A DNA stretch of 64,000 nucleotides from Selaginella moellendorffii (Eukaryota; Plantae; Lycopodiophyta): NCBI RefSeq assembly GCF_000143415.4, contig NW_003314264.1, positions 3,171,710 to 3,235,709 of the forward strand. The letters are read 5' to 3'. The notes below the pieces were generated by a model, which searched no databases, had not been told where the DNA came from, and was given only the letters and a program-made list of their open reading frames with translations. Positions 1 to 64,000 of this stretch are shown here, piece after piece; within the stretch, counting starts at the first letter, position 1, and each line of letters opens with the position of its first letter. A program made the translations under genes and the position numbers.

Positions 1-2218
1 CTATATTCCTTGCTTATATCCTCTGCGATCATCTGTGCATCTTTGGAGCCTCCAAAGATCCCCTTCCTGGACAGTCCAGCAACGTAGAGTCCCCGCTCTC
101 CTTTCCACCCGCACCGCGGGAATCCATCGGCACTGAACGAGTTGCCTACTTCTCCCTGGAATAAGAGAGAAAAACGCCACGGGTCAGTCGCTGTGACAAG
201 AAAATCTAAGTGAAATGGCGATGCGACGATCAAGCACTCAAGCCGAGCTTTTAAAACAGCAAGCTAGGCAGCTAGATGGCAACCTTAAACTTCGCAACTT
301 GCAAGCTGTACCACACAAAATGGAAAAAGAGGGCCAGGCAAAAAGGCTAGGAACAAAACCAAGAAAAAAAGAAAGAAACTCAACAACAACATACCAGAAA
401 ATACAACGCATTCCTCATTTCATGGGCAAACTTATCTGCAATCTGAGCTTCATACTACATGCGCACATCAACATCCCAACAACACTTCAACTCCAACACT
501 GATGCTACAACCACCATTCCCATGAACAGCTCTGGACCATATTCACTCGCCATGCTGTGAATTCCCTCTCACAATTTCACCATTTCTTTTCGCTCTTTTT
601 GTGAAATCTTTCCCCACTCCAGATGATAATTCAAAGTCAACCAAGCAACCCCAGCAAAGCAGCGAGATCACCAAGCAAGCCCAGCAAAAAACCAGGAGAT
701 GCAAAGAACAATCCAGTGGAGCAAGCGAAGATGGAGGAATGGAGAAGCATTGCGTGGGAAGAGTTTCCAGAGGATTTTAAAGTACCTTGAGCCACTGAGG
801 AACGTTGCTCTTGTAGCCGGTCGCAAAGATGATAGCGTCGTAATCGCCTTGTTGGCCATCAGAGAACCTCGCGGAGCACGACGATAGCGATTCCAAGCTC
901 GGCCTCACCTGGATTGACAAGCATCCAAAGAAAAATGTTAGAATCCAATCTACCATGAAAGAAAAAAGAAAATGTCTTCTTTAAGGAGGACTACTGCATG
1001 TACCTTGATTTTTCCAGCTTTGATCTTGGACAAGGTCCCAACGTCAAGCACCGGAGTTCTTCCCGTCTTGACCTTCATCTCCATGGGACCGACGTCGGGC
1101 CGCCGGATGCCATGCCGCGCGGTGCTGCCCAGCGCCGCAATTGCGTACGACACGAGAAGGCGGTCCGCCAGCCACACAGGCAAATGCTTGAGCAGCTTCA
1201 TGGCCACCGAGTACGTCGAGAATCCAAGCATCTCCCTGGGAAGGATGTGCACCTGGAAGAAGAACAAAAAGAGAACTTTCGATGAGACAACCATCCATGA
1301 CGATCGGGAAAGAAGAAAGAAGAAGAAGAGGAAGGAATTTGATCTAGAGCTTTCAGAGAAGAGAGAACTCACCGGACTTCTCACGACAATTGCTGGCTTG
1401 GCATTGTGCTGGACCAGGTCGAGCGCAATCTCCATGCCGGAATTGCCCGAGCCGACGACGAGGACGCTCTTGCCCGCGTAGTCGCAGCCATTCTTAAACT
1501 CTGATGAGTGCTTGACGGATCCCCGAAAGGAAGCAAGGCCGGGGAGGTCCCATGGCAGCAGCGGCTCCGCGTTCTCGCCCGACGCCACCACCAGCCATCG
1601 CCCAACGTACTCGCGCGCCTGGCGCTCGCGATCGCCCTCGCCCGACTCCCTGATGGTGCGCACCCGCCACAGCCCCAATCGCGGATCGAACACGGCCGAC
1701 TGCACGCACTCGTGGAATCGGGCCCGGATCTGGAAGTGAGCCGCGTAATTTTCGAGGTAGTCCACGAACTGGGTGCGCGTGGGATAGATTGGGAAGCTGT
1801 CCGGGAAGGGCGACATCGGGAGCTCGCAGAACTGCTTGGGGATGTGGAGGCGGAGGCGATCGTAGGTGCGGTTCTGCCACAGGGATCCAATGCAACTGTT
1901 CTTCTCCAGGATCACGGAGGAGCCGATCCCCGCGGCGCTCAGGCACGCCGCGGTCGCCAGCCCCGATGGCCCGGCTCCCACGATGATGGCGCCGTCCACC
2001 CACATCCATGGACTGGGCGGTGGCGGAGGCGACGGAGAGGCATCCATCGCCGCCGCCGCCGCTGCTTGTGGTGGCGGTGGCAGAGGCGGCGGTGGTGGTG
2101 GTGATGCCGTCTCCATGACGATCTTGCTCTTGGTTGCTCGCAGGAGATTCTTGAGACTGATCTGGTCGCAGAGCTCCTTCCCCCACTGCTCGCTGTGCGG
2201 GGAAATGTGGGGTGGCAT
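1..2218 (-). CDS. YUC: YUCCA flavin monooxygenase (auxin biosynthesis), 4 exons, 3' end runs off the window
   Basis: GAGPSG FAD motif, WQNRTYDRLRLH, FRGSVKHSSEFK FMO motif, GSGNSG NADPH motif, ATGY motif. GT-AG exons approx. 2218-1373, 1252-1004, 909-787, 155-1 (GWKGERGLYVAGLSRKGIFG). Start may instead be 2116. Confidence 0.93.
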
Positions 2219-5200
2219 CTCTGTGCTGCAGCTACTACCACACGAGCAGTAGCCTCTCGGCGCCGGCGGTGATGATTCTTCCAGCGGGAAGTAAAAACGC
2301 GCGGGCGCGGGACGATCTCTCTTCTTCTTCCCTCGAATTTGCAATCTTAAAGAGGAACCGCGCTATCTCTCACTAACACAGGTTGGTGGTGGCGGAGCTC
2401 TCGCTTGTTACTATCAACTGTTCTAGCAAAGGGGAGCGCGGAGAACTTATAAGTAGCAAGCTCGAGTAGATCTCGTTCTCTTCGCTCTTTCTCTTCCGGG
2501 AGTCTCTCTACTCCTCTACTATAGCAGTACACTACTAGACCCGGAGGTGATGGCGGTGTCTAGAGATTCGAGCTGAGCTTTCCGTCTGCGCCCTTGATTC
2601 TGAGTGGGATTCTGATTGATTCCTGACCGATGCGTGCGTCACTTCAACACTGATCAGGCTGCAGCATTGCCCAACATACCTCCCACACTACCTCAGACCA
2701 AAGCGAACCTGCCAGCGGCAATCTTTGCTATAGAAGCGCGATTGCTAGCTTTTAGAATACGAATAGCAGGGAGTGAAACAAACACCAAACGGGAAAGAAG
2801 TAGCCTCTCTCTTCCTTTCACAGAAGAACTACGCACACACCCAATTCGTGGGGTGGATCCTTTCCTTCCTCAAATCAAACAGAGAAAGCAAAGCCCGCCG
2901 GTCGAGCGCTGGAGATCTAGGCAAACAAGACGCACAGAAAAGGGGCGGCTTGTAGCTAGTAGTAATATGGGAGACAAAGGACGATATCCAGCAAGGGCAT
3001 TGCTCCGACACGCCGACCATATATATATATAAACAATTTTTAAAATCCCTACACTACCACCAACGCTTGTTGTAGTAAACAAATTGCGTTGTGTGGGATT
3101 TGTTTATTTGCATGATGCGATCCACACACAAACAACGAGAGGGATTCCAATTCGATTTTGCCTGCTTCTCATGATTTTCCCCTTATTTTTCTTTTCCTTT
3201 TTCTTTCCTTTTTTGTTTTTGTGTTTGTGCGGTGGCATATCCCTGACAGCTGGCCGAGATTAGGGCAAGATGAACGGTTTAGGGTAGTGATGTGCATTTG
3301 GCAACACCAACCTCTGCCCCTGACAAGCAACAACAGCTTGAAGTTGAGAGAGAACGAAACACGAATTAGGGCTATAATGGCACTCGAAAACAACTGACTG
3401 ACCTCTCATGACGCACACATGAGAGAATCAATGACGACGATGATGATGAGCGTGATGATGGTGATGATGCACACACACAACTTGGAGGAGACCTAATAAC
3501 AACGAAAGTTGGCGCGAGCCGGGGGAGAGAGGGGATTTAACCGGCCAGCTCGCAGACGATTCATGCAGGACAATTGGCGGATGGAACGAAATTCTATTTC
3601 ATTCATTCCCGGATGAATGATCCCATCCGCCCGCCCCCTCCCTCATTCCGCGAAATCTAATAGATCCTTTAACAACGGACGCCACAAATGTGTGGACAAC
3701 CAACGCATTCAAACAAATGGGCCTTTTCATTCCCATGCCGCTGTGCCTGCGCTGCCCTAAATCACGATTGCACTTAACATTCTCGCACACTTTCGGGATT
3801 TGCCGAAATGTCAACAATCTGGTTTAAGATGATGAAAGTAGTCATGTACACCTAGCCGCCGGGCATTAGTGTTGCGGAGGGGGAGGCATTGAATGCACAA
3901 TCATATGGCCACATTGACATGCTCTTTGGCCGCATAATAATTATTTCATTAGCGAGAGGGAACGACGAAAGAGCCGCAGCCAATCAGCCGCTAGGCCCAG
4001 CCCGCCGCTTACGGGTGGCCATTTATGGCCCAAACACCTGCGTTTTGTGTGTATGTGACAGCAAATTTGCCCAGCCTGGGCATTTTGCACTCTCGTTGCT
4101 TGGATGCTTGGACATTCGTTGCGACGGATCGATCGATCGATCGAGTCTTACAAATGACGGACGTATTCTCTCCATCTTTTAAACGGCGGCCTTGCGCGTG
4201 CATGCAAATGTAGTGAATCTGGGCCGCCCTCTCGCGCCTCCTCTGGCCCAAATCTTGGGCCTCATCATGAGATCGTCTTGGGGATCTCGACTAGTATAAA
4301 CTACAACCGGAAACCACTTCGCCATTAAACTCACAGGGACGGGCGGTAGAGTACGCCGCCGCGTGTGGCCGTGAATTGGGGCATTCCGTACTGACGGACG
4401 GACGGCCGTTATGTCGTCACGCCAGCCCAGTCTCCCCAATCAAACAACTCTAAAAAATGGGCACGGACAGAGCTCCACAGCACCAGCGCCACCACCCATC
4501 TCGTTGCCAACTTTGGCAGCACACAAACAAACCCCAGTGCGTCCGGTTTAAAAATACCATAGCAATAGGCCCGCCCAATGTCGCCAACATTCCATACAAG
4601 AACCCGTCACCCAAGCCCCGCCCTGTTTTGTTGCGGTGTTTTTGCCCAAATGCCCCTGCGGGAGAAACACTAAACTCGGCCCGGGGGCCCCGCACGGCAT
4701 GGCCATCATGCGTCCTCGCTGTCGCAACGCTGCATGCCACATTTTGTCATTGGAGATTGGGAATGGTGGTTGACGGGTATTCAAATTACACCGCTGCTGC
4801 CAGTCCCGCAAGGGATCCATGAATCCCCAGCGGGTTATCCGGCGGAGAGATAGGACGTCAATGCAAATGCCCAAGACCGGCCAAGGCGCCCCAAGATGCC
4901 CAGGCGCGGCATTTTGCATCTTGTGTGTCAACACTTACTGGCCTGCGCGTCAACTTCGCGCTACCCTACACGGACGGTGACGCCCCGCGGCCGGCAACTA
5001 CCATCCAACCATGCCCATAGCCATGCCTGTGGCCGGGGCCCATGTCTACTCGAGAATTAGGGATATGGGCCATCTTCCATGGTGGAGACTTTCTGGTACG
5101 GAAGGGAATCAGGGGAACGTGTCTGGAAGCGAGCCTTGTTTTCGTCGCGGGGGGGGGTGGCCACTGGCCACAATTTCCACTCGCAATAATTGGGCCACTG

Positions 5201-6145
5201 TACGGGGGTCTTCTTCCTACGTGTTATGCGATAGATGGATAGATAGCCCCGCAAAGTCAACCGTGGGAGGAGGCATGAGACGAGTGGCCTTGTTCTAGGC
5301 CGATGATTTGCGATGATTACAAGCGGGAATGTTAGGATTCCATGGCTTGTGCGTGCATGCATGCATTTCTTACTTACGGGCTTGGCTTAGGGGACACCGT
5401 TGCGCCTTAATAACGCTTTTGTAGCTAGCCGCAAATCATCACCTGTTATATTACTTACACGCAATTTGCCTGGAGGGTTGACTCCGTGGCTTGGATAGCG
5501 AAATCTCTGCTTTGCGAGAAAATAAAAATTCAAAAAAATTCCAATAATAGGGGAGGTTTCACGTGACTTTGAGATACATTGTAGATCAGAAAATGGCGCG
5601 CATACAGGATATCGTTTCGCTGGATTCGATCCTTTCGTGTGTGTTGGGGTGCAACTTGGAGGGAAGGGCTTGCTCGCCTTATCACTCTCACGGGACGGGG
5701 AGCCCATCCGCTCGGCCATCTGCGACGCAGCCGTTGGATTCGCTCCTTGTATACAGTCAATGATACGGATAGGTGGCGGAGAATGACAAACCAAAGGTTG
5801 GCTGGCTGGTCATTTAATCGATTCGAGAGCGACGAGGGCGCTTTTTCGATCATGGAATAGAAAACTCGGCTTCGCCCGCGCGCTTGATCCTCGTCTGGAG
5901 ATCTCGTCTTGCTTTATTTTGTTTTCCCGGTCGTACACTGCCCACGAGCTTGCCGGCCAAGAGGCGGCCGCCACGTGGACCTTAGGGCTCCAGCGCTTTG
6001 GCGCCTTGTAGACAATGATTTGAATGGGAGCAGGGTCTACCTAGGAGAAAACTCACACACAGAGCCCATCATTCATCACTCCAAAAATCATCCTGTTTTT
6101 GTTTGATGGTGGTCTTTTTGAAAACAACTCCATCCTCGTTTTAGT

Positions 6146-6147
6146 TG

Positions 6148-6190
<43 letters not shown>

Positions 6191-6200
6191 GAGAGAGAGA
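6146..6200. repeat. Compound (TG)n(AG)n microsatellite
   Basis: Directly visible tgtgtg...gagaga run. Confidence 0.9.
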
Positions 6201-6663
6201 AGAAAAATGTGAAAAGAAAAGAGAGTTTTCCATGTCCCTGCTGCTTCTGCTGCTGCTACTGCTGCTGCTACTCCTGCGATACGAAAGAGAGAGGAAGTAA
6301 GTCCCTTCATTTACCAATCTTGTCGTCACGACCTTATACCTTTGTACCTCGCGAAAGCAGCAGCTCAACAACAACGAAGCAAATGAGCAGCGAATTCGGT
6401 TAAGTGTCACCTGGATTTTGGGGGGAGGGAAGCAGCAGGAGCAGCAGCAGCAGCAGCAGCAGCGAGGTACCGAGCAGTGGCCACTCTGGAGCTCATGATT
6501 GAGAAAAACTGCTGAGGCGAGATGACGTTTAAGCTCTCTAACCGGTGCAGTCCTGGTGACGAAAGGAAAAAGGGCAAACCATAACGGAGGTACTCGAGAG
6601 AAAGAGAAAGCAGCGAACCTTTGAGAGAAAACAACCGGCGAACCCCCGGCTTTGGGAGCACTG

Positions 6664-8377
6664 TCACTGCTGAGCGCATTGCACTCGGTGTCCTGCAGAT
6701 GGATCATCATCGTCGTCGTAAGCCTCGCGCTGTTGCTGATGTTTGCTCTTCATCTCTTCATCAATGTTCACGTCGTGGAGAGTTGCTTCCTCGCACTCGT
6801 CCAGCTCCACTTGCGTCAGCTGGAGTGCAGGCCTCGGCGGTAGGACCGATTCCAGCGTTTTCAACATGTCCGGGTTGAGGGCTCGCGGTTCCGGAAAATC
6901 AACGCTGAACTGAATGTACAATCTTCCCTTGACAAACGGCCGTTGATGCTGCGGCATCCCTTCGTCATTTACAGCCTTGAACTGCCCTGCCGCAGTCGAA
7001 ATGACTAGTCAGTTGAAGAAACTTAACGTTCAAGAAAAAAATAAGCAAAAGAAATGGTGGAAGTTACTACCAGGCTTGATGATTTCTCCCGGTGCAGATT
7101 TTATAAGCAGCTGCCTGCCATCAAGTTGCGTGAGTACAAACTGGAAGCCGCACAAGGCTTCAACCAGCGTGAGTTTGTGCTCCGTGAAGAGATCGTCGCC
7201 TTTTCTCTTGAATTTGGAGTGCTCCTTCTCTTGCAGGATGAATATGACATCGCCGGTGATCGCATCTGGCTGCAAAGAACTTCTCCTTTTATCAATACCA
7301 AAGCTGGAAATAAACGAATTAAAAAGAAAAAAAGAAAAATTGACTAGCAAAGACTTACACATTCATCTGCTTCTCCCGGAAAAGTTATCTTCTGCCCATG
7401 TTGCATCCCCTTCTCAACGTGAACCTCGAGCATTTTCTTGTCTTGGACAACTTTGCTTCCTTTGCATTCCGAGCATTTATCCTTCTCCTTAATTACCTCG
7501 CCTGTTTAGGAAGAAGAAAAAGAAAACAATATCAAGCATGATCTCCAGGATCTCAACTGGGACAGACCTGCGCCACTACAGTCGCTACACATGTGTTGCA
7601 TCTGTTGTATCATGCCTGGTCCCAACTGGCGGATGGTAACCTTCGTTCCGGAACCTTGGCAACTTGCGCAACGGCTGCTCAGGCCAGATTTGGATCCCTT
7701 CCTGTTGACAAATTTCGAAGTTTCTGAGATGAGAGGAAAGGCAAAAGAAAAAAGAAATTTTTTTTTCTCAAACTCACGATACGTTTGAATGATTCAACAA
7801 GGAACTCACGCCTTGCAGCTTGAGCAGATAACGCTTCTCATCAAAGTCAGCTTTTTGGAGGCTCCGGTGTAAACTTCTTCCAGCGAAACCTGTAAGGGAT
7901 GGATCACATCCTCTCCCCTTCTATGCCTCCGGCCTCTGCTACTTCCTACGCGCAAAGACATAAAAAAACATAAGTATACCAAGGTGGACAATTACCTCCA
8001 ACAAAAGGATTTCCAAAAAAGAAGGACTCGAAAATGTCGAAAGGATTGCTGCGCGAGGAGCAACCAGGCATTCCTTGCTTGAGACCCTCCTCCCCATGCT
8101 CGTCGTAAATCTCCCGTTTCTCCGGATCACTCAGCACTTCATAAGCTTGCGCTAATTCTTTAAACTGCAAGGAGCGGGAAATGGAATGGAGCAAGAGAAG
8201 AAGAAAAAAAGATGAACACAAAGAGAAAGGGAATGCTACCTTCTCGACATCGCCTCCCTTGTCCGGATGATTCAAGATCGCTGCTTTCTTGTAAGCTTTC
8301 TTAAGATCATCGGGGGAGGCATTCTTGGAGACTCCAAGAATCTCGTAGTAGCGCGTGCTGCTGCTGTCGCTCGACAT
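6664..8377 (-). CDS. Type A DnaJ/HSP40 co-chaperone (J2/J3-like), multi-exon
   Basis: J domain with HPDKGGD, G/F-rich linker, four CxxC zinc-finger repeats, C-terminal CAQQ CaaX box. Confidence 0.95.
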
Positions 8378-8501
8378 GGCGGACCGGATCAATTACTTAC
8401 ATTTGCGCGATCGATCGCGGGATCGGGCCATCGATCACAACCCTAGCCCGGGATTCAAAGCAAGAACGCGTGAGTGAGCCCTAAAAATAAGGTCTCCCCT
8501 T

Positions 8502-9991
8502 ATGGCGCTCGCGCTTGGCCACGCTGCCTTCGTCGACGAGGATTACGCCCGCGCGCTCGAGCTCTACAATCAGGCAGTGCTCGAGGAGCCTTCCAACGCT
8601 GGCGCGCTGGTGAGTAGAGCACAGGTCCATATCAAGCTCGGCCATTTCACAGGTAGGACAGACTTCTCGCGAGATCCTTCCATGGCTCTAGTTTTTCTAC
8701 ATTGCTAGATGCTATTGCCGATGCAAAGGCGGCTATCGACCTCAACCCGGCCCTGTCCAAGGCGCATCTTCGCCAAGGGTACGTGATTTCTGGGAAGAAA
8801 AACTCGATTTTGGTTTTCCAGGATTGCCTGTTTCTCTCTAGGGGAATACGAGACAGCCAGGGCCGCTTTCGAGAAGGCTGCATCGTTGGAAGACGATCCA
8901 AAAACCCGAGAATGGATCCACAAGTGCGATGAAAAACTCAAAGGTGACTTATACTTCGTGCTCAAGGATTGGATCGCTGAATGCTTGATGCTTGTAGAGG
9001 AGTCTGGTGTTCCCCAGGAAGCTGATATGCGTGATAGCGCCACGGATGAAGAAGTTTTCATGACTCCTTCGTTACCTCCTCCCAAATACAGGTTTGGTTT
9101 CGAAGAAAATTGTCGTTCTTTTTCCTTGATTCTTGAAATGCAGGCACGAATGGTATCAATCTCAAGAAGCTGTCGTCGTTACCGTCTTCGCGAAAGGCAT
9201 CAAGCAAGAGGACGCGCGTATTGACTTTGGAGAACAGATGGTATATATGCTTTCCTAGGCAGTGGGCTTGACGTCCTGGTCTTGCAGCTCAGCGTAGTAA
9301 TCAGAGTTCCAAACGAGAACCCGTATGCTTTACAGGTTCGCTTATTCGGGAAGGTAATATGCTTTTCTTCGCTAGGAAACGGATGCTCACGAGTATATTT
9401 CTAGGTGAATGTTCCCAAATGCAAATGCAGTATTTTGAGTACTAAAATCGAAATCCGACTCTCCAAAGCTGATGACACGCACTGGAAGGGCTTGTCTTAC
9501 GAACAAAATCAAGGGCCAGTGCTGAAGAGTAAGCATTTCTGATTGCTTTCGGTGGGAAAGAACTTAATTCACGGTTACAGCTCCGTCGAGAGTGACTGCA
9601 TATCCGAGCTCCAGCAAGAAAGCTGCCGAGAAAAACTGGGACAAGCTGGAAGCTGAAGTGAAGAAAGAGGTACTTTTCTTTGCACTGTGATCACTATATC
9701 GGCTGGAAACTCTTTTAGGAGAAGGACGAGAAACTGGAGGGTGACGCTGCACTCAACAAGCTCTTCCGAGAAATATACGGCAATGCGGACGAGGACACTA
9801 GACGGGCCATGAACAAGTCATTTGTAAGTAGAAACGTGGAAAGCTTTTTCTCGCAGTGATGATGAGCATGTGTGCTTGCGCAGGTTGAATCAAACGGGAC
9901 CGTTTTATCGACAAACTGGAAAGAGGTTGGCAGCAAGAAAATCGCAGGAAGCGCCCCACAAGGCATGGAGATGAAGAAGTGGGAGGTTTGA
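8502..9991 (+). CDS. SGT1: SGT1 co-chaperone (TPR-CS-SGS), multi-exon
   Basis: N-terminal TPR, CS domain ([19 protein letters not shown]), SGS domain ([42 protein letters not shown]). Confidence 0.95.
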
Positions 9992-10562
9992 AAAGTTTCA
10001 TAGCCAGGATATTTTACGTATCCGCTTTATAACTTGTGTGTGTTTGGAATTTTAAGCGACGGCGATTTTTACAAGTGTTGGCCTCTCAATACATGCAATC
10101 TCGCTTGCTGACACGCAAGGAAACCCAAAAGTCGAGAGACAAAAAGGAGTGTTCTCTCTTGCGAAAAGCACACAAGAAAGGAGAGCTAGAGAGAGCGAGA
10201 GCGAGCGAGAGAGAGAGATGGATAAGACGGAAGGCTCGGTGCAAAACGTTGGCAATCTCTTCAGGAGGAACAGGAGTAGTGTTCGCACAGCGATGATGTG
10301 GACTTTTGGAGCTGGGGGTAAGTTTTAGAGGTAGTTCTTCGTGTTCTTCCGGAGTTTTTGGAGAACGAAGACAATGGATGATCCTTGCCGTACAGGTTTG
10401 CTGTGGCTGCTCTACACGGTGGAGCCATTCAAGTCCAAAATGGAGCCGTACAACTACCGTGGCTCTAGAGTTCCCACTGTCCCGAAAACCGGTAGCGAGG
10501 CCGGGTCGGCGGTGGCCCATCCAAAGTCTTGATGTAAAGGCGCTTTAAAATGGTCTAGATAG

Positions 10563-12092
10563 ATGATTAGCAGAGCTCTTCTTCTTCTTCCTCGGTGTAG
10601 GTCTAGCGATCGCCACGATTCTTTCTTCTTGCTTGCGCGGCGATGCTGCCATTACGCGTCGCGGCTGCGTCGCTGCACGGACTTGGCGCAGGTGGAGGAG
10701 CTCCAGGCGGAGCTCCTTCGCCTGGATGGCAGCGATCGCGGCACTTTCGTCGGGAATCACCTCGTCCAGATGTTTGGCAAGCTGGGGCGCCTCGATCAGG
10801 CGTGGCAGGCGTTTGCCAGGATCCGGCAGCCCAATGTCTTCTCCTGGAACGCGATTCTTGCCGCGGCTGTGCGGCACGGGGATCTTCAGCGCGCGCAGGG
10901 TGTTTTTGACAGGATGCCGGAGAGAGATGTAGTCTCCTGGACCGCTCTCATCGCCGGATCCTCGCAGAGCGGCGATCCGGAGCTTGCTGTAGAGATGTTC
11001 TCGAGAATGCAGGCCCAGGGCGTCGTCCCCGATCGCGCGGCCTTTCTCAGCGCACTGGACGCGATCTCTCTCGCGCAGGCGCTCGAGTCTGGGATCTCGG
11101 TCCACGGAGCGATTGCTCGCCTGCGGCTGGAATCCGATGCCTTGATTGGGAGCGCGCTTATAAACATGTATGGGAAGTGCCAGGACGTGGCCCATGCAAA
11201 GGTGGTATTCGATTCGATGGAGCGGCGCAACGTTGTGGCCTGGACAGCGATCGTCGCAGCAAATGCCCAGAATGGGCGTGTTCTTGACGCCAAGTTCTTG
11301 TTCGAGAAGATGCCGCAGCAAGACATCGTCTCTTGGAACTCTATGATCTCGGGCATGGGGAAGAACCAGTATAACAGGGAAGCTCTGGATCTCTTCCACG
11401 CCATGGAAGCCATAGCCATGCTGCCGGAGAAGAGCACGCTCGTGAGCGCCATCGACGCCTGTGCGAATCTACCATCTCTAGCCGAGGGCCGACGAATCCA
11501 CTCCAGGATAGACGAGACGATGTTGGAATCCGATAGGGAGATCCAGAACGCGCTTGTCAACATGTACGGGAGGTGTGGCGACTTGGAAACGGCGAGAGCG
11601 CTTTTCGATCGAATGCGAGACAAGAATGTGATTTCGTGGACTTCGGTGATCGCGGCGTATGCCCACCACGGGCATAGCCGCGCAGCGCTTGAGCTGTTCT
11701 ACGAGATGGCCTGCGAGGGGCAAGCCCCCAACGAGATCACGCTCGCCACCCTCCTCTACGCTTGCAACTACACGGGACGGATCAACGATGGTGTCTACTA
11801 CTTCATGTTCCTCCACCTCGAGTTTGGGATCCCAGCGACGCGGGAGCACTTCGTGTGGCTGATTGACGTGCTTGGGCGATGCGGGCAGCTCGAGAAAGCC
11901 GAGGAGCTGCTCAGGAGCATGCCGTTTGAGCCGCAGCCGCTCGCCTGGCGGATGCTCCTGGGAGCTTGTCAATCCCACAAGGATGTCGAGAGAGGTGAGC
12001 GGCTGGCTCGCCATCTATTTGCCACAAACTCTGTCCGCTCGTCACCGTACGTGGTGCTCTCTAACATTTTCCTCTCGAGCTCAGCGTCATAG
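10563..12092 (+). CDS. PLS-class pentatricopeptide repeat protein with E domain and no DYW; probable organellar RNA-editing factor
   Basis: Intronless 509 aa ORF with repeated DVVSW/ALINMYGKC motifs, ending WRMLLGAC...PYVVLSNIF; transit-peptide-like N-terminus. Confidence 0.93.
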   Translation: MISRALLLLPRCRSSDRHDSFFLLARRCCHYASRLRRCTDLAQVEELQAELLRLDGSDRGTFVGNHLVQMFGKLGRLDQAWQAFARIRQPNVFSWNAILAAAVRHGDLQRAQGVFDRMPERDVVSWTALIAGSSQSGDPELAVEMFSRMQAQGVVPDRAAFLSALDAISLAQALESGISVHGAIARLRLESDALIGSALINMYGKCQDVAHAKVVFDSMERRNVVAWTAIVAANAQNGRVLDAKFLFEKMPQQDIVSWNSMISGMGKNQYNREALDLFHAMEAIAMLPEKSTLVSAIDACANLPSLAEGRRIHSRIDETMLESDREIQNALVNMYGRCGDLETARALFDRMRDKNVISWTSVIAAYAHHGHSRAALELFYEMACEGQAPNEITLATLLYACNYTGRINDGVYYFMFLHLEFGIPATREHFVWLIDVLGRCGQLEKAEELLRSMPFEPQPLAWRMLLGACQSHKDVERGERLARHLFATNSVRSSPYVVLSNIFLSSSAS

Positions 12093-12199
12093 GAGACGGC
12101 AAAGTCTTTCAGGAGCTCAAACAAGTTTCTTTACGAACCAAACATCCTTTTTGGTGGTGGTAGAAGTTCTTACAACATGTGTACAAGAACGAGTCATCA

Positions 12200-13104
12200 A
12201 CGAGAGAGCTTACACCTTTGGGATCCTTCCCTTGCTGCCATTCCTTGTCAGCAGCTGACTGCAGCGTTGCGGAGATTCCATCCGCCTCCAGTCCCACAGC
12301 GTTCCGCTCTTCGACCGATTGAACGTCCTCGTGAGTCAATCTGCATTTTGGCGGCAGGAACGTAAGCATCCAGTTGGCAACAGCATCGAATCCGGAACTC
12401 CCAGGACGTCCTTCACCGTAGTGGCCCTGTACCAATGTTTTTCGCGGTAACCTTGGGCAGTACATGAGAAACCCGGCTAGAACGAAAGCCAAGAACTTCG
12501 AAGAGCGACGACGTCCACTCGCCCGACTTGGAGTGTGACAAGCACAATAGTCTAACTCAAGTGTATATTCTAACAGGCGAATTGCATTTGAACCCATGAC
12601 TTCAAAGGACTTTTACCTCATGCACTGGTTTCTGGCGGAGGAAGAACTCACGAGCACATCCGCAACTTAGCCATGTTGCGGCACAAGGACTCCGAGAATA
12701 CTCCTGGAAAAGCATGTCACTAGTCATAACTGGAAGATCGTCTTCGCAAAGAAAAGGCATATTGGGCTCTTGTGAGGATGATCCCGTTGATCGGCTCGGT
12801 CTCCACTCTAGCAGCATATTCGGAAGTGGTGCGCCACTCCAGGAGGTCTCCCCGCCCGTTAAAGTCTGGCTGCGCCACTTCAGGCTGGTCTCCTCGCGAC
12901 TGCTGGGCTCGCGCGGCCACGCTCGTTACAGCCCTCCTCGGCAATGAAGAATACAGCGATAGATTTTTGCTGGCCCTCCTGGAAGGAAAGGACGCACATT
13001 GTCTGGGATGAGATCGGGCGATTAGCCAAGAGGGTGAACTCGATCAAACCTGGATGCAAAGGAAGCCAGTCGATGGGAGAAGCTGATCGCGCCACGCCCA
13101 TCAT
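12200..13104 (-). pseudogene. Degenerate tandem copy of the SMP/LEA gene
   Basis: Nucleotide similarity to 13432-14684 at the 5' end, an intron and the last exon (ATLQSAADK). Has frameshifts, large deletions and an unrelated segment at ~12500-12840. Confidence 0.7.
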
Positions 13105-13431
13105 ATTTTGAGTTCTTCGGTGTAGAGACGAAATGGAAGGAGTATGTACGTGGTAGCATCTAAGGGTGAAACGTGGAAGGGTAAGATGTTTTCACGTATT
13201 TTCTAGCGTGAGATGATGGAATCCGAGAGGGCCGTTTGATCGAATGTGAAAAGTGATCGCAACTATGTCCAGAGAGGGAAGCGAGTTTTTGCCACAAGAT
13301 CCTCGGATGTGGATGCTACTCTCGTCGATCTTCATGGCGATCAAAAAGTTTCCCTGGGTTGGTAAGTTCTTACACAGCAAAACTAAAGTTCTTACAACAT
13401 ATTTACAAGAACAAGTCATCAACGAGTGAGC

Positions 13432-24671: not shown

Positions 24672-27600
24672 ATGGCCTGGGGGCCTTTTCTTTTCACCCC
24701 ACGCCACCACCAGCACAGTAACTCCAGTTAGTTGAAAATCCCTCATCCTCCGCTGGCAAGGCAACAGTTTTGGATAAGAGACTAGGAGGCGGCACTTTCA
24801 CCGAGGTGAAAGAGGCCCCTATCGGCGGCGTAATGGCCGCGCGGCAGGGCCAGCGGCGCCACCGGCGGCGGTGACGGTCGCGTGGCCCCGCCGCCCGCGG
24901 GGTGGCGCCGCGTGGCAGCCAGCTGGCAGAATATTCGGCGCTCTGAAAGCTGTAGCTGGGGACTGGAACTCCTTACCTGCGCTTAGATTTTTTGGCGCTC
25001 GCGTTCCTCTCGCTTTTGTTCTTCTTACAAGCAACGGCGACGATGAGGAGAGTTTTCAATGGGGGCGTTGGCACGTCGTGGTAGCGGCATCTAGAAAACG
25101 TTGATGTGTGGGAGAAATTTTCGCTGGAACAAGAAGATTTCTATCATCCCCCGCGGCGTCGTCAAGGGCGTTGCATCTATCTAGATTCTCCAGGGATCCA
25201 ATTGCGCATCTCTCAATCAGTTGGGATCGCTATCGTTAGTTGGGGGGTGGAGAATCAATACGTCGAGCTTGTTTGGTCCGTGCCAGTGCCTTTGACTGGC
25301 CAGCGTGGATTGATTTTCCATCGAAAGAGATTTCAGGGTTTCCATCGTTGCTCGCATCTTAGAATAGAGTATCTATATGATGCTCTACTCAAGGAAAACC
25401 ACTAGTATAATCCCGGAATGATTGGCTTTGTCCATCGACGTGATCCATCCGGCTCATAAGTTTCTAACCAAATTAGTGTCCACGCGCGCACGCTTGCATG
25501 CATTGCAAGCTGCTACACCGACACCCAACACATTGTTTGGTTCACCCAACAACCACCAATTTAGGCAAAGAAACTCCATCCAAACCAAAAAAAGAGGGTG
25601 TCAATGAATTGTGAATCAATGTTCTTCCCTGGACCCTGCGCTCGGATTCCCGAAAACAACCCCACAGGCTCCAGTTGATTGATCTCACGCCGACATATTC
25701 CCAGTTTTTTCTTGGCAATTTGGCCTGGAGTGGACGAGGACAAAGCTTTACGAAAGGGGTAATGTCGGTCGATCTCCAGCGACCGATTTCATCGATCAAT
25801 CCAGTCCAATCCTCCTCGAAAAAGAAGGCCAAGGAAAAAGAGTAAGATTTGGAGAACTTGTGGTGGTTCTTCCAGTTGCCCCTTCCGTACAAATCCACAT
25901 ATCATGAAAATTAACATCCACCTCATCAACTGTGGATCCAACAGCCGCAACAGCGATGCAACACACAAGGGTGCGATGTCGGTAAGTACAAGCATAGATC
26001 CATGTGCGCCATGGGGCCCATGTCCGGGCATTCAAGACAACGTACGGCAGAGAAGCAGTGTGGGCGTACGGTGCCCACCCCAGGGGAAACAGCAGCATTT
26101 ACTCCGCATCCCTGGAATATGCGCGGCCCAGGTGGGCTCGGGCTCCAGCCGGGTGACGTCGGCTGCCACCGTGGCAGGAGACGTCAGCGGGGGTTTTGGC
26201 AGGACACGCGTCAGCGCCCCAGTTCCCCACTGTCCAAGCTGACAGATGAGCGGTGAAGATAATTCCAGCCGGGTAGTCCTCTTTTTTCCAACCGTCCGGC
26301 CGGGCGGTGGATCTTGACCACGGTTGTTCCGTAATTCAACTCGCGTGTGGTCCGTCCGATGGTGCCAGCGACGGCCAAGATTTCCCTAGCGCTGCGCTTT
26401 TCTGTAATGTCCGTGGTCCGAGCAAGGCAAAAAATCTTTGGCGATTTCGCGAGAAAGGGGCGGATCCCACTTCGCATTCCTCGCTCTCGCTCGCATTGAA
26501 TCCATGATCCCACAAACCGCAAACATCCTGTACAGAGGAGCGCAGAGTGTAGAATTGCCCAGATTTTAGACAAGGAAGGCACCCAATTGACGATCTTGCC
26601 GAGCTCAGGGAAAGCAAGCTCGCTGGTGCAAAGGGTAGCCTCTCCTAGTAGCTAGCGTGTGTCTGTGGATTCGATCCAATCCACCCAGCCATTTTAACCA
26701 TCTTGCGCTCTGGATGGATGTGACATTAGCCATGACGCATTGTCACTCTCTTTCATCGCTCAGCGGCAAATTCATGTCGATTCCTCGCTGCCCATGAATG
26801 AAATCATCCTGTCTTTGTGTGTCTTCTCAAAGATCCCTCGTTTGTTTTTTATATAAATCCAGAGAGCCCAGTTTGCCTGGCCTAGAACAGGGGAGCCCTG
26901 GGAGAGAGAGAGAGAAAGAGAGAACCTCACTGTGAAAGGTATAGTTATGTCTTTCTCTGGCGCGTGAGAGTGTGTGCATTGGATTCCTTGCTCCTTCCTA
27001 TAAGCTCTATTTTTTTTCTCTTTTATTTCTTTCGCTGAGATGACTTGAGGCCACCACCACCACCACCTCCCGCCCATGTGAAAAAAGCTTCGCTGCTACC
27101 TTCTTTCTTTGCTTTGGGGCTTTGGCTTGCGAGAGGGAGTGAGAGAGATTGAGAGGTTTTCCCCTAAGCCTTTTCTTTCCCCACTCGCCCTCACCACATT
27201 CACTCCATTCGCCATCAAAGGCGGCCACACCACCCCCGCCAAACGATCTGGAAGTGAGCGAGCGAGCGAGCGAGCGAGAGCTTGTTGTTAGCACCCCTTG
27301 GATTGATCCATCCAAAGCGTGCTTGCTTGAGCTTAAATCTCTGGGAACTAAACAAACGGGACGGGAAGTTGGCTCCTCACAGAAAAGGGAGAGTGAGAAA
27401 CAAAAAGAGAGAGAGAGAGAGAGTCGCGTGGCAGTGCAGGCATCAGCGCTGAGCGGCAGCACAAGAGCCAGAGAGCAGTGGTTTCAAGCGCAATTCAACG
27501 CTGCCAGTGTAGATCCATTCCCCTTGCTTTTGCCCACTTTCTCTCCTTTGCTCCCAGTCTAGATTCGTTTCGCCACCATTATATTGCTCGAGTAGCAGTC

Positions 27601-28011
27601 ACTCCTCCTCGGAATCCCTCTATACAAGGCCGTGGAGAAGCGTGAAGAGCGGTGAATTGCGATCAAATTCTCATTCCCGGGTGAATACAGATTGAGAGAC
27701 AGAGAGAGAGAGAGAGAGAGGCTATCATCTCGCTCCAGGCAGCTCTCGCGGCGAATGAAAGTGCGCGGAGCAAGGATTCGTTGGGTTTAATCCCTGATTC
27801 TTCGAGAAGAAGAGGCGTCGAAGGCGCAGGGGAAGTTGCCCGCGCATGCCCGCAAAAATCTTGGCCAGTTTTTCCCTCGCCCGAGTCGCTCCACGCCGCC
27901 CGTGTCGTTCTCCGGAATTGGCCGCGTCGCTGCGCTAGCTGCTGTGTGGCTCGCTCGCCTCTGGCTCGTAACGCCCTGGGCATTGACCAGATAAATGCGC
28001 TGCTGCTCCCC

Positions 28012-29280
28012 ATGGATTCCTCGTCGTCGGAGCAACTGGCCGGGTTCGGGATCGTGGGGCACCAGTTTGGGAGCGGCGCTAGCAGCTATGTCCTCGACAT
28101 GGATCGAGTGGAGCCGCCGTTTCTCTGCGCGGGGGAGGAGCACGCCACGGACTCGTCCAGCCAGTCAAGCCCAGCCGGCGCCGGGATATCCATTGACTTT
28201 GGCGGCGGCATGGAGTCAACTGAGGAGCTCCACTACCTCATCCATGGCGGCGACCGCAGCGTGTTCGATCAATTGGACATCTTTGGGCAGCACAATTTCC
28301 CGCCGCTGCTCGACCCAGCCGCCGCGCTGGGCTGCGGCGACGCCCACCACGGCCAGCTCCCGGATTTAGACGAGCTGATCCAGGCCTCGGGCGTGGACGC
28401 GGTCGGATCCAGCAGCAGTGATGGCGAGGGCGTGGATCATCAGCACCAGCACCAGCACCAGCAGCACGAGGCGGTGCACGCTTCCGCGAGCTCGGCCACC
28501 TCCAGCGCCAGCTCCGACGCGGGTCTGTGTCCCTTGGGCACCAGCAGCTCCGGCGCCACCTCGGTCATGCAGCAGGCCCAAGCAATCCAGCCGGGCGAGC
28601 CATGGGCTCATCGCTTCCCTGATGTCGGTTTCACATCAGGCATGGCCGCGGATCCAGAGAGCAAGCAAGGGATGTTCTCGGCTTCCCAAGGAGGCAGCGA
28701 CATGGAGCATGCTTCTTCCCAAGCTCCCAACGAACAACATCAAGGTGGTGGTGGCGCTGGCGCTGGCGCCGGCATGGCAAACATGCGGGAGACCTTGTAT
28801 AGAATGGCGGTCTGGAGGCCCATCACGGCCACGGATTGCCTGGGCGGGAGCAAGCCCAAGCGGAGGAACGTGCGAATCTCGTCGGATCCACAGACGGTGG
28901 CGGCGAGGCACCGGCGGGAGAGGATCAGCACCAAGATCAGGATCTTGCAAAGGCTGGTTCCCGGAGGTACCAAGATGGACACGGCCTCGATGCTAGACGA
29001 GGCCATCCACTATGTCAAGTATCTCAAGTCGCAGGTCCAGGCTATGGAGATGCTGGAGCAGAGCAGTGGTGATCAACCCCTGCTCAGGAATTCATCATCA
29101 GCTGCATCATTAGCGTCCACAGCGACAGCAGCATCACAAACTGCTGCTCCAGGGATCTGTCATTTGTACAACGCGCACAGTGGAAGTGGTCTGCTGAATG
29201 GCAGCATCTTTTGGCCACAGCAGTTTTCAATGGACAGTGGTGGACTCCTAGTACAACAGGTCAACATTTCAGGATATTGA
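28012..29280 (+). CDS. HECATE/INDEHISCENT-type (subfamily VIIIb) bHLH transcription factor
   Basis: [14 protein letters not shown]...[54 protein letters not shown]; intronless. Confidence 0.92.
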
Positions 29281-30725
29281 TCAATCAATCAATCTTTTCC
29301 GTTCTTTTCTTCTTGCTCTTCTTCTTATTGATCTCCTTGATATCTTTTTCCCCCCTCTGCATTGGTGCAAGATCAGGAGCAAGATCACACATGCACAAGC
29401 TGATCCGGGCAAAGGCACACAACACCCACACATGTAACATGCGTCCCTCTCACTTGCTTTTCTGGTTTTGTTTGGATTCCTCCTCCTCCCCCTCCTCCTC
29501 CTCCTTGTCTCTTTCTCTCTGTGTGTAATTTCCAGATTTTGATGAAACATCTGCATAGGGCTGGGCTTCCTCCTCCCTTGTCATGTGGAAAGGACCAAGC
29601 AGCTCGTGAGAGAAGGATCGATGATCATATGATCTTGTGCTTTGCTCTCTCTCAAATGGAAATGTAAATGTCTCGAGTGTTAACTTGGCTGGTTGGGCCG
29701 GTTTACTGGTGGTTGACCTGTGTCAATGGAAGTAGGGTCCATTGGAGATCTTCCAAGAGCAGATCCAAATTCTTCTGCTTAGCATGATTGGCAGATATTC
29801 AACACTGCTTTAGGTGGACTTGTTCAGACAGACAACTACAACATCAAAGCACAGGATTTGTTTGCCATTTTCAACACAAACACATATATGCACTCAACAC
29901 ACACACACTAACAACCAAGACATTATTGTGTAGCTTGGGGGGAACAAGGCATTGCCCAAAAGCTGAGGATGTGATTCCTCTTGGCCCCAATTTGTTTATG
30001 CAAGGAATGTTCCTCTATTTCGTGACAATGTGGATTTGCTTTGGGAACACAAAGGAAAAATGTGTTGCATTGGGATGGATGACTAAAATACTAAGCTTCA
30101 TATTTCTTAACAATTGATTTGCTTAGCACGTGTAACCCATGGTCTTGTATTTTAGAGCACAAAACTCCAGCCCATATTCCGTTACCATGAAAAAATAAGT
30201 TTCTTCCTGTGTTTGGGGCAAGATTTTTTTGCAGCCCAGCAGATCACCCAAAATGAGCAAGATATCACACAATGACCTCAAATGGGACGAAAACAGCAGC
30301 AAAGCTCTTCTTGGTTATGTTTCCAAAACTGTTGCAGCAGCAACCTTTGTCTCTAGTTTTCATCTATCCGAGAACAGTGCAAAAGAAAACAAAGCAAACA
30401 CTCCCCACACTGATTTCAATATGCACAAGCACCAGTGCATGCATTTGGGCTACTGCCTGCTCTCTCGAAGATTCCAGCCAAGTCTTGCAGAAAAAGGTGG
30501 CAACATTAGAGCCCAACTAAATATTATATGCATTTGAATGTACTCTACGAAGGGTGGCGCTTCAGTGTCTCAACCTACTTTTGTTGATTTCAAGAAGGAA
30601 ACTATTGGTTTCCTGATATAAAATAAAACTATATCATACTACTCGTTATACTAGTCAGATAACAAATAGATACTCCCTCAGAATCAGAAGAAAGTTGTTT
30701 CTCTAAATTGAAGGATGAGCCCAAG

Positions 30726-31768
30726 TCATTCTATATTGTGAAAACCGGGTAGCAATGACGTGACGAAACCAACAGCGAGCATTTGCACTTCCCTCACGAA
30801 TCCTCTCCAGTTACCAAGTTGAGCTTGCGCTTGCGCTTGATCTTGATCTTGGGCTTGAGCTTGATCTTCAGCTCGTGCTGGCTGTTCGTCCGCATCGGGA
30901 GCTGCTGCCACCCTTGCCTCGTTTTGCAGATCCTCGGGTGGAATTGCTGCTGGAACAGCAGCAGCACCATTATCTCCACCTCGTGCCTCTAATCACCAAA
31001 AAAGAGCAAAGTAAAGCTCGAAAAGGAGAAGAAGAAAAAGAAAAAGAAACCTGGGACTGGAGCATTGCGAGCTGGCTGTATAGGAGGAGGCATCATGATC
31101 CTCCTCGCTCTTTCCGAGGCCCAACGGAGTATTGGTGTCAATGCTCCAGTCTGATACCTGTCAAGAGCTCATAAGGACGCGAATAAATTCGCGAAAACAA
31201 AAACTTACAGGTAAACTATACTCGCCAGGAAGAGCAGTAGTAGCCGGTCACGAGATCCATCTTGGCTAAAGATGAATACCATCGTGATAAGCTTGAGAAT
31301 TAGCAGCAAATCGAGATGGATGCCAACTTGAAACCTCCGGACGATGACTCTTTCTTGTTGATCCGGCCTGGCCCCTGCTGCTGCTTGACCTGCTGCCCCT
31401 TCTGTTGTTTCGGAAGGATCCTCTCTACCGAAAGGAATTCCCCTGGCAGCAATCAGGAATTTTCGAGAGTGTAGAACACCAAAGTTTTGCACGACAAGAT
31501 AATTTAAAGCTTACAATGGAGCGCCGTATGCGAAAGGAACTGGCGGTAGGCTCGATCCCACCGCTGGGACGGCAAAAATGCCACCCTGACGCGAATTCTC
31601 ATCCTGAGGAGCGGGATAAAGAGGAATCATCGGCATTCCAGAGACCGGATCGAAGACAACGGGGACATAGAATGGCGCCTGCAGGAGCATCGAGATGGCG
31701 AGATCTGCGAGGAATTGGAGAGCTCTCACCTGGAATTGGCCTTGCTTCGTTGTGCCTTGTTCTTCCAT
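30726..31768 (-). CDS. EBS7: EBS7-like ER membrane protein (ERAD-associated), multi-exon
   Basis: VRRFQVGIHLDLLLILKL..FIFSQDGSRDRL..VYL|YQTGAL; C-terminal VREVQMLAVGFVTSLLPGFHN. Confidence 0.75.
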
Positions 31769-31920
31769 TTCGAACAAAAAACCCTAGGTAGTTCAAGAAG
31801 GTTTGGTGTTCGAATCCCTATAGAATCGTGGCTGCCTCGTTGTGTCCGTCCAAAATAAATGTACCGTTGGGGATCCGACGAGCAAGGGCAAATTCGTTTG
31901 AAGTTTTAGGGTTCTTGGGA

Positions 31921-34074
31921 ATGAAGAAGAAGCCGCCAAGCCCTCCTCCATTCTCGGAATCGACGGGTCTGCTGGAGCTTGTGACGCCGCCCAAGCCGCA
32001 TTTAGTCGATCGGCGCCTGGATGCGTCGTCTTGCTGCCGGCAGTTGATGCTGCAAGGTACCAGATCTTGAGGGCTAGGTTTTCTCTTTCTCGCCGATAAA
32101 CTTGTCAATTCTCTTCCAGAATCTCCTCAACGTGATGCCGCTGTCGGGAAAGAGAATCGCTCGGCTCGAAAATACAAGCAATCAAAGGCGATGAATGCCA
32201 AGAACGTTTTGGGGGAACGAAGCGTGAATCTTGATCGTGGAGCTGCTCCGGAGCAGAATGTAGCAGAGCAGGTTGAAATTTTGGCTGAAAATCTCAACGA
32301 TCAGGAGCCCCGGCTGGCAGACCAGTCAGGACGTGAGAATCTTGACAGAGGCGGAAGCGCTGAGAAGATGGAAGATCAGGCCAAAGAAAGCTTGGTACCT
32401 GGTGCAGTGACGGCATTTGTGATGGATCCAGCCGAAATTCAAGAAGGTGGAGAGGTGATGGAACTTTCTCCGAATCTTAGCGACATATCCAAGACAATTC
32501 TCGACATTCTCGAGGACGACAGCACGGAAGTGGAGAAGCCGCCGTATCATCCAGTATCAAACCCATTTTCACCACGCCCTCGGTTCTTAAGGCTCAAGCG
32601 AGGTGGGAAAGCTCAGCAGCCTTACGATCCCGAGTCCAACCCACTATCTCCAAGGCCAGAGTTTCTGAGATACAATCCTGTCAAGCACCGGGAGTTTGTG
32701 CAAGCACACGAGACTGGTCGGGTCGAGAAAGCTTTGGTTTTCTCGGACGTTGGCAGTGACGACGGTCAAGCTCCAGAGTTGCCCGGTTTGAAGCGAAGTG
32801 CCTCTTGTCCCGATCTGACCATCACAGACGACCAACTTCCACTGCCACCTTTGGGAAAAACTCCGGCTGTTTCGCTCGAAGGAAAGGCACAGGCAGACAC
32901 GCAGGAATGCAATCACAAAATCCCAGTAGCTTCTGGACAGAGCATGATCTTGAGAAGAGCGTTGCTTCTACTGCTGTCTCTCAGCTTTCTTGCGACAGCC
33001 TGCGTCGAGCTACGAGGTCGCTCTGGTTTCTTCAGGGACTTGGGACAGAAAATAGTGTTTCGGACGCCGGAACGGAGAACCTCGGAAGCTGAAGGCTATC
33101 CCGGAAACTGGGGAATCGTAACCGGTGTGTCCAATCACTCCCTGCTGATGGTACCCGAAGTCCGCGAGAGGATTCTTCTGTCGGTTTATGGTGAAGATGG
33201 GGATGATGCTGTGATCACTTCAACGACAGATGAGCTAAGGAACGTGGAAGTTGCGGCAGCCTTGACCGACACAGAGGTTTCGGAAGCAAATGAGCCAGGA
33301 AGTGTCGAGGCGGCAAGCGACGAAGTTGATATGGTGGCGGAGCAAAAGAACGCTGAGGCAAAATTGGCAGAGAGTAGCGGAAAGTGCTCGAGGTTTGAGT
33401 GGGAGGAAAGCGTGGCGAAGATGTGTCTGGAGAAGACCATCTTTCGGCATACCCCAGGTGGTGAACTTCCCGTTCCGACAACTACAACGTTTGAAGCAGC
33501 GGCTACAGAGATAGAGGGCTTGGAGGATGCGGCATTGCTCGAATTCTTCAAGAGCATAGCTGGGGAGCCAGTGGATCACACAAGAAACTCGAGCACGCCC
33601 GGTTTGCTTGGACAACGCTTCGCCAACATGCTGGGCTCACTGTCGAGAAGCTTGAGGACTTCACTGTGGAGCAAGCTAGCAGTTGAAAGCTTATCGGTGC
33701 TCGGTGTTGCCGCCACGGCTATCATCTGGCTGAGGAAGAGACGACGGGCAGGCGTAGCGCGCGCCTCAGCAGCAGCACCACTGGCAACATTTTCTCGTCG
33801 CGGAAAAACGCAAAGCGCTGCAACTCGAGAGACGATGACCACCACCAGCAGTGAAGAGAGCGGATCGGGCAGCACCAGCACAAACGAAGGCTACGGTAGC
33901 TTCACTGCGATGGAACCACTGGATTCGCGGGTAAGTTCTTCCTCGCGTTGATTCATTCAAGCTCTTACATACTGTTTATCTGCTTGAAACCAGGGAGAGA
34001 TCAAAATCACGCCGGTGAGAAGGTCTAGTAGGATACGAGGCCGTGGTACTCAGTCACCGATGCTCAGAGCGTAA
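31921..34074 (+). CDS. Plant membrane protein with PYDP..N.LSPRP.FL motifs and C-terminal YGSFT / TPVRRSSRIR, function unknown, 3 exons
   Basis: 586 aa core ORF with in-phase flanking exons, two SPRP motifs and two hydrophobic segments. Confidence 0.75.
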
Positions 34075-34178
34075 ATCTCCAGAGAACCTTTGGATGAATT
34101 GAAAGAAATAATCGAACGAAGAAGAGAATATACCCAAATTATTTTAAATCACGAGGGATTTAGGGTTCTTCGCGGGGT

Positions 34179-37100
34179 ATGGCCGTGTCCGTGGCAGCGG
34201 AATGGAGCGCCATCGCCAACAGGTACTACCGGAAGCAGGAGATCTATCGCATGGCGTGGCACAATGTGGAGCTGAGCGGCCACAAGGTAGCGTGCGCGCG
34301 ATTCGGGGGGATGATCGCCATTATCAGGGACGACACCAAGATCGTCCGGCTCCGATCCGAGCCAGCTCGCCCCAAGCTTCTGATATTTCGATCCTCCGGC
34401 CTGCTGGTCGCATCGATAACCTGGGACCGGCCCGGCGGCCGATTGATCGCCATGGGATGGTCCGACGAAGAAATCCTCCACTGTGTGATGCAAGACGGGA
34501 GTGTGTTTCGATATGACGTCCACGGGAAGCTGCTACCCGATAAGGTCTGGTTTGGACAGGAATGCTGGGATCAAGGGATCATGGAATGCATCATCTGGGG
34601 AAATGGGATCGTCTGCCTCACCGAGGCCAACGCGGTGTTTTGCATCCCGGATCTCGGCTCCCCGCAGTTCGTGAAGCTCGCGCAGCTCACTCTGGAAGAT
34701 CCTCCTCACTGTATGGCGATCATAGAGCCCCAGCACACGGTGTCGGGGAGTGTGGAGGTTTTGCTCGCGGTGGAGTCGACTGTGATGGTGGTGGATGGCG
34801 GATCCATCCAGGATCAAGGGACGACGATAGGACCGCTCGGGAAGATGGTAGCTTCTCCTAACGGGAGCTACGTCGCGTGCTTCACTCACGATGGACGGCT
34901 TCTGGTCGTCACCAGTGACTTTTCAAAGACCATCTCGGAATTCGACACTCAGGTTGGACGCAAAGAAACACTTTTTCTGGTTCTTAGTGTTGCATGCTGT
35001 TTTGCAGTCTGCTCTACCGCCCGAGCAGCTCATATGGTGTGGAATGGACAGCGTTTTGCTCTACTCCGACGACAGTGTGCTCATGGTTGGTCCTTACGGC
35101 GATTGGACCAAGTACACTTACGACGAGCCTGTAGTGCTTATTCCCGAATGTGATGGCGTCCGAATCCTGTCCAACACGTTCATGGAGTTTCTCCAGCGGG
35201 TGCCGGACACGACGGTGTCTATTTTTTCGATTGGGAGCACGTCTCCGGGGGCAATGCTCTACGATGCTTACGACCACTTCGCGAAACGCAATGCCAAGGT
35301 TCGTGGCTTGATGCTGGTGTTATTGTATCTTTGACATAAAATGCTCTACAGGCCGATGAAAGTATCCGAATGGTTGGTTCTTCTATTCCTGACGCTGTTG
35401 AAGCGTGTATAGATGCTGCTGGACAAGAGTTTAGGATGGAGTTGCAAGACACGCTAATGCGTGCAGCAGTTTATGGTAGAACTTTCTGCAGGTATGCTGC
35501 CATCTACACTGAAATGTTGCACATTCTTTCTCCTGGCAGACGCTTCTCGAAGACCCGCATACGTGAAACGTGTAAGACATTACGAATACTGAATGGCGTA
35601 AGGGATCCAAATGTTGGCATTCCCCTGACGCTGCAGCAGTTGAAGGTGCACACTTTATTGATTTTGTATCAAGGTCACGCATTCCTTTCTACAGGTTTTA
35701 ACTTTGCCAGTCCTTATCGAGCGACTTGTGAATGAACACAAGCACTTACTTGCCATCAGGATGTCGGAGTACATGGGTCTTAGTCCAGTAAGCCTTTGAA
35801 ACCATTCAAGTTCTGCAATACCGAGCTCTGCCAGGCAGGAAACAGTTGTAGTTCATTGGGCAGGCGCGATGATTACCGCGGCCACCTCAGTACCAGACCC
35901 AGAACTATGCAACCTTCTACTGGAGAAGGTACCTTTATGCAAGTCTTACATGCTCGTTTAACTTTCGTGTTACCAGCTGAAAATGTATTCTGTGTCATAC
36001 GCTGCAATTGCTGCTCATGCTTACAGAAATGGCCGGCGAACTCTGGCTGCACTTCTTCTGGAACACGAACCACGGTCTTCCGAACAGGTATGTTGAATGG
36101 CATAAGAAAAAGCTGGTCATCTGTTGTTTTTCAGGTTCCCCTTTTGACTAGCATGGGAGAAGAGGAAAAAGCTTTGGGGAAAGCCATCAAGAGTGGAGAT
36201 ACAGACCTTGTTTACTTCACGTTATTTCATCTATGGCAAAAGGTACGCCTTCGTCTATTCTCAAGTTAACACGCGGATGAACTTTTTGCGATTGTAGAAA
36301 TCACCGTCAGAGTTTACACGTGCTGTTCAAGACAAGCCTCTTGCTCGCAACCTTTTTATCGCCTATGCGAGGTAAGCTGTCGGTTAACTATGCAAGCCTT
36401 TCATTTGTTTTCTCTTTGTTTTAGACAAAATGAACCCGATGTTTTGAAGAAGTTCTTCGCATCAATTGGACAACTTCATGTACGTCTTTGTTGCTTTGTT
36501 TATTTATTATGAATCCGAGTTGCAGAGGGTTGGCGAGCTTCTGTTATGGGAAGCGTGGGCGCAATCCAAAAATCCTGTCACTCGACAAGGATCTCCTCTT
36601 CAAGGGCCTCGAATTCGTCTTATAGAAGAAGCTCAACGCCTGTTTTCTCACAGCAAGGAGCACGACTTTGAGGCGAAAGCTTGTGACGAGCAAGCACGGC
36701 TACTGAAGTACGCTAGTTTTTATGTGATCGACATCCCATTCTACTTTTTTATTCCACAGGATCCAGCAGGAACTAGAAGCAAAAACTGGCAAAGCGATTT
36801 TCGTGGACACCAGTGTCAGTGATACGATTCGGACATGCATTGTTTTGAAAAATCACCGAGAGGCGCAAAGGATTCGTGTCGAATTCAAGGTAGTCTTTTC
36901 TCGCTTGGAATAATCTCCATTGTTTCCGTATCAGGTCCCAGACAAGCGATTCTATTGGCTCAAGGTTCTGGCGCTTGCATACATCAAGGACTGGGACGCG
37001 CTCGAAAAGTTTTCGAAAGAGAGAAGGCCGCCAGTTGGTAAGAAAAAGCTCAGCTCCAAGTCTTTTGCTTCACTTCTCTGATTCTCTCGTCCAGGATTTA

Positions 37101-37404
37101 AGCCCTTCGTCGAAGCTTGCCTACAAGAAGGCCAGACCTCCGAGGCACTGAAGTACATCCAGAAGCTCTCAGATCCCGAAGAGAAGGCCGAGGTATGAAC
37201 TTTGTTTTCGTTCCGAGAAGCTAAAACTTTGGGAAACTCCAGGCGTATGCTCAAGCTGGAATGGCCAAAGAAGCAGCGGAAGTGGCGGCGCAAGCCAAAG
37301 ACAGCGAGATACTTGGCCGTCTCAAACTTACATTCGGCCAAAGCACCACCGCCGCCGCCCTGTTTGATTCGATTCGCGATAGATTGTCTCTCCAAGGAGG
37401 CTAA
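34179..37404 (+). CDS. VCL1: VPS16 / VACUOLELESS1 (HOPS/CORVET subunit), many exons
   Basis: MAVSVAAEW..RYYRKQEIY.M.W, VLIPECDGVRILSN, SIGSTSPGAMLYDA, AIKSGDTDLVY, VPDKRFYWLKV. Confidence 0.95.
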
Positions 37405-37507
37405 ATCCGAGCAAGGAATATACCCCGTTTTAAAACCATCGTCCCATTAGGGCTCTTGAGAATTAGGGTTTTGGAGGAAGAACCCTAGGCGGCGGCGGCG
37501 GGGCAAG

Positions 37508-38066
37508 ATGAAGAACAATCCGGCCGTCAGCAGCTCCAGGCGCAAGTGCCGGAAGGCGCATTTCAGCGCGCCATCAAGCGTGCGCCGGATTTTGATGAGC
37601 GCGACGCTGTCATCGGATCTGAGGAACAAACACAATGTAAGATTTCGATCTCTGGGGAGTGCCTGCTTTCTCCTGATTGCTGCGCGCTTGCTCTGTAGGT
37701 GCGCTCGGTTCCCATTCGCAAGGACGACGAGGTCCAGATCGTCCGCGGCTCGTTCAAGGGCAGGGAAGGCAAGGTCACCCAAGTTTACCGCAAGAAGTGG
37801 GTGATTCACGTCGAGCGCATCACTCGCGAGAAAGTGAACGGTGAGAAGCACGGGGTTCTCCTCGATCTGTGGTTGATCCCTTTGATCTTTCAGGTGCTAC
37901 TGTGAACGTTGGTGTTCATCCATCCAATGTGGTGATCACCAAGTTGAAGCTGGACAAGGACAGAAAGGCGCTGCTGGACAGGAAGGGCAAGGGACGCGCT
38001 GCCGAGAAGGGCAAGGGCAAGTTCACGGCCGAGGACGTTGCTCCGCCACTCCAAGAAGTGGATTGA
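37508..38066 (+). CDS. RPL26: 60S ribosomal protein L26 (uL24), 3 exons
   Basis: [59 protein letters not shown]. Confidence 0.97.
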
Positions 38067-38142
38067 GTGAGCTTGTCGACGTAGTCTCTCCTCTCACGAA
38101 ATTGCAAGTCTCCAGGATTTTGGCTTTCTAACTTTTTATAAG

Positions 38143-38510
38143 TGATGAGCTTTCTCTCGTTTGTCTTGTGGAAGTGCGATTGGAAGTTTAGCTGGTTTGC
38201 AAATCTAGAAACTAATGCGTATGATTTGTCGGTCACGAACATCTCTTGTTTGTGTTGTTGATGAGTTCTCTCTCGTTTGTGCTGTGGAAGTGTGATTGGA
38301 AGTTTCGCTGGTTTGCAAATCTAGAAACACGCCTCAACTAATGCATTTTGATTTGTCGAAGTCACGAACAAAATAGCCTATCTCTTGTTTGTGTTGTTGA
38401 TGAGTTTTCTCTCGTTTGTGTTGTGGAAGTGCGATTGGAAGTTTAGCTGGTTTGCAAATCTAGAAACACGTCTCAACTAATGTGTATGATTTGTCAAAAT
38501 AGCCTATTGT
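38143..38510. repeat. Three imperfect tandem copies (periods 116 and 139 bp) downstream of RPL26
   Basis: tgatgag..tctctcgtttgt..gtggaagtgygattggaagttt.gctggtttgcaaatctagaaac starts at 38143, 38259 and 38398. Confidence 0.9.
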
Positions 38511-38875
38511 CAAGTCGGTGAGATCTTTTAGTTTGAAGGCGACTCGTTTTTCTTGTTTTCTCGTGGTCAAGATCCTTTTGAAAAATCAAAGCACGGCATC
38601 GGCAGTACGTCGGTGGTACCGTGCTACGTGATCGTTCGTCCTTTAGGGAGAAATCGACAGCTAAGTGAGTTTCTTGCTCTAGAAAATTTTGATCACTATA
38701 CAAAACCGTGCACAAAAATGTACATGTAAATTGTTTTGTGTTTAGTACATACTTTTACAAATAATGTATGGAACACACCACAAAATTCCCTCTCCAACCA
38801 GAAGATTTTCTCTCCAAACCAAACTCCAAACCAAATTATATAAATTTTTGCTTCTCTGGTTGAGCTGTATACAAT

Positions 38876-39298
38876 CTACTTATAAAGATTCATGTCTGTC
38901 ACACACTTCAGTAGTGTATATGATTCTACAGGCTTGGGCAAATCTTCTTCGTTGTGGGTTTGCATGTACTGCAAAACACTCTCAAATAAAGGCACTCGGC
39001 AGGGAATAACAAGCTCCCCTTTCTCGCAAAATCCATATACCTCTTTCGACTGATTTAGCATGATTTGAAAGAAGGAATGATTCAAATAACTGATTGGGAT
39101 CACGAATCTCTCCCTACGAGGACCTACATAAACACATATATGCCCCTTTGGAACTCCCTTACCCTCTCGGAGCTCTGAAAACTTTTGGCCAAGCAAATCC
39201 TTGAACTTTTTGCTTTTCATTCGAGGCAAAAGCATCACTCCGCCACTGCTTTCCATTGCTCCACCGCTACTTTCCATTGCTCCACTACTACTTTCCAT
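38876..39298 (-). CDS. SAUR: SAUR (small auxin-up RNA) protein
   Basis: VPKGHICVYVG..RERFVIPISYLNH..F..ML....EVYGF..GELVIPC; intronless; N-terminal 3x21-bp MESS(S/G)G repeat. Confidence 0.92.
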   Translation of the reverse strand: MESSSGAMESSGGAMESSGGVMLLPRMKSKKFKDLLGQKFSELREGKGVPKGHICVYVGPRRERFVIPISYLNHSFFQIMLNQSKEVYGFCEKGELVIPCRVPLFESVLQYMQTHNEEDLPKPVESYTLLKCVTDMNLYK

Positions 39299-39534
39299 TG
39301 TATCACAAATTGGAGCAATTGGAGAGGAGGAGACGCGGAGATTTGAGCAATAGAAACGAAAGAGAAAACTGAGTGAATTACCTAGAAACTGAAGAGAAGC
39401 ACAGACGTGCCTAAAATTTCCAACAAGAGTCCTTGACCCCACAAAAAAGAATACTTTTAAAAACATTTTCTTTATCACAACCGTAAGATCAACTACTTGA
39501 TCTGACGGTCCCTGCAATTCAAATCCTCAGAAAA

Positions 39535-40672
39535 ATGCGCAGCAAGAAGCGGCCATGGCGAGAAACTCCTGGTAAGGTGCTATTTCTTCTTGTTCCGGGT
39601 TTTGTAGCAGATTCTTAGCTTTAGAGGGTCAAGAGGATGATTCAAAGCTGCCGCTCTCTCTACTGGATCGCGCGGTGCCGTGGAAGGCACAGTCATGGAA
39701 GCAAATGGCGGGTATTGGCGGGCTAGCCGGCGAGTTTCGGGTTGGAACCTCGGGCTACATCTACAAGCACTGGAGGGGTGTCGTGTATCCCCGGAGTTCG
39801 GCTCAGAAGGACTGGTTTCGACTCTACACGAATCTGTTCGACACGGTGGAGATCAACAACACGTTTTATCGCCTTCCAGAGCGCAAAGTTTTTCAGGAGT
39901 GGCACGATCAAGCTCCAGAGAATTTTTGCTACGCTCTCAAGTATAGTAGGTACTTACTCGAGCTTTCGGATCCCTTGATCTTTTGCTTTGTTGTGCTGCA
40001 GGTTTGGAACACATATGAAGCGCCTTAAAGACCCCGAGAATCACGTAAACTTGTTTCTCGATCGCTCGGTTCCACTCCACGCAACTTGTGGACCAGTTCT
40101 AGTGCAGGTATGGATCGCTTTTATCGTTTTCTATATACTTCTGCGTGCTTGAGAGGTGAATGATTTTCTACGCACACAGCTGCCACCGAAATTCAAGCTG
40201 GAATTGGAGCGGCTGAAGGAATTTCTCGACAGGCTTCCAACAAATATCCGCTGGGCGGTCGAAGTACGAGACTCGAGGTGGCTATGTGACGACGTCTACG
40301 AGCTTCTCAAGCAGCACAACGTCGCTCTCTGCATCCACGACCACGAAGACATAGTTGACAAGCATCCAAAGGCAAGCCTTTCTGGTTTCGCGCTCCTGCT
40401 CGGTCGTTTTCCACCGAAAGGATGCAAGAACTTTTCTCTTGTTCTTGTTCCAGGTGATTACCGCCAGCTGGTTGTACCTGAGATTCCATGGAAAGAACTA
40501 TCAGCACTGCTACACAGCCCAAGAGCTGGACCACAGCAGCACTTGGATCCGCGAGCAGCTTGCCAAAGGACTGGACGTGTTTGCTTACTTCAACAACGAT
40601 GCCGACGGGAATGCTGTGACCAACGCACTGGCTCTACGCAATCTCGTCTGTGGTGGCTCCTCCAGTGCGTGA
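39535..40672 (+). CDS. DUF72 (YecE-like) domain protein, 5 exons
   Basis: VGTSGYIYKHWRG, FDTVEINNTFYRLP, GPVLVQ|LPPKF, AVEVRDSRW, YLRFHG, VFAYFNND. Confidence 0.88.
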
Positions 40673-41219
40673 CTTTCCGCCGGAAACAGTACAGTCGCTT
40701 TTGGAAACAGTTTTGGAAGAGCTGAGATTGATCCGCTCGCACTCCTCCACCACCAAGTAAGTCAAGTGGTGCTCTCGTCTTCACGCCATGACCGTGACTT
40801 TCACAGGAAATCCCGGCGGGGACGCAGATCCTTCGAAGAAAAAACGAGCTTTCTTCCGACAGTGGTAAACAAACTACGGCGCTTTTCTCTTTCTTGTGAT
40901 CGCGGGTTTGCTGAATCGTGAAGCTTAGTGGAAAGCGAAGCGTGGAGTAAAGCGCCAGGAAATTCGTGAACTTTTTATTTTGGTGGGGATGGATGAGCAC
41001 AGGATCAAGCCAACATTCTTCTACCGCGCGAAAAGTTTACTTTAAACTTTTGAAGTGTTTGTGTGCGTAACGTTTTTGCCACGTGCTCTGACCAATGATT
41101 TACTCGGAGTGGATCTCCGCCGTTGGCTATCTTGGAACGAATGCTAGGGCTTGACGAACGCGGGGACTTTCGATCGATATAGACACGAGATTTAGGTCTT
41201 GTTCTTCCGTCTAGATCAT

Positions 41220-43049
41220 ATGGGAGGCGATTTCTCCAAGCCGGATCCTCACTACGATAGCTACGACGCGTCGCCGTCTCCGCGCGTCCAGCCCACCTCT
41301 CCGCCGAAAGCTAAGATTCACCGCCGCTTCTCCACGAAGTACTCGCACATCGCCGATAATTTCGCTAGCATTGAGGAGGTATGATCGCCGAGAAGCAACG
41401 ATCTCATGGAAATTTTGCCTCACTGGAAGTGGAAATTTTTTGTTTTGGTCCTTCTCTCCATCCAGGTACAGCAAGAATTGCGAAGAACAGGCCTCGAGTC
41501 CTCCAATTTGATCGTTGGCATCGATTTCACCAAGAGCAACGAGTGGACTGGAAGGATCACTCATCAAGGGAAGAGTTTACACGCAATCGGCGATGGTAGC
41601 GTGCCAAATCCTTACGAGCAAGCGATTTCTATCATCGGGAAAACCCTCTCCGACTTTGATGACGACAACTTGATTCCTTGCTTTGGCTTTGGAGATGGTA
41701 CGAATGCTTTGTTTTTCTTTCACGAAAGCTCTCTACTTTGGACCGACTCGGCTCTCTCATTTTCCAGCATCCACGCACGACAACTACGTCTTTAGCTTCT
41801 ACTCGGATCACCGCCCCTGCCATGGTTTCGAGGAAGCTCTTGCAAGGTACCGTGCCATCGCTCCTCACGTCCGGCTCGCTGGTATGTTCCCACGAAGAAG
41901 AAGATCTTTCGAGTGAGTTGACATGGTCTGGCAATTTTTTCGCAGGACCGACTTCGTTTGCTCCCATAATCGAGGCTGCAGTAAGAATAGTGGAACAAAG
42001 CGGTGGTCAGTATCATGTTCTCGTGATCATTGCCGATGGCCAAGTAAGTGACTGCTTGTTTTTTTGTTTCCTAGGATCAAATGTGGGGCCGTAACTTATA
42101 CTAGCTCGTGTTTCTGCTTTTCCACAGGTAACAAGAAGCGTAGATACGGAGGTCGGGCAATTAAGTCCTCAAGAGAAGAGCACGATTGACGCGATTGTGA
42201 CTGCGAGGTACGCTTCGTTTTCTACTATTTTTCCTGTGCCTATGCCTTCCACTCTTTTGCAGCAACTATGCGCTGTCGATCGTTCTTGTTGGAGTTGGCG
42301 ATGGTCCTTGGGATATGATGAAAGAGTTTGACGACAACATCCCCAGACGAGCATTCGATAACTTCCAGGTACCCCAAACATTGACGTCAATTTGTCATGC
42401 TAAACTGTGCTCGTTTTGACAGTTCGTTAACTTCTCCCAAATCATGTCGAAGAAGCTGCCTCTCCATAAGAAAGAAGCATTGTTCGCATTATCAGCACTC
42501 ATGGAAATCCCAGCTCAGTACAAAGCAACGGTAGAACTTGAAATCTTGGGGTAAGATTGCTTCTTTAAAAGGATTTCCGTTCTTATTCGTCTTTAACTTC
42601 AGGCGAAGATCTGGAACTGCGACTAGTTCTCTTCCTTTGCCACCTCCTGTACAAGTATTGCAAGCGGACTCTCAGTTTCACGTTGAGCCATCGTCGTCTG
42701 GTTACTATCCTCCAGCTGAAAACTACTACACTCCACCTGGATTTTCACCTACGGCACCGAGGGGCGTGGACCTTCCAGAAAGCCAGGTACGTTTCACTGT
42801 TCCGGACAAACTCTTAAGATGAACGCTCTTGTTTTCCAGGTGTGCCCGATCTGTCTCACGGAGAGAAAGGACTTGGCTTTTGGCTGCGGGCACCAGGTAT
42901 GCAAACACCATTTCTTTGGTCTTTGGAAACTTGTCAAACGTGTTGTTTCCATTATGTCGTCATGGCAGACATGCAGGGAGTGTGGTGCCAGTTTGACGAA
43001 CTGTCCGATTTGCAGACAGGAGATTTCGACTCGAATTCGGCTGTACTGA
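41220..43049 (+). CDS. RGLG: RGLG-type E3 ligase (copine/vWA plus RING), multi-exon
   Basis: MGG N-myristoylation site, [41 protein letters not shown], terminal CPICL..CGHQ|TC..CPICR..RIRLY. Confidence 0.95.
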
Positions 43050-44413
43050 AAGACTGGAGCTGGGATTCGCGCGGCCGTTCGTGTACAGGCAAAGGATTTG
43101 TTTTTCGAGGGAGGTTCGTGGTTTGCTACAGTTTTGTCGCAAGGAATCGGCGACCAAGAGCTTTGACACTGGAATGATACCGCTGTAATTCTTTCTCGCG
43201 ACTCTCAGGGAGGGAATCTTCTCCCCGCAAATCGTTTCTTCCTTCTCTTTTGGTTTCTTTTCCTTCCGTCTTTGTTTTCAAAGGGGTCGTACTTTGTGAT
43301 GTTGACGCAGACTTTCGGATGATTCGAAACCATTTTTTCTCTTTTTTGCCACCCCTCTCTGTGTAGAAATTTTTTTTCCTTGGATTCCGTACTCCCCAGA
43401 GCCGGGACGTGCCCGGACCATCCATCAACCTTGGCACTTTAACATTGTCTTCGAATTTATCAAATAGAAACATGGTTAGATTATCCGTCACCTAACAGTG
43501 AGTGTTGAATGTTAGGTGGGTGTGGAGTGAAGCGAATTGGTAGCTCAACCGAGAGTTGCCTATGTCATCACGATTGGTGACCCTTAACTACTAGCTATAA
43601 TGCGAGCGAGTGCGCAAACTTTTTCTAAGATGGAGATGTTTAGCCTGTTAATCCTGAATGAGGGTCGTGAGTGAGATTTTTTATATAATGTAAGGTTCTT
43701 AGCGTTCCGCGGGGGCCGTGTTGGTCGGTCTATGAGCAAAGCCTCACGTAACCTAGTAGGATTTCAATTATCTCTTTCTTTTTCTTTTGTATTTTTGCAA
43801 CGAGCTTGACTTAAACGAGACTGGGATGTTTGAACTAGAAACTCGTATTAATATGCGTATTTAGAGTCAATCGTGTCCCAGATGTGTATAGTTAGTCTCG
43901 TCTACTCTCAAGATCCCTTGCATTGTGCACAGGGGCTTGAATGGAACGCACACAGGGCCGAGATCCAGTCGGGCCAAGGAAAAGGAAAAAGAAAGAGAGA
44001 AAAATGTGAATGCTGGAGTTTAGACTTCCACGGTGATCCTGTGACAAGGTTTTCCACTCGGTGACTTGGCAACCAAGTCAATGAGGCTCATCAAGGAAGG
44101 GCGGTGGCAGCATATTACCGACACACAACCACGGAAAAGGATAGATCTAAACCGAATCCCAGCGATTCCTCTTATAGATGCCAGCGTCTTTTCGCATGCG
44201 GTGACGAGAGGTTTTGGATCGCGGCGGGCACTTGCGACTTTGTGGACTAGATCGGCCATAAAAATTTGGGTGAAACTTGTGGATGGTCATCGTCAAGGAC
44301 ACGTAGAGAGGCACAAGCCCCGGGCCAGCAACACAGTGGTCAGGCTGTGCGGCCAAAGGGAAGCGTTGCTTGCATCCTCCACGTACGTAAACAAAGAAAA
44401 AAGAGAAAGGGAG

Positions 44414-44455
<42 letters not shown>

Positions 44456-45243
44456 GACCCCTCCTTTTGGAAGGAGGGGCCAGGGGGAGATAGGAGATAC
44501 AACCACAAGGGTCACAACTAGTGAATTGTTTGTTTTCTTGGGTGGCCGCACCAATGGTTTTTGGCCGGATGTGATCGTTGGCAATGCCAAAGGTGCCGTG
44601 TTGGAGGCAAACTGGCCTAGTAGCAAGGCCCAGCCACAACGTTTATCTCAAGGTTTGCCGATTTTGATTTTGCCGTGGACCCTTGCATCAAAAGCCACTA
44701 TATTATACTACGCAAGAATTATACGCCACATACATGCATATATTTTAAGGGCCGGGGATGTCTATGCCCGGGACACATGCCATGTGAGCCGGTAACGTAA
44801 CTATACGTAACCAGCCGTGTGTGGGAAACCACCGGTATGCCATGCTTGCCAAAACTTAACAGCAAGCAAACAAGGTAGGGTAAGTGGGGAAGGGACGGCT
44901 TAAATGCAGGCTGACTGTCCCCACCCACGCAGCTGCAAACCTGAGGTACCCAGTTTCTTCTTTTTTATTTTTAATGCCTTTTTTTACTCATTTTTCTTCC
45001 CCTTTTCTGTGGGTTTTACTATTGCTATTTACCATACCATGGTGGTAAGGCATGTGTTTGATCATGGTGAGCAGGCAATGTACTTGTGAGAGTGGTGTAG
45101 GTGCAGAAATGAACAAACAAGGCACACACACAAGTTCTGCACACACACACAAATCTTAAGAGGGGGTTTGCAGCACACACACTGGAGCAGCAGCAGACAC
45201 CAGCAGCACACAGCAAGGATGGAGATGAGGTGAATTGAATGTA

Positions 45244-45300
45244 ACACACACCACACCACACACCACACCATACCACACACCACACACCACACCACACACA
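45244..45300. repeat. CA-rich (CACAC/CCACA) low-complexity repeat
   Basis: Directly visible; nearby (GA)n at 44417-44452, (CAG)n at 45606-45634 and (CT)n at 45933-45968. Confidence 0.8.
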
Positions 45301-46070
45301 AACCTCTCTCCTTTTTTTTTCTCTCCCCCTGTCTTTCTAAAAGTGGGAGCAACTTAACCCAAGAGCCTACTACACCTCCCCCCCTCTCTCATTTTCTTCC
45401 CATTCATTTGATCTCCTAGTTTAATAGGAGGTAAAAAACTTTTTGTGGGAGCTTGGGGGGTTGGGGGTTTGGTGAATTGGTGGTGTTGGGAGCAGGAGAG
45501 AGCAAGCACCAGGTAGCACAGATCTGATCCATTCTGTAGCTTAATTGATCCAAAGGCTCCCTTGCTACAGTGTACTGTGCAACCAAGAATTCAGGGGAGA
45601 GAGCATCAGCAGCAGCAGCAGCAGCAGCAGCAGCATCAACAAGAACAAGAGTAGGGGAGAGAAAAAAAAAGATCTTTTAGACACCAAGTGAAAAGCAGAG
45701 CACCCCAAAACAAGGGAAGTGGGAAAAGGGAGAAAAGAGAAGCTGAGATATGGAAGAAGAGGGAACAAGAAGCAGGAACTGGCTATGGCTGTGGAGGGGA
45801 ATATTCGCGTCTCCCATCGTGGAGGAGGGAGAATGGAGGGCAAGGGAGGGGTAAGAGGAACCCAGGATTGGACTGGAGTTGGGCTAGGAGAGCTAGTTCT
45901 AGTTTGGTCTTCTCTTTTTTTTCCTGGATTCCCCTCTCTCTTCTCTCTCTCTCTCTCTCTCTCTCTCGCGTGGTGTGTGTGCGCATTGATTCAGGTGTAG
46001 GACTTTCTCGCTGATTGATGGTCCATGGAAGATCAAGCGCTACCGTGTTGATCGGGGTGGGAGGATCCCC

Positions 46071-48509
46071 ATGGCGGCATCCAGTGATTCGGAGAGTAAG
46101 AAGAGCAGGAAGGAGGAATTGGGGGGCGGTGGGAGCAGCAAGGAGGAGAAATCCGATACCGCGGCGGGCGGGTCAGATCAGGCCCAGCAGCAGCAGCAGC
46201 AGCAGCAGCAGCTGGCGGTGGTGCCATCGCCGGCCGCCGGCGGAGGCGGCACGGCCAATGGCGCGGGCGGTACCGCCGGCGGTACGCAGCCGGCGGCAGC
46301 ATCCTCCGCCGCGGCGGCTGCCAAGGAGCGCGACTACATCTGGACCGAGGACGCTGTGCACGTCCTCCTGGATCACTTCCTGGAGAAGTACATGAGCTAC
46401 GAGAAGGGGATGATCCGCAACGCCGACTGGGTGGAGATCGCGCAGCGCGTCAACCAGCAGCTGGAGGGGAACAAGCCCGTCAAGACGCCCGAGCAGTGCA
46501 AGAACAAGGTGGACAATCTCAAGAAGCAGTACCGCAAGGAGCGGCGGCGCGGATCCCTTGGCCCCTCCAGCACCAATTGGGCATTCTTCTCGCGGATGCA
46601 CGACATCTTCGAGAGCGATTACAAGAAAACAGGGGGTGGTGGCGGCGGTGGAGGTGGCGGCGGCGGCGGAGGAGGAGGAGACCGAGATCCTGGCGGCGCG
46701 AGCGAGGACGTACCACCGCAAAACAATTCCAATCCCGCCCCCGCCGCCGCCGCGGCTGCCAACAACATCGAGGACGCCCACCACCACCACCGCTTGCGAT
46801 CCGCGGTGGTGCCGGATCACTACCTGGCGTCGCGCGAGTTCATCCGCAAGCAGCAGGAGGAGCTGATGCAGTACAACAAGCGGCCATCGCGACGGAGCGA
46901 GACGCCGCCGCCGGGGTCTGGCGGCGCGCCGATCTCCCAGCAGCACCACCCACACCACCACCACCACCACCCCATGATGCTACTGCCCGAGTCCTCACAC
47001 ATGGCCTTCCCGCCGCACGCATCCAATCACCACCACCGCGAGTCCGGCAGCACGCCCGCGCGGAAAAAGGCCAAGTCGGACCGGCACGAGCAGCACGGCG
47101 TCCCGCACGGCATGACGCACGGCATACCGCAGCGGCACCACGACCAGCGGCACTTGCAGCCGGCGGGGCCGCCGCAGCACCACGCGGAGGGATCGGGGCC
47201 GCCGTCGTCGGACTCGGGCGGCGGGGGTGGTGGCGGTGGAGTGGCTGCCGTGGAGGGATCCACCAAGCACGAGCGGAAGCTCCACCGGCACCAGCTCGCG
47301 GCGCTGCGGCGCGACTTCATGGAGGGATTCACGGGCTTCGCGGAGGTGATGCTCAAGATCGAGGTGGCCAAGATGGAGATGCAGCGGGATCTGGAGCGGC
47401 AGCGGGCGGAGATGGAGCTCCACCGCACGCAGATGATGTTGAGCAACCAGCTCCAGCTCGCTAAGTACCTCAAGGCCAGCCCGATACCGCACGGCATGCC
47501 GCCCGACGGCGGCGGGGCGGGCCCCTTCTGGCCAAACTTCGGCTTCACCGACGCGAATGCCAATGCCGCCGGCGGTACCGGCGGCCCCGGCGGCACGACG
47601 CCGCGGCTCCAGCTCGCCATCCCGATCTTCCCGGACTTTACCGCGCTGGATGCCGTGGGGCCTTACGAGGTACTGCATTTGCTCCCCAACGTGGAGGTGC
47701 TGTTTGTGAGCCACCAGCCTGGGCTGTACGCCGCCGGCATGGGAATGCTCACGTTGCAAGCCACCGCGTCATTCGACCAAGTGACGCGGCCGCAAATCCT
47801 CGTCGTGCCCGGCGGTATGGGCACCCGGAGGCTGCTCCAAGACCGAGTTATACTCGACTGGATCCGAAAGGTACGTTTTCTTCTTTAATGGCTTGAGTGG
47901 AGACAACAAGTTTTTGTTGTTTGCTACTGATCAACTTGGCTGCTTCTGTCCTCGTTCCACTCGATGCCTACTAAAGTTTCGATTTTTTCGTTGCTTTTGG
48001 TGGTGGTTCTTCCAGGTTCACGAGCATACCCTCTACACTGCTTCCGTTTGCACTGGATCGCTGCTGCTCGGTGCTGCCGGATTGCTAAAAGGCATCGAGG
48101 CAACCACGCATTGGAACTCGCATGAGCTGCTAGCGGAATTTGGAGCCAAGCCAGTATCCTCGAGGATAGTCCGCCAGGTTGGTTTCAATCACCCGCGCTC
48201 CTGTATAACTGTTTGTTCTTCCAGGGGAAGATCATCACTGCTGCTGGAGTGTCCGCTGGGATCGACATGGCTCTTCAGCTGGCCGCTCTTCTAACGGACG
48301 AGGCCACCGCCAAGACGCTCCAACTTTTCATCGAGTATGATCCTCAGCCTCCGTTTGACAGCGGCTCGGTGGCCAAGGCCGGGCCCGAGGTGGTGAGCAG
48401 GGCCAAAGAACTGTCATCCAAGCGACTCCAAGCCGTGGCTGGTGCCAGTGCTGCTGCTGCCGCTGCCGCCGCCGCCGCCGCTGCTGCTACTTCCAGAGCT
48501 CCAGCGTGA
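46071..48509 (+). CDS. Trihelix (Myb/SANT-like, SIP1/ASIL type) transcription factor fused to a DJ-1/PfpI isocyanide-hydratase-like domain; 3 exons, ~748 aa
   Basis: Exons 46071-47870, 48016-48177 and 48225-48509, all GT-AG phase 0. Trihelix WTEDAVHVLL..W.EIA..KT.EQCKNKVDNLKKQYRKE..WAFF; coiled coil; DJ-1 domain TALDAVGPYEV, VVPGG, SVCTGSLLLGAAGLL..ATTHW, AGVSAGID, EYDPQPPFDSGS. Confidence 0.9.
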
Positions 48510-49087
48510 AGCAGAGAGAAGAAAAGTCTACTTGTTCTACGATGCTGCTGCTGCTGTTGTATGTACCAAAAGACGATAGAGGAGAGTGAGGGAGGGAGAC
48601 GAAGAGCTCTAGAATCGAGACGAGGAACGAGCTGCGAACGACTGGAATTTCCTTTTCGGAAGAGCTTTGGTCGGGGAGAGAGATGATCCAGTTTTCCAAG
48701 AACACACCCGGAGAAAGAGAGGCTCCACAGCTCGAGAGTTTCCATTGATCATTGGTACGCTGCTGGGGCTCTCGCTCTCTTTTCATCTCTTTCTTTGCTC
48801 CATCTCTTTTTCTTCCCGCGGGACTAACAGTTCTTCTCTGCTAGCTCTCTCAGCTCTCTAAATTTTTTGTTCGTTTTCTTTTTTTCTTGGGCTCTCGTTC
48901 ATACCGATTTGTGTACCGCTGCTGCTGCTGATTGATTGACATCACTGTGCGTTCGTTTTTTTTCCTTATATAAATTCTTGGTAGCCTCTGAGACGAATAA
49001 AGAAGAAAAGAACTTCCTTCCTCTGTGGCCGAATTTTGCCGCTAAAATTTGAAAGTTTAAATCTCTGTAGGGTTAGGGCACGAGGAG

Positions 49088-52000
49088 ATGGCGACGGGCG
49101 ATGGTGATGGCGATGGCGGTGGAAGCGACAACGCGAACGAGGTGGTGTAGGTTTTTCTTGCCCAATCTAGACACCTCGGACTGGGCGACGAGCTGGGAGG
49201 TGGTGATGGCTCCTCCGCAAGGCAGTGTGACAGCGGGTGATTTCTTGCCAAGGACAGGGCTTTGATTTCTCTTGCACCAAGACGGCAATGGTCACGAGAA
49301 ACTTGTGAGAGATCTCCTCTGGAGGGCAAGAAAGCGTAGCAAGCATGCAGGGAGCTAAGCCGGGGGGCCGCAAGGAGGTGGAAAGGGAGAGGCGGAAAAG
49401 CTTGGCGTTGGATAGAAGGAAGACCGCGGCCATTAATCAGGGAAGCACAAGTGGAGCCGTAAAGAATTTCGGTCACAGCAGTACGCTCACGCCACGGACT
49501 CTGGTGAAGCGATCCCACCACAAGGAGCACGTCTTGAATGTGAGCGGCCTTCTTTTTCTTCCGCGAAAGCTACCACAGTATACTTTTCTTCCATCGCTCG
49601 CAGCTTGTGGTGGTGGTAATGGCGGTTGCTTTTCTAGATCCTTGCCGAGAAGAACTTGAGGATCGGAGCCTTCGGGAAGGTTGAGACGCAGGAGGATCAG
49701 CCGGCATGGAAAGCTCGGCCCAACGCACAGCAAAGCCCGCAAGTTCTAAACTTGAAGAAGAGGATGGAGCAGAGGAAGAGGCATATGACGCAGTACACGA
49801 AGAACAACACATTTGTGGACATCTTCAAGGTGGTATTTTTTCTAGTTTTTCTTTCGATTTTTTTTTTGCTTTTGTTATGTCGTGTTTAGATTCCATGCCT
49901 TCTCTAATCAAAACTTTTACCGTTCAGGACACTGAGGACCGCCGAACACCGCCAGCGACGGCAGGAATTGTTGTTGCCGGTACAATCGAGCTGGTTGCTC
50001 GTCAGGTTATTGAGAAGCACGCTGAGATCCAACACAGGTAAGCAAGCGCACACCTAAACTTCCAGAGTTAGATTGATATGCCTCGCTGAGAGTTATCCAA
50101 CAGCGATGCGTGCTTGAGAGAAAGCGACCAAAACACATTTTTCTTCGTTTTTTTCTTTTTCTTGTATTTTTTATTTCTCTCTTTTTACGCTTGTGTGCGC
50201 TGTAGGTGAATGCAACTTGCATTGATGACTATCATCGTACTTGAGTGTGCAGAGAAAAGAAAGGAGTCTGGGCCCAATTAGGAAAGCCTTATGCGTGCTT
50301 TGGCTTACCAGCTTCGGCCATACCGAAGGACTGTCCAATGCCAGCCGGGGCTCCACCTGGTGAAATGTATCCTTTCTTTGGACACGCTCAGAAGCCGCAA
50401 CTGTTAGAAGTCGGACAAGACGTTACAAAGTTTAGAAGAAAGCGTGCTCAACCTGTCACACGGGAAAGCTTAAACATGCAGGGCATGCTGATAAAGCTGG
50501 GCCTGCAAGGTAGGACTACTGATACTACTCACCTTTGTCACCCGTTTGCCTGTGATCTGATCCTACAAATTCTTTTCCTGAGTGATTTGCATGTTTTGTA
50601 CAGACTAATGGACGGCGTTTGTTTTCATCAGCGTGTTCTCATATTTTCTGTAGGCAGTACAAAATTCCCAAGGGCACCTCTTGTCGAGGCAAATGACTTG
50701 AAGACGGCTGTGAAGTACGGTGGTGCTTGCTACACACTTGGGAGGTCCGTGCCTTCTTCAAAGCGTTCCAATTTTGACGGTATGTACTTCAGTGCCTGGC
50801 CTGCTTCTTTTTTCAGAACTTCTTCTTTGCAGGAAGAAGCAGGCTTTCCTTTGATCTAACTGAGCTGTTTGAAAGGTAAGATAATAGTATACATCTGGAT
50901 TGATGTGCTGTGGCTCCTAATTCTCAGTTGGCGGAGCATATCTGGTGGATCACAGGTATGGCCCTTTCATAGTTTTTTACATGACTTGTAGCTGACTCCG
51001 ACAAGGTCTATAGAGTGTTTTGGATATGGATTTTAGTAACGTGCCGCCGCCACGAATGCCTGGTGTGAGCTTGCCGCAGCTGGCGAAGTCACCAGCACCT
51101 CAACTTGAGCGTCCAAGCACCAGTGCTGGAGAACAGTCTTCGCATAGTCTGGTATTTTATTGTATGCTAAAGATCCCTGCGTCATAGATGTCGTCTTCCC
51201 TGCGCAGCTATATGGCTGGAAGAAAGGTTTTGCTGATACGAGGAAAAGGCTGCAAGACAAGCTTACACAGCGGCTAATGAATAGAACAGTTCGGCGAAGG
51301 CATTTTAGATCGTGTTCCCCTTCTACAGCAGAGGTATCCTGTTTGTTTTATTGACAATGCCGAAGTAGTTTCTCCTTTTGAAGATTTCGATCAAGCTTTT
51401 GGAACACTTAGAGGAACGGGGTGGTGGTTCTAAAACTCCACTACAGACAGGACACATCTGGTCAGCATCACTCTCAGAGAGATCTGATTCCTGACAAATC
51501 AGGTGGCAATGCAGGAAGGGTGTCGAAGATAAACAGAGAGAGATGGACGCGTCGGCTGTAGATCCGGAAGTGGAAGCTATCAGCAAGTTCTACGAGCGTG
51601 TGTGCATGTTTGTCAACAACCAGAAGATGGATGATCCACTTATGGACATGCTTGTCAGCCATCTTAAAGAGTAAGTTCGCTGTTTGATTGGGATTATTTT
51701 TCTTGTCCCTGTGTTTTATTCTAGACTGTTGGAAGAAGGCTACAAGCTGCAAAAGAATCTACTCATAGCTCTCTGCGAACGCTTGTCGAAGTTACAAGGT
51801 ACTTTGTGCTTGGTCGGGTTTAACTTCTGTTCTTTTTCTTTCCAGATCACGTCGAGGCTACCGGGAGAATGACATGCTTGATGCCTATTCTCAACTTCAT
51901 CTGCAAGGAGCTTCACCTCACGTCCGTGGAATTCAACTCCATTCTTGGCAGATTTGGCCTGGATTGGTACAACACTTTCACCAGGCCATCTCTCTCGGTG

Positions 52001-52130
52001 ACACCAGCTCCATAGAGTTCTTCCGCTCAACGCAAACTCATTGCGGTGAACTTTAAGAGCGTCTGGATGTAAGTCCGACTCTATCATTCCCACCTTTCTC
52101 ACCTTTCTTTTCTCGTTGGCTTGCAGAAAT
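49088..52130 (+). pseudogene. Multi-exon-looking unknown locus with in-frame stops; probable decayed lineage-specific gene
   Basis: Alternating coding-like blocks and GT..pyrimidine..AG introns, but stops interrupt the apparent exons (e.g. 49306, ~50242, ~51106, ~51146). No family recognised. Confidence 0.4.
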
Positions 52131-52341
52131 CAAAGGGAGGTGCCAAACCGTGCTGGCAAAAGTGTCCGCTTTAACTTCGAGAGGTAACATTATTTCCGTG
52201 GGATACAGAACGTCGGCTGGACTCACGAGAAACCCAATTCGTGGTCGGCGACTCTGGCCTTCGCATTTCGTATTTAAGCCTAACATTCTTTCCCTTCACT
52301 CCACTCATTCTTTCTTTTGTTTCCTGCAACCGCTATAGATC

Positions 52342-52662
52342 ATGGCCGCAGCACGATCGACACTGGCAGCGCCACTTCTCATCCTCCTCCTGCTAGCTCT
52401 GGATCATCCGGCTCAAGCGAGAACCTCTCAAGGCAGTTGCAACTCAGTCCTGGGGAGGCTGGGCCCGTGCTTGACGTCCGTGCTTGGTTCCAAGCCGCCA
52501 GCTCCATCGCGAGCGTGCTGTGCAGCTGTTCACGCCGTCGCCCCGCGGCTGGTGTGCCGCTGCTTGCTGGGCGCGGCAAGAAAACTCAAGGGCGTCAACT
52601 TTAGCGCGGCCCGATCCATTCCGAGCAAGTGCCATGCCTCAGCCAGCTTCAAGTGTATATGA
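52342..52662 (+). CDS. Non-specific lipid transfer protein
   Basis: Signal peptide plus 8-Cys motif C-X9-C-X15-CC-X11-CXC-X22-C-X7-C. Confidence 0.9.
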   Translation: MAAARSTLAAPLLILLLLALDHPAQARTSQGSCNSVLGRLGPCLTSVLGSKPPAPSRACCAAVHAVAPRLVCRCLLGAARKLKGVNFSAARSIPSKCHASASFKCI

Positions 52663-52773
52663 TGTGATTCTCTTGTTCATGATCGAAATAAACGATATCC
52701 CTACCTTTTTTTACCCTTTTTGTGTATTTAAAATACTGAATGATAGGGTTCATAGACAAAGCTTGCGAAAAGA

Positions 52774-53652
52774 ATGAGGGTGTTCCCTGGATTCCCTGTT
52801 GCCCAACGAGTAATCGCCGCTAGCAACTCGATTGATTTGCCCTACCACCTCCGGCCTCTAAAGCTCGGCTGCCGCGCTCTCCCCCAGCCCGTGGAAAACG
52901 AAAAGTTTGCCGTGGACGTGGACGCGAGCTTTGCATGGGACTCGGGCATTGTTGTACAGGAGCGCGGAGCTTGCGTACGGAGGAGAGCCTTCCTGATGGA
53001 CCTGGACGACGAGGCGTTGTTGTGGAGGCAAGTCCCACCGTTGGATTTCCCCAGCGTGGAGTCGGCCGCGACATGCAACGGTCGGATCTACGCCCTGGCC
53101 AGCGGCGCCGTACACGCGTACGACGGGGTGGCGTGGCGGCGGCTCGAGGAGCTCGGCGCCGCGTGCCTGGAGAGGCTGTTTAGCGTACGCAACCGGCAGC
53201 TGGTCGGGGCCTTTGTGTACGGAGGCCCGAGGTTGGAGCTCCGGGCGCTGGATCCGGTGACCCAAAGTTGGTCGCGGGGCTTTGGATCCGATCATGGCTT
53301 GGAGGGCTCTTGCCTAGCCAGAGACAAGTCGAGGAAGCCGATGGTGGCGGCGATTGGAGACGCGATTGTGATGACCCGATGGGTTTCTGGCGATGGCGGC
53401 GCGACGAAGAACAGATTTTATGCGTGGGATGGATCGAAATCGGCGTGGCAAGGGATGGGCGGAGATGGGGACTACATGATCGAGGGCGTTTGCACCCAAA
53501 TTGCCCCAGCAAATGCAAGTGAAGTATATGTTTCCAGCCTGACGAAGGGCGTGATCGATAATAGGTCTGTTTACAAGGGTATGGTAAGGTGGCAGAGCTG
53601 GGAGATATGGTGGGAGCTGGTAAATAGTGGGCATTTGGTATGTGCCTTCTAA
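52774..53652 (+). CDS. Intronless unknown protein, possibly a kelch/beta-propeller-like fold
   Basis: 292 aa ATG-initiated GC-rich ORF with repeated Trp-terminated blades (WRQVPPL, NGRIYA..YDGVAWRRL, LDPVTQSW). Confidence 0.55.
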   Translation: MRVFPGFPVAQRVIAASNSIDLPYHLRPLKLGCRALPQPVENEKFAVDVDASFAWDSGIVVQERGACVRRRAFLMDLDDEALLWRQVPPLDFPSVESAATCNGRIYALASGAVHAYDGVAWRRLEELGAACLERLFSVRNRQLVGAFVYGGPRLELRALDPVTQSWSRGFGSDHGLEGSCLARDKSRKPMVAAIGDAIVMTRWVSGDGGATKNRFYAWDGSKSAWQGMGGDGDYMIEGVCTQIAPANASEVYVSSLTKGVIDNRSVYKGMVRWQSWEIWWELVNSGHLVCAF

Positions 53653-53816
53653 AGTAAAAATATTTCAGTTGTAAAAAAATAAAAAGGTAATCTCTCAGCC
53701 GTAAGAAAATATTGTAAATAATAGGTAGGGTAAAAATCATAAAGGTTTTATAAGGCGTAAACACCAAGGCATTGGAGTTGCTTTTTAGGGTTTGTGAGCA
53801 GTGCGACAGGAGAGCG

Positions 53817-55834
53817 ATGAGCGCCATGGAGGAGGACAAGGCGACGACGACCGCGAGCGAGGCTTCGTCCTCCAAGGCCGGCGCTGGCATCGATTACGCG
53901 GCGCTGGAGAGGGATATCAGCTCGCAGCGGGCAGTCGCGCTCCAGGTAATGCGATCTAGGGCTTGCCGGAGCACGGCTCACCGCGGATTCTCTCCTGGCT
54001 CGTGGCTTGTCGTGGCAGGATGGGAAGCTCAATGCCGCCATTGAGTCGCTGCTCAATCTGGAGAAGGGAATGAGACTCGCCGCGGATGTTCCTGGCACGC
54101 GCAAGGTCGTTGTGGCGATTGTGGAGCTCTGCTTCGAGACGAAATCTTGGAAGACGCTCAATGACCAGATTATGCTGCTGTCCAAGCGCCGGGGCCAGCT
54201 CAAACAAGTGAGTTCCTTCTTGCGAGAGAATTTTCCAAGTGACTACCAATTTTTTCTTTCCCAGGCTGTGACGTCGATGGTCCAACAAGCAATGCAGTAC
54301 CTCGACAAGGCTCCTGACCAGGAAACGGAGGTGGAGCTCATCAAGACTCTGAACCTGGTGTGCGCTGGAAAGGTTTGTAGTGAACAAGATTGCAAGCTAT
54401 GAGTTGCTACTTAGATCATTTTGTCCAGATCTATGTGGAGATAGAGAGAGCCAGATTGATTCGAAGACTGGCGACAATTAAAGAGGGCCAAGGACTGATT
54501 GCTGAGGCGGCAGAGCTGATGCAGGAAGTAGCGGTAAGCACATTCCAGCAAGATCATGTCTGGTCTGGTTAACCTGTTTGAAATTTAGGTGGAGACTTTT
54601 GGGGCAATGGCCAAAACGGAGAAGATAGCTTTCATACTGGAACAGGTAACAGCTCTCTTTCCATTTCTCTTTTCAGAAAAGAAAGAACTGACTATGCTGT
54701 ATTTCAGATCAGGCTCTGTCTAGCCAAGCACGACTACATGCGGGCCCAAATACTTTCCAGAAAGATCAACCCTCGGGTGTTTGTTGCTGACTCGAAAGAA
54801 AAGAAGAAGAAAGAAGGAGACAACATCGTGGAGGAAGCCCCTGCTGACGTTCCCTCACTCCTGCAGTTGAAAAGAATGTACTACGAGCTAATGATTACGT
54901 GAGTACCACTATGTTTGTAACTCTTTTGGAATCTAATTTTTCTTCCTTGTAGGTTTTACTCACACAGCAACGACTACTTGGAAATTTGCCGATGCTATCA
55001 GAACATCTACGATACTCCCTCTGTGAAAGAGAATCCGTCAGATTGGATGCCCGTAAGTGTAGTAATGGACTTTGGATTTTCTGCGCTAACGTTTTTTTAT
55101 GAACAGGCTTTGAGAAAGATATGTTGGTACCTGGTGTTGTCACCACATGATTCCATGCAATCTAGCTTGTTACACGCCACTCTCGAGGACAAGAAGCTAA
55201 CTGATCTTCCTCAATTTCGGTACGCCTCCTATCCGGCACTTAAAAATTTTCATATTGTAGTTCCTCAGGTCTCTGCTGGAGAGTTTCGTGACCATGGAAG
55301 TTGTGAGCTGGGACCAGTTTTGGACCACTTACAAAAGTGAATTCGAGCTCGAGGCGACACTTCCGGGGGGCAAACTGGTGGACAAAGCATTGGAGGATCT
55401 GCGGCGCCGAGTAATCGAGCACGTAAGCGTCTAGCTTCCTCTCAGCTTTGTTTCTAACAAAAGTTTTGTGCAGAACATACTAGTTGTGTCGAAATACTAC
55501 GCGAGAATCACCCTGACGCGGCTATCTCAGCTCCTGTGCTTGCCACTTGAGGTGAGCTTTGTGCTGCTAGGCTCAATCTCTGTCTCATCAATCTCGCTTT
55601 GTTTCGCTTCTTTAGGAGACGGAGACGTGCTTGTCGGAGATGGTAGTGTCGAAAGCTCTGGTTGCCAAAGTGGATCGGCCCGCGGGGATCATCTCTTTCC
55701 AGATGAACAGAGAAGGGAACGACGTGCTCAACTCGTGGGCCATCAACATCGAGAAGCTACTGGATTCGGTGGAGAAGAGCTGCCACAAGATTCACAAGGA
55801 GACGATGGTACACAAAGTGAGCTTGAAGGCTTAA
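53817..55834 (+). CDS. RPN5: 26S proteasome lid subunit RPN5 (PSMD12), multi-exon
   Basis: [69 protein letters not shown]. Confidence 0.96.
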
Positions 55835-55967
55835 AGAGAGACGTTTGTGTTCTCGAAATTTTTCACAACTAAACGAATGTTCTTGCTAATAAAAGGAGCC
55901 CTAGAGTATGATTAGAGATTGTCCTTGCTAAAGCTCGAGTGTGAAGACCATCCTAGTTCTTTTAGGG

Positions 55968-57864
55968 ATGCTGGCGGTAAGATTGAGGTGGCTCGTGATC
56001 TTGGCGCTATGGCTCGACCAGGTAAACGCAATGCATTTCTTAGCTCCAATCGTGGCTGTGGTTCCCTGAAAATGATAGGCCGCTTCCATAGCGACCCCAA
56101 ATTTTACACTCTACTACCCGAGGTTCTCTCAACTCGAGTGAAAGATGAATGTGGTTTTTGTGGTTATCGTCTTGCTTGCAGTGATGCGCTCTTGAGAGAA
56201 CTGGATGCTTTGGTGGCTCGCCATCCTTCGACAATGAGTGTAGGTACTTCTCTCTCGCTTGTCGAAGCTCTACTTTTGCTACTACTGTGAGAACTTATTT
56301 ATCTTATGTCGGCATTTGATTTTAAGTTGGAGGGGATCCAAGCGGATGCCTCCGACGGCTACAAAGCAGAGATTCGAGTTGTCACAGTGGCTGGCAGCGT
56401 TCAAGCATCGTCTTTCGACGATCGTGTGCGCATCTTTCTAGTAAGTGGCAATGAAATATCTTGCTGATTGTCAATAACTATCGAAGATCTAGAATTTTGG
56501 TCAGCATGGAAGGGAGCTGATCACGTCGGAGGTTGCACTGCGGCTGCTGCGAATTTTGAGCAGGGAGGACAAATCTGCAAGTAAGAAACATATAGATCGC
56601 ATTCTTTCCAGAACTGTGTTCAAGGTGAATTCACGTTTTTTTCTTTGTTTCATTTTCTTGCCGGTAACTCGAGGTAGAGGTTTCACATCTTGTTTTACTC
56701 GTCCAGATTGTCCCGATGGAAAATGTTAATGGACGGCAAATTGTGGAGAACGGAAGCCTCTGCGAAAGAAGAAACGGTACGCGTTTAATAGCTTGCAGCC
56801 CAGGAGCAACAGGAGCAAAAGACTTATTACTTGTTTCTAGGCAGGGGTGTTGATACAAATCGAAACTGGAAAGTGAACTGGGGAGTGAAAGAAAAGGTGA
56901 CGAACTCTCTGTTTCTCAAGCTTGCTTGTGCTGGACGAAGGCATTTTTCTTCGCAGGATTACGACCCAACCGAGGAGTTCCCGGGAACAGCTCCATTTAG
57001 CGAGCCAGAAACACGGATACTTCGAGACATTGCTCTGCGTTTTAAGCCTCATCTCTGGGTGAACGTTCACTCGGGGATGCAGGTAAGGATCCTCCAAGGA
57101 AAAACATTGCGGACTCTCAAAAAAGTTTTTCCTTCTCCTTTCTTCCAGGCTTTGTTCATGCCTTACGATCATAAGAACGCGACCCCGGGCTATCAGGCAG
57201 CTGCAAGAATGAGCTTCTTGTTGCAAACTCTAAACGCTCTACATTGCAACGGGAACTGCACAGTGGGCTCTGGAGGTGGTGCAGTCGGGTGAGGCTCGAC
57301 CTTTTCTTTCTTTTCAAAGCTTTGTTCTTGATCTCTGGATGAATTTGCTCGCGCAGATACTTGGCACACGGAACTGCGACTGACTACATGTACGATGTAT
57401 TGAAAGTGCCAAGCGCATTCACGTTTGAGGTAGACAATTCTCAACTCAAGTTGATCCATTTTCACGCTCTTCTTTTTGTCAGATTTACGGGGACGTGCAT
57501 GCCAACCGCGACGATTGTTTTAGAATGTTCAATCCCACAACACCAGGCGCGTTTGAGGTAGCACACTACTCTCGTTTCTCTTTCCATATAACAAAACCAA
57601 AGCTTACAGAGCGTCGTCACGAGATGGTCTCTAGCATTCGTGACACTCGCGTTTAATCTCAGCAGCATGCCAAGCAAGGCCCTTGGAAGAAGCCGCAAGG
57701 TCGGAAGAACTCTGTGGGATTCCACCAGAGATGACGCGCAGAATCCGATTGTGTCAAGGGAGCTCCGCTTCTATTTACTTGCAACTGGCCTCATCCTGTG
57801 CTGCGTTTGTTACAAGCTAGTTAGTCGTCTGTGCCATTGCAGCCCGCTTAAATCACTAACCTGA
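55968..57864 (+). CDS. M14 zinc carboxypeptidase with signal peptide and C-terminal TM helix, multi-exon
   Basis: NFGQHGRELITSE (HxxE), RGVDTNRNW, GTAPFSEPET, NVHSG, HGTATDYMYD, FTFE. Confidence 0.9.
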
Positions 57865-58412
57865 TACCAATTCTTCGCAAATACTCGTGTTGTCTACGCA
57901 AAGCTCGAGGAGTCAAAGGTGGACGATAGTCTTTAGTTCTATCACCTGCCGCAAGACAACACAAAGCAAACAGTGTGTGAGCCACAAGCTTGGAGCATGG
58001 CGAGAAAACAAATCTCACACCTGGGCTGCGAGTACACAGTGGTGAGTTTGGTGGAAAAGCCTCAGTCCTCGGCCGTGCCGTTCGCCTGGAGCACCTAATC
58101 AAAACTAATACTTTAACACACAAGAAAAAGTAAAGGAAGAACAACATCGAAAAGTCTCACCTTTTCCAAGTGTTGGCCTCATAAAATGAATTTCACCCTC
58201 CACACCCACCGCGAGCAATTGCACGTCGATCGATTCTTTAAACCTCGTCGCGAAATCCCACTCCAGCGCGAGGTAGCCGATGGGATTCCAGGCAGCTACC
58301 TGAGCAGTCACAGGCATTTAGAACCAAAACAATCAGGCCCTGGCTGTCTATAAGATTGGTCCATACCTCTCGCTGACGCTAGACACATCTCTCCACATCG
58401 GGCCCCGGGAAA

Positions 58413-60055
58413 ATGGAGAATCTCCCACTCACGACCATCTTCAGCAGCTTCTTCACTGGGATCCGCTACCATCTCCAGCCATTCCCACTCGTCTCCAAAT
58501 GCAAGAACCAGGCCAGGACGCACCACTCGATCGTCTCCAATTTCCTGGGCACGCTTGTTCTGGAGAAGAGCCCGTTCCCGTTCTTCATGCTCGTAGCTTT
58601 CGAGGCCGGAGGCTTCATACGAGCCCTCCTCCTGCTCCTGCTCTTTCCGCTCGTCTTCTTCCTCAGTCACTTCTTGTCGGCTGGATCATCCGTGAAGCTC
58701 ATGATCTTCGTCACCTTCGCTGGCCTTAAGCTTTCCGACATCGAGCTCATTTCCCTGGGAGTGCTCTCCAAGTTCTACGGCGACAGGATCCGCGCCAGTA
58801 GCTACACAGTCTTCACGTCGTTTGGATTCCGCTGCATTGTCACGGAGTTGCCCCGGATCATGGTGGAGCCGTTTGCAAAACGCTACCTTGGAGCGGACAT
58901 GATAGTAGGAACCGGAATCACGAGCTTCAGAGGTAGAGCTACGGGGTTCTGCGACTCGCATGGCGTCCTGGTCGGCGAAAAGAAGCTGGATGGCTTGACG
59001 AGAGCGCTCAAGGATATGGCTACTCCCAATGTAGGACTCGGCGATTCTCCTGCTGACTATCCCTTCATGGGCTTTTGCGAGGTGAGTAGTTTTTCTTCCT
59101 CCCAAAGATCTGGAAAAGTCTCCTTCCTTGCTGTGCTGTTTGCTGCCAGGAATCGTATCTAGTGCCGCTGGAAAACTCCACTGTTCTCCCACAGGACAAG
59201 CTCGCGTCACCAGTCATCTTCCACGACGGCCGTCTCGTCAAGCTTCCAACTCCGATCAACATGCTCCTCACATTCCTGTGGTTACCGATCGGATTCCCGC
59301 TGGCGCTCATCCGGATGGCCGCCGGATCACTGCTCCCAATGCGCGCCGTCTACCACGCATTCCTCCTGCTGGGCGTCCGCATCATCATCAGAGGCAAAAT
59401 CCCATCCTCCAGAAAGCCCGCGATCGATCAGCAGCCCGGCGATCACGGTGTGATGTTTGTCTGCACTCACCGATCACTGCTCGACCCGATCTTCCTGTCC
59501 GCCGCGCTGGGCCGCCCGGTCACCGCCGTCACATACTCCATCTCCCGCCTCTCGGAGCTCCTGAGCCCTATCCCGACCGCGCGGCTGACCCGGGATCGAA
59601 CCCGCGACGCGGCCAACATCCGCGAGCTGCTTCGAACCGGCGACCTGGCCGTGTGCCCAGAGGGCACCACGTGTCGCACGCCCTACCTCCTACGATTCAG
59701 CGCCCTGTTTGCCGAGCTGACGGACAGGATCGTCCCGGTGGCGATGGAGGCGGGAGTTTCGAATTTTCATGGCTCCGCCGCCAGAACCTGGAAGGGCGCC
59801 GATCCATTCTACTTCTTCATGAATCCCTCGCCCAGCTACACGGTGACGTTCCTGGATCAGATCCCCGCCGAGAAGACGTGCGCTGGGGGTGGAATCCCCG
59901 CGCACGACGTCGCGAATTACATCCAGGGATTGCTCGCCGCGGCACTGCGATTCCAATGCACGAGCCTGACGAGGAGAGACAAGTATCGAGCACTCACCGG
60001 CACGGATGGGATCGTCACAGCGGCGGTGCCGAGGTCGCGAAGCGCCATAGCCTAG
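58413..60055 (+). CDS. GPAT: sn-2 glycerol-3-phosphate acyltransferase (GPAT1-8 family), 2 exons
   Basis: [29 protein letters not shown] (HxxxxD), CPEGTT, FFMNP; intron 59082-59149. Confidence 0.95.
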
Positions 60056-60642
60056 GGCTGAGACGAGAGATCCACACAGGTCGGGGGTTCGAATCTATCT
60101 CACGCGCGCTTTCTTTTTGCGCCATGATGTAACGAAGTGGCACTTTGTGCTGTCTGGACGGATTCGAACCTGGGACCCCCGCGTGTCAGTGATAGTGATT
60201 TGACGTGGAGGGAAAGCTTTGTTTGCCAGTGAGAATAGCTATAGTGGACGATGAAGACGATGAGACACACGCACACCCGACTGGAATGGCCATCACATCC
60301 AAGAACCCTAAAACTGGCTGACTGACTGGACTGACCATGGAAGGAGAAATTTGAGAGAGAAGGAAGGCACGCCCAGCGCAGCGGCATTGTCTCGATCACC
60401 ACCGACGTGGGTTTGTTCTGCTTTAGGTGGAAATCTTGCGAGAAATCGCTGGATTGAGAAAACTAAAATCTCACGAGTAATCAATCGCAAGAAGAAAGCT
60501 TTTTCTCTAGATTCATTCGTTTCTTCGCCGATCGATCGATCTCACATCGCTTACACACTCGAAAAGAAAGAAAAGCAACACAAAGAAAGAAAACCCTGGA
60601 GGCTTGCGGCACAAAAAAACTCGAGATGCCGCCATCAATCGA

Positions 60643-61161
60643 TCAATCCGGGGGGAGCTGGACGCATCGCGGCTTGAGAGAAATCGAAGAGACGGCGCCG
60701 CTCAGCCTCTTGCAGAATTTCCTGGCGGAATGGCGGTGATGGTGGCGCTGATCGCCGTATTTGCACGAGACGAGCGACCACGCCGCGGCCTTGATCCTCT
60801 TGATGCTTCCCCGCAGTCGATCACACACGCTGAGCTTCCGGCGGAACTGGTAGCTGTGGAGATACAACTGGCGATCGTAGAAGTAGGAGCTGCCATAGCT
60901 GCTGCGTCGCGAGCATCGGCCGAGAACATCCGCGAGCTCTCCCTCCCGATCATCATCATCAAGATCGCCGCCGCCGCCTTCCTCTTCTTCCTCCTCTTCG
61001 TCTTCGCCTCCTCCCGGATTATCATCCTGGCCCGCCGAATCGCCGCCATGGCCGCCGCCGTCGCCCGCAAATGGATTCCCCACCGCCGCCTCCCAAGATT
61101 TCGAGCTCCGCCGGCTCCCGGAGCGCCGCGGCCGCAGCGATTGATCATAGCCGGGACACAT
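60643..61161 (-). CDS. Small plant-specific protein with an acidic tract and an RQLYLxSYxFxRK motif
   Basis: GC-rich intronless ORF; DRQLYLHSYQFRRKLSV resembles a conserved motif of uncharacterised plant proteins. Confidence 0.65.
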   Translation of the reverse strand: MCPGYDQSLRPRRSGSRRSSKSWEAAVGNPFAGDGGGHGGDSAGQDDNPGGGEDEEEEEEEGGGGDLDDDDREGELADVLGRCSRRSSYGSSYFYDRQLYLHSYQFRRKLSVCDRLRGSIKRIKAAAWSLVSCKYGDQRHHHRHSARKFCKRLSGAVSSISLKPRCVQLPPD

Positions 61162-61555
61162 TGCCGCCGTCGCGCCCGCGCTTCCGGTGCCCAAACAGAA
61201 ACCAAGAAAAAAGAAAGAAATCCCAGCGCCCTGGCGCGCCCTGATCACTCCAGGAAACGGACCGACGAAAGATTTCCGCGCGATCGATCGGCGGAGTCGG
61301 CGGTGGCAGCGGCGAGAAAAGACGCTGGTGGCGCTAGGGCGCTGCTCGTCCGAGAGGAGATCATGCGCGGCGGTCAGCCATAGTTTCGGCTGAAAACATG
61401 TCTTGTGGTTTGGGCTTTTAAGGCCAGCCAGAACGGGTGACTTAAGTAAATGTCATTAACCGGCACTAACATGATAAAGGCGGGAGTTAGGGCAAAAGCG
61501 CATATACTTTTCTCATAGGCGAATATACTCTGGGACCAGATCGCATATACCTTCC

Positions 61556-62832
61556 TCATAGGCGAATATACTCGGGGCCAGTGCCACCTTGTGACGAATC
61601 CGCCAGGCTCGTGTAGACGCAAATCTCGTTGTGAAGCTCCCAGCCCCAGTCCGCGGTGCGCGATACCACCATCCTTGGCCAGTGATTGATCCTCACAAAA
61701 TTACTCCTGGCGATGGAGTCGTGATCTTGGCCCTCGTCTTGGATGATGCTAAAGGTGCTCTCGTGCCCGCCCCAGACTGCGTCACCCGGCCCCGCGGTCT
61801 GGGAGCCATCGCTGTGGAAGAAGCGCTGCATTGGAGCCTCGCCCCGCCGGGAGGGATCCAGCTCCAGCCAGTACTGCGGCACAGTCTATAGACGAATTCA
61901 CCGAGTGAGAGGAGAGATCGTTCCAACGTCGTGAATTTCTCGCTTACGTCTTTGAAGCGATACTCCCAGCCGTGTTGGCAAAGATCTTCCAGAGTTATGG
62001 AGCACTGCATTTGCGAAGTTTTGAGATCGAACAACGAAAACTTCTGACGAACTTGTCTTACCCGTTTCGAGTCCTTCATGGAGATCCCATAAGCGGCCAC
62101 TTTGGATAAGCCGGGTAGCAGTGCCGCGGCAGGGATGTGTCTCTTCCCCTGCCATAAGCTTGCACACTACAAACACCAGGGAGTCAGTCCCAAGAAACCA
62201 TTTTGACAACCCCGAAAGGAAACGAAGAACAAGACCAAAAGGCCAGACAGCCACAGTTACTTACTATTTCGCGTCGATCACGAGTAGAATAAGGGCTTGC
62301 AATCTACAAAGCCAGGCCACAGCAAAGAAAAAAAAGAAAGAACACCACCACAGCAAGCTTGAGAAGAGAGGAAACAAAGACTCGGAGTTTTGCTTACCTT
62401 TGACACCCAAAGAGCGTCCGAGTGTGCCAGAGTTTTCCAGTCTTTGGATGTTACTCCACATCGTGCCAAGCTGAGTGCATCAAGTCGGACCATCACCAAG
62501 TGCAGGATATCGGGGCCCAAGAGCTTGAAAGGATCCTCCACAGTAGCGCTTCTCGTCGATCTGGCCTGGAAGATAATCCTTGGAGGCAATTCCGGAAGCT
62601 GGAACTTAGAGGACGAGCTTGGCCCGGCGATTGCCATGGAGTGAGCACTCGACCGGCGATAGACCGACTTGATATCGTCCCAAAAGGGATGCTGTGCCGT
62701 GTGGTACCTCAGGCAATCCGAGAAATCCCGGGAGTGGAGCTTGCAAATCGTCTGGCGACCAATGCGAGGATGATACAAGACGCTCGTGGGGCTCGCGTAT
62801 CCACCATCGTCCTTTCTTTCCACACTCTCCAT
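61556..62832 (-). CDS. F-box protein, multi-exon (start 62832 or 62637)
   Basis: DPFKLLGPDILHLVMVRLDALSLARCGVTSKDWKTLAHSDALW F-box; downstream ITLEDLC...WEYRFK, YWLELDP, WGGHES, VRINHWP, DWGWEL. Confidence 0.85.
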
Positions 62833-63361
62833 CGATCTGGAAGAATTGGATCTAAATCTCTCCCCCCACCGCGTTCTAGGGTACAAGAATTAGCTTGTTC
62901 TCAAGCCAGCCGCTGGCGGCGTCAATGGGATGCCCCGGAAGAAGATCGCAGCCCAGAGCCAGTGGATTGTAAGGACACACGCTCCCTGCGCTTGGCTTAT
63001 AAGCGGTGCCGATTGGCCGCTCCGTGGACGAATCGGAGCCGTGAGATCGCCCAAGAACAATCTTCTTGAAGCTTGACACTTGGCCACAGTGGAACAAGGT
63101 ATCGCCTGCGCTGCCGAGTGCTCATAGGCCGCGCCCATAAAAAAAGTTTTGGACACCACCACTGTCACGACAATGCTCGATCCAGCCAACGAAAATTGTC
63201 ACCGATCGCGAATCTCTAGATGGCTCCAGTGATCCGCCAGGGGCCACCGATCAATAAATCGTTTTCTTATCCCATAAATCTCGGGGGTTTTATAGGTCTA
63301 GAAGACTCTAGCGCGATCGCTCTTTAGTGCGATACATTCTATAGCATTGTCTAGGGTTGGA

Positions 63362-64000
63362 ATGGCTTGGCCATGGCGCGCTTTCCATCGCATTCTTGCT
63401 CCTCTAGAGCGATCGATCTTGCCGGCAGGAGCTGGCCTTCCCTCACGGTACTGTGATCTAAACCCTATCAATGAGGATTGAATCTCGCGTAGCGGTCAGG
63501 TTCCAGAATGCCACGACCAGCGGCAGGCTGGATCGATCGTCCCACCGGCACTTCCATTCCGATGAAGCATCGGCGGCCAGGGTCTCTCTCAAATCCAGGA
63601 AGCTGGAGGAGGTTGTCATCGCGATCGGGGGGAATATCGGCGACCGGGTCAGGAATTTCGACACGGCGCTGAGGATGATGCGAAGCTCTGGAATCCAGAT
63701 CAAGAAGCACGCCTGCCTGTACGAGACAGCGCCAATGCATTTGCTGGATCAGCCTCTCTTCCTCAACTCGGCCGTGACTGCCACAACGAGCCTGGATCCT
63801 CACGAGCTGCTGGTGGCCTTGAAGGAGATTGAGAGAAAGCTGGGGCGCAGCCAAGGTGGTGTCAAGTATGGACCGAGGCCGATCGATCTCGACATCATTT
63901 TCTACGGGGATTTGGAGCTCAGCTCGGAGAACTTGCGGGTTCCTCATCCTATGTTCTCTGGGAGGCCTTTCGTGCTGGCTCCGCTCCTCGATCTTCTTGG
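63362..64000 (+). CDS. HPPK domain, probably of the bifunctional HPPK/DHPS folate enzyme; 5' part only (absent from the ORF track because it runs off the end)
   Basis: Transit peptide, one intron, then VVIAIGGNIGDR, LYETAP, DQPLFLNSA, YGPRPIDLDIIFYG, VPHP, RPFVLAPLLDL. Confidence 0.92.

What the first reader, a model, noticed from the sequence alone, without database searches (positions are those of the whole stretch)
46071..48509. Plant trihelix transcription factor fused to a bacterial-type isocyanide-hydratase-like DJ-1/PfpI domain: candidate one-component sensor-regulator
Seen: one ORF carries a trihelix DNA-binding domain (from 46341), a His/Gly-rich linker with RKKAK (NLS-like), and the SIP1/ASIL-type coiled coil (~47320-47470). 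A full DJ-1/PfpI domain follows from 47607. The junction lies inside exon 1 with no stop or intron, so it is not an artefact of my splice model. Known: SIP1-clade trihelix proteins normally end soon after the coiled coil. In bacteria, related DJ-1-like domains act as effector-sensing modules of AraC regulators (GlxA/FtrA type). Inference: a ligand-, electrophile- or redox-responsive TF, built convergently from a plant DNA-binding module and a microbial enzyme. I know of no description of this architecture.
Basis: partly seen in the sequence, partly recalled or inferred. Interest (0 to 1): 0.92.

Follow-up and report, generated by a model that had tools for sequence, protein, structure and literature searches.

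The report
Trihelix regulator fused to isocyanide hydratase
A spikemoss (Selaginella moellendorffii) gene that is transcribed and evolutionarily conserved joins a complete plant DNA-binding regulator to a complete, apparently active isocyanide-hydratase-type enzyme. I found this combination in no other organism or paper, so it may link a small-molecule reaction directly to gene control, but that link is untested.

Summary
A three-exon gene (46071-48509, + strand, 748 aa) encodes a SIP1/ASIL2-type trihelix domain, a disordered His/Gly-rich stretch, the clade's long C-terminal helix, a ~43-residue flexible linker and a full isocyanide-hydratase (ICH)-type DJ-1/PfpI domain.

- **Transcription:** RNA-derived contigs from four studies lack both introns exactly. 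Single contigs run from the trihelix region through the junction to the 3' end.
- **Selection:** all 9 coding variants seen in those contigs are synonymous.
- **Enzyme half:** it keeps Cys612, Asp527, Thr613 and 68 of 70 family-conserved positions.

The enzyme half is not a recent microbial import. Both of its introns sit at the same places in liverwort, moss and clubmoss genes, and it falls inside a land-plant clade. So the gene is a lineage-limited fusion of two old plant genes, which lie on different chromosomes in Diphasiastrum.

No protein with both domains appeared among 1.84 billion representatives or in the papers searched. The sensor-regulator function is plausible but untested. This scan had already reported the same architecture on another piece of this genome, probably the other haplotype.

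The parts
46071..47870 (+). Exon 1 (codons 1-600): trihelix domain, disordered linker, long helix, junction linker and the first 88 residues of the ICH-type domain
   Evidence: ORF; GT donor at 47871; RNA contigs continuous to 47868/47870 and then spliced
46341..46607 (+). Trihelix (Myb_DNA-bind_4) DNA-binding domain, aa 91-179, followed by a fourth helix at aa 173-181
   Evidence: Pfam E 6.4e-16. W91, W120 and W170 are invariant in alignment A1. AlphaFold2 helices 93-109, 117-130, 140-159 and 173-181 have pLDDT 84-95. GT-1 DNA-binding domain 2jmw gives TM 0.62 by target, at a weak E-value
46626..47264 (+). Low-complexity Gly/His/Pro-rich region (aa 186-398), modelled as mostly disordered, with one helix at aa 249-269 and RKKAK at aa 331-335 (nt 47061-47075)
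   Evidence: Composition and motifs; pLDDT below 50 apart from aa 249-269. Related proteins have no counterpart of most of it. Three synonymous variants lie in it
47265..47477 (+). Long C-terminal helix of the SIP1/ASIL clade (aa 399-469), a probable dimerising coiled coil
   Evidence: One continuous helix with pLDDT 90-97. It is conserved with P0007, Diphasiastrum, Amborella ASIL2 and Vitis ENAP2. tblastn of P0007 gives 62% identity here
47478..47606 (+). Junction linker (aa 470-512), Gly/Pro/Ala-rich, with no stop and no intron. It lies where related trihelix proteins carry their last few residues and stop codon
   Evidence: pLDDT below 50; RNA contigs continuous across it in four runs
47607..48437 (+). 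Isocyanide-hydratase-type DJ-1/PfpI domain (aa 513 to about 725), split by the two introns
   Evidence: Collinear with PDB 3NON/6NI5 chain residues 5-229. 68 of 70 family-conserved positions are kept. It falls inside the land-plant clade
47649..47651 (+). Asp527, the counterpart of ICH Asp17 (general acid/base)
   Evidence: Alignment; 100% conserved column; role of Asp17 from PMC12570138
48049..48054 (+). Cys612-Thr613, the counterparts of ICH Cys101 (nucleophile) and Thr102
   Evidence: Alignment; Cys column 100% conserved; role of Cys101 from PMC12570138
47871..48015 (+). Intron 1 (145 nt, GT..AG, phase 0, after ..DWIRK)
   Evidence: Skipped in contigs of all 4 runs. An intron lies at the same place in Diphasiastrum, Marchantia and Sphagnum ICH-like genes
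48016..48177 (+). Exon 2 (codons 601-654), carrying the nucleophile elbow
48178..48224 (+). Intron 2 (47 nt, GT..AG, phase 0, after ..IVRQ)
   Evidence: Skipped in contigs of 3 runs. An intron lies at the same place in the three other plants
48225..48509 (+). Exon 3 coding part (codons 655-748 plus TGA): C-terminal third of the ICH-type domain and a poly-Ala tail
48510..49034 (+). 3' untranslated region, as far as the longest contig reaches
   Evidence: X5 record 14 runs from 48221 to 49034 on the same contig as the coding exons
44800..46070 (+). Transcribed upstream stretch with a 104-nt GT..AG intron (44944-45047). It is either a long 5' untranslated region of this gene or a separate transcript; undecided
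   Evidence: Contig pieces at 44800-45594, 45679-45927 and from 45986 on; the joint 44943/45048 is seen in X13

Best explanation
This is a real, transcribed and selectively maintained gene of Selaginella moellendorffii.

Shown or directly supported:
- It arose when an intronless SIP1/ASIL2-type trihelix gene lost its stop codon and became joined in frame to the first exon of an old land-plant gene for an isocyanide-hydratase (ICH)-type DJ-1/PfpI enzyme.
- The 748-aa product has four parts in order. The first is a trihelix DNA-binding domain. The second is the clade's roughly 70-residue helix, which probably dimerises. The third is a flexible linker of about 43 residues. The last is a complete ICH-type domain that keeps the catalytic Cys, Asp and Thr and nearly every family-conserved position.

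Inferred:
- The protein works as a dimeric nuclear DNA- or chromatin-binding factor that carries a catalytically competent cysteine enzyme.
- The chemical state of Cys612 alters the enzyme dimer and so the activity of the attached regulator. That state could be a covalent thioimidate with an isocyanide, another electrophile adduct, or oxidation. In ICH such a state is known to shift a helix at the dimer interface. The outcome would be a one-component sensor-regulator.

My odds: real fusion gene about 0.9; both halves functional about 0.75; regulatory coupling about 0.3.
For: - Gene model and domains.
- RNA: both introns are removed exactly, and single contigs of 1.6-2.7 kb run trihelix, helix, junction, exon 2, exon 3 in runs from four studies.
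- Selection: 9 of 9 coding variants in those contigs are synonymous. They are spread over trihelix, linker, helix and enzyme parts. P is about 2e-5 under neutrality.
- Enzyme half: 68 of 70 positions that are at least 95% conserved in 120 ICH-like proteins are kept, including D527, C612 and T613.
- Trihelix half: the closest relatives (P0007, Diphasiastrum 07G089000, ASIL2/ENAP2-named proteins) share the trihelix and the long helix and stop 10-60 residues after it. The model gives a confident trihelix and a 70-residue helix.
- Origin: the introns are shared with three other land plants, and the domain sits in a plant clade with aLRT 99. The Diphasiastrum orthologues lie on different chromosomes, and no partner lies within 6-10 kb in the loci examined.
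- Analogy: FtrA and GbdR sensor domains are the nearest curated bacterial families.
- ICH biochemistry: ICH is a dimer whose Cys101/Asp17 chemistry moves helix H and the Ile152 loop (PMC12570138).
Against: - Contigs are assemblies of short reads and do not prove single full-length molecules. No start or end mapping and no protein evidence was available.
- The fusion protein was absent from both protein collections searched, so I could not see how public annotation models this locus.
- The fusion is so far seen in one species only (two copies in the assembly).
- Nothing tested here shows DNA binding, nuclear location, enzyme activity or any coupling between the halves.
- Full conservation of the enzyme domain fits a plain enzyme just as well.
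- Other notes of this scan (unchecked) report stand-alone ICH-like genes in the same genome.
Confidence: 0.6

Rival explanations
1. The fusion is real but there is no regulatory coupling. The enzyme half simply works as an isocyanide- or electrophile-detoxifying enzyme, or as an extra dimerisation module, tethered to a trihelix protein. This would be a lineage-specific 'Rosetta stone' fusion kept because each half is useful.
For: The enzyme domain shows ordinary family-level conservation (68 of 70 positions). Its branch length is ordinary in the tree (0.3, against 0.42-0.46 for the branches leading to the neighbouring plant groups). The two structured halves are separated by a roughly 43-residue linker modelled as disordered, which does not suggest tight allosteric contact. 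The two genes are unlinked in Diphasiastrum.
Against: All 9 variants are synonymous, including those in the linkers. This suggests the whole reading frame, not just the two domains, is maintained. Related DJ-1-type domains have repeatedly been recruited as sensor modules of bacterial regulators.
Confidence: 0.3
2. The locus mainly yields separate products. An internal start (for example translation from Met476, 37 codons before the enzyme domain) or early termination would give a stand-alone enzyme and/or a stand-alone trihelix protein. The full fusion protein would then be minor or absent.
For: Contigs cannot show transcript ends or molecule continuity. An in-frame Met lies at aa 476. Stand-alone forms of both genes are the rule in other plants.
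Against: There is no stop codon between the helix and the enzyme domain, so a trihelix-only mRNA would lack a stop. No loose ends or joints were reported between 47478 and 47606 in four runs; the loose ends at 47218-47247 lie in the low-complexity region. Synonymous-only variation extends through the linker.
Confidence: 0.08
3. A recent bacterial gene was transferred into Selaginella next to a trihelix gene.
For: Bacterial and metagenomic proteins are about 60% identical to the plant ones. The family is bacterial in type.
Against: Both introns lie at the same places in Diphasiastrum, Marchantia and Sphagnum genes. The Selaginella domain sits inside a 27-row clade (aLRT 99) that holds all labelled plant sequences and is apart from 95 bacterial or metagenomic rows. 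Any transfer therefore predates the split of these land-plant lineages.
Confidence: 0.03
4. Assembly or gene-model artefact: two genes wrongly joined in the genome assembly.
For: None found. The only point in its favour is that the protein is missing from the protein collections searched.
Against: Independent RNA-derived contigs from four studies reproduce the junction with at most a few synonymous differences. A second copy on another piece of the assembly has the same architecture, according to scan note s1-382078, which I did not re-examine.
Confidence: 0.02

Closest known systems
SIP1-clade trihelix factors (ASIL1/ASIL2, ENAP1/ENAP2, FIP2-like)
   Same: Both have a Myb_DNA-bind_4 trihelix with three conserved Trp, a fourth helix and the long conserved C-terminal helix. 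The nearest named relatives carry these names.
   Different: Those proteins are about 300-400 aa long and end shortly after the helix. This one has a roughly 210-residue low-complexity insert and continues into a whole enzyme domain.
Isocyanide hydratase (ICH/InhA) of Pseudomonas, PDB 3NON/6NI5, and fungal XanA
   Same: Homology covers the full length. The Cys101, Asp17 and Thr102 counterparts are present, and the C-terminal extension beyond the Pfam DJ-1 core is kept. In Aspergillus the ICH homologue XanA sits in a cluster with an isocyanide synthase and a pathway regulator (PMC5974471).
   Different: The known enzymes are stand-alone proteins of about 230 aa. The plant and nearest bacterial subgroup has TAAGVSxGIDM where Pseudomonas has TGGGITAGIDF (the Gly150/Ile152 loop). 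The substrate of the plant proteins is unknown.
Bacterial AraC-type regulators with a DJ-1-like sensor domain (GlxA, FtrA, GbdR)
   Same: A DJ-1/PfpI-type domain and a DNA-binding domain lie in one polypeptide. FtrA and GbdR are the best curated matches of the plant ICH-like domain, though far below their cut-offs.
   Different: The domain order is reversed. The DNA-binding fold is unrelated (AraC helix-turn-helix against trihelix), and no PF12833 is present. This is an analogy, not membership.
Plant chloroplast RNase J (At5g63420), counted among trihelix genes
   Same: It is a precedent for a trihelix-type domain fused to an enzyme of bacterial type in plants. PMC4195496 lists At5g63420 among trihelix genes; that it is RNase J with a GT-1-like domain is my own knowledge.
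   Different: There the enzyme is N-terminal and acts on RNA in plastids, and the trihelix belongs to the GT-1-like group. It has no relation to DJ-1/PfpI.
Stand-alone land-plant ICH-like proteins (Marchantia 'cyclohexyl-isocyanide hydratase', Sphagnum, Ceratodon, Riccia, Diphasiastrum)
   Same: They are 60-70% identical, share the two intron positions and fall in the same clade.
   Different: They are 210-240 aa long (Ceratodon M758_11G004800 is 337 aa), and none has a trihelix domain.

Membership tests
Trihelix transcription factors, SIP1/ASIL clade | Myb_DNA-bind_4 (trihelix) domain above Pfam's threshold | tested here: met
   59 bits against a cut-off of 27, E 6.4e-16, aa 91-179
Trihelix transcription factors, SIP1/ASIL clade | Three regularly spaced conserved tryptophans, one per helix | tested here: met
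   W91, W120 and W170 are invariant in alignment A1. They fall at or in the three modelled helices
Trihelix transcription factors, SIP1/ASIL clade | Fourth helix just after the trihelix, and a long conserved C-terminal helix | tested here: met
   Helices 173-181 and 399-469, the latter with pLDDT 90-97. The FAEVMLKIE..AKME..ER.RAEMEL..T motif is shared with ASIL2/ENAP2-named proteins
Trihelix transcription factors, SIP1/ASIL clade | Protein ends shortly after the C-terminal helix (usual architecture) | tested here: not met
   Related proteins stop 10-60 residues after the helix. This protein runs on for 279 residues into an enzyme domain
Trihelix transcription factors, SIP1/ASIL clade | Sequence-specific binding to GT-type DNA elements; nuclear location | not testable with these tools
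   Only basic clusters were seen (RKKAK at 331-335, KRPSRR at 270-275)
Trihelix transcription factors, SIP1/ASIL clade | Three-helix Myb-like fold as in Arabidopsis GT-1 | tested here: inconclusive
   Foldseek hit to 2jmw with TM 0.62 by target and rmsd 2.3 over 66 columns, but E 0.9 because the 510-residue model is mostly disordered
Isocyanide hydratase subgroup of DJ-1/PfpI | Full-length collinear homology to solved ICH, including the C-terminal extension | tested here: met
   Exon pieces match chain residues 5-91, 98-145 and 147-229 of the 231-residue chain, with E 2.5e-12, 6.1e-16 and 1.4e-13
Isocyanide hydratase subgroup of DJ-1/PfpI | Nucleophilic Cys (Cys101) at the elbow, followed by Thr | tested here: met
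   SVCTGS with C612 and T613 aligned to the chain's C and T. The Cys column is 100% conserved
Isocyanide hydratase subgroup of DJ-1/PfpI | Asp17 general acid/base | tested here: met
   D527 in TALDAVGP is aligned to the chain's Asp. The column is 100% conserved. Role of Asp17 from PMC12570138
Isocyanide hydratase subgroup of DJ-1/PfpI | Gly150/Ile152 loop as in the Pseudomonas enzyme | tested here: inconclusive
   The sequence is A661 and V663 (TAAGVSAGID). These residues are nearly invariant in the plant and nearest bacterial subgroup but differ from Pseudomonas TGGGITAGID
Isocyanide hydratase subgroup of DJ-1/PfpI | Hydration of isocyanides to N-formamides | not testable with these tools
   Needs an enzyme assay. 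The name 'cyclohexyl-isocyanide hydratase' on the Marchantia relative is an annotation only
Bacterial GlxA/FtrA-type AraC regulators | N-terminal DJ-1-like domain followed by an AraC-type helix-turn-helix (PF12833) | tested here: not met
   No PF12833 or PF00165 hit, and the domain order is reversed. The FtrA model scores 30.8 bits on exon 2, and 71 bits on the Sphagnum-like relative, against a cut-off of 425

The most novel reading that the evidence does not exclude
The fusion protein is a one-component isocyanide sensor tied to an isocyanide metabolism of Selaginella's own. Other notes of this scan, which I did not check, report a large expressed family of fungal Dit1-type isocyanide synthase genes in the same genome. 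In Aspergillus, an isocyanide synthase, an ICH homologue and a pathway regulator form one cluster (PMC5974471). Here the hydratase and the regulator would be one polypeptide. Covalent capture of an isocyanide at Cys612 would shift the enzyme dimer and switch the trihelix half. That switch would control synthesis of, or protection against, these compounds.
Probability: 0.12. Interest if true: 0.85.

Novelty: new variant of a known kind. Interest (0 to 1): 0.62.

Why it matters
Plant transcription factors that carry a complete, apparently active enzyme domain in the same polypeptide are rare. They are direct candidates for sensing a small molecule without a separate receptor.

This gene offers a compact, testable case. 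Both parts are well understood. The trihelix family is a known DNA-binding family, and ICH is one of the best-studied cysteine enzymes, with known ligand-driven motions. The fusion point is clean, and unfused orthologues exist in related plants for comparison.

The work also shows that ICH-type genes are old residents of spore-bearing land plants (liverworts, mosses, lycophytes). I found no paper on this in the library searched. It raises the question of what isocyanides mean to these plants.

Tried and rejected
- **Trihelix word search:** the word-index search with the trihelix region found nothing. I take this as a limit of the index, because the exhaustive search found hundreds of trihelix relatives.
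- **Own-genome fusion protein:** it never appeared in the protein collections. I therefore could not check how public annotation models it or look up its cluster.
- **Species of P0007:** this is the closest trihelix relative (308 aa, unfused, from run SRR2103708). Its species could not be identified, and no paper cites the run. It cannot tell us whether other Selaginella species lack the fusion.
- **Diphasiastrum P0009:** it was not on record as a gene, so I used its longer isoform P0160.
- **Tree:** the careful search did not finish in the time allowed. The quick IQ-TREE result is reported, with SH-aLRT support only and midpoint rooting.
- **Promoter and terminator scan:** the sigma-70 patterns found nothing at the junction, but they are irrelevant for a plant.
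- **Foldseek:** the 510-residue model gave no significant match, only weak Myb/GT-1-like hits.
- **ESM Atlas:** it gave only ASIL2/FIP2 trihelix clusters, none with a DJ-1 family.
- **Scan findings by sequence:** blank.
- **Structure of the full protein:** I did not fold the spliced full-length protein or its enzyme domain. The spliced sequence has no reference, and I did not type it in.
- **Rejected explanations:** recent horizontal transfer, because of the shared introns and the plant clade; misassembly, because of the RNA contigs from four studies.
Full report
**What is there**

The ORF list shows one open frame of 605 codons at 46071-47888 on the + strand, in an unusually G+C-rich stretch: 65% against about 50% around it. 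Reading the DNA and translating the joined exons gives a three-exon gene.

| Part | Coordinates | Size |
|---|---|---|
| Exon 1 | 46071-47870 | 600 codons |
| Intron 1 | 47871-48015 | 145 nt, GT..AG |
| Exon 2 | 48016-48177 | 54 codons |
| Intron 2 | 48178-48224 | 47 nt, GT..AG |
| Exon 3 | 48225-48509 | 94 codons plus TGA |

The product is 748 aa.

- **Trihelix domain.** Pfam places Myb_DNA-bind_4 at aa 91-179 (E 6.4e-16).
- **Enzyme domain.** Each of the three exon pieces matches Pseudomonas isocyanide hydratase (ICH, PDB 3NON/6NI5). The matches are collinear over practically the whole 231-residue chain: residues 5-91, 98-145 and 147-229 (E 2.5e-12, 6.1e-16, 1.4e-13).
- **Model of aa 1-510.** An AlphaFold2 model shows a confident trihelix with a fourth helix (aa 93-181, pLDDT 84-95) and one short helix (249-269). 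It also shows a single helix of about 70 residues (399-469, pLDDT 90-97). Everything else is disordered, including the junction linker 470-512.

**Is the fusion transcribed?**

Notes of this scan identify the genome as Selaginella moellendorffii. This fits the 47-nt intron. I laid contigs of four public runs from four studies on 44800-49800.

- The runs are listed only as 'RNA?'. Their contigs skip intron 1 exactly in all four runs and intron 2 in three, so they derive from spliced RNA.
- Single contigs cover the trihelix region, linker, helix, junction and later exons. X5 record 14 (2651 nt) and X6 record 18 (2110 nt) reach exon 3. X1 record 3 (2069 nt) and X13 record 9 (1555 nt) reach exon 2.
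- The only gap (46630-46798) is a masked Gly-codon repeat. The contig coordinates run on across it with a 3-nt length difference.
- No joint or loose end falls between 47478 and 47606.

Contigs cannot prove single molecules or show transcript ends. An additional internal start therefore remains possible.

**Is it under selection?**

The contigs differ from the window at nine coding positions, at codons 2, 138, 274, 280, 355, 457, 464, 580 and 626. All nine are synonymous. Given the share of synonymous transitions and transversions in this coding sequence, the chance of that under neutrality is about 2e-5. The variants span both domains and the linkers.

In an alignment with 120 ICH-like proteins, 70 columns are at least 95% conserved. 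The Selaginella domain keeps 68 of them; the exceptions are T609A and V651I. Among the kept positions are D527, C612 and T613, the counterparts of ICH Asp17, Cys101 and Thr102. The roles of Cys101, Asp17 and the Ile152 loop, and the dimeric state, are described in PMC12570138.

**Where do the halves come from?**

*Trihelix half.*
- An exhaustive HMMER search of 1.84 billion representatives gave 1611 hits.
- The best is P0007: 308 aa, 50% identical, from a transcript contig with its own stop and 3' untranslated region and no enzyme sequence.
- Next is Diphasiastrum complanatum O6H91_07G089000 (303/334 aa).
- Other relatives are named ASIL2, ENAP2 or FIP2-like.
- All share the trihelix and the long helix and end 10-60 residues after it.
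- The Diphasiastrum gene is intronless, like the trihelix part here, and has no ICH-like sequence within 10 kb.

*Enzyme half.*
- Stand-alone proteins of 210-240 aa at 60-70% identity exist in Sphagnum, Ceratodon, Marchantia, Riccia and Diphasiastrum. The Marchantia protein is annotated 'cyclohexyl-isocyanide hydratase'.
- Mapping three of them on their genomic loci shows introns after ..W(I/L)(R/Q)K and after ..V(R/Q)(Q/E), the same two places as in the window. Several metagenomic or transcript fragments also run from ..DWIRK into junk.
- In a quick maximum-likelihood tree the Selaginella domain sits in a 27-row clade (aLRT 99). That clade holds every labelled plant sequence and is apart from 95 bacterial or metagenomic rows.

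The enzyme gene was therefore already present, with its introns, before liverworts, mosses and lycophytes diverged. The fusion itself joined two resident plant genes. In Diphasiastrum these lie on different chromosomes: 07 against 01 and 15.

**Is the architecture known?**

- None of the 150 best hits of the exhaustive search matches both domains. A true fusion relative would have outranked all of them.
- A length-restricted search with the enzyme N-terminus found only the 337-aa Ceratodon protein and bacterial proteins.
- Full-text searches for trihelix with DJ-1 or PfpI, and for isocyanide hydratase with Selaginella or plants, found nothing relevant.
- The trihelix family survey that includes Selaginella does not mention the architecture (PMC4195496).
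- The collections evidently lack other Selaginella species, and even this protein. The age of the fusion within the genus is therefore unknown.
- This scan had already reported the same architecture on another piece of this genome: note s1-382078, 2421 letters against 2439 here, most likely the other haplotype. My results on this copy agree with that report.

**How it probably works**

*Shown:* an intact DNA-binding-type half and an intact enzyme-type half lie in one maintained reading frame, joined by a flexible linker.

*Inferred:* the long helix and the ICH-type domain (ICH is a dimer) would both favour a dimer.
- The sensor reading draws on three things:
  - bacteria repeatedly use this DJ-1 subtype as the sensor domain of AraC regulators, and FtrA and GbdR are its nearest curated families;
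  - ICH's ligand-driven helix and loop motions at the dimer interface;
  - the whole-frame constraint.
- Against it, a disordered linker of about 43 residues is a weak allosteric connection. The enzyme domain also shows no sign of change from the stand-alone form.
- I give coupling about 0.3, a plain tethered enzyme about 0.3, and mainly separate products about 0.1 or less.

*A lead I could not test:* other notes of this scan report stand-alone ICH-like genes and a large family of fungal Dit1-type isocyanide synthase genes in the same genome. In Aspergillus fumigatus, an isocyanide synthase, an ICH homologue and a pathway regulator are clustered (PMC5974471). If Selaginella makes isocyanides, a regulator carrying an isocyanide hydratase would be an obvious candidate sensor.

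**Verdict**

The architecture is undescribed, but it is a lineage-limited fusion of two known plant gene families and its function is untested. I class it as a new variant of a known kind: a regulator fused to a small-molecule-handling domain. Interest 0.62.

Noticed in passing
window 41400-43050 (+): The upstream neighbour is a multi-exon gene with Copine (E 3e-12 and 5e-11) and C-terminal RING finger pieces. This is the architecture of RGLG-type E3 ubiquitin ligases.
   Followed up: partly
window 44800-45927 (+): A transcribed stretch lies upstream of the start codon. It has a 104-nt GT..AG intron (44944-45047) and several CT/GA microsatellites (masked at 45242-45336, 45595-45678, 45928-45985). 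It has no convincing ORF. It may be a 5' untranslated region of more than 1.2 kb for the fusion gene, or a separate non-coding transcript.
   Followed up: no
proteins P0002, P0004, P0005, P0006 (high-G+C metagenome contigs): In these bacterial gene calls, a GlxA-type regulator (DJ-1-like domain plus AraC helix-turn-helix) runs on into a second, ICH-like domain with an intact SVCTGS motif. So the closest bacterial ICH-like genes lie directly after, or fused to, a DJ-1/AraC regulator. Some of the joins may be frameshifted gene calls.
   Followed up: no
L003 3179-4350 and 6001-7085 (Marchantia polymorpha); Diphasiastrum 01G045200/01G045300: ICH-like genes occur as tandem pairs in Marchantia and Diphasiastrum. 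Sphagnum jensenii (L004) has an extra intron, after ..SFDQV.
   Followed up: partly
window 46630-46798 and 48440-48490: The Gly-codon and Ala-codon repeats inside the coding sequence vary in length between the window and the RNA contigs; there is a 3-nt difference across 46630-46798. X5 and X6 contigs carry a 7-nt deletion and a cluster of changes in the 3' untranslated region (48633-48657). This fits expression of a second allele or copy.
   Followed up: no
window 49075-49800: A separate transcribed unit lies downstream, with contigs in all four runs and a 98-nt GT..AG joint at 49540-49637 in one run. No protein family was identified.
   Followed up: no
whole gene 46071-48509: The fusion protein, or any near-identical fragment, is absent from both large protein collections. 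Yet proteins of other plants' ICH and trihelix genes are present. Public gene models for this locus may be missing or very different.
   Followed up: partly

Follow-up and report, generated by a model that had tools for sequence, protein, structure and literature searches.

The isocyanide hydratase (ICH, also InhA; EC 4.2.1.103; structure 3NON) of Pseudomonas fluorescens is an obligate homodimer (bioRxiv 10.1101/524751) in which Asp17 is the general acid/base (PMC12570138) and Cys101 the nucleophile (PMC12570138; bioRxiv 10.1101/524751). Its G150A mutant has a kcat about 6-fold lower and accumulates the thioimidate (bioRxiv 10.1101/524751). The members of the Arabidopsis DJ-1 superfamily are all tandem two-domain proteins, and surveys group the ICH-like family of plants with the glyoxalase-III-type DJ-1 proteins. 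A literature search found no paper on the ICH-like family of non-seed land plants. It likewise brought up no relevant work that connects Marchantia, Selaginella, bryophytes or land plants in general, or trihelix proteins, with ICH, isonitrile hydratase or PfpI. The locus described here, from a window of 64,000 nucleotides of the lycophyte Selaginella moellendorffii (contig NW_003314264.1), is in our judgement highly probably to be explained as an expressed fusion gene whose ICH-type domain was recruited from this land-plant family.

The gene lies on the plus strand of the window, as do all features given below, and its sequence reads as a model of three exons with both introns in phase 0 and bounded by GT..AG. 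Exon 1 (46071-47870; 600 codons) is one open frame that contains the start codon, the trihelix body, a linker and the first 88 residues of the ICH-type domain. Intron 1 (47871-48015; 145 nt) follows ...DWIRK, exon 2 (48016-48177; 162 nt, or 54 codons) encodes the second part of the domain, intron 2 (48178-48224; 47 nt) follows ...IVRQ, and exon 3 (48225-48509; 94 codons and the stop) encodes the third part and then a poly-Ala tail. The predicted protein has 748 residues and bears the ICH-type domain as the tail of a DNA-binding protein. The 3' untranslated region (48510-49034) is drawn to the end of a transcript contig at 49034. Single-nucleotide polymorphisms and small indels in this region are clustered at 48633-48707.

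Contigs from RNA-like runs bear out the splicing that the preliminary description had proposed, in which introns of 145 and 47 nt split the domain: the first is skipped in contigs from all four runs examined, which come from four studies, and the second in contigs from three of these four. A single contig of 2651 nt (46226-49034) lacks both introns and extends from the trihelix body through the 3' untranslated region, and contig coverage of exon 1 is unbroken over 46799-47868 and is then joined to 48014. This is a real, expressed, three-exon gene of S. moellendorffii.

The amino-terminal part of the protein is a trihelix factor. Its trihelix (Myb/SANT-like) DNA-binding domain lies at 46341-46607 (residues 91-179; PF13837 Myb_DNA-bind_4, E 6.3e-16, 59 bits against a cut-off of 27), and the conserved C-terminal helical block, of coiled-coil type, of the trihelix subgroup lies at 47310-47471, with 67% identity to residues 239-292 of the 308 residues of P0142. 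The same block is also a second matched stretch to P0142 and P0144. These two proteins, the nearest trihelix relatives, stop about 15 residues past the coiled coil, which indicates that the fusion is the derived state. The reading frame stays open through the trihelix/ICH junction inside exon 1, and a complete trihelix transcription factor is continued in frame by one copy of the ICH-like family. The relatives listed, the best 150 of 1611 matches, are either trihelix-only or ICH-only, and no second protein uniting the two was found among these best 150 in a search of 1.84 billion representatives, although a fusion with weaker similarity might rank lower. When all of exon 1 was used in a word search, low-complexity candidates dominated and only four angiosperm trihelix proteins were returned.

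A single DJ-1/PfpI domain is encoded by positions 47607-48509. Its three pieces, each searched separately against the PDB, are collinear with residues 7-229 of the ICH chain. The first piece (47607-47870) aligns with chain residues 7-91 (3NON, E 5.4e-12), and the top PDB match of the other two is likewise the P. fluorescens enzyme (3NON; exon 2, E about 6e-16 to 7e-16, chain 98-145; exon 3, E 1e-13 to 4e-13, chain 147-229). Pfam PF01965 matches the exon 1 part (E 1.5e-5, profile 4-88) and exon 2 (E 8.7e-6, profile 96-142) at 25-26 bits each, slightly below the cut-off of 26.6 only because the domain was searched piecewise. The Asp codon of TALDAVGP (47649-47651) aligns with Asp17 in the QQLDLTGP of ICH, and the Cys-Thr codons of SVCTG (48049-48054) align with Cys101-Thr102 in the nucleophile elbow, which also reads SVCTG in ICH and in which Thr102 completes the Asp/Cys/Thr set of the enzyme. 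The ATTHW motif is identical in the two proteins, and the motif EYDPQPPFDSGS of the C-terminal extension (48333-48368) aligns with EYAPAPPFNAGS of ICH, its E-Y-D-P..P-P being invariant across relatives. The single ICH-type domain with Asp, Cys-Thr, ATTHW and the C-terminal extension was thus located as the preliminary description had it, each element aligned to 3NON, and by these alignments the domain is to be assigned to the ICH type rather than to canonical plant DJ-1.

One segment departs from the enzyme. Ala-Ala-Gly-Val (48240-48251) replaces Gly149-Gly150-Gly151-Ile152 of the gating loop of helix H, so that the diglycyl motif (Gly150) and Ile152 of ICH are absent from the Selaginella domain; A-A-G is common to most of the plant relatives and to the nearest bacterial relatives. 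Because A-A-G stands in place of the diglycyl motif, and the G150A change both slows ICH and lets its intermediate accumulate, it is possible that the clade does not consist of true isocyanide hydratases, and the domain is accordingly filed as ICH-like rather than as a proven isocyanide hydratase.

The fused domain appears to have remained under purifying selection. All 45 of the family-invariant positions are kept, as are 31 of the 34 near-invariant ones, and nine of nine coding polymorphisms are synonymous (chance about 3e-6), although they could all stem from the two haplotypes of a single plant. It is quite unlikely, in our estimate, that the domain has lost its role as enzyme or sensor and persists only for dimerisation or as a passenger of the trihelix factor. 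The homodimeric state of ICH and the loss of the diglycyl motif are consistent with such a role, and trihelix factors of the coiled-coil type already dimerise via their coiled coil. Against it, Asp, Cys and Thr are retained together with every family-invariant position, and A-A-G is also present in the stand-alone relatives, so its presence does not reflect decay following the fusion.

Catalytic competence of the domain is reasonably probable. The domain would dimerise as ICH does, and the Cys thiolate, aided by the Asp, would attack an isocyanide-like electrophile to yield a covalent thioimidate that would later be hydrolysed. The DNA-binding protein might then carry a detoxifying enzyme into the nucleus. 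A second option, which we consider rather unlikely, is that formation of the adduct tunes the activity of the transcription factor in a manner resembling the bacterial DJ-1-AraC (GlxA-type) regulators. It is distinctly unlikely, in more specific form, that the domain equips a eukaryotic transcription factor with covalent sensing of small molecules: a long-lived thioimidate on the Cys, formed from an isocyanide or related microbial electrophile and helped by the natural Ala at the position of Gly150, would shift the helix and dimer and change DNA binding by the trihelix. In that case the protein would count as a 'one-component' regulator of plants, one that had converged on the DJ-1-AraC proteins and was derived from a family of bacterial origin.

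Named homologues among the best 120 named matches come from Ceratodon, Sphagnum, Marchantia, Diphasiastrum and Selaginella, and family members are stand-alone proteins of about 220 residues (range 219-260). The pieces of the Selaginella fusion domain are 62-71% identical to the plant proteins and 57-60% to bacterial ones. The closest non-plant relatives are bacterial and mostly from Actinomycetota, with the nearest genomes mostly those of Solirubrobacterales, Acidimicrobiales and Streptomyces. No fungal protein is present among the best 120 matches. Of the bacterial or fungal origin suggested in the preliminary description, the bacterial affinity is therefore upheld and the fungal one is not. 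The plant clade (support 100/96) is sister to an Acidimicrobiia-type group (96/89), and both lie within further bacteria (98/87), with the caveat that the root is set by one weak outgroup (P0002) and that a root on the plant stem would undo this nesting in bacteria. It is likely that the plant family goes back to a single old transfer from a soil bacterium of Actinomycetota type, no later than the origin of land plants.

Alternatively the family may be old in eukaryotes or streptophytes, inherited vertically and lost in most lineages, with no transfer at all. This reading is favoured by the uncertain root of the tree and by one transcript of Netrium digitus (Zygnematophyceae) that has plant-like N- and C-terminal extensions, and an AU test does not reject Netrium and the plants as one clade (p 0.34). 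Nevertheless, Netrium groups with Acidimicrobiia-type proteins in the careful tree (98/94), and the plant clade falls within a vast range of bacterial sequences (7974 scored matches; a relative is encoded in 594 of the 600 stretches matched in bacterial and archaeal genomes). Plant-bacterium identity, at up to 61%, is also as high as that between bacteria. A continuous series of orthologues from green algae to land plants, which the preliminary description had named as evidence against acquisition, is not seen: chlorophyte, fern and seed-plant names are absent among the best 120 named matches, where more distant orthologues could rank lower, and the algal evidence is the one Netrium transcript, which may place the origin earlier or may stem from contamination. 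Vertical descent without transfer is regarded as very unlikely.

The more immediate history of the Selaginella domain is revealed by its two introns. Both are found at the identical codon boundary and in the same phase in six ICH-like genes that stand alone and come from one liverwort (Marchantia), two mosses (Ceratodon and Sphagnum) and two lycophytes (Diphasiastrum and Selaginella), the first after ..W[IL][RQ]K and the second after ..[VI][RQ][QED], each in phase 0. The middle exon is 162 nt long in all seven plant genes compared, the fusion gene included. The three exon pieces, entered in the tree as separate rows with the exons not joined, all fall inside the 28-row plant clade (SH-aLRT 96). 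These shared sites, together with the placement of all pieces, indicate that the introns and the family are older than the split between bryophytes and lycophytes. Because the fused domain has two phase-0 introns in common with the family and keeps every family-invariant residue, we conclude that it was taken over from a plant gene already resident in the genome, which became joined to a trihelix gene at the 3' end of the latter, and not by direct microbial capture. The contrary proposal, of a recent, lineage-specific transfer from bacteria or fungi followed by the gain of two introns, draws on the closeness of the bacterial identities to those with plants; it is contradicted by the intron sites and phase common to six plant genes, by the position of every exon piece within the plant clade and by the lack of fungal proteins among the best 120 matches. 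We therefore reject it as extremely unlikely, and with it the earlier view of a gene acquired and then intronised.

Two further readings can be dismissed briefly. A divergent paralogue of canonical plant DJ-1/glyoxalase III (AtDJ-1A-F) would have in common with these proteins the DJ-1/PfpI fold (PF01965) and the nucleophile-elbow Cys, but the Selaginella domain is single, has Asp at the acidic site and bears the ICH-type extension, whereas they are two-domain tandems that have Glu there and lack the extension, and the PDB matches of the three exon pieces contradict the reading, since AtDJ-1D scores E 3e-4 on exon 2 only, where ICH scores 6e-16, and has no match on exons 1 and 3; its probability is next to nil, and the distinction that had been drawn from canonical plant DJ-1 holds. 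A contaminant or an assembly chimera of two genes, for which the bacterial look of the domain and nothing more can be adduced, is rejected as scarcely credible, as had been expected from the introns, given that the frame runs on through the junction, which lies inside a single exon, that contigs from four studies contain this junction as well as the two splices, that the flanking genes (PPR, bHLH, KIN17 and Vps16) are plant genes and that the region is present on two haplotype scaffolds of the assembly. Two S. moellendorffii scaffolds encode a protein identical at every residue to the neighbouring KIN17, and exact database look-up of the window's open reading frames at 32191-33948 and 52774-53649 returned no record.

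Thus, non-seed land plants possess a conserved ICH-like family whose bacterial affinities make it a further candidate among the transfers around plant terrestrialisation. Shared intron positions date this apparent 'bacterial gene with introns' much more firmly than similarity scores do. The fusion is an amenable system in which to study how a eukaryotic DNA-binding protein took up an enzyme-type domain, and it provides a route to the role of isocyanide-type chemistry for plants that live among Actinomycetota.

Compared with known systems, the domain is collinear over its entire length with P. fluorescens ICH, at roughly 45-50% identity by eye, and the catalytic residues, ATTHW and the EY.P.PPF..GS extension align; it differs in having Ala-Ala for Gly149-Gly150 and Val for Ile152, and in being the tail of a larger protein and a predicted enzyme. 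With the stand-alone plant ICH-like proteins (SELMODRAFT_91146, the Marchantia polymorpha 'cyclohexyl-isocyanide hydratase' and those of Ceratodon, Sphagnum and Diphasiastrum) it shares the clade, the introns and the 162-nt exon, whereas these proteins have their own start codon, in place of which the fusion has a Gly-rich linker from the trihelix gene. The trihelix portion resembles the coiled-coil trihelix factors (transcriptome P0142; Diphasiastrum O6H91_07G089000) in the order of its parts and in identity (40-47% in the trihelix, 52-67% in the coiled coil), but those factors have about 300 residues and the Selaginella protein adds long His/Gln/Gly-rich inserts and the ICH-type domain.

The bacterial regulators of the GlxA/FtrA type likewise combine, in one polypeptide, a domain of the DJ-1 superfamily with a DNA-binding domain, and exon 2 also matches the FtrA and GbdR models. 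In 43 of the 80 nearest bacterial loci, counted by tblastn with AraC HTH segments, the ICH-like gene is preceded on its own strand by a DJ-1-AraC regulator whose end lies less than 250 nt away. In the Selaginella protein, by contrast, the domain order is reversed, the DNA-binding part is a eukaryotic trihelix rather than an AraC fold (neither HTH_18 nor HTH_AraC of Pfam matched any exon), and the fused domain is the enzyme-type paralogue and not the regulator-type. The trihelix-ICH fusion arose independently of the GlxA/FtrA-type regulators, and its likeness to them is functional only.

The trihelix-ICH gene (46071-48509, plus strand), whose isocyanide hydratase (ICH)-type DJ-1/PfpI part begins at 47607, is a real, expressed plant gene with three exons on the plus strand. 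Exon 1 (46071-47870) is an open frame of 600 codons up to the GT donor at 47871; it is followed by intron 1 (47871-48015, 145 nt), exon 2 (48016-48177, 54 codons), intron 2 (48178-48224, 47 nt) and exon 3 (48225-48509), which holds 94 codons and then the stop at 48507-48509. Both introns are of phase 0 with GT..AG ends. Domain searches were run exon by exon, and the exon pieces were kept apart throughout. In Pfam, residues 91-179 match the trihelix Myb/SANT-like DNA-binding domain (E 6e-16), and the last part of exon 1 and exon 2 both match DJ-1/PfpI, with profile coordinates continuous between the two. Contigs that skip the 145 nt with GT..AG ends were recovered from all four RNA-like runs, each of a different study, and contigs that likewise skip the 47 nt from three of the four. 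The run type is a guess made by the tool, and the absence of the introns from the contigs argues that the runs are indeed RNA. A 2651-nt contig covers 46226 to 49034 with both introns spliced out, so that a single assembled transcript carries the 3'UTR together with both the trihelix body and the ICH-type domain.

Two further skips were seen. One of 661 nt (46291-46953), in contigs from three runs, has non-canonical GG..CA ends and just 21 letters on one side; it sits within the His/Gln/Gly-repeat part of exon 1 and is most likely a repeat-driven assembly artefact rather than an intron. The other, a 58-nt GT..AG skip at 45509-45568 in a contig of one run, lies upstream of the start codon and may be a 5'UTR intron of the gene or part of an upstream transcript. 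Runs of Gln, Gly, His and Ala are unusually frequent in the factor body (46071-47600), with GC as high as 65% against about 50% window-wide. The protein ends in a 16-residue Ala-rich tail (48441-48491) that the stand-alone relatives do not have. Adjoining ORFs encode a PPR protein (10563-12092), KIN17 (19282-20454), a SAC51-like bHLH (27781-29280) and the N-terminal part of Vps16 (34179-35153). The KIN17 gene is intronless, and two scaffolds of Selaginella moellendorffii assembly GCA_000143415.2, the two haplotype scaffolds, encode its protein without a single difference.

The best solved relative of each of the three exon pieces is the Pseudomonas fluorescens isocyanide hydratase, matched by the exon 1 part (47607-47870) at chain residues 7-91 (E 5e-12), by exon 2 at residues 98-145 (E 7e-16) and by exon 3 (48225-48506) at residues 147-229 (E 4e-13), in a chain numbering offset by 3 from the published one. 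The Asp of TALDAVGP aligns to ICH Asp17, the general acid/base, and the Cys-Thr of SVCTG to Cys101-Thr102, Cys101 being the nucleophile that gives the thioimidate (PMC12570138; bioRxiv 10.1101/524751). ATTHW is identical in the two proteins, and EYDPQPPFDSGS aligns to EYAPAPPFNAGS. In contrast, Arabidopsis DJ-1D matches exon 2 only, and weakly (E 3e-4), and every member of the Arabidopsis DJ-1 superfamily is a tandem two-domain protein (PMC3160306). These matches, aligned residues and architectures bear out the preliminary description, which had recognized a DJ-1 domain with these motifs at 47607-48509 and assigned it to ICH. That description did not notice that the domain reads Ala-Ala-Gly-Val at the ICH diglycyl motif around Gly150 and the Ile152 that follows it. 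The motif around Gly150 has been described as "highly conserved", and an engineered G150A enzyme has a kcat about 6-fold lower and accumulates the covalent intermediate (bioRxiv 10.1101/524751). Because A-A-G is common to most plant and the nearest bacterial homologues, it is a clade feature and not decay after the fusion. The domain is best filed as ICH-like, short of a proven isocyanide hydratase.

The domain keeps 45 of the 45 positions that are invariant in 17 full-length relatives, and 31 of the 34 near-invariant ones. Across the four runs, nine differences fall in coding sequence, two of them within the ICH part; every one of the nine is synonymous (chance about 3e-6), and they may represent the sequenced plant's two haplotypes. 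In contrast to this silent-only change, the 3'UTR carries several SNPs and indels (of 2, 5 and 7 nt), clustered at 48633-48707 and 48951-48956.

A family search with the domain of the Ceratodon homologue recovered stand-alone ICH-like proteins of 219-260 residues in mosses (Ceratodon, with five paralogues, and two Sphagnum species), liverworts (Marchantia polymorpha, named "cyclohexyl-isocyanide hydratase" at NCBI, and M. paleacea) and lycophytes (Diphasiastrum, with three genes, and SELMODRAFT_91146). Bacterial proteins come next, at 53-58% identity; the window pieces are 62-71% identical to plant proteins versus 57-60% to bacterial ones. Fern, seed-plant and chlorophyte names do not occur among the best 120 matches, which is weak evidence of absence. 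Exons were rebuilt exactly for six plant genes (Marchantia, two Ceratodon, Sphagnum, Diphasiastrum, Selaginella), and all share with the window gene phase-0 introns after ..W[IL][RQ]K and before GK[IV][IL]T and a middle exon of exactly 162 nt. Both introns are thus older than the bryophyte/lycophyte split, and the source of the window domain was a resident plant gene. The earlier proposal that this particular gene was acquired and then intronised is thereby contradicted.

Within the family, Marchantia polymorpha carries two tandem, co-oriented ICH-like genes (locus L001, 179-1350 and 3001-4085; 236 and 226 residues), separated by about 1.6 kb. Diphasiastrum O6H91_15G023900 has a 12-residue insertion precisely at the conserved intron-1 site (columns 132-143 of the alignment of relatives), probably a splice site mis-called in the public annotation. 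Ceratodon M758_11G004800 (locus L003, 6001-7493), with an acidic or Lys-rich N-terminal extension of 65 residues, a Cys-rich C-terminal tail and a third intron, of phase 2, is another lineage-specific elaboration.

The bacterial and archaeal genome collection yielded at least 594 confirmed relatives from 600 matched stretches listed. The best 80 listed bacterial relatives are mostly soil Actinomycetota (Solirubrobacterales, Acidimicrobiales, Thermoleophilia, Streptomyces, Nonomuraea), with up to 61% identity to the Diphasiastrum protein, and the look-alikes found in the protein atlas are clusters of Actinomycetota. When the three exon pieces were entered one per row in a quick tree, each of them fell inside a 28-row clade (SH-aLRT 96) made up of every named plant protein and 13 unnamed transcript-type proteins. 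In a careful tree built without these pieces, the plant clade (100/96) is sister to an Acidimicrobiia-type group (96/89), and the two are nested within further bacteria (98/87, the root resting on a single weak outgroup). With the root so placed, one old bacterium-to-plant transfer would fit. The bacterial origin suggested in the preliminary description may therefore hold for the family, given the tree and the Actinomycetota relatives, but not as direct acquisition of this gene, given the shared introns. A single transcript from Netrium digitus, a zygnematophyte alga, groups with bacteria (98/94, careful tree) and encodes a protein with plant-like terminal extensions; its placement as sister to plants is not rejected (AU test, p 0.34).

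The nearest trihelix relatives are two proteins, one of 308 residues from a transcriptome and one of 303 residues from Diphasiastrum; both have the trihelix domain and a C-terminal coiled-coil block, and their chains stop about 15 residues past this block. In the window protein the ICH fold starts at LQLAIPIF, directly after a Gly-rich linker about 45 residues long. A HMMER search with exon 1 against 1.84 billion representatives gave 1611 matches, the best 150 of which are each trihelix-only or ICH-only, and a word search across the junction found no fusion protein. A protein covering the region is also absent from a 5.8-billion collection, so the public Selaginella protein set seems to be without this model.

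The ICH-type domain would dimerise, and its Cys thiolate, with the Asp as proton donor and acceptor, would attack an isocyanide-like carbon to form a thioimidate that water would resolve. On a trihelix factor it could act as a detoxifying enzyme tethered in the nucleus or as an adduct-controlled switch. Catalytic competence is reasonably probable; a regulatory sensor role appears unlikely.

An AraC-type HTH precedes the ICH-like gene on its own strand in 43 of the 80 nearest bacterial loci, ending less than 250 nt upstream of it; this HTH is the last part of a DJ-1-plus-HTH regulator of the GlxA family. The bacterial enzyme thus habitually sits beside a DNA-binding protein bearing a related sensor domain. 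In the metagenomic outgroup protein (P0002, 374 residues) the C-terminal half of a GlxA regulator, with its AraC HTH, runs into an ICH-like domain, probably a read-through or frameshift call over the regulator-enzyme gene pair common in Actinomycetota. A bacterial protein of 523 residues (P0267), annotated 'GlxA family with amidase domain / YHS domain', has two stretches matching the ICH N-terminal part and adds one more kind of DJ-1 fusion. Trihelix proteins of angiosperms (Dionaea, Aristolochia; P0122, P0123, P0125) combine PF13837 with PF00696, an amino-acid kinase domain, and are another case in which a trihelix factor carries a fused enzyme-type domain. No other example of the trihelix-ICH architecture, itself a novel variant, came up in these searches; its domain is a further member of a known enzyme family, whose plant branch is already in the databases under automatic names.
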